Position numbers and translations under genes: made by a program
In this document: one piece after another, positions 1 through 33,878 of the stretch
How positions within the stretch are numbered: the first letter of the stretch is position 1
How the letters are laid out: each line of letters starts with the position of its first letter
From: Candidatus Rokuibacteriota bacterium
GTDB taxonomy: Bacteria; Methylomirabilota; Methylomirabilia; Rokubacteriales; CSP1-6
Direction: 5' to 3'
Assembly: GCA_003221435.1 (NCBI GenBank)
Contig: QHRS01000051.1
Span: forward strand, 1-33,878
Length of the DNA stretch: 33,878 bases
The notes under the pieces: model-generated
Told to the model about the DNA's origin: nothing
What the model saw: only the letters and a program-made list of their open reading frames with translations
Databases searched by the model: none

Positions 1-284
1 CGCGCCAGCGTCTCGAATACACCGCCATCGGCGACACGGTCAATCTGGCCGCCAGGCTCGAGAGCATCACGAAGGATTTCGACAGCGCCGTGATCATCAG
101 CGAATCGACGCATTCGCTCGTCAAGGATGAGTTCCCGACCCACGCGCTCGGCGAGGTGATCGTCAAGGGGAAGGCGATCCCGGTACGGATCTACGCCGTG
201 CTGGCGCTGGGAGCGGGCGTGGAGGGAGGCACGCAGACGACCGTGCGGCCCCCGGAGGAGGTGCGGAGCGCGCAACGACCTTGA
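1..284 (+). CDS. Class III adenylate/guanylate cyclase, C-terminal end of the catalytic domain (5'-truncated by the window edge)
   Basis: The frame is open from nt 3: RQRLEYTAIGDTVNLAARLESITKDFDSAVIISESTHSLV...GEVIVKGKAIPVRIYAV. The YTAIGDTVNLAARLE block is the hallmark class III cyclase motif. The GTG at 90 in the ORF track is an internal codon. Stop TGA at 282-284. Confidence 0.85.
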   Translation, partial: RQRLEYTAIGDTVNLAARLESITKDFDSAVIISESTHSLVKDEFPTHALGEVIVKGKAIPVRIYAVLALGAGVEGGTQTTVRPPEEVRSAQRP

Positions 285-370
285 CGTCAGCGTGAGAATC
301 TCGAAGAATTGAAGGCCTTCGGAGAGCTCGCCGAACGGCTGCCGCGAGCCCAGGACCTGAGTGAGGCTCA

Positions 371-1957
371 ATGTCGACCAGCTACCGCCGCCGGAGCTTC
401 ACCGTCGCTGCGATCGCGGCACTCGTCCTGCTCTGGTGGGCCGCGCGGGGCGCTGCGGCGCCCAACCAGGTGTTCGTCGACCGGGGTATTCTCGATTACG
501 ACGACAAGAATTACGCTGCCGCGCTCGCCGCGTTCGAGCGCGCCGTCGAGTTGGACCCCGAAGACCCCAACGCGCGGTACTTTCTCGGGCTCACGCTGAT
601 CGCGCTGGATCGGTCTGAGGAGGCGGTGACGCAGTTGTCGCGCGGTCTCGCCCTCGCCAAGGACGATCTGGACATCGCGTTCGCTCTCGGGGTCGCGCTG
701 TTCAATCTCTCGCGATACGACGAGGCTCTGCGGCACTTCCAGGCGGTTTTCTCCCGGGAGCCGCAGCGCGAGAACCTCGGATTTTACCTCGGCGTCATCT
801 ATTACCAGACCAAGGACTACGAACGGGCGATCGGCGCGCTGGAAGGCGCAGTCGTCTCGGATCCCGCGTTCCAGCAGCTCAGGCGCTTCTACGCCGCCCT
901 CGCCAACCACCAGCTCGGTCGCGAAGTCGAGGCCTCGCGGGAAATGGCGCAGGCCGAAAGTCTCAGGCCATCCTCGCCGATCGCGATCAGCGCGCGAAAA
1001 TTCCAGGACTTCATCACGCCGCCGTCTCCCGAAGTGCGCAGCTACCGGTTCGAGCTCCGGGCGGGCTACCAGTACGACGACAACGTCCCGATCGCGCCGA
1101 CCAGGAACGTGCTGAGCCTGCGGGACGCCCGGATGGCGAGCTGGGGGGAAACGCTGCTGGCTCGGGGCGCGTACGATGTCCTTCGCGGCGCCTGGCTGAC
1201 CGCTACCGTGTCTTTTCAGCTCTTCTCCATCTTCAACGACGACCTTCCCCGACTCGACATCAGGGACTACAGGCCGGCGCTCGAGGGCGTGTACCGGATG
1301 GCGATCGGTGGCCGCCCGCTGACCGCCGGATTGCGCTACGACTACGATCTGACCGAGCAAAATGACGCGTGGCTCGCGTGGCGGAACATCGTCCAACCCT
1401 ACGTGTCCTACGCGTGGGCGAGCTGGACGGACACGACGATTGTCTATCGATACGAGGATAACGACTCCAAAGTCGATCCGACGCTGAACCTCAAGGAGGA
1501 GCGGCTGGACTCCGACAGCCACGATGTCGGCTTGATCCAGGGCTTCTATTACGGTCCGGCGGCGTTCCGGGTGGGGTACACCCTTGACACGGACCAGGCC
1601 GCCGGTCGCGATCACACCTTCTACGGCCAGAAGGCCACCGCCGGTGTCTACGCGAACCTTCCGCTCGGCCTCGTGGCCGACGTCACGTTCGAGTATCACG
1701 ATCGGGACTACCCGGTCGGGAACAAGCTCGCCCGGACGCTCAACGGCATGGGACTGACGGATTCGTTTCGGCAGAAGCGCCACGACGGGGACCAGACGCT
1801 GTTCCTCGCGCTCTCGCGGGCGATCCCGACCCCAACCGGGTTTCCGGGCACCCTGGTCGGATCGGTCGAGTATTTCCGAGAGCGCAACGTCTCAACGATT
1901 TCGCTGTACGATTTCGAACGCAATACGACATCGTTCAATCTGATCTGGCGCTACTGA
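371..1957 (+). CDS. TPR-repeat outer-membrane beta-barrel protein (TPR N-domain plus roughly 300-aa barrel)
   Basis: 528-aa ORF with strong GC3. Signal-like N-terminus (RRRSFTVAAIAALVLLWWAARGAAAP). TPR-like repeats (YAAALAAFERAVELDPEDPNARYFLGLTL; YDEALRHFQAVFSREP; YERAIGALEGAV). Then a Y/D/G/N-rich alternating-strand region (YRFELRAGYQYDDNV...) ending in the OMP-type C-terminal aromatic signature FNLIWRY. Confidence 0.75.
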   Translation: MSTSYRRRSFTVAAIAALVLLWWAARGAAAPNQVFVDRGILDYDDKNYAAALAAFERAVELDPEDPNARYFLGLTLIALDRSEEAVTQLSRGLALAKDDLDIAFALGVALFNLSRYDEALRHFQAVFSREPQRENLGFYLGVIYYQTKDYERAIGALEGAVVSDPAFQQLRRFYAALANHQLGREVEASREMAQAESLRPSSPIAISARKFQDFITPPSPEVRSYRFELRAGYQYDDNVPIAPTRNVLSLRDARMASWGETLLARGAYDVLRGAWLTATVSFQLFSIFNDDLPRLDIRDYRPALEGVYRMAIGGRPLTAGLRYDYDLTEQNDAWLAWRNIVQPYVSYAWASWTDTTIVYRYEDNDSKVDPTLNLKEERLDSDSHDVGLIQGFYYGPAAFRVGYTLDTDQAAGRDHTFYGQKATAGVYANLPLGLVADVTFEYHDRDYPVGNKLARTLNGMGLTDSFRQKRHDGDQTLFLALSRAIPTPTGFPGTLVGSVEYFRERNVSTISLYDFERNTTSFNLIWRY

Positions 1958-2132
1958 GAGAGAGTCCCTGACCTCGACCTCCCGGACTCCGCTCCGTGGC
2001 GACCCCGGTGGTACACTCTCGTGCCCCGGTTCGGGAGCGGTCCGCGCATCGAAGGGCGGCGGTCGCCGCGAGAGGGGTGGATCCTTCGGGTCTAACCGGA
2101 TCTCCGCCTCGGCGGAGAGAGCGGGGAGCCAC

Positions 2133-3164
2133 ATGAAGATCATTTCCACGACGCTCCTGGTCATCGCCGTGGCGGCGCTGGCAATCCCGGCGACGGCCAC
2201 GGACGACATCGGCGTTGTCATCGCGGTCAACGGAACGGCGGCTCTCCATCGCGGATCGAGGCCCGCACAGGCCGTGAGATTCAAGGACAAGGTGCAGTGG
2301 CGAGACGTGATCGAAACCTCGAAGGGCGCGAGTGCTCGCCTCCTGCTGCTGGGGAAAACGAGCCTGGTGGTGCGTGAGCTGTCGCGCGTGGAGCTTCGCG
2401 AGGAGGCCGTCGCCGGCGGCCGCGCGCAGACGATGGCCGTGCTGTCCGGCAAGGTGCGCGCGATCGTCGAGCGGTCGTTCATGGCCAAGGGCGAGCAGGT
2501 CGAGGTGCGCTCACCGAACGCGGTGGCCGCGGTCCGGGGAACGGATTTTGTGGTCGAGGTCGTTCCGCCGCCTGCGCACGCACAGGGTTTCGGCATGCTG
2601 GCCGCGATGGACGGCGGCCCGATCGTCGTCCAGGGGCCCGCCAACGTTACGACGCTCGTGTACACGATCGCCGGTATCGTGGACGTGACGAACGGCGCCA
2701 CCGCGCGCATCACGGCGTTCCAGGGCGCTCGCGTGGTTGGCGGGGGGATCCCGGAGCGGTTTGCGTTCACGCGGGTGGATCTGCCGAACATCACCAAGGG
2801 GTTGAGGGTGCCGGCCCCGGCCCGCACGACAATTCCGCCGGCCTCGAGCGAAACCGTGGCGACGGCCGAGCGGACCGCGCTCGAGCAACCGCTCCGAGGC
2901 GGCGCTGGCACGGTCGAGAAGCCCGTGGCCGGGCGCCTCGTCGGCTCCGCCGGCGCCGCCGGACAGGGAGCCGGCGGCGGTGCGGGGGCGCAGCCGAGAC
3001 CCGGCGGCGCCGCCGACGCGGAGAACGAAGTCGCGAACGTCGTGGCACGTCCCGCCCCGAAGTCGACGGACAACGAGGTCGATGGACTTCGGACACGGGT
3101 CAAAGACGCGGACCAGGCTCACTCGGTGAAGCAGAAGGTTCGCAAGAACTCGAAGCACGACTGA
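2133..3164 (+). CDS. Secreted FecR-domain protein with low-complexity G/A/P-rich tail
   Basis: 343-aa ORF with GGGGAG 4 nt upstream of the ATG. Signal peptide MKIISTTLLVIAVAALAIPATA. FecR-like core (IGVVIAVNGTAALHR, VQWRDVIETSKGASARLLL, VRSPNAVAAVRGTDFVV). Confidence 0.75.
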   Translation: MKIISTTLLVIAVAALAIPATATDDIGVVIAVNGTAALHRGSRPAQAVRFKDKVQWRDVIETSKGASARLLLLGKTSLVVRELSRVELREEAVAGGRAQTMAVLSGKVRAIVERSFMAKGEQVEVRSPNAVAAVRGTDFVVEVVPPPAHAQGFGMLAAMDGGPIVVQGPANVTTLVYTIAGIVDVTNGATARITAFQGARVVGGGIPERFAFTRVDLPNITKGLRVPAPARTTIPPASSETVATAERTALEQPLRGGAGTVEKPVAGRLVGSAGAAGQGAGGGAGAQPRPGGAADAENEVANVVARPAPKSTDNEVDGLRTRVKDADQAHSVKQKVRKNSKHD

Positions 3165-3203
3165 CACCGAGGGTGTGCCCTGGCAGGATGCCGAAAACCC
3201 CGC

Positions 3204-3233
3204 CAGGCCGCTCCCAAAGGCCCGTCTGCGTCG
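3204..3233 (+). repeat. Repeat family C, copy 1 (30-mer CAGGCCGCTCCCAAAGGCCCGTCTGCGTCG)
   Basis: 28/30 identical to 24788-24817, same orientation. Both copies are intergenic. Confidence 0.8.
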
Positions 3234-3286
3234 TTGGCTCGGTCGCTCCTCCCTGCGACGCACAACCGCCGTCACGTCTGGGAGCA

Positions 3287-3360
3287 CGTGAAAGAATCGT
3301 CGCGACCGGTCGCCGGCGGGGGGTGTCGGGGAGGAGCGGCGCTCGCCCCCCCGACGTTGA
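3287..3360 (-). repeat. Repeat family B, inverted copy (about 74 nt, contains a roughly 13-bp G/C hairpin)
   Basis: The reverse complement reads TCAACGTCGGGGGGGCGAGCGCCGCTCCTCCCCGACACCCCCCGCCGGCGACCGGTCGCGACGATTCTTTCACG. This is near-identical to the tandem copies at 23478-23550 and 23560-23632. Confidence 0.85.
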
Positions 3361-3364
3361 CTCG

Positions 3365-3394
3365 TTGCCCGTCCCCGGGCCTCTGTGCTACACA
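3365..3394 (+). promoter_or_regulatory. Candidate sigma70-type promoter (TTGCCC-18 nt-TACACA) abutting the ATG at 3402
   Basis: TTGCCC at 3365-3370 and TACACA(AT) at 3389-3394/3396. The start codon lies 6-8 nt downstream with no Shine-Dalgarno sequence, implying a leaderless or near-leaderless mRNA. Confidence 0.35.
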
Positions 3395-3401
3395 ATGATC
3401 C

Positions 3402-4775
3402 ATGATCTTCCAGCAGCTCATCAATGACGAGGCAGGCTGCCTGTCGTACCTGATCGGCTGCGCGCGCGCCGGGGCGGCGATGATCGTCGATCCCGGGCGC
3501 GACCGCGTGAGCGATTACATCTCCCTCGCGCGGCGCAAGGGCCTCACGATCACCCACATTGTCGAGACGCACCTCCACGCGGACCACGTCTCCGGCAACC
3601 AGGCGCTCGCGGCCCAGACGGGCGCCACGATCTGCATGCATGCCGCGGCGGAGGCGAGGTTCCGTCACCTGCCGGTCGAGCACGACAACGAGCTGCGCGT
3701 CGGCAGCGTCAGCCTCCAGGTGATCCACACGCCCGGCCACACGCCCGACAGCATCTCGCTGCTGGTGACGGATGAGAGCCGCGGTCCCGAGCCCTGGTTC
3801 ATCCTGACCGGAGACACGCTGTTCGTCGGCGACGTCGGCCGTCCCGACTTCGGGGGGGAGACGGCGGCGGCGGACCTGTACCGGAGCCTGACCGAGCGCT
3901 TGCTCGTGCTCGACGACAGCGTCGAGGTTTATCCGGCGCACGGCGCCGGGTCCGCGTGCGGCCGCGCGATGTCGTCCAAGGCAGGCTCGACCATCGGGTT
4001 CGAGCGCCGGTTCAACCCGGCGCTCCGGGTTCGCGATGCGGAGGAGTTCGTCAGGAACCTCCTGGCGGGCCTGCCGCCCCAGCCGCCGAACTTCAAGACG
4101 ATCATCGAGCGGAACCGGTCCGTCGCCCCCCTCACGCTCCCCGAGCCTCGGGCCCTCTCCGCGTACGATGTCCGCGAACTGATCGCCGACGGCGCAGTCG
4201 CCCTCGACATCCGTGCCCCGGCGGAGTACGGCGAGGGGCACATTCCGCGCGCGGTGAACGTCTGGATCGAGAGCCCGCAGTTCGCCGAGCGATGCGGGTG
4301 GTTCATTCCGCAGGACGCGGCGATCGTCCTCGTCGCGCCGGGCCCGACCGAGATCTCGCGGGCGGTCGGCGGCCTCTCGCGCGTCGGCCTCGACGGCGTG
4401 CGGGGATACCTGCAGCGAGGCATGACTGACTGGCGCAGCGCGGGGCTGCCCGCCGAGAGCGTGCCGCAGATCACCGTCCACGATCTCGCGACCTGGCGCG
4501 AGGAGCAGCCGGATCTGGTCGTCGTCGACGTGCGCGAGCCGTTCGAGTGGGACGAGGGCCACATCGCGGGCGCCGTGCACCTGCCGATGCGCGCGGCGCT
4601 GGCGCGGCTGGCGGAGCTGCCGGCGGATCGGCCCAAGGCCGTTCTGTGTGCCGCGGGGTCTCGCTCGAGCACGGTCATCAGCGCGCTCAGGCGCTCGGGC
4701 GCGCGCGGCCCCTGGTACAATGTGAGTGGCGGGATGACCGCGTGGCAGAAGGTCGGATACGGAGTGGTGCGGTAG
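3402..4775 (+). CDS. Persulfide dioxygenase (MBL fold) fused to two rhodanese domains (CstB-like architecture)
   Basis: 457 aa. MBL metal motifs HLHADHVSG, HTPGHTPDS, GDTLFVGDVGRPD, YPAHGAGS. Two rhodanese-like modules follow (ALDIRAPAEYGEGHIPRAVNV; VVDVREPFEWDEGHIAGAVHLP) with an active-site loop CAAGSRSS in the second. Confidence 0.85.
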   Translation: MIFQQLINDEAGCLSYLIGCARAGAAMIVDPGRDRVSDYISLARRKGLTITHIVETHLHADHVSGNQALAAQTGATICMHAAAEARFRHLPVEHDNELRVGSVSLQVIHTPGHTPDSISLLVTDESRGPEPWFILTGDTLFVGDVGRPDFGGETAAADLYRSLTERLLVLDDSVEVYPAHGAGSACGRAMSSKAGSTIGFERRFNPALRVRDAEEFVRNLLAGLPPQPPNFKTIIERNRSVAPLTLPEPRALSAYDVRELIADGAVALDIRAPAEYGEGHIPRAVNVWIESPQFAERCGWFIPQDAAIVLVAPGPTEISRAVGGLSRVGLDGVRGYLQRGMTDWRSAGLPAESVPQITVHDLATWREEQPDLVVVDVREPFEWDEGHIAGAVHLPMRAALARLAELPADRPKAVLCAAGSRSSTVISALRRSGARGPWYNVSGGMTAWQKVGYGVVR

Positions 4776-4838
4776 GACGACCCGCATCGAGCGACCGCGG
4801 CTCTCGGCGAGCCGCCGCGACGGCCCGCACAGGATCCA

Positions 4839-5510
4839 ATGCCCGACGATAACTTCGATTACCCCATCATGTCGCGCGCCCTGATTCTGGGCGACCGAGA
4901 CACCGTGGCGCGCAAGACACGGGAAGGGCTCGACCTGTCGATGGATCCGAAGGAGCTGATCTTCAGGGGACTGATTCCGGGCATGGACGTGGTTGGCGAG
5001 AAATTCCGGCGCAACGAGTACTACGTGCCCCAGGTACTGCTGTCCGCGCGCGCGATGTACGCGGGCCTCGATCTGCTCAAGCCCTTGATCACGGCCAGCG
5101 CGAAGGCCGACGACTACTTCGGCACCGTCGTCATCGGGACCGCGCAGGGCGATCTCCACGACATCGGCAAGAACCTCGTCGCGATGATGCTCGAAGGGGC
5201 GGGCTTCAAGGTGGTGAACCTCGGCCGTGACGTCGCGCCGGAGGCGTTCGCCAAGGCCGTCCTGGAGCACAGCGCCAACATCGTCGGCATCTCGGCGCTC
5301 ATGACGACGACGATGCCAGCGATGAAGCGGACGATCGACGCGCTGACGAGGGCGGGCGTGCGCGATCGGGTCAAGGTGATGATCGGCGGCGCGCCCGTCA
5401 GCCAGACGTATGCCGACGAGATCGGCGCGGACGGCTATGCGAGGGATTCGACGGCGGCCGTCATCAAGGCCAAGCAGCTGCTCGGCGTGCGCGCGGAGGT
5501 CGCGCGGTGA
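4839..5510 (+). CDS. Corrinoid (cobalamin)-binding protein, MtaC/MtbC type (B12 cap plus Rossmann domain)
   Basis: 223 aa. Cap region (YYVPQVLLSARAM), the DxHxxG motif in GTAQGDLHDIGKNLV, SALMTTT and GGAP motifs. Its stop overlaps the next start (GTGA at 5507-5510). Confidence 0.9.
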   Translation: MPDDNFDYPIMSRALILGDRDTVARKTREGLDLSMDPKELIFRGLIPGMDVVGEKFRRNEYYVPQVLLSARAMYAGLDLLKPLITASAKADDYFGTVVIGTAQGDLHDIGKNLVAMMLEGAGFKVVNLGRDVAPEAFAKAVLEHSANIVGISALMTTTMPAMKRTIDALTRAGVRDRVKVMIGGAPVSQTYADEIGADGYARDSTAAVIKAKQLLGVRAEVAR

Positions 5511-6421
5511 AGCCGCACGGCTGGGAGGTGCTCGAGCGCACCAGGGGCGGCGGTGTGCTGGTCTTCGACGGCGGCTACGGAACCGAGCTGTTCGCGGCGG
5601 GCCTGGCGAACGGCGCCTGCCCGGAGCTGTGGAACGACACGCACGCAGATGTCGTCACGCGCATCCACAAGGGCTACTACGACGCGGGCAGCGAGATCGT
5701 CGAGACCAACACGTTCGGCGGCACCCGGCTCAAGCTGAACGAGTACAGGATCGGCGACTGGACGCGCAAGCTGAATGAGAAGGGCGCGCGCCTCGCGCGC
5801 TCGGTCTGCCCGCCCGGCCTGTACGTCGCGGGCTCCATCGGCCCCACGAGCCGTCTGCCCGCGGAGTACGAGCCGCTCGGCGACACGACCGACGGGGACT
5901 ACTTCGAGGCGTTCCGCGAGCAGGCGGAGGCGCTCGCCGAGGGGGGCGTGGATCTGTTCGCGGTGGAGACGATGATGTTCCCCCAGGAGGCGACGGCGGC
6001 GATCCGCGCCTGCAAGGCGGTCGCTGACCTCCCGGTGATGGCCACGATGTTCTTCCAGTTCGAGGAGCTCCACGACCGCGACCGCACGATGTGGGGCGAG
6101 AGCCCGGCGGAGGTCGCGAAGAACCTCCTGTCGGCGGGCGCGGACATCGTCGGCATGAACTGTGGCCGCGGCCCGGATCGCGCGATCATGATCATCCGCG
6201 AGATGCGCGCGGTCACGAACGCCCCGCTGGTGGCGTACCCGAACGCCGGGCTGCCGATCACGAGGGGCGACACCGTGACGTACGAGCTGGGCCCCGAGGA
6301 GATGGCGCGGCACTACCCGGCCCTGCTCGACGCGGGGTGTAACATCGTGGGCGCGTGTTGCGGATCGAATCCCGCCCACATTCGCCACATCGCCGAGGTC
6401 GTCCGCTCCCGCCCACGGTGA
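5507..6421 (+). CDS. Homocysteine S-methyltransferase-family protein (MetH N-terminal-module-like, Zn-dependent)
   Basis: 304 aa. DGGYGTELF and ETNTFGG motifs. Zn-ligand cysteines in GMNCG and GACCGSNPAHI. GTGA start/stop overlaps on both sides. Confidence 0.88.
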   Translation: MKPHGWEVLERTRGGGVLVFDGGYGTELFAAGLANGACPELWNDTHADVVTRIHKGYYDAGSEIVETNTFGGTRLKLNEYRIGDWTRKLNEKGARLARSVCPPGLYVAGSIGPTSRLPAEYEPLGDTTDGDYFEAFREQAEALAEGGVDLFAVETMMFPQEATAAIRACKAVADLPVMATMFFQFEELHDRDRTMWGESPAEVAKNLLSAGADIVGMNCGRGPDRAIMIIREMRAVTNAPLVAYPNAGLPITRGDTVTYELGPEEMARHYPALLDAGCNIVGACCGSNPAHIRHIAEVVRSRPR

Positions 6422-7143
6422 CCGAGTCGGTTCTCGCCTGCGAGCCGGCCCTCGTCGAAGGCCTCCCGCTCTCGATCGATCGAGATGAAGTCCTGAGGTT
6501 TCAGGGCTACAAGAACGGGAGCGGCGCGCCGAGCGCCGAGGTCCTCGAGCTCTTCGCCGAGGCCCGGTCTCTCGCCGAGGCGCTGCTTGCGCCCCGCGTG
6601 GCCTACCGGGCGGTTCCGGCAGTTCTCGCGCGCGGCGTCATTCGCGCGGGCGACCAGTCACTCAGCGTCCCGGAGATCGGCCGGCTCTGGGGGACGCTGA
6701 CCCACGTCGGCGTCGGCGTCTGCACGATCGGCGACGCGCTCGAGGCTCGGGTGGCAGACCTGTTCAGTGCCCGTGAGTTCCCGCTCGCGGTGATGCTCGA
6801 CTCGGTCGGGTCCGCGGCGACCGAGCACCTGGCGGAATCCGCCAACGACCGCCTCTGCCAGCTCGCCATTCCGGTCGGGCTCAAGGTCACGAACCGGATC
6901 AGTCCCGGCTACGCCGGCTGGAATGTGGCGGACCAGCGCGCGCTGTTCACCCTCTGCCCCGGTGAGCCCGCGGGCGTCAGCCTCAACGAGTTCTGCTTTA
7001 TGACCCCGACGAAGAGCATCTCCTTCATGGTCGGGATCGGCCCCGACGTCCGGGTCGATCACTACTTCACGCAGTGCCGGCGGTGCTGGATGCGCGACTG
7101 CGCGTACCGCCGTGCGCCCGCACCGGTCACGTACGCCCGATGA
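6418..7143 (+). CDS. Methionine-synthase (MetH) activation-domain-like protein
   Basis: I place the start at GTG 6418 (GTGA overlap with the upstream stop); the ORF-track start at 6355 lies inside the upstream gene. RISPGYAGWNVADQRALFTLC...GVSLNEFCFMTPTKSISFMVGIG parallels the MetH reactivation-domain core (R.APGYPACP...LTESFAM.P..SVSG). C-terminal CRRCWMRDC. Confidence 0.7.
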   Translation: MTESVLACEPALVEGLPLSIDRDEVLRFQGYKNGSGAPSAEVLELFAEARSLAEALLAPRVAYRAVPAVLARGVIRAGDQSLSVPEIGRLWGTLTHVGVGVCTIGDALEARVADLFSAREFPLAVMLDSVGSAATEHLAESANDRLCQLAIPVGLKVTNRISPGYAGWNVADQRALFTLCPGEPAGVSLNEFCFMTPTKSISFMVGIGPDVRVDHYFTQCRRCWMRDCAYRRAPAPVTYAR

Positions 7144-7176
7144 GCGACCCCGGGGCCTCCGCGCTTCCGCGTCGTG

Positions 7177-7358
7177 CGAGCGCCGGCTTTGCCGGCGCAA
7201 TCGGCCTCCTTCTCCGACGACTGTTGCGTGTCCGCCCGTCGCTTCGAGCGCCGGCTTCGCCGGCGGTCACCTGCGCGGTGCGGGGCCCCAGCCCCGCGAA
7301 CCGCTCGGCGCCCCGAACTGGGGGGAGGTTCGGAGGGGGGGCGGAGCCCCCCTCCGAG
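7177..7358 (+). repeat. Repeat family A (REP-like): one H1-only unit (7177-7201) plus a full H1-H2-H3 unit (7243-7358)
   Basis: H1 is CGCCGGCTTTGCCGGCG (7181-7197). H2 is GCGGGGC-CCCA-GCCCCGC. H3 is CGGAGGGGGG-GCGGAG-CCCCCCTCCG (7331-7356). The sequence is shared with 13793-13950 and other loci. Confidence 0.85.
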
Positions 7359-7363
7359 AATTG

Positions 7364-7885
7364 ATGGCCGACCTGATCATGCTGGTCGGGTTCATGGGCG
7401 CCGGCAAGTCCGTGGTTGGCCGGTTGCTGGCGCGGCGGCTCGGGCGCTGTTTCGTCGAGACCGATGATCTGATCGTCGCCCGCGAGGGCCGGTCGATCCT
7501 CGAGGTCTTCCGCGAGTCCGGCGAGGCGCGCTTTCGCGCGCTCGAGGCCGAAGCGGTCGAGGCGCTGCGGCTCAAGCGCGGCGACGTGATCGCGACCGGC
7601 GGCGGGCTGCCGTGCCGCGAGGGACGCATGGAGCTGCTGCGCTCGCTCGGCACCGTGGTCTGGCTCAAGGGTGACTTCACCGAGATGTACGAGCGCGCGA
7701 CGCGGGCGGGCGAGCGGCCGATGCTGGCCGAGCGGTCCCCGGCCGAGGTCGTGGCGCTCTATCAGGAGCGCGAGCCGTACTACGGCCAGGCGCACATCAC
7801 GATCGAGACGCGGGGACTCGGCGTCGACCAGGTCGTCGGACGCATTGTCGCCGCGCTGCGGGAGCCCCATGGCGCACGCGCTTGA
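7364..7885 (+). CDS. aroK: Shikimate kinase
   Basis: Start at ATG 7364 (MADLIMLVGFMGAGKSVVGRLLARRLG... = P-loop GxxGxGKS, then FVETDDLI, RALE, ATGGG). The longer ORF-track version (from 7112) runs through the repeat element and is rejected. Confidence 0.88.
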   Translation: MADLIMLVGFMGAGKSVVGRLLARRLGRCFVETDDLIVAREGRSILEVFRESGEARFRALEAEAVEALRLKRGDVIATGGGLPCREGRMELLRSLGTVVWLKGDFTEMYERATRAGERPMLAERSPAEVVALYQEREPYYGQAHITIETRGLGVDQVVGRIVAALREPHGARA

Positions 7886-9713
7886 CGAGCGCCTGGCTCG
7901 AGAGCCGCTGCTCTGCGACGGGGCCATGGGGACGCTCCTCTACGCGCGAGGCGTCCCGCTCGACGCCTGCTTCGACGAGCTGAACATGAACAATCCCGCG
8001 CTCGTTCAGGCGATTCACGCCGAGTACATCGCGGCGGGCGCGGACTGCATCGAGACCAACACCTTCGGCGCCAACCGGTTCAAGCTGGCGATCCACGGCC
8101 TCGAGGCGCGGGTGCGCGAGATCAACCTGCGCGGCGTCAAGCTCGCGCGCGACGTGCGCGAGACGATGGGGCGTGACGTGCTGGTCCTGGGCGCGGTGGG
8201 GCCGCTCGGCAAGTACCTGGCGCCGCTGGGAGCCCTCACCGAGGGCGAGGCGCGCACCGCGTTCCGCGAGCAGGCGGAAGGCCTCCTCGAGGGGGGCGTG
8301 GACGGGTTCGTCGTCGAAACGATGTCGGACCTGGGCGAGATGGCGCTCGCCGTGGAGGCGATCCGGGCCGTGACCGACCTGCCGATCATCGCCGAGGTCG
8401 CGTTCACGGACGAGGGCGTCACGTTCCTCGGCCGCACACCGGCCGAGGTGGCGCGGGCACTCTGCGCGCTGCCGGTCCAGGCGATCGGCGCGAACTGCTC
8501 GGTCGGGTCGAGCACACTCTACGAAGTGCTCGAGCAGATTCGCCCTGAAGCCGGCGCCCGCCCGATCGCCATCCAGCCGAATGCCGGCCTCCCGAGTCGC
8601 GTCGGCGAGCGGCTCATCTACCTCTCGTCGCCGGCCTACATGGCCGATTACGCCGCCCGCATGCTCGCCGCGGGCGCCCGCCTGGTCGGTGGATGCTGCG
8701 GCACCACGCCCGAGCACATCAGCGCGATGCGCAAGGTGATGGATCGCGCGCCGTTGGCGCGGTCCGCGGGACGGGTGGAGGCGCCCGCCCGGACGCGAAG
8801 CGAAAGCGCGCCGGCACTCCGAACGGCTGCGCCCCCGACGCTCCTCCAGCGAAAGCTCGAGGCGGGTGAGTTCGTCGTGACCGTGGAGCTTGATCCGCCG
8901 CGGGGTCACAACATCGAGAAGCTCGTCCAGGGCGCGAAGCTCCTCAAGGAGCGGGGCGCGGAGATCGTCGACATCAACGACGGGTCGCTCGGCCGCATTC
9001 GCATGGCGGTGCTGCCGACGGGGGTGCTGGTGCGGGAGTCGACCGGGCTCGAGATCAACATGCACTTCACGTGTCGAGACCGGAACCTCATGGGGATCCA
9101 GGCCGACCTCCTCGGCGCCCACGCGCTCGACGTGCGCAACATTCTGGCGATGACGGGCGATCCACCGCGCACCGGGGACTACGTCAACGCCACGGCCGTG
9201 TTCGACGTGGACGCGATCGGGCTGATCGGCATTCTCCAGCGGATGAACCAGGGGCTCGACGCGACCGGCAACAGCATCGGCGAGCCGACGGCGTTCTGCG
9301 TCGGCGCCGCGCTGGATCCGGCCGCCGCGGAGCCCCGGCTGGAGATCGAGCGCATGCGGAAGAAGATCGAAGCGGGCGCGCGATGGTTCCAGACCCAGCC
9401 GGTCTACGACCTCGAGGGTCTCGACGATTTCCTCGCGCGCGCCGGCGCGCCGAGGGTGCCCGTGCTCGTCGGGGTCATGCCGCTGCACAGCTCGCGCCAC
9501 GCGGAGTTCCTGCACAACGAGGTGCCCGGCATCACGATTCCCGACCGAGTCCGCGCCCGCATGCGCGAGGCCGGGGACAGGGGGCTCGCGGCAGGCATCG
9601 AGATGGCCCAGGAGACTCTCCGGCTGGTCCGCCGGCGATACGCCGGCGCCTACCTGATGCCGTCCTTCGGCCGTTACGAGGTCGTCGCGGAAGTTCTGGA
9701 CGCATTGCGGTGA
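7869..9713 (+). CDS. Bifunctional homocysteine S-methyltransferase / 5,10-methylenetetrahydrofolate reductase (YitJ-like fusion)
   Basis: Start at ATG 7869 (MAHALDERLAREPLLCDGAMGTLLY), overlapping aroK by 17 nt. N-terminal half: ETNTFGAN, GANCSVG, GGCCGTTPEHI. C-terminal half is MTHFR-like: FVVTVELDPPRG, DINDG, HFTCRDRN, LAMTGDPP, FQTQPVYD, VGVMPL. Confidence 0.88.
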   Translation: MAHALDERLAREPLLCDGAMGTLLYARGVPLDACFDELNMNNPALVQAIHAEYIAAGADCIETNTFGANRFKLAIHGLEARVREINLRGVKLARDVRETMGRDVLVLGAVGPLGKYLAPLGALTEGEARTAFREQAEGLLEGGVDGFVVETMSDLGEMALAVEAIRAVTDLPIIAEVAFTDEGVTFLGRTPAEVARALCALPVQAIGANCSVGSSTLYEVLEQIRPEAGARPIAIQPNAGLPSRVGERLIYLSSPAYMADYAARMLAAGARLVGGCCGTTPEHISAMRKVMDRAPLARSAGRVEAPARTRSESAPALRTAAPPTLLQRKLEAGEFVVTVELDPPRGHNIEKLVQGAKLLKERGAEIVDINDGSLGRIRMAVLPTGVLVRESTGLEINMHFTCRDRNLMGIQADLLGAHALDVRNILAMTGDPPRTGDYVNATAVFDVDAIGLIGILQRMNQGLDATGNSIGEPTAFCVGAALDPAAAEPRLEIERMRKKIEAGARWFQTQPVYDLEGLDDFLARAGAPRVPVLVGVMPLHSSRHAEFLHNEVPGITIPDRVRARMREAGDRGLAAGIEMAQETLRLVRRRYAGAYLMPSFGRYEVVAEVLDALR

Positions 9714-9836
9714 TCACGCCTGAGAACGCGCGGCCAGATTACGCTGGGGCAACGTTCCGGCGGGGTGCGGGCGTGGCGCCAGCCCGGGTGCCCGCACCCT
9801 GATGAACATCGTGGCCGAGGTGCGGGACGCATTGCG

Positions 9837-11105
9837 ATGATCATGACGCTTCCGACGGTCACGGAAGCGACCCGCCGGATCCGCGAGGGCACGCTCTCGC
9901 CGGTCGAGATCCTCGAGAGCTGCTTGGCGCGGATCCGGGCGGTGGAGTCGACGCTTCGAGCCTGGGTTCATCTCGACGAAGCGGGCGCCCGCACGGTCGC
10001 GCGCGAGCGCGCGCAGGAGGCGGAGGCCGGGAGGTTCCGCGGGCCGCTCCACGGCATCCCGGTGGGTATCAAGGATATCTTCCACATCGCCGGGATGCCG
10101 ACGACGGCAGGCGCGGGTCCGTTCGCTCACGAAGCGCCGACGGAGGACTCGACGGCCGCGCAGCGCTTGCGGGTGGCAGGGGCCGTCATCCTCGGCAAGA
10201 CCGCGACCACCGAGTTCGCGCACAGAGATCCCGCCGAGACGCGCAATCCCTGGAACCGCGAGCATACTCCCGGTGGATCCTCGAGCGGCTCCGCGCTGGC
10301 GCTCGGAACGCAGACGGCCGGCTCGGTCCTGCGGCCGGCCGCCTACTGCGGCATCGTGGGAGTGAAGCCGACGCACGGCCTGGTGCCGACGGCGGGAGTC
10401 ATCCCGCTGGCGTGGAGCCTCGATCACGTCGGGTGCTTGGCCCGCTCCGTCGCCGACGTCACACTCGGCCTTGGCGTGCTGGCAGGCCGTGAGCTGCGAG
10501 CGACGGCCGCGCCGCCCGCGATCGGGGTCCCGGTGGCCTGGGTCGAACGGGCCGAGCCCGAGGTAGCGGAGCATGTGCGGCAAGTCGCGGCGCAATTCGC
10601 CAAGGCCGGCGCGCGAGTCGAGGAGACCACGCTGCCGCCTTCGGTCGGCCGGATCGACGACGCCGGCCGCAACGTCATGCGAGTGGAGGCCGCCGCCTAC
10701 CACACCGAGCGGTTCGGCTCGGATCTCTCACACCACCGCGCGGGGATTGCCGAACTGATCCGGTCAGGGCTCGCGCTGCCGGCCGTGGAATATGTTCGCG
10801 CGAACCGCGCCCGCCTCCAATTTCGTGCCGAGACAGCGCCCCTATTCGAGCGCTACCAGGTCCTGCTGACTCCGGTTGCCCCTGCGCCCGCGCCCAAGGG
10901 GCTCGCGTCGACGGGGGATCCGTCGTTCTGCGCGCCCTGGAGCTTCATCGGCGTTCCCGCGATCGCGCTGCCGAGCGGGATCGCGGGGAGCGGGCTACCG
11001 CTGGGGGTTCAACTCATCGCCGGTGCGCACCGCGACGAGGACCTGCTCGGGGCGGCGGCCTGGTGCGAGGGGGTGCTCGGCTTCACAGCGGCTCCGACCG
11101 TTTGA
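9837..11105 (+). CDS. Amidase-signature (AS) family amidase, with an unusually short signature loop
   Basis: Start ATG 9837 (MIMTLPTVTEATRRIREGTLSPVEILE). GIPVGIKD (Lys), GGSSSGS (cis-Ser), GTQTAGSVLRPAAYCGIVGVKPTHG (nucleophile Ser). Confidence 0.8.
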   Translation: MIMTLPTVTEATRRIREGTLSPVEILESCLARIRAVESTLRAWVHLDEAGARTVARERAQEAEAGRFRGPLHGIPVGIKDIFHIAGMPTTAGAGPFAHEAPTEDSTAAQRLRVAGAVILGKTATTEFAHRDPAETRNPWNREHTPGGSSSGSALALGTQTAGSVLRPAAYCGIVGVKPTHGLVPTAGVIPLAWSLDHVGCLARSVADVTLGLGVLAGRELRATAAPPAIGVPVAWVERAEPEVAEHVRQVAAQFAKAGARVEETTLPPSVGRIDDAGRNVMRVEAAAYHTERFGSDLSHHRAGIAELIRSGLALPAVEYVRANRARLQFRAETAPLFERYQVLLTPVAPAPAPKGLASTGDPSFCAPWSFIGVPAIALPSGIAGSGLPLGVQLIAGAHRDEDLLGAAAWCEGVLGFTAAPTV

Positions 11106-11132
11106 ATTCTGGCGTGAGGGGCCCGGCAGCGC

Positions 11133-11161
11133 TTTGCAGACCCCGGACAGGGGTGTACACT
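11133..11161 (+). promoter_or_regulatory. Candidate promoter TTTGCA-17 nt-TACACT for the RRM-protein gene
   Basis: TTTGCA at 11133-11138 and TACACT at 11156-11161 with an exact 17-nt spacer. This predicts a roughly 100-nt 5' UTR with a 9-bp hairpin (11210-11218 / 11239-11247) and an AGGAGG SD at 11257-11262. Confidence 0.4.
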
Positions 11162-11269
11162 ATGGGTGTCTGTTCCGCATGGTTCGGACCTCGCCTCCGA
11201 TAGAGTCGGCTCTTCCGCCTTTCGGGGCGTGTACGGTAGCGGAAGAGGATCGATTCAGGAGGCGCTCTC

Positions 11270-11650
11270 ATGGCAGCAAAACTGTATATCGGTGGCCTGT
11301 CGTACTCCACGACCAGCGAAGGGCTTCGCGAGTTCTTCGCCCAGTGCGGGACCGTCGAGTCCGCGACCGTCATCACGGACCGTTTCTCCGGACAATCCCG
11401 GGGCTTTGGCTTCGTCGAGATGAGCTCGGCCGAGGACGCCCAGAAAGCGATCGCCCAGCTCAATGGGCGTGAGCTCGACGGCCGGCGCTTGACCGTGGCG
11501 GTCTCGAACCCGCAGGCCCCGCGCACCGGTGGCGGGCGTCCAGGCGGTGGCGGCGGTCGGCGTCCCGGCGGCGGTGGTGGCCGCGGGCCCGGTGGTGGTG
11601 GCCGCGAAAGTGGCTACGCCCACCGTCCCTCCAAGCCGGTTCGCTGGTAA
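11270..11650 (+). CDS. RRM (RNP-1/RNP-2) RNA-binding protein with Arg/Gly-rich tail
   Basis: 126 aa. RNP-2 LYIGGL and RNP-1 RGFGFVEM. The tail is GGGRPGGGGGRRPGGGGGRGPGGGGRE. Good SD. Confidence 0.92.
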   Translation: MAAKLYIGGLSYSTTSEGLREFFAQCGTVESATVITDRFSGQSRGFGFVEMSSAEDAQKAIAQLNGRELDGRRLTVAVSNPQAPRTGGGRPGGGGGRRPGGGGGRGPGGGGRESGYAHRPSKPVRW

Positions 11651-11788
11651 GAACCTCGGCGGGGGGCTTCGCCCCCCTTCCGAACCTCTCCCCGGAGTTG
11701 CGCCGCCGGAGCCGGTGCTTGATAGCTCGGCTGGGGGCTTCGCTCCCCGTCCGAACCTCCCCCCGGGCGGAGCCGGCGCTCGACGAAG
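11651..11788 (-). repeat. Repeat family A, two degenerate tandem units in inverse orientation
   Basis: GGCGGGGGGCTTCGCCCCCCTTCCGAACCTC... and GGCTGGGGGCTTCGCTCCCCGTCCGAACCTCCCCCCGGGCGGAGCCGGCGCTCGA match the reverse complement of the H3..H1 modules. They sit between convergent genes. Confidence 0.65.
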
Positions 11789-11846
11789 CAACGGCGTGGG
11801 ATCCCTCACCACGCCGTTTTCGTGTTAGTCCGCGGGCCGGACGGCG

Positions 11847-13640
11847 TTATCCGAAGAGGCGGTCCGACCGTGGCGGGATCTCGCACGACGTCGACAGAAT
11901 GAAGCCCGAATACTTTGCCGCCGCGTCGACGCAGCGCTTGACGTCAGCCTCCATCGCCTGCTTCGTGGTCTTCTCGAACTTCGTCGCGTCCACGTTCCCG
12001 ATGGCCACGGTCCGTCCCCTGGACACCTCCATGAACCGGACGAGCTGGTCCACGTGGAGATTCGGGTCCGACTGCTGGTCCAGGTCGAACGAGAACGTGC
12101 TGAAGCCGCAGCTGATCACGTCCTCGAAGATCGGGTACGTGGTTCCGCAGATGTGGGTCGTGACGCCGACCTTCTTGGCCTTGAAGTAGTCGACCAGCTC
12201 TTTGTGGTACGGCGCGATGAACTCACGGTAGTTGTCGGGTGACACGAGGCTGATCGAGGCCGTCGGCTCCGAGAAGCTGAGCCCGATCCTGGTCTTGCTG
12301 ATCGCGTCGCCCCAGATCTTGCAGAAGTCGGTCGTGACGCGCATCAGGTCGTGGATGAACCGCGGGTCCTCGAACGTGTCGAGGAGCATGACCTCGGGGT
12401 TGCGCATCAGCATGGCGATCGTCCAGGGACCGACCGCCACGGCGCCGGTCGCCGCCGGCGGGGCCGCCTTCATGAGCGCCTCGCACTGCTCGAGGAAGCC
12501 GGGCAGGCGCGCCGTGCTGTACGGGTCCGGCATCCTGACGTGCGCGAGCTTGCCCTTGTCGTCGCCCAGGACGTGGCCTTCGATCGACGGGACGACATAG
12601 TCCGAGTACTTGACCCTGCACCCGAACGCCTCGGCCTCTTTGGCGAGATCGTTGTAGGCGAGCACCACGTCCGGCTGGAACCGCTCGTAGTAATTCATCA
12701 TGGCCTTGATGGCCCGCGTTGGGCTCGTGCAGTACTCCTCGATCGAAAGCCCGTCGAGCGTCCCCGCGAACGACGCCACGATCGGGTAGACGGGGACCCG
12801 GTCCGCGAACGAGCGTCTGTAGGCCGCGACGACCCGATCGCGGTTCGTGTAGGTCGCTCGGCCATGCTCCACGTCCCAGAGCTTGTTGACTTCCATATAC
12901 TTGGGCGGGAGCTTCGCCTCGTACTCCATGAACTGGGTGATGGGGTAGCGGATGCCGCCGGCGTGGGTGCCGCGCAGCCCCTCGATGATCTCCTCCATGT
13001 GGCTCCACGGGGTCGAGAACGCCATCTCGTGGTCCTGGGTCTGGCCGAAGATGCGGTCGCCCGAGCAGGGTAGGATGACCTGAGGCCGGTCCGTCTTCAT
13101 CACGGTCACGATGATCTCGCTGCAGTCGATGCGGCCGCCGAACGACGACGTCAGCTTGCCGCCGCGCTTCCAGAGCGCCGCCTGCGTGAGCCGCATGACC
13201 TGCGCCGGGTTCGCGTAGATGCACACGACGTGCGGCTCGAACGGCGCCCGGTCGAGCGGCGAGACGAGCAGGCAGGAGAATTCGCCCGGCTCGAACTTGT
13301 CCACCGCCGCCTCAGAGCGCTGGCCGGCTTCCTTCGTCTCGGTGTACATGCCCTCGCAGAGCGTGCCGGAATTGTAGAGGTGCGTGGGCTTGTCGAAGCC
13401 GAGCGCGGTGATCCCGAGCGAGCAGATGTGGTCCTCGCGGGTCAGCGCGATCATCCAGCCGTACCGCCGGGCCATGTCGATGACCTGACAGTTCATGCTG
13501 AGCTTCTTGAAGTCGCGCGCGGGGCGCTTGGCCTTGTCGGGGATCGGCTCGCCCGGCCGGAGCATGCGGATCGCCACCGGAAAGGTCTGCGGCCGGATAT
13601 AGAACTGCAGCTCTTTATCCGCCGTCTTGACGTCGATCAT
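11847..13640 (-). CDS. Fusion protein: N-terminal DUF169 domain plus C-terminal MtaA/MtbA/UroD-family (Zn) methyltransferase domain
   Basis: 597 aa. N-terminal roughly 250 aa are DUF169-like (FPVAIRML...MNCQVIDMARRYG...TREDHICSLGITALGF...GGRIDCSEII). The C-terminal roughly 340 aa are URO-D fold (NRDRVVAAYRRSFADRVPVYP, AYNDLAKEAEAFG, GPWTIAMLM) with Zn motif THICGTT and a distal STSCEIPP. Confidence 0.8.
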   Translation of the reverse strand: MIDVKTADKELQFYIRPQTFPVAIRMLRPGEPIPDKAKRPARDFKKLSMNCQVIDMARRYGWMIALTREDHICSLGITALGFDKPTHLYNSGTLCEGMYTETKEAGQRSEAAVDKFEPGEFSCLLVSPLDRAPFEPHVVCIYANPAQVMRLTQAALWKRGGKLTSSFGGRIDCSEIIVTVMKTDRPQVILPCSGDRIFGQTQDHEMAFSTPWSHMEEIIEGLRGTHAGGIRYPITQFMEYEAKLPPKYMEVNKLWDVEHGRATYTNRDRVVAAYRRSFADRVPVYPIVASFAGTLDGLSIEEYCTSPTRAIKAMMNYYERFQPDVVLAYNDLAKEAEAFGCRVKYSDYVVPSIEGHVLGDDKGKLAHVRMPDPYSTARLPGFLEQCEALMKAAPPAATGAVAVGPWTIAMLMRNPEVMLLDTFEDPRFIHDLMRVTTDFCKIWGDAISKTRIGLSFSEPTASISLVSPDNYREFIAPYHKELVDYFKAKKVGVTTHICGTTYPIFEDVISCGFSTFSFDLDQQSDPNLHVDQLVRFMEVSRGRTVAIGNVDATKFEKTTKQAMEADVKRCVDAAAKYSGFILSTSCEIPPRSDRLFG

Positions 13641-13792
13641 GTGCTCCTCCGCTCGTTCCGTCGTCGGCTCGTGCGCGATTCGAGCCTACCCGGGGCGTCG
13701 GGGGGGTGTCAAGCAACCCCCGCCCTCGGTTCAGTCCTTCGACCCCATGAGGTAGACGCACTCGCGCTTGACGTCATCCCAGTGGTTGCCGT

Positions 13793-13950
13793 CCTCCAGG
13801 AGCCTGTCGCAGTAACCGGCTCCGAGCGCCGGCTTTGCCGGCGCAATTCGTTCGAGTGGTCGCCTGCGCGGTGCGGGGCCCAGCCCCGCGAACCGCTCGG
13901 CTCCCCAAACCTGGAGGAGGCTCGGAGGGGGCCGTCGAGGCCCCCTCCGA
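13793..13950 (+). repeat. Repeat family A, full unit (leader module plus H1 plus H2 plus H3)
   Basis: CAGGAGCCTGTCGCAGTAACCGGCTCCGAGCGCCGGCTTTGCCGGCGCAAT...GCGGGGC-CCA-GCCCCGC (13873-13889)...GGAGGGGGCC-GTCGA-GGCCCCCTCC (13924-13948). Confidence 0.85.
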
Positions 13951-13955
13951 TAGGG

Positions 13956-14636
13956 TCATCCCATCAACCCGATGAATGCGGCCAGCGTCGCGGCGCCAGC
14001 ATCGACCGACGGCGCCGGCGCCCGGGGACGCCGGGAAAGGTCATGCGTGCCGCCCTCGATCGGGACGAGGACGGTCGGCGCGGGGATCAACGCGAGCGCC
14101 GATCGCATCTCGTCGAGAGAGCCGAACGGGTCTCGCGAGCCATGCACGAAGAGCGCGCGCACGCGGAGCCTCGGAAAATGCGCGGTCCTGAGCTCCCGAG
14201 GCCGCCGCGGCGGGTGCAGCGGATACGAGAGTAGCAGCAGCCCTGCGGCCAGGTCGGGTTCCTCAGCGGCCAGGATGGTCGCCTGCCGCCCGCCATACGA
14301 ATGCCCGCCCAGGAACACGCGCCCGGGCGCGAGCTTCCGGACCGCCAGGACCGCGCGCCGCAGGCCCTCGCGGTCGTGCGCGGCGGCCGACAACGGCGGC
14401 GGGCCGCTCGAGCGCGCACGGCGGAACGGGAGGTCGGAGCGGAGCACCAGGAACCCCCGGGCGGCAAACGCGCTCGCGATGGCCACGAGGAGCGGCGCCC
14501 GGCAATCCGAGCCGGCTCCGTGCGTCAGGACCAGCGCGTCGCCCGAGGGCGTCGCCGGTCGATGGAGGAACCCGCGCACAGCCGGTCCTCCGGATGGCGC
14601 GTCCTCGAATGGCTCCGCGCTGGATTGGCTCGTCAC
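13956..14636 (-). CDS. Alpha/beta-fold hydrolase (dienelactone-hydrolase / KANL3-Tex30-like)
   Basis: 226 aa with a GTG start. LVLTHGAGSD, nucleophile elbow GGHSYGG, later HGSRDPF and GGTHDL (Ser-Asp-His order). Confidence 0.75.
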   Translation of the reverse strand: MTSQSSAEPFEDAPSGGPAVRGFLHRPATPSGDALVLTHGAGSDCRAPLLVAIASAFAARGFLVLRSDLPFRRARSSGPPPLSAAAHDREGLRRAVLAVRKLAPGRVFLGGHSYGGRQATILAAEEPDLAAGLLLLSYPLHPPRRPRELRTAHFPRLRVRALFVHGSRDPFGSLDEMRSALALIPAPTVLVPIEGGTHDLSRRPRAPAPSVDAGAATLAAFIGLMG

Positions 14637-14645
14637 GTCTTTTCC

Positions 14646-14744
14646 CTAAGAGCCTCTCCGAGAAACCGACTTCGAGCGCCGGCTTTGCCGGCGCAATCCG
14701 GTTTTGGGGGAGGCTCGGAGGGGGCCATCGCGGCCCCCTTCGAT
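14646..14744 (+). repeat. Repeat family A, short unit (leader module plus H1 plus H3, no H2)
   Basis: CTAAGAGCCTCTCCGAGAAACCGACTTCGAGCGCCGGCTTTGCCGGCGCAATCCGGTTTTGGGGGAGGCTCGGAGGGGGCCATCGCGGCCCCCTTCGA. Confidence 0.85.
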
Positions 14745-14960
14745 GCTCGAGTGCCTACCGATGATGCCACAGGCGGGCGGGCGGAGGACCGTTCCGTGCG
14801 GCGCGCAGCGCCGACGGCGGGAACGGGTCACCGCTGCGGTACAATGCTGCGCATGGCGCCGCGCCGTCCTGTCCCCAGTGGAGCGAGTGCCTCACGCGGC
14901 CAACGGGTCCGCCACGACAAGACGTCCTCACGGCTCGGTGAGCAACAAGGAGATCCGTCA

Positions 14961-16388
<1,428 letters not shown>

Positions 16389-16396
16389 CAGCGTCG

Positions 16397-16425
16397 TTTA
16401 CACCGCGGGGCGTGTCCCGTATCAT
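16397..16425 (+). promoter_or_regulatory. Candidate promoter TTTACA-17 nt-TATCAT directly abutting GTG 16435
   Basis: TTTACA at 16397-16402 and TATCAT at 16420-16425. Only 9 nt separate the -10 box from the start codon, and there is no SD. Confidence 0.45.
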
Positions 16426-16434
16426 CGGGCGCCG

Positions 16435-16719
16435 GTGGCGCGCTACCGGATCATCGGCTGGAAGGAAATCCCGTCGCTCGTGGAGGCCTGGGATGCGGAG
16501 CGCACGGTGCGGATGCCGCTGTCGCAACGATTCCAGGACCTGATCGACGCGGTGGCGATGCGCCAGGGCGCCTCCGAGGGCGAGGCGTATCTGGAGGGGT
16601 GGATTCCTGGCCCCGAAGGGGAGCGCCCCGGCGAGGCTCAGCTGGTCGCGGACGCGGTCGCGGCGGAGCTGGAGTCGGCGTTCGGAGACTTCGTCGACCG
16701 CTATCTCGGCGCTCGGTGA
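16435..16719 (+). CDS. Small conserved protein (resembles the so-called virulence-factor family of ~90-aa proteins)
   Basis: 94 aa with high GC3. YRIIGWKEIPSLVEAW...LSQRFQDLIDAVAMRQG...AYLEGW resembles the pattern I recall for that family (Y.I.YWRDIPAQV...RF...ID.AAM...YL..W). The family assignment is from memory only. Confidence 0.6.
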   Translation: MARYRIIGWKEIPSLVEAWDAERTVRMPLSQRFQDLIDAVAMRQGASEGEAYLEGWIPGPEGERPGEAQLVADAVAAELESAFGDFVDRYLGAR

Positions 16720-16882
16720 CATGCGGGCCGGATGAGCGCGCGCGGTTCGAGAAGGGGCGGTAACGGCCAGCCCCATCTCCACGGCGAGATGAACGCTTTG
16801 CGGCCGCGCTCAAGCGGCCGGGGTGCCCTCACGAGCCGCCCTTGTTGCACGACGACGTGTTCTGTCGGCGCTCCGCGCAGAA

Positions 16883-18217
16883 TCACGCGCGAGTCGCCTG
16901 AACCTCCTCGGTCCAGATGCTCATCTTGCGCGTCTCCGGCATCACGAACAGGGCGATCAGGAACATGATGGCCGGCAGCCCGATGGGATACACGAGCGCC
17001 CAACCGACGCTGTGGGTGTTCAGGTACACCGCCGTCGTGATGATGGGCACGAGACCCCCGCCCCAGCCGTTGCCTATGTGATAGGGCACCGACACCGAGG
17101 TGTAGCGGATGCGCCCGGGGAAGAATTCCGCGAGGAACGCGGCGATTGGGCCATAGGTCATGCCCACGTAGTTGACCAGGATCACGATGATGAGGATGGA
17201 CATCCCGTAGTTGACGTTCTTTGGATCGGCGTAGTTGCCGAGGGCCATGTAGAGGGGATAGTAGGTCAGCGAGGCGAGGAGCATGCCGCCGAGGATGATC
17301 GGCTTCCGGCCGATCTTGTCCGAGAGCCAGCCCCAGAAGACCAGCGTCGGGGTCGCGATGAGCAGCCCGATGCCGACGATGTAGCTCGAGGTCAGCACGT
17401 CGATCTTCTGGACCTTCTGCAAGAAATAGAGCGCCCAGAACTGGCCGCTGTACCAGACGCACCCCTGACCCAGCACGACCACGCTGGCGATCAGCACGTA
17501 CTTGATGTTGCGGCTCAGGAAGGCCTCGCGCCAGGGGTTCTTGCTGGTCTGCCCCTTCGCCTTGATCTCCTGGAAGATCGGGGTCTCCTGGAGCGAGAGC
17601 CGGATGTAGATGGCGATGGCGACCAGGAGGAGCGAGATGATGAACGGGATCCGCCAGCCCCACTCGTTGAATGCCGCGTCGCCGAGGTACTTCTGCGTCC
17701 CGATGATCACGGCCAGCGACACGACGATCCCGAGCGTGGGCGACGTCTGGAGCCACCCGGTGTAATACCCGCGCTTTTCGTCCGAGATGTGCTCGGCCAC
17801 GTACGTGATGGCGCCGCCATACTCCCCGCCCAGGCAGAGGCCCTGAATCAAGCGGAGGACGAAGAGGGTGACCGCGGCGGCGAGGCCGATGGCAGCATAG
17901 GTCGGAACGAAGCCGATAAGGGCCGTCGAAACCCCCATGCCGCTCAGCGTCGCGATGAACGTGTACTTCCGGCCCACCCGGTCGCCGAGCCAGCCGAACA
18001 CGAGCGCTCCCAGCGGCCGGATCAGGAAGCCGATCGAGAAGATCGCCACGGTGCTGAGGAAGGCCGCCACCGGATGGCTCTTTTCGAAGAACTTGACCGC
18101 GAGGATCGAGGCCAGGCTTCCGAAGATGTAGAAGTCGTACCACTCGATGACGTTCCCGACTGCTGCGGCGATGACGACACGGCGGAGTTCTTTCAGCGGA
18201 AGATTAGGCGACAGCAT
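16883..18217 (-). CDS. MFS transporter, metabolite:H+ symporter (MHS) type
   Basis: 444 aa with about 12 hydrophobic segments. N-terminal GNVIEWYDFYIFG and the MFS loop motif GWLGDRVGRKYTF. Confidence 0.9.
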   Translation of the reverse strand: MLSPNLPLKELRRVVIAAAVGNVIEWYDFYIFGSLASILAVKFFEKSHPVAAFLSTVAIFSIGFLIRPLGALVFGWLGDRVGRKYTFIATLSGMGVSTALIGFVPTYAAIGLAAAVTLFVLRLIQGLCLGGEYGGAITYVAEHISDEKRGYYTGWLQTSPTLGIVVSLAVIIGTQKYLGDAAFNEWGWRIPFIISLLLVAIAIYIRLSLQETPIFQEIKAKGQTSKNPWREAFLSRNIKYVLIASVVVLGQGCVWYSGQFWALYFLQKVQKIDVLTSSYIVGIGLLIATPTLVFWGWLSDKIGRKPIILGGMLLASLTYYPLYMALGNYADPKNVNYGMSILIIVILVNYVGMTYGPIAAFLAEFFPGRIRYTSVSVPYHIGNGWGGGLVPIITTAVYLNTHSVGWALVYPIGLPAIMFLIALFVMPETRKMSIWTEEVQATRA

Positions 18218-18338
18218 AGGCCCCCCTGCTGTTCATGTACGCCTCCCTTGATTTGAAGATCAGGCCGAAGCAGCTTCACGGCCAGGAGCGCGCCGCCCGG
18301 CGATCGGGCTCGCGGTCGCGGACGACGTTTTGCCGGCG

Positions 18339-18366
18339 ATCATAGTCATTTCTGAGGGCTTGTCTA
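18339..18366 (-). promoter_or_regulatory. Candidate promoter for the MFS gene (TAGACA-16 nt-TATGAT on the minus strand)
   Basis: Minus strand reads GCTAGACAAGCCCTCAGAAATGACTATGATCG. A 14-nt perfect palindrome CGCCCGATCGGGCG (18387-18400) lies about 20 nt upstream of the -35 box. Confidence 0.4.
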
Positions 18367-18666
18367 GCGGCATTTTCGCGGTGTCGCCCGATCGGGCGGT
18401 GGGAGTGAGGGCGGCGTGATCCGTGGCGATGGCGGGCTCAGCCGGGACGGGACAAGCGCGGACGCCGTGCGAGATGCTCCCGTTCGCCAGGAAGAAGGAA
18501 GAGGCCGGAGCGTCCACGCCCGTAGCTGCACGCCCGCGCAGGGCGCCACAGGCCGTAGGATGAGTCCGTGCCGATCGGGGGCGCGGCCTGGCACGCCCGG
18601 GGACAGGATGTCCAAGAATTGACACCCCTCGTCCCAAATAGGGCGGTCCGCGGCCCGACGCCGGCG

Positions 18667-18706
18667 CTGACATCCGGATGGGATCCGGCGGGAATGTCAG
18701 ATTTTC
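18667..18706 (+). terminator. Orphan terminator-like hairpin (CTGACAT-CCGGAT-GGG-ATCCGG-CGGGA-ATGTCAG followed by ATTTT)
   Basis: Outer 7-bp and inner 6-bp stems were verified by eye, and a T-run follows at 18702-18705. It lies in the 578-nt divergent intergenic region, 90 nt upstream of the TraR/DksA gene. Confidence 0.3.
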
Positions 18707-18794
18707 GACGAATTAGCCCCCCCTCCTCCTTCTGAAACCTCACGGCATAGCGGTTGCATCCAAACGCTGTCCGAGTGAGCGAAGGAGGGCCACA

Positions 18795-19202
18795 ATGGAC
18801 GAGATTCGGATCAAGCTGGAAACGGAGCTGCGGGAAGCGATCGGCCGGTTGCGCCAGCTGGGTGGCGGAATCACTGCGGAAGAGCTGCCCGGCGCGATTG
18901 GAGATAATTCGCCGTGCGCTGATGAGGTCGACGAGATCCAGGCCAACGAGAGCCGGGAGCTGGGCTTTGTGACCCGGACGATGCTGGTCGAGCGGGTCAA
19001 TCGCATCGCTGACGCGCTCGAGCGGCTGAGCGAGGGCGACTACGGCGTGTGCGTCGAGTGCGGGGAGACGATCGCACCCGCGCGCCTTCGGGCGCTGCCA
19101 GAGGTGCAGACCTGCATCCGGTGCCAGGACCGGCTCGAGCGGCTCGAGCGGCGCATGGAGACGGTCGGGGCGTTGTTCGGCGACACTGAGGAGGAAATCT
19201 AG
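18795..19202 (+). CDS. TraR/DksA-family C4 zinc-finger protein
   Basis: 135 aa. AAGGAGG SD about 6 nt upstream. Coiled-coil N-terminus, then CVECGETIAPARLRALPEVQTCIRCQ (CxxC-x17-CxxC). Confidence 0.88.
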   Translation: MDEIRIKLETELREAIGRLRQLGGGITAEELPGAIGDNSPCADEVDEIQANESRELGFVTRTMLVERVNRIADALERLSEGDYGVCVECGETIAPARLRALPEVQTCIRCQDRLERLERRMETVGALFGDTEEEI

Positions 19203-19942
19203 GTCTCGGACACCCGCAAGTGACGACGTAATACGTCCGGCGTATCGGTGATGATCCCTGTCACTTCCCAGTCGATCAGGCGGCCCATCCGCGCCGGATC
19301 GTTCACCGTGAAGACGTAGAGATCAAGGCCCGCCCGCCGGGCAGCGTGCACGCGCCGCTCGGTCACAAGGCGGGCCGAAAGGCCCACGGCCGTGGTTCCC
19401 TCCGGGACCACGGCCGTGATGTTTTCGGGCACCCTCACCCCCTCGATCAGCGCGACCCGCCTGACGCCCGCATTCCGGGCACGGACGGCCGCGAGCGCCG
19501 CGAAGTCGAACGACAGCACGATCGCGCGCTCGACCACGTCGTAGATCTCGAGCAGCGACACCACCCGGTCCTCGATGCCCGGATACCGGCTCGAGCCCGC
19601 CTTCAGCTCGACCGCGAACCCCACGCGCTCGCGAAACCGTTCGAGCACCTCCTGCAGACTCTGCAGCCGTTGCCCCCGAAACGCGTGGCCGCGCCAGGAG
19701 CCGGCGTCCAGACGTTTCAGTTCGCGCAGGGAGAGGTGGCGCACCGGCCCGGTCCCGGTGGTGGTGCGCTCGAGGGTGTCATCGTGGATGATCACCGGCT
19801 GGTCGTCACTGGAGAGGTGGAGGTCGAACTCGAGCATGTCCGCGCCCTGCAGGACCGCCAGCTCGAAGGCCGCGAGCGTGTTTTCGGGCGCATAGGCGGA
19901 CGCGCCCCGATGGGCGATCACGAGAGGGCGCTTTGGCGTCAC
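19199..19942 (-). CDS. Glycerophosphodiester phosphodiesterase
   Basis: 247 aa. [48 protein letters not shown]. Confidence 0.9.
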
Positions 19943-19968
19943 CGCGCCGCCCGTGTGAAGATGGCGGC

Positions 19969-20589
19969 GTGCGCACCCCGGTGCTCGACGTGTTCCGGCC
20001 CGCGATGTACCTGGCGAGCAAGGCGTACTTCAGGCTCAGGCTCAGGGGCATCGAGAACATTCCGGCGGAGGGGCCGCTTCTCATCACCCCGAACCACCAG
20101 ACGTACGCGGACCCGCCGCTGGTGACGATCCCGGTCCGGCGGCCGGTCCACTACATGGCCTGGGACGCGCTGTTCGAAATCCCGGTCCTGAGCTGGGCGA
20201 TCCGCCGACTCCGGGCGTTCCCGGTCGCGCTCGAGGGCGCCGACCCGAAGGGGGTCCGCCAGGCGGTGCGGCTGCTGGAGGCGGGGGAGGCGGTGATGAT
20301 CTTCCCGGAGGGCGGTCGCTCCGTCGATGGCCGGCTCCAACGCTTCAAGCTCGGCGCGTTTCGTCTCGCGGTGGCGCAGGGCGCGGCGGTCCTGCCGGTG
20401 ACGATCGTGGGCGGCAACGAGTCATGGCCGCCGACCCGGACCCTCCCGCGGCCCGGCCGGATCACGATCACCTATCACCCGGTGCTGCGCGTCGACCCCG
20501 ACGACGACCCGAAGGTGGCCGCCCGGCGCCTCGCCGACCGCGCGCGCGCCGCGATCGCCAGCGCGCTGCCCCCGGACCGGACCGGGTAA
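19969..20589 (+). CDS. plsC: 1-acyl-sn-glycerol-3-phosphate acyltransferase (PlsC family)
   Basis: HX4D motif in ITPNHQTYADPP, plus FPEGGRS. The start is uncertain: the TTG at 19933 in the ORF track would overlap the divergent GDPD start, so I prefer in-frame GTG 19969. Confidence 0.8.
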   Translation: MRTPVLDVFRPAMYLASKAYFRLRLRGIENIPAEGPLLITPNHQTYADPPLVTIPVRRPVHYMAWDALFEIPVLSWAIRRLRAFPVALEGADPKGVRQAVRLLEAGEAVMIFPEGGRSVDGRLQRFKLGAFRLAVAQGAAVLPVTIVGGNESWPPTRTLPRPGRITITYHPVLRVDPDDDPKVAARRLADRARAAIASALPPDRTG

Positions 20590-20597
20590 GCGGCGCC

Positions 20598-21755
20598 TCA
20601 CGCGCGCTTGTCCTCGACGCGATAGCCGGCGCTCGACAGCCGCGTCTTGATCTCGTCGATCTGCTCGCGCCCCGAGGTCTCCAGCGTCAGTTCCACTTCG
20701 CTCTCGCCGATGCCGCCGCGGGAGAACGCGCGGTGGTGCTCGATGTGCAGGATGTTCGCCCGCGACTCGGCGATGAGCGTGGTGAGCCGCGCGAGCGCGC
20801 CCGGCCGGTCCACCAGCATCACCGCCAGGCGCACCAGCCGGCCGTCCTTGACGAGCCCGCGCTCGATGATCCGCGAGATCATCGTGACGTCGATGTTGCC
20901 GCCCGAGAGCACGAGGACGACCGCCCGGCCGTCGAGACGGAGCGGACGGTTCAGCAACGCCGCGAGCGTGGTCGCGCCCGCGCCCTCGACCACGGTCTTC
21001 TCGATCTCGAGCAGTAGCAGGATCGCGTTGGCGATTTCCTCCTCGGTGACGACGACGATCTCGTCCACGAGGGCCCGGATGATGTCCATCGTCAGCCTGC
21101 CCCGTTCGCGGACGGCGATGCCGTCGGCGATGGTGGGCAGCTCGGCGGCTTGCACCCCGATGACGCGGACCCGCGGCGTGCGCGCCTTGACCGCCGTGGC
21201 GACGCCGGCGATGAGCCCGCCGCCGCCGACCGGGACGAGCAGCGCCTCGACGTCCGGCCGCTGCTCGAGCAGCTCGAGCGCGAGCGTTCCCTGGCCGGCC
21301 ATCACGCGCTCGTCGTCGAACGGATGGACGAAGCAGAGGTCCCGCTGGCGCTCGACCTCGCGCGCGCGGGCATAGGCTTCGTCGTAGTTCGCGCCGACCA
21401 GCAGCACCTCGGCCCCGTAGCGGCGGGCGGAGACGACCTTGACCAGCGGCGCCGACTCCGGCATCACGATCACGGCCCGCACGCCGAGCCGGGCCGCGTG
21501 AAACGCGACGGCGAGCCCGTGGTTGCCGGCGCTCGCGGCCACGACGCCCCGGGCGCGCTCGGCGTCCGTGAGCTGCAGGAGGACGTTCGCGGCGCCGCGT
21601 TCCTTGAACGAGCCGGTCATCTGGAGGTTTTCGAGCTTGACGTAGCAGCGGACGCGCGTCAGCTCGGAGAGTGTCTGGGAGTAGGCGCACGGCGTCTCGT
21701 AGGTCGAGCCCCGCAGTCGCTCGCGCGCGGCTTCGATGTCCGCGAGCGTTACCAC
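20598..21755 (-). CDS. ilvA: Threonine ammonia-lyase (threonine dehydratase), PLP-dependent, with C-terminal ACT-like regulatory domain
   Basis: 385 aa. PLP-lysine motif GSFKERGA, SAGNHG, GGGGLI glycine loop. The C-terminal part (RLAVMLVDRPGALARLT...) is ACT-like. Confidence 0.88.
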   Translation of the reverse strand: MVTLADIEAARERLRGSTYETPCAYSQTLSELTRVRCYVKLENLQMTGSFKERGAANVLLQLTDAERARGVVAASAGNHGLAVAFHAARLGVRAVIVMPESAPLVKVVSARRYGAEVLLVGANYDEAYARAREVERQRDLCFVHPFDDERVMAGQGTLALELLEQRPDVEALLVPVGGGGLIAGVATAVKARTPRVRVIGVQAAELPTIADGIAVRERGRLTMDIIRALVDEIVVVTEEEIANAILLLLEIEKTVVEGAGATTLAALLNRPLRLDGRAVVLVLSGGNIDVTMISRIIERGLVKDGRLVRLAVMLVDRPGALARLTTLIAESRANILHIEHHRAFSRGGIGESEVELTLETSGREQIDEIKTRLSSAGYRVEDKRA

Positions 21756-21756
21756 G

Positions 21757-22683
21757 TCAGAAGCCGACCACGGGCGAGGGCAGGGTCGGGGATTGCCACG
21801 CGACGGGCATGAACGGCGATGACGAGGCGAAGCCGCCCCGGCCCCGCCAGTCGAGCAGGATCAGCCCGCCGTCGCCGCGCCCGTCGCTCACGAGCACGTC
21901 CACCGCGACCTTCGCCGCGTAGTCCGGGTCGTCCGCGTCCTTCAGCAAGGCGAGCGCGCGGTACGCGAGAGCGGTCCGGATGATGGCTTCGCCGGCCCCC
22001 GTGCACGACACGCCGCCGATCGTGCTCTCGGCGTACGTCCCGCACCCGATGAGCGCGGAGTCGCCGACCCGTCCGGGCAGCTGCCCCGGCGTCCCTCCGG
22101 TGGAGGTGGCCGCCGCCATCGTGCCGCGCGCGTCGAGCGCGACGGCTCCGACGGTGCCGCGCGGGACGTCGCGCGCGCCTTCGGGGTGAGCCGCCGTCGC
22201 CTGTGGCGCTCCGGCGCTCCCCCGGCGCTCGATCCACCGCTGGCGCTGGCGGTCGGTGATCAGCGAATCGGGGTCGCATTCGGGGATCCCGTGGGCCCGC
22301 GCGAACGCGAGCGCGCCCCCGGCGACGAGCAGCACGTGCCGGCCATCCTCGAGGACGCGGCGCGCGAGCGAGATCGGGTTCGCGATGCCCGACACCGCCG
22401 CGACGGCGCCGCAGCGCAGCCGGTCGCCTTCCATGATCGACGCGTCGAGCTCCACGGTCCCGGCCGCCGTCAGCACCGCGCCGCGGCCCGCGTTGAAGCG
22501 CGGGTGATCTTCGAGGAGCCGCACCGCGGCTTCGACGGCATCGAGCGAGGTGCCGCCCTCGCTGAGCCGCGCCCAGCCGGCGGCGGCCGCCGCGCGCATC
22601 GCGGCCCGCAGCTCCTCGAGCCCGTCGGCGGGCGACGGGCCCGCGCCGCCGTGCACGATGATGGCCGGCACGCGCGCCGTCAT
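21757..22683 (-). CDS. Isoaspartyl peptidase / L-asparaginase (Ntn hydrolase)
   Basis: 308 aa. IIVHGGAG, autoprocessing site GTVGAVALD, TSTGG, GCGTYA. Confidence 0.88.
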   Translation of the reverse strand: MTARVPAIIVHGGAGPSPADGLEELRAAMRAAAAAGWARLSEGGTSLDAVEAAVRLLEDHPRFNAGRGAVLTAAGTVELDASIMEGDRLRCGAVAAVSGIANPISLARRVLEDGRHVLLVAGGALAFARAHGIPECDPDSLITDRQRQRWIERRGSAGAPQATAAHPEGARDVPRGTVGAVALDARGTMAAATSTGGTPGQLPGRVGDSALIGCGTYAESTIGGVSCTGAGEAIIRTALAYRALALLKDADDPDYAAKVAVDVLVSDGRGDGGLILLDWRGRGGFASSSPFMPVAWQSPTLPSPVVGF

Positions 22684-22724
22684 GTAGAATCCGCCCGGTC
22701 GAGAGGAGCGCGAGGGGCGTTTCC

Positions 22725-23468
22725 GTGTCCCGGCTCACGCCAATGGACGGTCGAGACCGCGCGTGCGAGATGCCGCATCGGTCCTCGCTGAGGACCCTCA
22801 ACGCGACGATCGTGCGCTGCACGCGGTGCCCGAGGCTGGTCGCCCACCGGGAAGCGGTCGCGCTCGATCCACCGAGGCGGTTCCGCGGCGAGCGCTACGC
22901 GGCGCGGCCCCTCACGGGCTTCGGCGACGCGCGCGCGCGCCTGCTGCTCATCGGCCTGGCGCCCGCGGCGCACGGCGGCAACCGGACGGGGCGGATCTTC
23001 ACCGGCGACCGCAGCGGCGACTGGCTCTTTCGCGCGCTGTACGACGCGGGCTTCGCCAACCAGCCGACGTCCGTGCACTCGACCGACGGCCTGCGCCTGC
23101 GGGACGCGTACGTCACCGCGTCCGCCCGCTGCGCGCCGCCCGCCAACAAGCCGACGCTCGAGGAGCTGCGCACCTGCGAGCCGTACCTGCTCGCCGAGCT
23201 GCGGCTGCTCCCGCGCGTCCGCGTCGTGATCGCCCTCGGACGCGTCGCCTGGCAGGCCTATCTCCGCGCGCGGCGGCGCCTCGGCCAGCCGCTCCCGGCG
23301 CGCGCGCCGGTCTTCGGGCACCGCGCGCTCGTGCAGTTTCCCGACAGAATGACCTTGATCGGGTCGTATCATCCGAGCCAGCAGAACACCTTCACCGGTA
23401 AGCTCACCCGGTCGATGTTTCGTCGGATCTTCACGACCGCGCGCCGGGCCCTCGCGGAGCGCCGCTGA
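22725..23468 (+). CDS. Uracil-DNA glycosylase superfamily protein, family 5 (UdgB)-like
   Basis: CTRCPRL, GLAPAAHGGNRTGRIFTGDRSGDWLF, SYHPSQQNTFTGKL. The start is uncertain (GTG 22725, ATG 22743 or ATG 22770). Confidence 0.8.
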   Translation: MSRLTPMDGRDRACEMPHRSSLRTLNATIVRCTRCPRLVAHREAVALDPPRRFRGERYAARPLTGFGDARARLLLIGLAPAAHGGNRTGRIFTGDRSGDWLFRALYDAGFANQPTSVHSTDGLRLRDAYVTASARCAPPANKPTLEELRTCEPYLLAELRLLPRVRVVIALGRVAWQAYLRARRRLGQPLPARAPVFGHRALVQFPDRMTLIGSYHPSQQNTFTGKLTRSMFRRIFTTARRALAERR

Positions 23469-23477
23469 CCATCTTGT

Positions 23478-23632
23478 CAACGTCGGGGGGAGCGAGCGCC
23501 GCTCCCCCCGACCCCCCCCACCGGTCACCCGCGGTGTCGATTCGTTCACGCCGAGTGAATCAACGTCGGGGGAGCGAGCGCCGCTCCCCCCGACCCCCCC
23601 CACCGGTCACCGGTCGCGACGATTCTTTCACG
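23478..23632 (+). repeat. Repeat family B, two tandem direct copies (23478-23550 and 23560-23632, 82-nt period)
   Basis: Each copy reads TCAACGTCGGGGG(G)AGCGAGCGCCGCTCCCCCCGACCCCCCCACCGGTCACC...TTCACG, with hairpin GTCGGGGGGAGCG / CGCTCCCCCCGAC. They sit between the convergent UDG and HtrA genes and may act as a bidirectional terminator. Confidence 0.88.
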
Positions 23633-23703
23633 CGCTCTGCACCGTTCAGAGCCGTTGCGGTTCGTCTCGATCATCTCGGGCCTCGCCTCGCGCGGCGCGC
23701 CAT

Positions 23704-24777
23704 TTACTGATCGGTGAGGTCGTAGGGGAGGCGGGGGCGTTCGGTGACCGCGAGGCTGACGTCGCGCGTGGAACCATCGCGAAAGATGGTCAGCTTGACG
23801 CGCTGGCCGGGTCTGAGCGTCTTGACGCGCGTGTTAAGGTCCTGCGCGGTGCGGACCGGCGCGCCGTTCAGCGCGGTCACGATGTCGCCGCCGAGCAGGT
23901 ACTCCTCGCCCTGAATGCTCATCGAGAGGTTGCCCCCGCGCAGGCCCGCCCGTTCCGCGGGGCTTCCGTCCTCGACCACCTCGACGAGGAAGCCTGCAGT
24001 CACCGACATCTTGAGGACGGCGGAGAGGCCCGGGTCCATCGTGCGGCCCTGAATGCCGAGCCACGGCCGCACGACGCGCCCTGCCTCGCGCAGGCTCCGC
24101 AGCGCGGTCTTCGCCACGTTGATCGGAATCGCAAACCCGATGTTCCGTGCATCCTCGGTGGTCAGCGTGTTGATGCCGATGACGGTCGAGCAGCGATCGA
24201 GCAACGGGCCGCCGGAGTTCCCCGGATTGATCGGCGCGTCCGTCTGGAGCATCGGTTCGTCGGCGCTCAAGTACGGCAGCACGCGGTTGACCGCGCTCAC
24301 GATCCCCCGCGTCATGGTCTGCTCGAGCCCGATCGGGTTGCCGATCGTGACGACATCGTCACCCACGCGAACGCCCGCCGAGTCACCGAGCCGCACCACC
24401 GGCTGAGGCGTCGAGACGTGGAGCTTCAGCAGCGCGAGGTCGAGCACCGTGTCGAGCCCGAGCACGCGCGTCGAGACCTTGTCGCCGGAGTTGAGCGTCG
24501 CGACGATGGACGCCGCGCCGTCGACGACGTGCGCGTTGGTGAGCGCCTGGCCGTCGCTCTCGATCAGGAAGCCGGAGCCCACGATCGTCTCGAAGCGGCG
24601 GTCCGGTCGCGCCTTGTTGATCTTCGTCGCCTGGATCGAGAAGACGGCCGGCGCGGTCTTCGTGTAGATCGTCGACAGCGGCTCGTCGCACGTTGTGGGG
24701 GCCGCCGACGCCGGGGCCGCGGCCAGGATGATGAGCGGAACGAAGGCGAGCCACAACGTCGAGCGCATCGCGGTCAC
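23704..24777 (-). CDS. HtrA/DegP-family periplasmic serine protease with one PDZ domain
   Basis: 357 aa. Signal peptide (LWLAFVPLIILAAAPASA). Triad contexts TNAHVV, DLALLK, GNSGGPL. C-terminal PDZ (GFLVEVVEDGSPAERAGLRGG...GDIVTALNG). Confidence 0.9.
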   Translation of the reverse strand: MTAMRSTLWLAFVPLIILAAAPASAAPTTCDEPLSTIYTKTAPAVFSIQATKINKARPDRRFETIVGSGFLIESDGQALTNAHVVDGAASIVATLNSGDKVSTRVLGLDTVLDLALLKLHVSTPQPVVRLGDSAGVRVGDDVVTIGNPIGLEQTMTRGIVSAVNRVLPYLSADEPMLQTDAPINPGNSGGPLLDRCSTVIGINTLTTEDARNIGFAIPINVAKTALRSLREAGRVVRPWLGIQGRTMDPGLSAVLKMSVTAGFLVEVVEDGSPAERAGLRGGNLSMSIQGEEYLLGGDIVTALNGAPVRTAQDLNTRVKTLRPGQRVKLTIFRDGSTRDVSLAVTERPRLPYDLTDQ

Positions 24778-24787
24778 ATGATACTAT

Positions 24788-24817
24788 CAGGCCGCTCCCA
24801 AAGGCCCATCTGGGTCG
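24788..24817 (+). repeat. Repeat family C, copy 2
   Basis: CAGGCCGCTCCCAAAGGCCCATCTGGGTCG is 28/30 identical to 3204-3233. It lies 11 nt upstream of the HtrA start (opposite strand) and 164 nt upstream of the M16 gene. Confidence 0.8.
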
Positions 24818-24967
24818 CATCGGGACCTGTTTGAGCGGCGTGCCGGGTCCTTCAGCATCCCGCACACGCCCGGTGGAGAACTCCCGCGTCCGGATGGCGC
24901 TGCCGGCGGTCCGCGCCACGCTCGTGCGCCCGACGGGCGCGCCGGCGGTGTGCCGAAAGTTCTCGCG

Positions 24968-24973
24968 TATAAT
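24968..24973 (+). promoter_or_regulatory. Consensus -10 box TATAAT, 7 nt upstream of ATG 24981
   Basis: A perfect TATAAT in a GC-rich context. I found no convincing -35 box and no properly spaced SD, which suggests a leaderless M16 transcript. Confidence 0.35.
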
Positions 24974-24980
24974 CGAGGAC

Positions 24981-26285
24981 ATGAGAGTGTCCGCGACCGT
25001 GCTGGCCCTGTGCGCCGCGCTCGCCCTCCCCGCGCAGGCGGCGGATTCCGTGGTCGAGGCGACGCTCGACAACGGGTTGCGTGTCCTCTTGCTCGAGGAT
25101 CATCGCAGCCCGATCGTGTCCTTCCAGATGTGGTATCGCGTCGGCTCGCGCAACGAACAGCCTGGCGCGACCGGCATCGCGCACTTCCTCGAGCACATGA
25201 TGTTCAAGGGCACGCCGACCTACGGGCGCGGCCGGTTCGCGCAACTGGTCGAGGGGAACGGCGGTCGAGACAACGCGTTCACCAGCGCCGACGTCACCTC
25301 CTACTTCGTCGACATCGCCGCCGACAAGGTCGATCAGGTCCTCACGCTCGAAGCCGATCGCATGCGGAATCTTCTCCTGAGCCCGGACGAGATCCAATCC
25401 GAGCGGCAGGTCGTGATGGAGGAACGGCGCACGCGCACGGAGGACGACCCCGACGGCTTCCTCGGCGAGGAAACGAACGGGATCGCCTTCAGGGCCCACC
25501 CCTACCGGGCGCCGGTGATCGGCTGGATGGCCGACCTGCAACGGATCACGCCGGCCGAGATCGCGGCCTTCTATCGAACCTACTATGTGCCGAACAACGC
25601 CATGGTCGTCGCGGTGGGAGATTTCAAGGCTTCGGAGCTGCTCGAGAAGATCACGCGGGTGTTCGGCGCGATTCCGCGCAGCCCGGGCCCGCCCCCGGTG
25701 CTCGCGGTGGAGCCGGCCCAGGCCGGCGAGCGGCGCGTGACGGTCTCGAGGAACGCGCAGCTGCCGATCGTGTACATGGCCTACCACGTGCCGAACTCGC
25801 GCTCGGAGGACGCGCCGGCGCTCGAGCTGCTCTCGACCGTGCTGTCGGGAGGACGCGCCTCGCGGCTCTACCGGAACCTGATCCACGACCGGCAGCTCGC
25901 GCTGAACGCTGGCGGCGATTACTCCTACTTTTCCTTCGATCCGAACCTGTTCTGGTTCTGGGCGACTCCGCTGCCGGGACAGACGCCGGAGGCGCTCGAA
26001 AAGGAGTTGCTCGGCGAGATGGAACGCCTGAAGAAGGAGCCCGTCTCCGATGAGGAGCTGCTGCGCGCCAAGAACCAGATCGAGGCGAGCTTCGTCTTCC
26101 AAGAGGACTCCGTGCACAGCCGGGCCTCGCTGCTGGCGCGCTTCGAGCTGATCGGCGGCTACCGGCTCAAGGATCAGTTCGTGCCCAGGATCCGCGCCGT
26201 CACGGCCGAGCAGCTCATGCGGGTCGCGAACGCCTACTTCCCCGACGACAGGAAGAACGTCGGCATCCTCGTCCCGAAGTCCTGA
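24981..26285 (+). CDS. M16 (pitrilysin/insulinase) family zinc peptidase, catalytic-type subunit, secreted
   Basis: Start ATG 24981 (MRVSATVLALCAALALPAQAADS signal peptide). Inverted zinc motif HFLEHMMFKGT (HxxEH). M16 and M16_C halves are present. Confidence 0.9.
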   Translation: MRVSATVLALCAALALPAQAADSVVEATLDNGLRVLLLEDHRSPIVSFQMWYRVGSRNEQPGATGIAHFLEHMMFKGTPTYGRGRFAQLVEGNGGRDNAFTSADVTSYFVDIAADKVDQVLTLEADRMRNLLLSPDEIQSERQVVMEERRTRTEDDPDGFLGEETNGIAFRAHPYRAPVIGWMADLQRITPAEIAAFYRTYYVPNNAMVVAVGDFKASELLEKITRVFGAIPRSPGPPPVLAVEPAQAGERRVTVSRNAQLPIVYMAYHVPNSRSEDAPALELLSTVLSGGRASRLYRNLIHDRQLALNAGGDYSYFSFDPNLFWFWATPLPGQTPEALEKELLGEMERLKKEPVSDEELLRAKNQIEASFVFQEDSVHSRASLLARFELIGGYRLKDQFVPRIRAVTAEQLMRVANAYFPDDRKNVGILVPKS

Positions 26286-26306
26286 CGCGTGCGAGCCACG
26301 TGACCG

Positions 26307-27467
26307 ATGATGGCCCGTTGGTTGAGGCTTCTCGCCGTTGCGGCTCTCGTCGTCGCCCTCGGGCTTGCCGCCGCCTACGCCGCCCGCCGGTTCGGCCCGG
26401 CCGGGGACGGCACGGTCCAGGTGACCGGCACGATCGAGGCGCGTCAGGTTGACGTGAGCGCGAAGATCGCAGGGCGGATCAGTTCGCTCCTTGTCAACGC
26501 CGGGCAGGCCGTCACGAAGGGGGAGATTATCGCGCTGCTCGACTTCACCGATCTGGAGGCCGAAGCGCGCCGGGCCGAGGCTGCGCTGCGAACCGCCGAG
26601 GCGCAGCTCAAGGACCTGGAGGCCGGCGCCCGGGTGTACGAGATCAACGAGGCGCGCGCCCAGGTGGCGCGCGCCGAGGCGCGGCTCGACGACCTGCTCG
26701 CCGGCTCACGCGTCCAGGAGGTCGAGCAGGCGCGCGAGGCGATGCGGAGCGCCGCCGCCTCCCGGGACTGGGCCGAGCGCGAGTACCGCCGAGCGCAGGA
26801 GCTGTACGCGAAGGAACTGGTCGCGGCGCAGGAGGTGGATCGCGCGAAGCAGGCGTGGGAGGTGGCGGTCGCCAACCAGGGGAGCGCCCGGGAGAAGTTG
26901 AGCCTGGTCGAAGCGGGGTCCCGGGTGCAGGAGATCGCCGCGGCCCGCGCCGAGCTCAAGGCGGCCCAGGAGCGCCTCGAGCTCCTGATGGCCGGCCCGC
27001 GCCCGGACGCGGTGGCGGGCGCGCGCGCCCGGGTCGCCGAGGCCCGGGCGGCGCTGGCGCTCGCCGAGAGCAGGCTCCGGGAGGGCAAGATCGTCTCGCC
27101 GCTGACCGGCGTGGTCTTGCGGAAGAATCTCGAGGCGGGCGAGATGGCGAACCCGGGCGTCCCGATCGTGACCCTGGTCGATCCATCCGACATGTGGGTG
27201 CGGGCGTACGTGCCCGAGGCTGAGGTCGGCCGGATCCGGCTCGGCGAGCCCGCGCAGGTCACCGTGGACGCGTTTCCGGGTCGCGCCTTCCCGGGCAAGA
27301 TCACCGAGATCGCGTCCGAGGCGGAGTTCACGCCGAAGAACGTGCAGACGAGGAAGGAGCGCGTGAACCTCGTCTTCCGCATCAAGATCGGCCTCTCGAA
27401 CTTCGAGGGCACCCTCAAGCCCGGCATGCCGGCCGACGCGGTCCTCGGAGCCGGGGCGCAGACGTAG
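26307..27467 (+). CDS. HlyD-family periplasmic adaptor (membrane fusion) protein
   Basis: 386 aa. N-terminal membrane anchor, long Ala/Glu/Arg coiled-coil hairpin (EAQLKDLEAGAR...ARAQVARAEARLDDL...), then a beta-barrel/lipoyl tail (IVSPLTGVV, VTVDAFPGRAFPGKITEI). Confidence 0.88.
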   Translation: MMARWLRLLAVAALVVALGLAAAYAARRFGPAGDGTVQVTGTIEARQVDVSAKIAGRISSLLVNAGQAVTKGEIIALLDFTDLEAEARRAEAALRTAEAQLKDLEAGARVYEINEARAQVARAEARLDDLLAGSRVQEVEQAREAMRSAAASRDWAEREYRRAQELYAKELVAAQEVDRAKQAWEVAVANQGSAREKLSLVEAGSRVQEIAAARAELKAAQERLELLMAGPRPDAVAGARARVAEARAALALAESRLREGKIVSPLTGVVLRKNLEAGEMANPGVPIVTLVDPSDMWVRAYVPEAEVGRIRLGEPAQVTVDAFPGRAFPGKITEIASEAEFTPKNVQTRKERVNLVFRIKIGLSNFEGTLKPGMPADAVLGAGAQT

Positions 27468-27468
27468 C

Positions 27469-28437
27469 ATGGACGCTGCTGCTCCGGCCGCGGTGGTGAC
27501 GCGGGGGCTGACGCGGCGCTTCGGTAAGATCGTCGCCGTCGACCATCTCGACCTCACGGTACGCACGGGCGAGCTGTACGGTTTCCTCGGGCCGAACGGC
27601 GCCGGCAAGTCCACGACGCTCAGGATGCTGTGCGGCATCCTCGAGCCGAGCGAGGGCGGGGGCCACGTACTCGGGATCGACCTCGTCGCCGAGCCCGAAC
27701 GCGTGAAATCGGCCATCGGCTACATGTCCCAGAAGTTCTCCCTCTACGACGACCTGACCGTGGAGGAGAACCTCACGTTCTACGCGCGCGTCTACATGGT
27801 GCCCAAACCCGAGCGGGGGCCCCGGATCCAGCGGATGGTGCGGCTCGCCGATCTCGGCGGCCGCGAGCGCCAGCTCGCGGGCCAACTCTCCGGCGGCTAT
27901 CGCCAGCGCCTGGCGCTGGCGTGCGCGCTCGTGCACGGGCCCCGGCTGATTTTTCTGGATGAACCGACGGCGGGTGTCGACCCGGTCTCGCGCCGAACGT
28001 TCTGGGCGGTGATCCGCCGCCTCGCCGACGAGGGCACGACGATCGTCGTGACCACCCACTACATGGATGAGGCGGAGCTGTGCGACACCCTCGGCTTCAT
28101 CTACCAGGGCCGGTTGATCGCCCAGGGAAGCCCCGCGCGCATCAAGACCGAAGCGTTCCGGCGGACGGTCGTCGAGGTCGCCGCCGAGGATCTGCGCAAG
28201 GCGGCCGACGCGCTCTCGGACTGGCACGCGATCGAGGAGGTCGTGCGGATCGGCACGCGACTCCGGCTCATCATGGCCGACGGGCCGAGCGCCGACGACG
28301 TGCGCGCGTTCCTCGAGCACGAGGGCCTCGCGGTCAACTGGGTGCACGAGGTCGAGCCGTCGGTGGAGGACCTGTTCGTCTCGTTCGTGGACAAGGAACG
28401 GAAGCTGCGGCTGCGGGAGCAATTGGGGGCCGTCTAG
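27469..28437 (+). CDS. ABC transporter ATP-binding protein (ABC-2/DrrA-like exporter type)
   Basis: Walker A GPNGAGKST, signature LSGGYRQRLALA, Walker B LIFLDEPTAGVD, H-loop TTHYMDE. The start is 1 nt after the HlyD stop. Confidence 0.93.
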   Translation: MDAAAPAAVVTRGLTRRFGKIVAVDHLDLTVRTGELYGFLGPNGAGKSTTLRMLCGILEPSEGGGHVLGIDLVAEPERVKSAIGYMSQKFSLYDDLTVEENLTFYARVYMVPKPERGPRIQRMVRLADLGGRERQLAGQLSGGYRQRLALACALVHGPRLIFLDEPTAGVDPVSRRTFWAVIRRLADEGTTIVVTTHYMDEAELCDTLGFIYQGRLIAQGSPARIKTEAFRRTVVEVAAEDLRKAADALSDWHAIEEVVRIGTRLRLIMADGPSADDVRAFLEHEGLAVNWVHEVEPSVEDLFVSFVDKERKLRLREQLGAV

Positions 28438-28440
28438 ACA

Positions 28441-28534
28441 ATCGAAGGGGGCCTCGACGGCCCCCTCCGAGCCTCCCCCAGGTCGGGCGCCGGCAAAGCC
28501 GGCGCTCGAAGCCGGTTACTGCGAGAGGCTCCTA
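28441..28534 (-). repeat. Repeat family A, short unit in inverse orientation (H3'-H1'-leader module)
   Basis: ATCGAAGGGGGCCTCGACGGCCCCCTCCGAGCCTCCCCCAGGTCGGGCGCCGGCAAAGCCGGCGCTCGAAGCCGGTTACTGCGAGAGGCTCCTAG. A separate half-H3 fragment lies at 28642-28660. Confidence 0.85.
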
Positions 28535-28670
28535 GTGGTTTGGTGCCGTTCCACGTTGCGCGCCGGACGAGGCCGAGGGAGGAGGCGCCACGCGGCATGT
28601 TGAGGACCAAGGATCGCCGACGACCGACAACGACGTATCGCCGTCGAGGCCCCCTCCGATGGTCTAGGGG

Positions 28671-29795
28671 ATGGTGAGCCGGCTCGTCGGGATCATTGCC
28701 AAGGAGTTCATCCAGCTCCGCCGGGACCCGCTCGCCGTCACGCTGGCGCTGTTCGTCCCGGTCGTGATGCTGTTCATCTTCGGCTGGGCGATCAACACCG
28801 ACGTCAAGCACGTCCCGACGGCGGTGTTCGAGCAGTCGGGCAGCCTGGAGGCGCGGGTACTCCTCGAGGCGTTCGAGAACAGTCAGTACTTCACGATCCG
28901 CTACTGGGTGGCGAGCCAGCGCGAGCTGACGCGGCTGATCGACGAGGGCAACGCGAAGGTCGGCGTCGTGATCCCGCCCGATTACGCCAAGCAGCTCTCA
29001 CGGGCGCGTGCCGAGATCCAGGTGATCGTCGACGCTTCGGATCCGATGGTCGCGACGTCGGCGATGAACGCCGCGGCGTCGCTCGGGGCGGCGCGGTCGC
29101 TGGACGTCCTGACCCACACCGTCGAGGGCACGGTGGTGCGCCGCAACGGTCCCCCGGTGGATTTCCGGGTGCGGGCCTGGTACAACCCGGACCTGGTCTC
29201 AGCGATCTTCATCGTCCCAGGGCTGATCGGCGCGCTCCTGATGCAGACGACGATCACCGCGATGGCGGTGGCGGTGGTCCGCGAACGGGAGCGGGGCACG
29301 CTCGAGGCGCTCATCGTCAGCCCGATCCGTCGGTGGGAGCTGCTGCTCGGGAAGATCATCCCGAACCTGTTCGTCGCGTACGGGCAGATGACCATGGCGC
29401 TGCTCGTCGCGCGCTTCGTCTTCGACGTGCCCATCCGCGGGAGCCTCGTCCTGCTCTACGCGATGGCGCTCCTGTTCATGTGGGGTACGCTCGGCATCGG
29501 GATCTTCGTGTCCACCGCGGCCCGCACGGTCCCGGCGGCGATGCAGCTCGCCTTTCTGACGTTCCTGCCCTCGATCTACCTCTCCGGGTTGCTCTTTCCG
29601 ATCGAGGGGATGCCCCGCGGCGCGCAGTATCTCGCCGCGGCGATCCCGCTCACGTACTTCCTCAGGATCGTGCGCGGCATCGTGCTGAAGGGCGTGGGGC
29701 TCGGCTATCTGTGGCCCAACCTGATGCCGCTCGCCGGCTTCGGCGCCGTCGTCTTCACGCTCGCGGTGTTCCGGTTCCGGAAGCAACTGGACTGA
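28671..29795 (+). CDS. ABC-2 type transporter permease
   Basis: 374 aa. N-terminal TM segment, large periplasmic loop, then five further hydrophobic segments, with RERERGTLEAL typical of ABC-2 (YhhJ/YbhS-like) permeases. Confidence 0.88.
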   Translation: MVSRLVGIIAKEFIQLRRDPLAVTLALFVPVVMLFIFGWAINTDVKHVPTAVFEQSGSLEARVLLEAFENSQYFTIRYWVASQRELTRLIDEGNAKVGVVIPPDYAKQLSRARAEIQVIVDASDPMVATSAMNAAASLGAARSLDVLTHTVEGTVVRRNGPPVDFRVRAWYNPDLVSAIFIVPGLIGALLMQTTITAMAVAVVRERERGTLEALIVSPIRRWELLLGKIIPNLFVAYGQMTMALLVARFVFDVPIRGSLVLLYAMALLFMWGTLGIGIFVSTAARTVPAAMQLAFLTFLPSIYLSGLLFPIEGMPRGAQYLAAAIPLTYFLRIVRGIVLKGVGLGYLWPNLMPLAGFGAVVFTLAVFRFRKQLD

Positions 29796-29805
29796 CGGGC
29801 CGGTC

Positions 29806-30462
29806 GTGAAGCGCCTGACGTCCGCGGAGCTGCGCGCCGAGCAAGCCCTGACGCTCACAACGCCGCGGCGCGCGTACGGGTGGCTGGCGCAGGCGCTGTT
29901 CCGCGGCCTGGACCTCGTCTACGGCCGGCGGCGCACGCTCAGCAAGTTCAAGGTGCTCGAGCTGATCGCGCGCGTGCCCTACCAGGCGTGGGAGCAGGTC
30001 GCCTACGTCGCGATCACGCACACGTCGACGTTCCCCGACTTCGCGCGCCGGGTGTTCGATCGCGTGCGCGAGAGCCGCCTGCAGCAGGACAACGAGCAGT
30101 GGCACCTGCTGATCCTGGAGGAGCTGATCGACAAGCGCGGGATCCGCGAGGGCTTCTTCTGGTACTGGCTCGTGCCCCAGGCGATCGCCTTCCTCTACTA
30201 TCAGATCGTCTGGCTTCTGTACGTGGCGCGTCCCGCTCGGAGTTACCAGCTCAACGCCGACTTCGAGGACCACGCCGAGCACGAGTACATGGAGTTCGTC
30301 CGGGAGCACCCCGAGCTGGAGGCGGAACCCTTCGAGAGCATGTTCCGCGCCGACTACGGCCCGTTCGGGTCTCTCGCGGACGTGTTCCGTCAGATCGGCT
30401 ACGACGAGCGGGTCCACAAGGAGGAGAGCCTCGCGCGGCTCGCGAACGCGCGGTTCGCCTGA
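29806..30462 (+). CDS. Alternative oxidase (AOX/PTOX)-like di-iron carboxylate protein
   Basis: 218 aa with a GTG start 10 nt after the permease stop. All four AOX iron-ligand motifs occur in order: LELIARVPY (cf. LET.A.VP), DNEQWHLLIL (cf. NERMHL), DFEDHAEHEY (cf. LEEEA..Y), GYDERVHKEE (cf. RADE..H). Confidence 0.75.
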   Translation: MKRLTSAELRAEQALTLTTPRRAYGWLAQALFRGLDLVYGRRRTLSKFKVLELIARVPYQAWEQVAYVAITHTSTFPDFARRVFDRVRESRLQQDNEQWHLLILEELIDKRGIREGFFWYWLVPQAIAFLYYQIVWLLYVARPARSYQLNADFEDHAEHEYMEFVREHPELEAEPFESMFRADYGPFGSLADVFRQIGYDERVHKEESLARLANARFA

Positions 30463-30471
30463 GGTATATCA

Positions 30472-31806
30472 TTGAGTGCGATGCATACCTGCGTCCGACT
30501 CGTCGTCCCCGCGCTCCTGCTCGTCTTGCCGGCCGCGGCCGCGGCCGGTCCGATCGCGCACCGCGAGGTCCTGCCGAACGGGATCGTGCTGCTCGTCGCG
30601 GAGCGGCCCGCGGTGCCGATCGTCGCCGTGCGCGTGTATTTCCGCGCCGGCAGCGCGTTCGATCCGCCCGATGCGCCGGGCCTCTCGAGCCTCACCGCCG
30701 AGCTGCTGACGCGGGGCACGGCGGCCCGCTCGGGCGAGGAGTTGGATCGCGCGATCGAGTTCGTGGGCGGAAGCCTTGAGTCCAACGCGAGTCGGGACGG
30801 CCTCACCGTGGCGCTGTCGGTTCTCAAGAAAGACCTACCGCTCGGGCTCGATCTCCTCGCGGACGTCATCCGCGCCCCGTCGTTCCCGGAGCAGGAGCTC
30901 GCGCTCAGGGTGAAGGAGATCCAGGCGGCGATCAAGCGCTCCGAGGAGAATCCGGAGGCGGTGGCCGGCCGTGAGCTGATGCGGCTCGTGTATCCGCGCC
31001 ATCCGTACGGCCACCCCGTCGAGGGCACGCGCGAATCGGTCGGCGCGCTGACCCGCCAGCACGTGGTCCAGTTCTACGGGCGGCACGTCCGGTCCGACAC
31101 GGCGATCGTCGCCGTCGTGGGCGCCGTGACCGTCGAGGAGGCGCGGAAGGAGATCCTGGGCCGCCTCGGCAGCTGGCCGCGGCCGTCGACCCCGGCGCCG
31201 ACCGTGCGCGTCGACGACGCGCCGCCTCCGCCGCCGCAGACGCGGACGATCAAGCGCGACCTCACGCAGGCGACCGTGGACATGGGGCGCCGCGCGATCC
31301 GCCAGGACAATCCGGACTACTTCGCCCTCGTCGTCGCCAACTACATCCTGGGCGGCGGGTCCGCCTCGCGGCTCTACCTCCGGGTGCGGGAGGAGAGCGG
31401 GCTCGCGTACTCCGTCGGGAGCCACGTCTCGCCCGGCCGCTATGGATCGACGGCGGTCGTGGGGCTGCAGACGCGCACGAGCGAGGTCGCGAAGGCGCTC
31501 AGCATCACCCGGGACGAGCTGGCGCGCATGTCGCAAGAGCCGGTCACCGACCGGGAGCTGTCGCTGGCCAAGTCCTATCTCATCGGTAGCTTCCCGCTCC
31601 GGCTCGACACGTCCTCGAAGGTGGCGAACTTCCTGGTGGGCGTCGAGGAGCAGGGGCTCGGGCTCGATTACGCCGACACGTTCAAAGCGCGCGTGGCGCA
31701 GGTCAGGGCGGAGGACGTCCGCCGGGTGGCGGGCCGCTATCTCGTGCCCGCGACGTTCCACGTCGTCACGGTCGGCAACGTCGCCCCCGCGAACGAGGCC
31801 AGGTAG
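30472..31806 (+). CDS. M16-family peptidase-like protein lacking the HxxEH zinc motif (non-catalytic partner subunit), secreted
   Basis: 444 aa. TTG 30472 has GAGG 7 nt upstream; the alternative start is ATG 30481, 8 nt after a TATCAT box. Signal peptide VRLVVPALLLVLPAAAAAG. LTAELLTRGT stands where HxxEH would be. M16/M16_C fold motifs are present. Confidence 0.85.
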   Translation: MSAMHTCVRLVVPALLLVLPAAAAAGPIAHREVLPNGIVLLVAERPAVPIVAVRVYFRAGSAFDPPDAPGLSSLTAELLTRGTAARSGEELDRAIEFVGGSLESNASRDGLTVALSVLKKDLPLGLDLLADVIRAPSFPEQELALRVKEIQAAIKRSEENPEAVAGRELMRLVYPRHPYGHPVEGTRESVGALTRQHVVQFYGRHVRSDTAIVAVVGAVTVEEARKEILGRLGSWPRPSTPAPTVRVDDAPPPPPQTRTIKRDLTQATVDMGRRAIRQDNPDYFALVVANYILGGGSASRLYLRVREESGLAYSVGSHVSPGRYGSTAVVGLQTRTSEVAKALSITRDELARMSQEPVTDRELSLAKSYLIGSFPLRLDTSSKVANFLVGVEEQGLGLDYADTFKARVAQVRAEDVRRVAGRYLVPATFHVVTVGNVAPANEAR

Positions 31807-31913
31807 GCCCCGCCGGACTCGCGTGCGCGGCGCGGAGCGCGCCAGCGGCGGCGGTCTCCTTCACCCTCACCGAGCGCGAGCAGGCGGAGGCGATTCACGT
31901 CGGCGAGCGCAGC

Positions 31914-32357
31914 GTGACCGCAGAGACCTTCGGCAGCGAGTGGGTCCAATCGACCGGCGCGGGCGAAGTCACCGTGATGACGCCCTTTCACCGCCTCGCG
32001 CTCGCGGCGCGTCAGGCTGCGTTCAAGCAGAACACGATGAAGCCCGCCGACGTCGAGAAGCTCTTGCGCGAGGACAGGGGACGCCTGGTCTTCTGGGTGT
32101 CACTCCGCGGTCCGCGCGGCGATTTCGCCCGCTTCTACGAGCCGGTGCTGCAGGTCGGCGCGGGCGAGCTGCGCCCCTCGTTCGTCCAGAACGAGCGTAG
32201 CGCGCTCCGGCAGCCCGACGGGCGGTATCTGGCGCGGTCCGTATACGGGTTTTCGACGGCGACGCTCGGCACGACGGCAGGCGTCGTGCTGGTGGTCCGC
32301 GATCCGGATGGCAACGAAGTGGCGCGGTTTCCGGTCGATCTCGCGTCGATCCGATAA
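31914..32357 (+). CDS. Hypothetical protein
   Basis: 147 aa from GTG 31914 with strong GC3. The same frame stays open and coding-like upstream to about 31803 but contains no ATG/GTG/TTG, so the true N-terminus is unclear. Confidence 0.6.
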   Translation: MTAETFGSEWVQSTGAGEVTVMTPFHRLALAARQAAFKQNTMKPADVEKLLREDRGRLVFWVSLRGPRGDFARFYEPVLQVGAGELRPSFVQNERSALRQPDGRYLARSVYGFSTATLGTTAGVVLVVRDPDGNEVARFPVDLASIR

Positions 32358-32386
32358 CCTTTCTGCGGAACCTGCTGAAGGTAGCG

Positions 32387-33259
32387 ATGCCTCCACACGG
32401 CTGGGTCGGCCTCGGCGTCGTCGCAACGGCCGAGGCCCTTCTGTTTCGCGGCAGCACGCTCGTGGGGGAATGGTTCACGCCGGTCGTCTGGACGGGCTAC
32501 GTGCTCTTCGCCGACGCGCTCGTCGCCCGCGTGACCGGGCGGTCCTTCCTGACGACGGATCGCGCCGAGCTCGTCGGCGTGGTCCTCACCTCGATCGGCT
32601 GCTGGTGGCTGTTCGAGTGGTACAACGCGCCACGATTCTGGCGCGGCGGCCAGGATACCGCCGGTCTCTGGTGGCAGTACCACAACCTCGAGCCGAATCC
32701 GTTCCTGCGCCGCGTCGGCTACGACTGGGCGTTCGCGACGATCTTTCCGGCGCTGTTCCTGACGGCGCGCATCCTCGCGGCGACGCTCTTCGCCGGGTTT
32801 CGTGTCGCGCCGGTCAAGCCGCCACGGTGGGCGCTCTCGCTCTCGATCGCCGCGGGGGTCGTCGCCGTGGCGCTCCCGCTCGCGGTCGTGTCGCCGTGGC
32901 TGGTGCCGCTCGTCTGGGTCGGCTACGTCCTCCTGCTCGAGCCGATCAACTACCGGTGGGGCCGGGCCTCGTGGCTCCGCCTCCTCGAGCGCGGCGAAGC
33001 CTCGCTCGTCGGATCGCTTCTCGCCAGCGGCGTCGTCTGCGGCGTGCTCTGGGAGTTCTGGAACTATCGGGCGCTGGCGAGGTGGACCTACACCGTGCCG
33101 TACTTCGGCGCGGTGAAGGTCTTCGAGATGCCGGTGCTCGGCTACCTCGGCTTCCCGCCCTTCGCGCTCGAATGCTACGCCATGTACAATTTCCTGGCGC
33201 CCGTGTTCCGGTCCGGGTCCGCGCGGCCGAGCGTTCTCGCCGGCCCGCGGTCTGTATGA
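32387..33259 (+). CDS. Integral membrane protein of unknown function (Trp-rich, internally duplicated motif)
   Basis: 290 aa with 7-8 hydrophobic segments. Repeated motif WLFEWYN...WWQY and LWEFWNY...WTY. Confidence 0.7.
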   Translation: MPPHGWVGLGVVATAEALLFRGSTLVGEWFTPVVWTGYVLFADALVARVTGRSFLTTDRAELVGVVLTSIGCWWLFEWYNAPRFWRGGQDTAGLWWQYHNLEPNPFLRRVGYDWAFATIFPALFLTARILAATLFAGFRVAPVKPPRWALSLSIAAGVVAVALPLAVVSPWLVPLVWVGYVLLLEPINYRWGRASWLRLLERGEASLVGSLLASGVVCGVLWEFWNYRALARWTYTVPYFGAVKVFEMPVLGYLGFPPFALECYAMYNFLAPVFRSGSARPSVLAGPRSV

Positions 33260-33290
33260 CCGCGCCCCACCTCGACCACCGCCGGGAGCC

Positions 33291-33382
33291 CGTCGGAGTA
33301 TCAGCCGTCGAGCGCCGGCTTTGCCGGCGCAATGCGGGTTTGGGGGAGGCTCGGAGGGGGCCGCCGAGGCCCCCTTCGATGA
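33291..33382 (+). repeat. Repeat family A, short unit (H1 plus H3)
   Basis: ...CGTCGAGCGCCGGCTTTGCCGGCGCAATGCGGGTTTGGGGGAGGCTCGGAGGGGGCCGCCGAGGCCCCCTTCGATG. Confidence 0.85.
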
Positions 33383-33446
33383 TCGTGTCGCGTTCCGGCC
33401 CGCATGATGCTACCGTTTCTCTTCGAAACGAGGGGAGAACGACGTG

Positions 33447-33878
33447 ATGGAACGAATGGAGCGGACCGAGATGCCCGGGGTCGGCACCCGGGCGCCCAAC
33501 TTCCGCCTGCCGGCGGCGCAGGGGTCTGACATCGCGCTCGAGGATTACCGCGGGAAGCGCAACGTCGTGCTGTGGTTCTCAAAGGGCCTCTTCTGACCGT
33601 TCTGCCGACGGCACATGGCGCAGTTGCGCCAAGGCTATCCAGAGATCCAGAAAAACAACGGGGAGATCCTCCAGGTCACGCACAACACTCCCGAGGAGGC
33701 CCGGCTGTACCACCGGAAATTTCAGCTCACCTTCCCCTACCTCTGTGATGCCGAGCGAGTCGTGCACGAGACGTACGGGATTCGCATGGGTCAGCCCGAT
33801 CTCGTCGCGGGGATGAGGAGCTTCGTTGCGTGCTCTGCGGCCGCGGCGAGCGATCTCGTGCTGCGCGGGGAAACAACC
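33447..33878 (+). CDS. Peroxiredoxin-like (AhpC/TSA, CxxC-type Prx-like) thioredoxin-fold protein with in-frame TGA at 33594-33596; candidate selenoprotein (3'-truncated by the window edge)
   Basis: AGGGGAG SD at 33431-33437, start GTG 33444 or ATG 33447. ...GTRAPNFRLPAAQGSDIALEDYRGKRNVVLWFSKGLF-[TGA]-PFCRRHMAQLRQGYPEIQKNNGEILQVTHNTPEEARLYHRKFQLTFPYLCDAERVVHETYGI... is one continuous frame to the window end. Confidence 0.7.
33610..33636 (+). promoter_or_regulatory. Candidate bacterial SECIS stem-loop
   Basis: Core stem GGCGC (33617-33621) / GCGCC (33626-33630) with apical loop AGUU. It is extended by U33616-A33631, C33614-G33633, C33612-G33634 and G33611-C33635. The apical loop lies about 27 nt after the UGA. 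Confidence 0.5.

Follow-up and report, generated by a model that had tools for sequence, protein, structure and literature searches.

A DUF169–URO-D fusion protein of Rokubacteria with an MtaA-like zinc motif and gene-neighborhood links to corrinoid proteins

The Rokubacterium DNA analyzed here, a stretch of 33,878 nucleotides referred to as the window, carries a gene in which a DUF169 domain is fused to a URO-D-fold domain of the MtaA type. The fusion may act as a donor-side methyltransferase that loads a corrinoid protein encoded at 4839..5510 and thereby feeds a split methionine synthase, with DUF169 as a metal-binding accessory, a reading in which we place about even confidence. The gene lies at 11847..13640 on the minus strand and is given in the ORF listing as a single ATG-initiated ORF of 597 amino acids, which contains the motifs LSMNCQVID, REDHICSLG, RIDCSEII, TTHICGTT, and STSCEIPP. 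The initial annotation described this ORF as a complete DUF169 domain joined to a URO-D-fold domain, and the Pfam matches bear this out and set the borders. The DUF169 domain covers amino acids 11 to 221 (12978..13610, minus strand) and matches model positions 2 to 209 of 209 in PF02596 with an E value of 1.9e-56 and 191.6 bits against a cutoff of 27. The URO-D-fold, MtaA-like domain covers amino acids 265 to 592 (11865..12848, minus strand) and matches model positions 1 to 331 of 346 in PF01208 with an E value of 4.8e-50. Judged by these scores, both matches are far beyond chance. The conserved N-terminal region extends beyond the PF02596 border to about amino acid 258 (nucleotide 12867), with stand-alone DUF169 proteins aligning over amino acids 1 to 258. 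In the AF2 model, the pLDDT is 91.8 for the DUF169 part and 92.5 for the URO-D half.

The fusion is present in more than 100 protein clusters at 83 to 100% identity, from independent assemblies of Rokubacteria and NC10 (Methylomirabilota). The best 120 of the matches at an E value of ≤1e-5 all carry both Pfam domains in one protein of 606 to 639 amino acids, and the assemblies behind them come from JGI, ENA, NCBI, and Logan. The fused form occurs in 24 of 80 GTDB species loci, and in 14 of the 56 nonfused loci the DUF169 and URO-D genes stand side by side. Such pairs are found in the Nitrospinota, Thermodesulfobacteriota, Desulfobacterales, Clostridia, and Chloroflexota, and the split genes outside the fusion-bearing group often overlap. 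In a DUF169-centered metagenome scan, most of the 80 loci represented the Rokubacteria fusion. Between the window and the L003 locus, the fusion protein is 88% identical, versus 67 to 80% for the neighboring genes, with the corrinoid protein, the most conserved neighbor, alone being comparable (89%). On these comparative grounds, the fusion gene is real and constrained. It is extremely improbable that two genes were joined by an assembly or frameshift error or that the URO-D half is a true HemE: split gene pairs do occur in other phyla and some database entries (P0124, P0127, and L088) are frameshifted, but the same uninterrupted fusion in the independently assembled clusters and the 24 GTDB species genomes rules out both misassembly and the frameshift merger that had been considered initially, and the hemE score is 24.6 bits against a cutoff of 303.

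The best NCBIfam match of the URO-D half is TIGR01463 (mtaA_cmuA), at 108.5 bits against a cutoff of 235.4 bits, while the HemE equivalog (TIGR01464), with 24.6 bits, is far from its cutoff of 302.95 bits. A PDB profile search returned the MtaA structure 4ay7 with an E value of 1e-31, versus 1e-12 for the best uroporphyrinogen decarboxylase, and Foldseek also placed MtaA 4ay7 first (TM score, 0.84 to 0.85), ahead of the uroporphyrinogen decarboxylases (0.72 to 0.78). These three comparisons exclude HemE and group the domain with MtaA, as anticipated in the initial annotation. The MtaA and MtbA equivalogs score the URO-D half at 76 to 77 bits against cutoffs of 400 to 600, and scores so far below the NCBIfam cutoffs indicate a distinct, unnamed subfamily rather than an MtaA or MtbA ortholog. 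The H-x-C-G motif and distal cysteine of methylcobamide:thiol methyltransferases, recognized previously by eye, could be aligned to MtaA 4ay7. The His496-Ile-Cys498 codons of THICGTT (12147..12155, minus strand) correspond to HICG and encode the first two predicted zinc ligands, and the Cys586 codon of STSCEIPP (11883..11885, minus strand), encoding the predicted distal ligand, corresponds to the APGCG cysteine. H496, C498, and C586 are invariant in two alignments, comprising 60 of 60 and 87 of 87 relatives. In the URO-D superfamily, a His-Cys-Cys sphere is associated with S/Se-methyltransferases, whereas O-demethylases replace the cysteines (PMC10418091), which are kept in the fusion.

The DUF169 half matches its family (PF02596, COG2043) over the full length and shares with the stand-alone members four invariant cysteines, found in all 55 fused and stand-alone sequences. 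These are C51 (13488..13490), C73 (13422..13424), C173 (13122..13124), and C192 (13065..13067), spanning 13065..13490 on the minus strand, and H226 is kept in 53 of the 55 sequences. In the AF2 model, a predicted helix begins at or shortly after each invariant cysteine. Identity to most of the aligned stand-alone members is 45 to 60%. Unlike the fusion, nearly all members described so far consist of DUF169 by itself, at about 260 amino acids, and the family is widespread, with 1,752 clusters at an E value of ≤1e-10 in one search alone. A Foldseek search of the PDB with the DUF169-only model gave no fold match (best E value, 0.3; TM score, about 0.2), and the whole fusion model gave TIM-barrel matches for the URO-D half only; with no usable PDB fold relative, no function can be transferred to DUF169 from structure. 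The papers found on DUF169/COG2043 mention it in passing, and none of them reports a characterization. One study draws DUF169 beside the corrinoid protein HgcA in Nitrospina (bioRxiv 10.1101/648329), and other mentions concern co-occurrence with YedE, a location near SepRS, and a position beside a TauE-like permease in Desulfovibrio. Stand-alone DUF169 proteins that have no URO-D neighbor are about 50 to 55% identical to the stand-alone protein P0131 or to the DUF169 half of the window, which indicates that DUF169 is not exclusively a methyltransferase accessory. The contexts of stand-alone DUF169 in Bacillus tianshenii, Hazenella, and Eremiobacterota show no common theme, so a general "B12 accessory" role is not established.

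Every homolog has 18 residues close to the C terminus that are missing from the window copy of the fusion through an in-frame deletion of 54 bp immediately ahead of the stop codon. The residues flanking the junction (11859..11864, minus strand) are Asp and Arg, four codons from the stop. The deletion is seen both in the protein alignment and when the DNA is aligned with that of L093, whose protein shows 100% identity apart from this loss. The window copy may be impaired by this C-terminal loss. Upstream lies an intergenic region (13641..13955, minus strand), and the fusion gene appears to be monocistronic, forming its own transcription unit. By eye, this region contains TTGACA (13707..13712), an 18-nt spacer, TAGGCT (13683..13688), and a GGAGGA ribosome-binding site; a consensus promoter and terminator scan of 11600 to 14000 called nothing, and an Rfam gathering scan of the whole window detected no riboswitch or other RNA family. 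Because sigma-54 regulators adjoin the orthologs in L009, L091, and L030, a sigma-54 site was sought upstream of the fusion gene, and none was found, with fewer matches than in shuffles. The upstream neighbors of the fusion gene vary among genomes.

A cassette encoding the proposed partner lies on the opposite strand. It begins with a free MtgC/MtaC-type corrinoid protein (4839..5510, plus strand), which has Pfam B12-binding_2 and B12-binding domains and matches MtgC and TIGR02370 best in NCBIfam (206 to 208 bits). The next gene (5507..6421, plus strand) encodes a homocysteine-binding methyltransferase resembling the MetH N terminus and BHMT (PF02574; E value, 1.8e-70), with NCBIfam matches to the MetH N terminus, BHMT, and YitJ, and is the proposed acceptor module. 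The third (6355..7143, plus strand) encodes a TM0269-like protein of the MetH reactivation (SAM-binding) domain type, for which Pfam gives a weak Met_synt_B12 match that is shared by its ortholog in L090. Its profile matches PDB 1j6r with an E value of 4.9e-15 and MetH activation domains with 1e-5, and its C-terminal CxxCx4C motif is invariant. On the Pfam, NCBIfam, and PDB profile evidence, the cassette at 4839 to 7143 is probably a split methionine synthase, with B12-binding, homocysteine-binding, and reactivation modules and without a folate-binding module within the window. The same operon includes a YitJ-like fusion of homocysteine S-methyltransferase and MTHFR (7671..9713, plus strand; PF02574 and PF02219), which matches PRK08645 in NCBIfam with 706 bits, over its cutoff, and whose ORF start is probably overextended. 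The operon is headed by a protein with a metallo-beta-lactamase fold and a rhodanese domain by Pfam (3402..4775, plus strand), syntenic in L003, whose weak NCBIfam similarity to the Blh sulfurtransferase/dioxygenase suggests a possible role in sulfur handling. The fusion gene is separated by 4.7 kb from the end of the cassette at 7143, by 2.1 kb from the end (9713) of the last methionine-related gene of the operon, and by 6.3 kb from the corrinoid gene. The window ORFs scanned yielded no pterin-binding (PF00809), MttB-type, or MtaB-type methyltransferase, in agreement with the earlier observation that the free corrinoid protein is not accompanied by a methyl donor enzyme, and no PF00809 module was found in the Rokubacteria flanks. 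The rest of the genome could still contain a gene for a pterin-binding methyltransferase, and the cassette may then have a donor after all.

With its separate corrinoid protein and homocysteine module, the cassette resembles MtgBCDE of Phaeobacter and Ruegeria, in which methionine synthesis and a catabolic methyltransferase share one corrinoid protein (PMC12478193), and with its TM0269-like protein, it resembles Thermotoga maritima MetH, which has the separate reactivation protein TM0269 (PDB 1J6R). In contrast to these systems, there is no pterin-binding module in the cassette or the window, and the proposed extra donor is of the URO-D type rather than the MttB type. The reactivation protein also carries an extra CxxCx4C motif.

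The gene neighborhoods of the orthologs link the URO-D half to corrinoid proteins. URO-D orthologs adjoin MtaC/MtgC-type corrinoid genes in L021, L025, L028, L034, and L044. The order is pterin methyltransferase, corrinoid protein, and URO-D in L021 and L034, followed in L021 by DUF169, and it is DUF169, URO-D, and corrinoid protein in L025. The L091 operon contains DUF169, URO-D, an acyl-CoA dehydrogenase, ETF subunits, and a corrinoid protein, and in P0467 the URO-D ortholog is itself fused to B12-binding domains. In L026 and L090, a single operon encodes a corrinoid protein, a homocysteine methyltransferase, a reactivation domain, and, last, URO-D, thus matching the window cassette in makeup and closing it with a URO-D gene. 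A neighbor-joining tree assigns these two URO-D proteins, which have no DUF169, to a different subclade from the fusions, and the clade sister to the fusions holds DUF169-linked and corrinoid-linked genes. The co-occurrence with corrinoid proteins for which the initial annotation called for a survey is seen in these loci and supports the fusion as a candidate partner of the free corrinoid protein. Not all Rokubacteria keep the fusion linked to this particular corrinoid gene. The arrangement of the fusion and corrinoid gene is syntenic in L003, and several other Rokubacteria loci have a YitJ-like gene at the same position, with flanks that end short of the corrinoid gene, whereas neither the cassette nor the corrinoid gene occurs within 10 kb of the fusion in L001 and L002. 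In L143, which has an NC10-type fusion, a homocysteine methyltransferase and a reactivation domain are encoded 1.7 kb away.

From these observations, we infer that the fusion depends on a corrinoid, and likewise which protein is its partner, what the donor is, which way the methyl group moves, and what DUF169 does. The C-terminal half would catalyze a zinc-dependent (His-Cys-Cys) methyl exchange between a small S or Se molecule and a corrinoid cobalt borne by another protein, as MtaA/MtsA and Mlp proteins do. In the Rokubacterium, the partner would be the MtgC-like corrinoid protein at 4839..5510, which with the homocysteine-binding methyltransferase and the TM0269-like SAM-dependent reactivation domain would constitute a split methionine synthase without a methyl-tetrahydrofolate module. 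The donor side that this synthase lacks would come from the fusion, which would convert a methyl-S/Se compound and the Co(I)-protein to the CH3-Co(III)-protein and a thiol or selenol, and the homocysteine module would then form methionine from the CH3-Co(III)-protein. DUF169 would be an obligate partner of this methyltransferase clade, fused or translationally coupled, with a four-cysteine metal site (Fe-S or Zn) that delivers or receives the S/Se substrate or passes the electrons that keep the cobalt reduced. Because an acceptor module is already present in L026 and L090 (homocysteine) and in L021 and L034 (pterin), URO-D would, by elimination, be the substrate-specific donor enzyme.

The following observations were counted against the donor-side role: the fusion gene and the corrinoid gene lie on opposite strands 6.3 kb apart, and the former appears to be monocistronic; the cassette is not within 10 kb in L001 and L002; the URO-D proteins of L026 and L090 have no DUF169 and belong to another subclade; many orthologs lie amid CoA genes, where no corrinoid methyltransferase partner is visible; a pterin-binding methyltransferase may be encoded elsewhere in the genome; the MtaA and MtbA scores are far under the NCBIfam cutoffs; and stand-alone DUF169 proteins without URO-D exist, as does the 18-residue loss in the window copy.

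A more specific form of the donor-side role is folate-independent, B12-dependent methionine synthesis in Rokubacteria from an environmental methyl-S/Se donor (methanethiol, dimethyl sulfide, methylthiopropionate, or dimethyl selenide). Here the fusion would strip the methyl group onto the corrinoid protein, and DUF169 would be a new Cys4 metallodomain that captures sulfide or selenide or supplies the electron for cobalt reactivation. We regard this combination as speculative and, taken as a whole, rather unlikely.

An acceptor-side enzyme is an alternative of low probability, in which the URO-D half would move a methyl group from the corrinoid protein to a thiol, sulfide, or selenide presented by DUF169, yielding a volatile or excreted methyl-chalcogenide or serving detoxification. 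The chemistry is reversible, this is the direction taken by MtaA (the nearest relative with a solved structure), and ClMlp2 was assayed as a methylcobalamin:selenide methyltransferase (PMC10418091). L021 and L034 could likewise run from methyl-THF via the corrinoid to a thiol. In L026 and L090, however, this direction would make both the homocysteine and the URO-D modules acceptors and leave the operon without a donor, and we know of no acceptor cofactor such as coenzyme M in the phyla carrying the fusion or its orthologs.

Less probable still, DUF169 and URO-D may process cobalamin for any B12 enzyme, removing or exchanging the upper corrinoid ligand or repairing inactivated B12 enzymes. One such reaction would be the thiol-dependent demethylation of methylcobalamin, by analogy with human CblC/MMACHC. 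Stand-alone DUF169, URO-D, or both end clusters of MeaB, methylmalonyl-CoA mutase, B12-subunit, and epimerase genes (L005 to L007, L017, L022, L038, L120, and L122), DUF169 stands beside HgcA in Nitrospina, and the fusion gene appears monocistronic and is very conserved in Rokubacteria, all of which would suit such a role. On the other hand, many DUF169 genes have no B12-related neighbor, and the operons with pterin or homocysteine methyltransferases resemble ordinary methyl-transfer pathways.

The URO-D fold is by origin a decarboxylase fold, and the domain could also belong to a corrinoid-independent zinc enzyme of organic-acid or acyl-CoA catabolism, a decarboxylase or thioether-cleaving enzyme, with coincidental corrinoid neighbors. 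Many orthologs are found among genes for CoA ligase, CoA transferase, acyl-CoA dehydrogenase, and methylmalonyl-CoA mutase, with no corrinoid methyltransferase partner in view, and frequent neighbors in the Thermodesulfobacteriota and Desulfobacterales are CoA transferase subunits, AMP-forming ligases, PaaK-like ligases, acyl-CoA dehydrogenases, ETF, and HpaB/AbfD-like proteins. CoA-activating enzymes, however, are also expected beside demethylases of methylthio- or methoxy-carboxylic acids, and the invariant His-Cys-Cys site, the greater proximity of the domain to MtaA than to decarboxylases, and the recurrent, independent placement of orthologs beside corrinoid proteins, with fusion in one case, make this explanation the most doubtful of the three.

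The donor-side reading can be set against several known systems. The soluble methylcobamide:coenzyme M methyltransferases of methanogens, MtaA, MtbA, and MtsA (PDB 4AY7), give the best match by sequence as well as by profile, have the same URO-D TIM barrel and aligned His-x-Cys...Cys motif, and work with a separate MtaC-type corrinoid protein, as the neighborhoods suggest for the fusion. The fusion differs in its identity of only about 21 to 22%, with 76 to 108 bits against NCBIfam cutoffs of 235 to 600, in its occurrence in bacterial phyla without known coenzyme M, in its N-terminal DUF169 domain, and probably in acting on the donor side. The Mlp proteins of type 1 mlp clusters are likewise MtaA-like proteins of nonmethanogens with a His-Cys-Cys zinc site (PMC10418091). 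They are proposed to be methyl-S/Se demethylases that load a corrinoid protein, in clusters without a folate methyltransferase (Kountz and Balskus preprint, PMC10418091). Type 1 clusters, found in obligately anaerobic organisms that are mostly Firmicutes, combine two or three Mlp paralogs with a Ram/RACE activase (PMC10418091), whereas the fusion has one URO-D domain, is joined to DUF169, and is linked to a homocysteine methyltransferase and MetH-type reactivation. No second URO-D gene or RACE-type protein was found among the window ORFs scanned, which places the locus outside the type 1 mlp definition. CmuA (chloromethane), MtvB, OdmB, VdmB, MtoB, and CdmB provide precedent for a URO-D-fold enzyme that loads Co(I) from a small methyl donor. 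CmuA is a fusion of methyltransferase and corrinoid domains, an architecture resembled by P0467, whereas the partner fused here is DUF169 rather than a B12-binding domain. CdmB, which has no zinc (PMC13222342), is a marginal match to the URO-D half (E value, 1.9e-4).

The fusion and the split pairs in at least five other phyla tie DUF169 to an MtaA-type zinc methyltransferase, and the gene neighborhoods tie it also to corrinoid proteins, which provides a concrete, assayable hypothesis. If the fusion supplies the methyl groups of the cassette, it would represent a new input route into methionine synthesis and, in soils, where Rokubacteria are among the most abundant bacteria, would act as a sink for methylated S and Se compounds. 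It would also extend the recently recognized principle that methionine synthesis and catabolic demethylation can draw on a common corrinoid carrier. Should the folate-independent route, with the part proposed in it for DUF169, prove true, a function would for the first time be assigned to this widespread family.

A single 597-aa ORF with an ATG start on the minus strand of the window (11847-13640) encodes both a DUF169 domain and a URO-D domain. Pfam scans place DUF169 (PF02596) at residues 11 to 221 (model positions 2 to 209 of 209; E value, 1.9e-56) and URO-D (PF01208) at residues 265 to 592 (E value, 4.8e-50), and all of the motifs quoted in the initial annotation are present in this ORF, confirming the fusion reported there. 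A word-indexed search with the fusion retrieved 701 proteins at an E value of ≤1e-5, the best 120 of which carry both Pfam domains on a single chain of 606 to 639 aa with 83 to 100% identity; these come from JGI, ENA, NCBI, and Logan assemblies, and the named ones are Candidatus Rokubacteria. A further full-length fusion (protein P0121; 66% identity) was found by an exhaustive search of representatives. In a scan of GTDB species, 24 of 80 loci have the single-ORF fusion, all from Methylomirabilota (Rokubacteria, NC10, and Methylomirabilales) or unclassified bins. The recurrence of the same two-domain chain across independent assemblies and GTDB loci refutes a frameshift merger or misassembly as the origin of the fusion. 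The protein is already present in databases under the generic names "MtaA/CmuA family methyltransferase" and "uroporphyrinogen decarboxylase family protein"; in the literature, no published study of a DUF169-URO-D fusion was found, and DUF169 receives passing mentions only. Eighteen residues, PEVVRWFMDSTHDFGRYE in the closest relative, are missing from the window's copy at a point four codons ahead of the stop, with the junction at 11859-11864 on the minus strand. These residues are conserved (…WFMD.A.EYGRY…) and kept by every homologue. Compared with locus L093, the loss is clean, in frame, and 54 bp long, and the two proteins are 100% identical elsewhere; the loss may represent either a genuine deletion allele or a collapse during assembly.

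The URO-D half resembles MtaA rather than HemE, as the initial annotation had proposed. The top NCBIfam match of the fusion is the MtaA/CmuA subfamily (108.5 bits), followed by the PRK06252, MtbA, and MtaA models (76 to 90 bits), while hemE scores just 24.6 bits, which refutes a HemE identity. All of the methyltransferase scores are well under the curated cutoffs, and the domain therefore belongs with the methyltransferases of the superfamily without being an orthologue of any named enzyme. A sequence search of the PDB with the whole protein gave MtaA of Methanosarcina mazei (4ay7) as the sole match (E value, 7.5e-14), and a six-relative profile matches 4ay7 at 1.1e-31 and the best uroporphyrinogen decarboxylase at 1.1e-12. 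In an AlphaFold2 model of the fusion built from a 100-sequence alignment (mean pLDDT, 92.5), the structure closest to the C-terminal half is MtaA (TM score, 0.84 to 0.85, versus 0.72 to 0.78 for decarboxylases). The predicted zinc ligands are His496, Cys498, and Cys586, which correspond to the HICG and GCG motifs in the alignment with MtaA and are unvarying in 60/60 and 87/87 relatives. A His-Cys-Cys site marks the S- and Se-methyltransferases of the superfamily, and O-demethylases replace the cysteines (Kountz and Balskus, PMC10418091); zinc is absent altogether from the chloromethane enzyme CdmB (PMC13222342). On this basis, we infer that the substrate of the fusion is probably a sulfur or selenium compound. 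One locus (L092, 6541-9038) encodes a URO-D orthologue directly 3' of selA (selenocysteine synthase) on the same strand, which may reflect a tie to selenium and would agree with the Mlp literature.

The window also contains a corrinoid cassette at 4839-7143. Its first gene (4839-5510) encodes a cap-plus-Rossmann corrinoid protein, for which the best NCBIfam models are MtgC and "methyltransferase cognate corrinoid protein," with MetH lower, and the second (5507-6421) encodes a homocysteine-binding PF02574 domain protein. The third product (6355-7143) has no strong Pfam match; a weak match to the MetH activation domain is also precomputed for its counterpart in L090. A six-orthologue profile of this product matches TM0269, a reactivation protein of Thermotoga maritima that stands alone (PDB 1j6r; E value, 4.9e-15), as well as the activation domains within full-length MetH; the product retains the SPGY motif and differs from TM0269 in an unvarying C-terminal CxxCx4C outside the alignment. 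No pterin-binding methyltransferase was found among the window ORFs scanned or in the Rokubacteria flanks examined, which agrees with the earlier remark that the methyl-donor enzyme of the free corrinoid protein is missing, and the cassette thus looks like a split methionine synthase in which the module that normally donates the methyl group is absent from these sequences. Upstream lies a metallo-beta-lactamase/rhodanese protein gene, and downstream are genes for shikimate kinase, a YitJ-like homocysteine methyltransferase-MTHFR fusion (above the NCBIfam cutoff), and an amidase. In the Rokubacteria locus L003, the whole cassette has the same relative position. Conservation between the window and L003 is highest for the fusion (88%) and the corrinoid protein (89%); neighboring products are 67 to 80% identical, or 65 to 80% when malic enzyme in L001 is counted. 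The YitJ-like gene is found in seven further loci (L087, L115, L126, L139, L151, L152, and L161), where the examined flanks end before the cassette, and the cassette is absent within 10 kb of the fusion in L001/L002. The fusion gene sits by itself, and a gene for a glycine/arginine-rich RRM RNA-binding protein (11270-11650, plus strand) converges on it; this pairing is kept in nearly all Rokubacteria loci examined, and the upstream neighbors vary. The window contains no Rfam family, and no sigma-54 site or consensus promoter or terminator was called around the fusion gene. The remaining genes are housekeeping (malic enzyme, MFS transporter, DksA, GDPD, acyltransferase, threonine-dehydratase-like PALP/ACT, asparaginase, UDG, HtrA, M16 peptidases, and ABC transporters). 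The ACT plus malic enzyme ORF (14301-16388, plus strand; 695 aa) is over-extended at its 5' end, overlapping an opposite-strand hydrolase gene, and its L001 homologue has 475 aa.

URO-D orthologues are repeatedly encoded together with MtaC/MtgC-type corrinoid proteins. The corrinoid gene precedes URO-D in L028 and L044, follows DUF169 and URO-D in L025, and lies between a pterin-binding methyltransferase gene and URO-D in L034 and L021, the latter with DUF169 last. In the L091 operon, DUF169 and URO-D are followed by acyl-CoA dehydrogenase, ETF-beta, ETF-alpha, and the corrinoid protein, and in protein P0467, URO-D is joined to B12-binding_2 and B12-binding domains in a CmuA-like architecture. 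A further gene of L025 (14627-17260) encodes an 877-aa protein in which three domains are fused: URO-D-like, pterin-binding methyltransferase, and corrinoid-binding. The most informative cases are the operons of L026 and L090, which have the same gene series as the window's cassette (corrinoid protein, homocysteine S-methyltransferase, and ~250-aa protein) with URO-D last; their URO-D genes are just 69% identical and come from different samples. In L143, an NC10-type fusion locus, the homocysteine methyltransferase and 250-aa protein genes lie 1.7 kb from the fusion. In a neighbor-joining tree of 87 URO-D domains, the Methylomirabilota fusions form a single clade. The DUF169- or corrinoid-linked L010, L013, L016, L018, L021, L024, L034, and L091 belong to the clade sister to it, and the L026/L090 pair falls in another subclade.

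Since a homocysteine (acceptor) module is already present in L026/L090 and a tetrahydrofolate module in L021/L034, the URO-D enzyme would, by elimination, most simply be a substrate-specific donor methyltransferase. A methyl-S/Se compound and the Co(I)-protein would yield CH3-Co(III)-protein, the homocysteine module would form methionine, and the TM0269-like protein would rescue oxidized cobalt using SAM. There is a precedent in Ruegeria MtgBCDE, in which one corrinoid carrier serves methionine synthesis and a catabolic methyltransferase (PMC12478193). We give this composite scheme, including its direction, donor, and partner, roughly even odds of being correct. A role on the acceptor side, as in MtaA, would involve equivalent chemistry but is considered unlikely and much less probable than the donor-side role.

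The DUF169 half is 45 to 60% identical to stand-alone proteins of ~260 aa from Bacillota to Chloroflexota. Its cysteines C51, C73, C173, and C192 are unvarying in 55/55 sequences (His226 in 53/55), and each is at, or just before, a predicted helix start, so that they may form a Cys4 site for a metal or an Fe-S cluster. The DUF169-only model is confident (pLDDT, 91.8), and a structure search of the PDB gave no significant match (best E value, 0.3). Outside Methylomirabilota, the two halves are separate genes, such as in Nitrospinota (L009/L010), where a 265-aa DUF169 gene overlaps the beginning of a 335-aa URO-D gene. Among the 56 nonfused GTDB loci, DUF169 is directly upstream of URO-D in 10 (L010, L016, L020, L024, L025, L027, L031, L037, L041, and L046) and directly downstream in 4 (L017, L018, L021, and L040), and L091 has one more pair. 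Split adjacent pairs in at least five other phyla indicate that the fusion records a maintained partnership. A different architecture is found in P0159 (574 aa), with DUF169 (approximately residues 166 to 425) flanked at both ends by other domains. In Thermodesulfobacteriota (L005 to L007, L120, and L122), stand-alone DUF169 genes, ~55% identical to stand-alone P0131, end MeaB/methylmalonyl-CoA mutase/B12-subunit/epimerase clusters, and in the L017 mutase cluster, a URO-D gene immediately precedes the closing DUF169 gene. In L122, an MtaC-type corrinoid gene lies near the cluster. A cobalamin-processing role of the fusion would account for these mutase-cluster contexts and is judged improbable. 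Stand-alone DUF169 comes after a ZnuA-type transporter in Bacillus tianshenii and has unrelated neighbors in Hazenella and Eremiobacterota, and these mixed contexts indicate that DUF169 partners this methyltransferase clade, though not exclusively. The domain may function in sulfide or selenide substrate handling, in electron input, or in a general B12-related role. In eight Desulfobacterales/Thermodesulfobacteriota loci (L014, L015, L027, L031, L039, L041, L043, and L046) and a Clostridia MAG (L024), CoA-transferase subunits, AMP-forming and PaaK-like CoA ligases, acyl-CoA dehydrogenases, and HpaB/AbfD-like genes flank DUF169/URO-D, which hints at a methylated carboxylic acid as the substrate there. 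A corrinoid-independent role in acyl-CoA catabolism, drawn from such neighbors in Desulfobacterales, fits poorly with the unvarying zinc site and corrinoid adjacencies and is very improbable.

Comparative genomics thus supports the hedged interpretation of the initial annotation, in which the fusion was a candidate partner of the window's free corrinoid protein. The protein is probably a new combination of a URO-D-superfamily corrinoid methyltransferase with an uncharacterized, structurally novel accessory domain, and it plausibly completes a split methionine synthase without a folate module.
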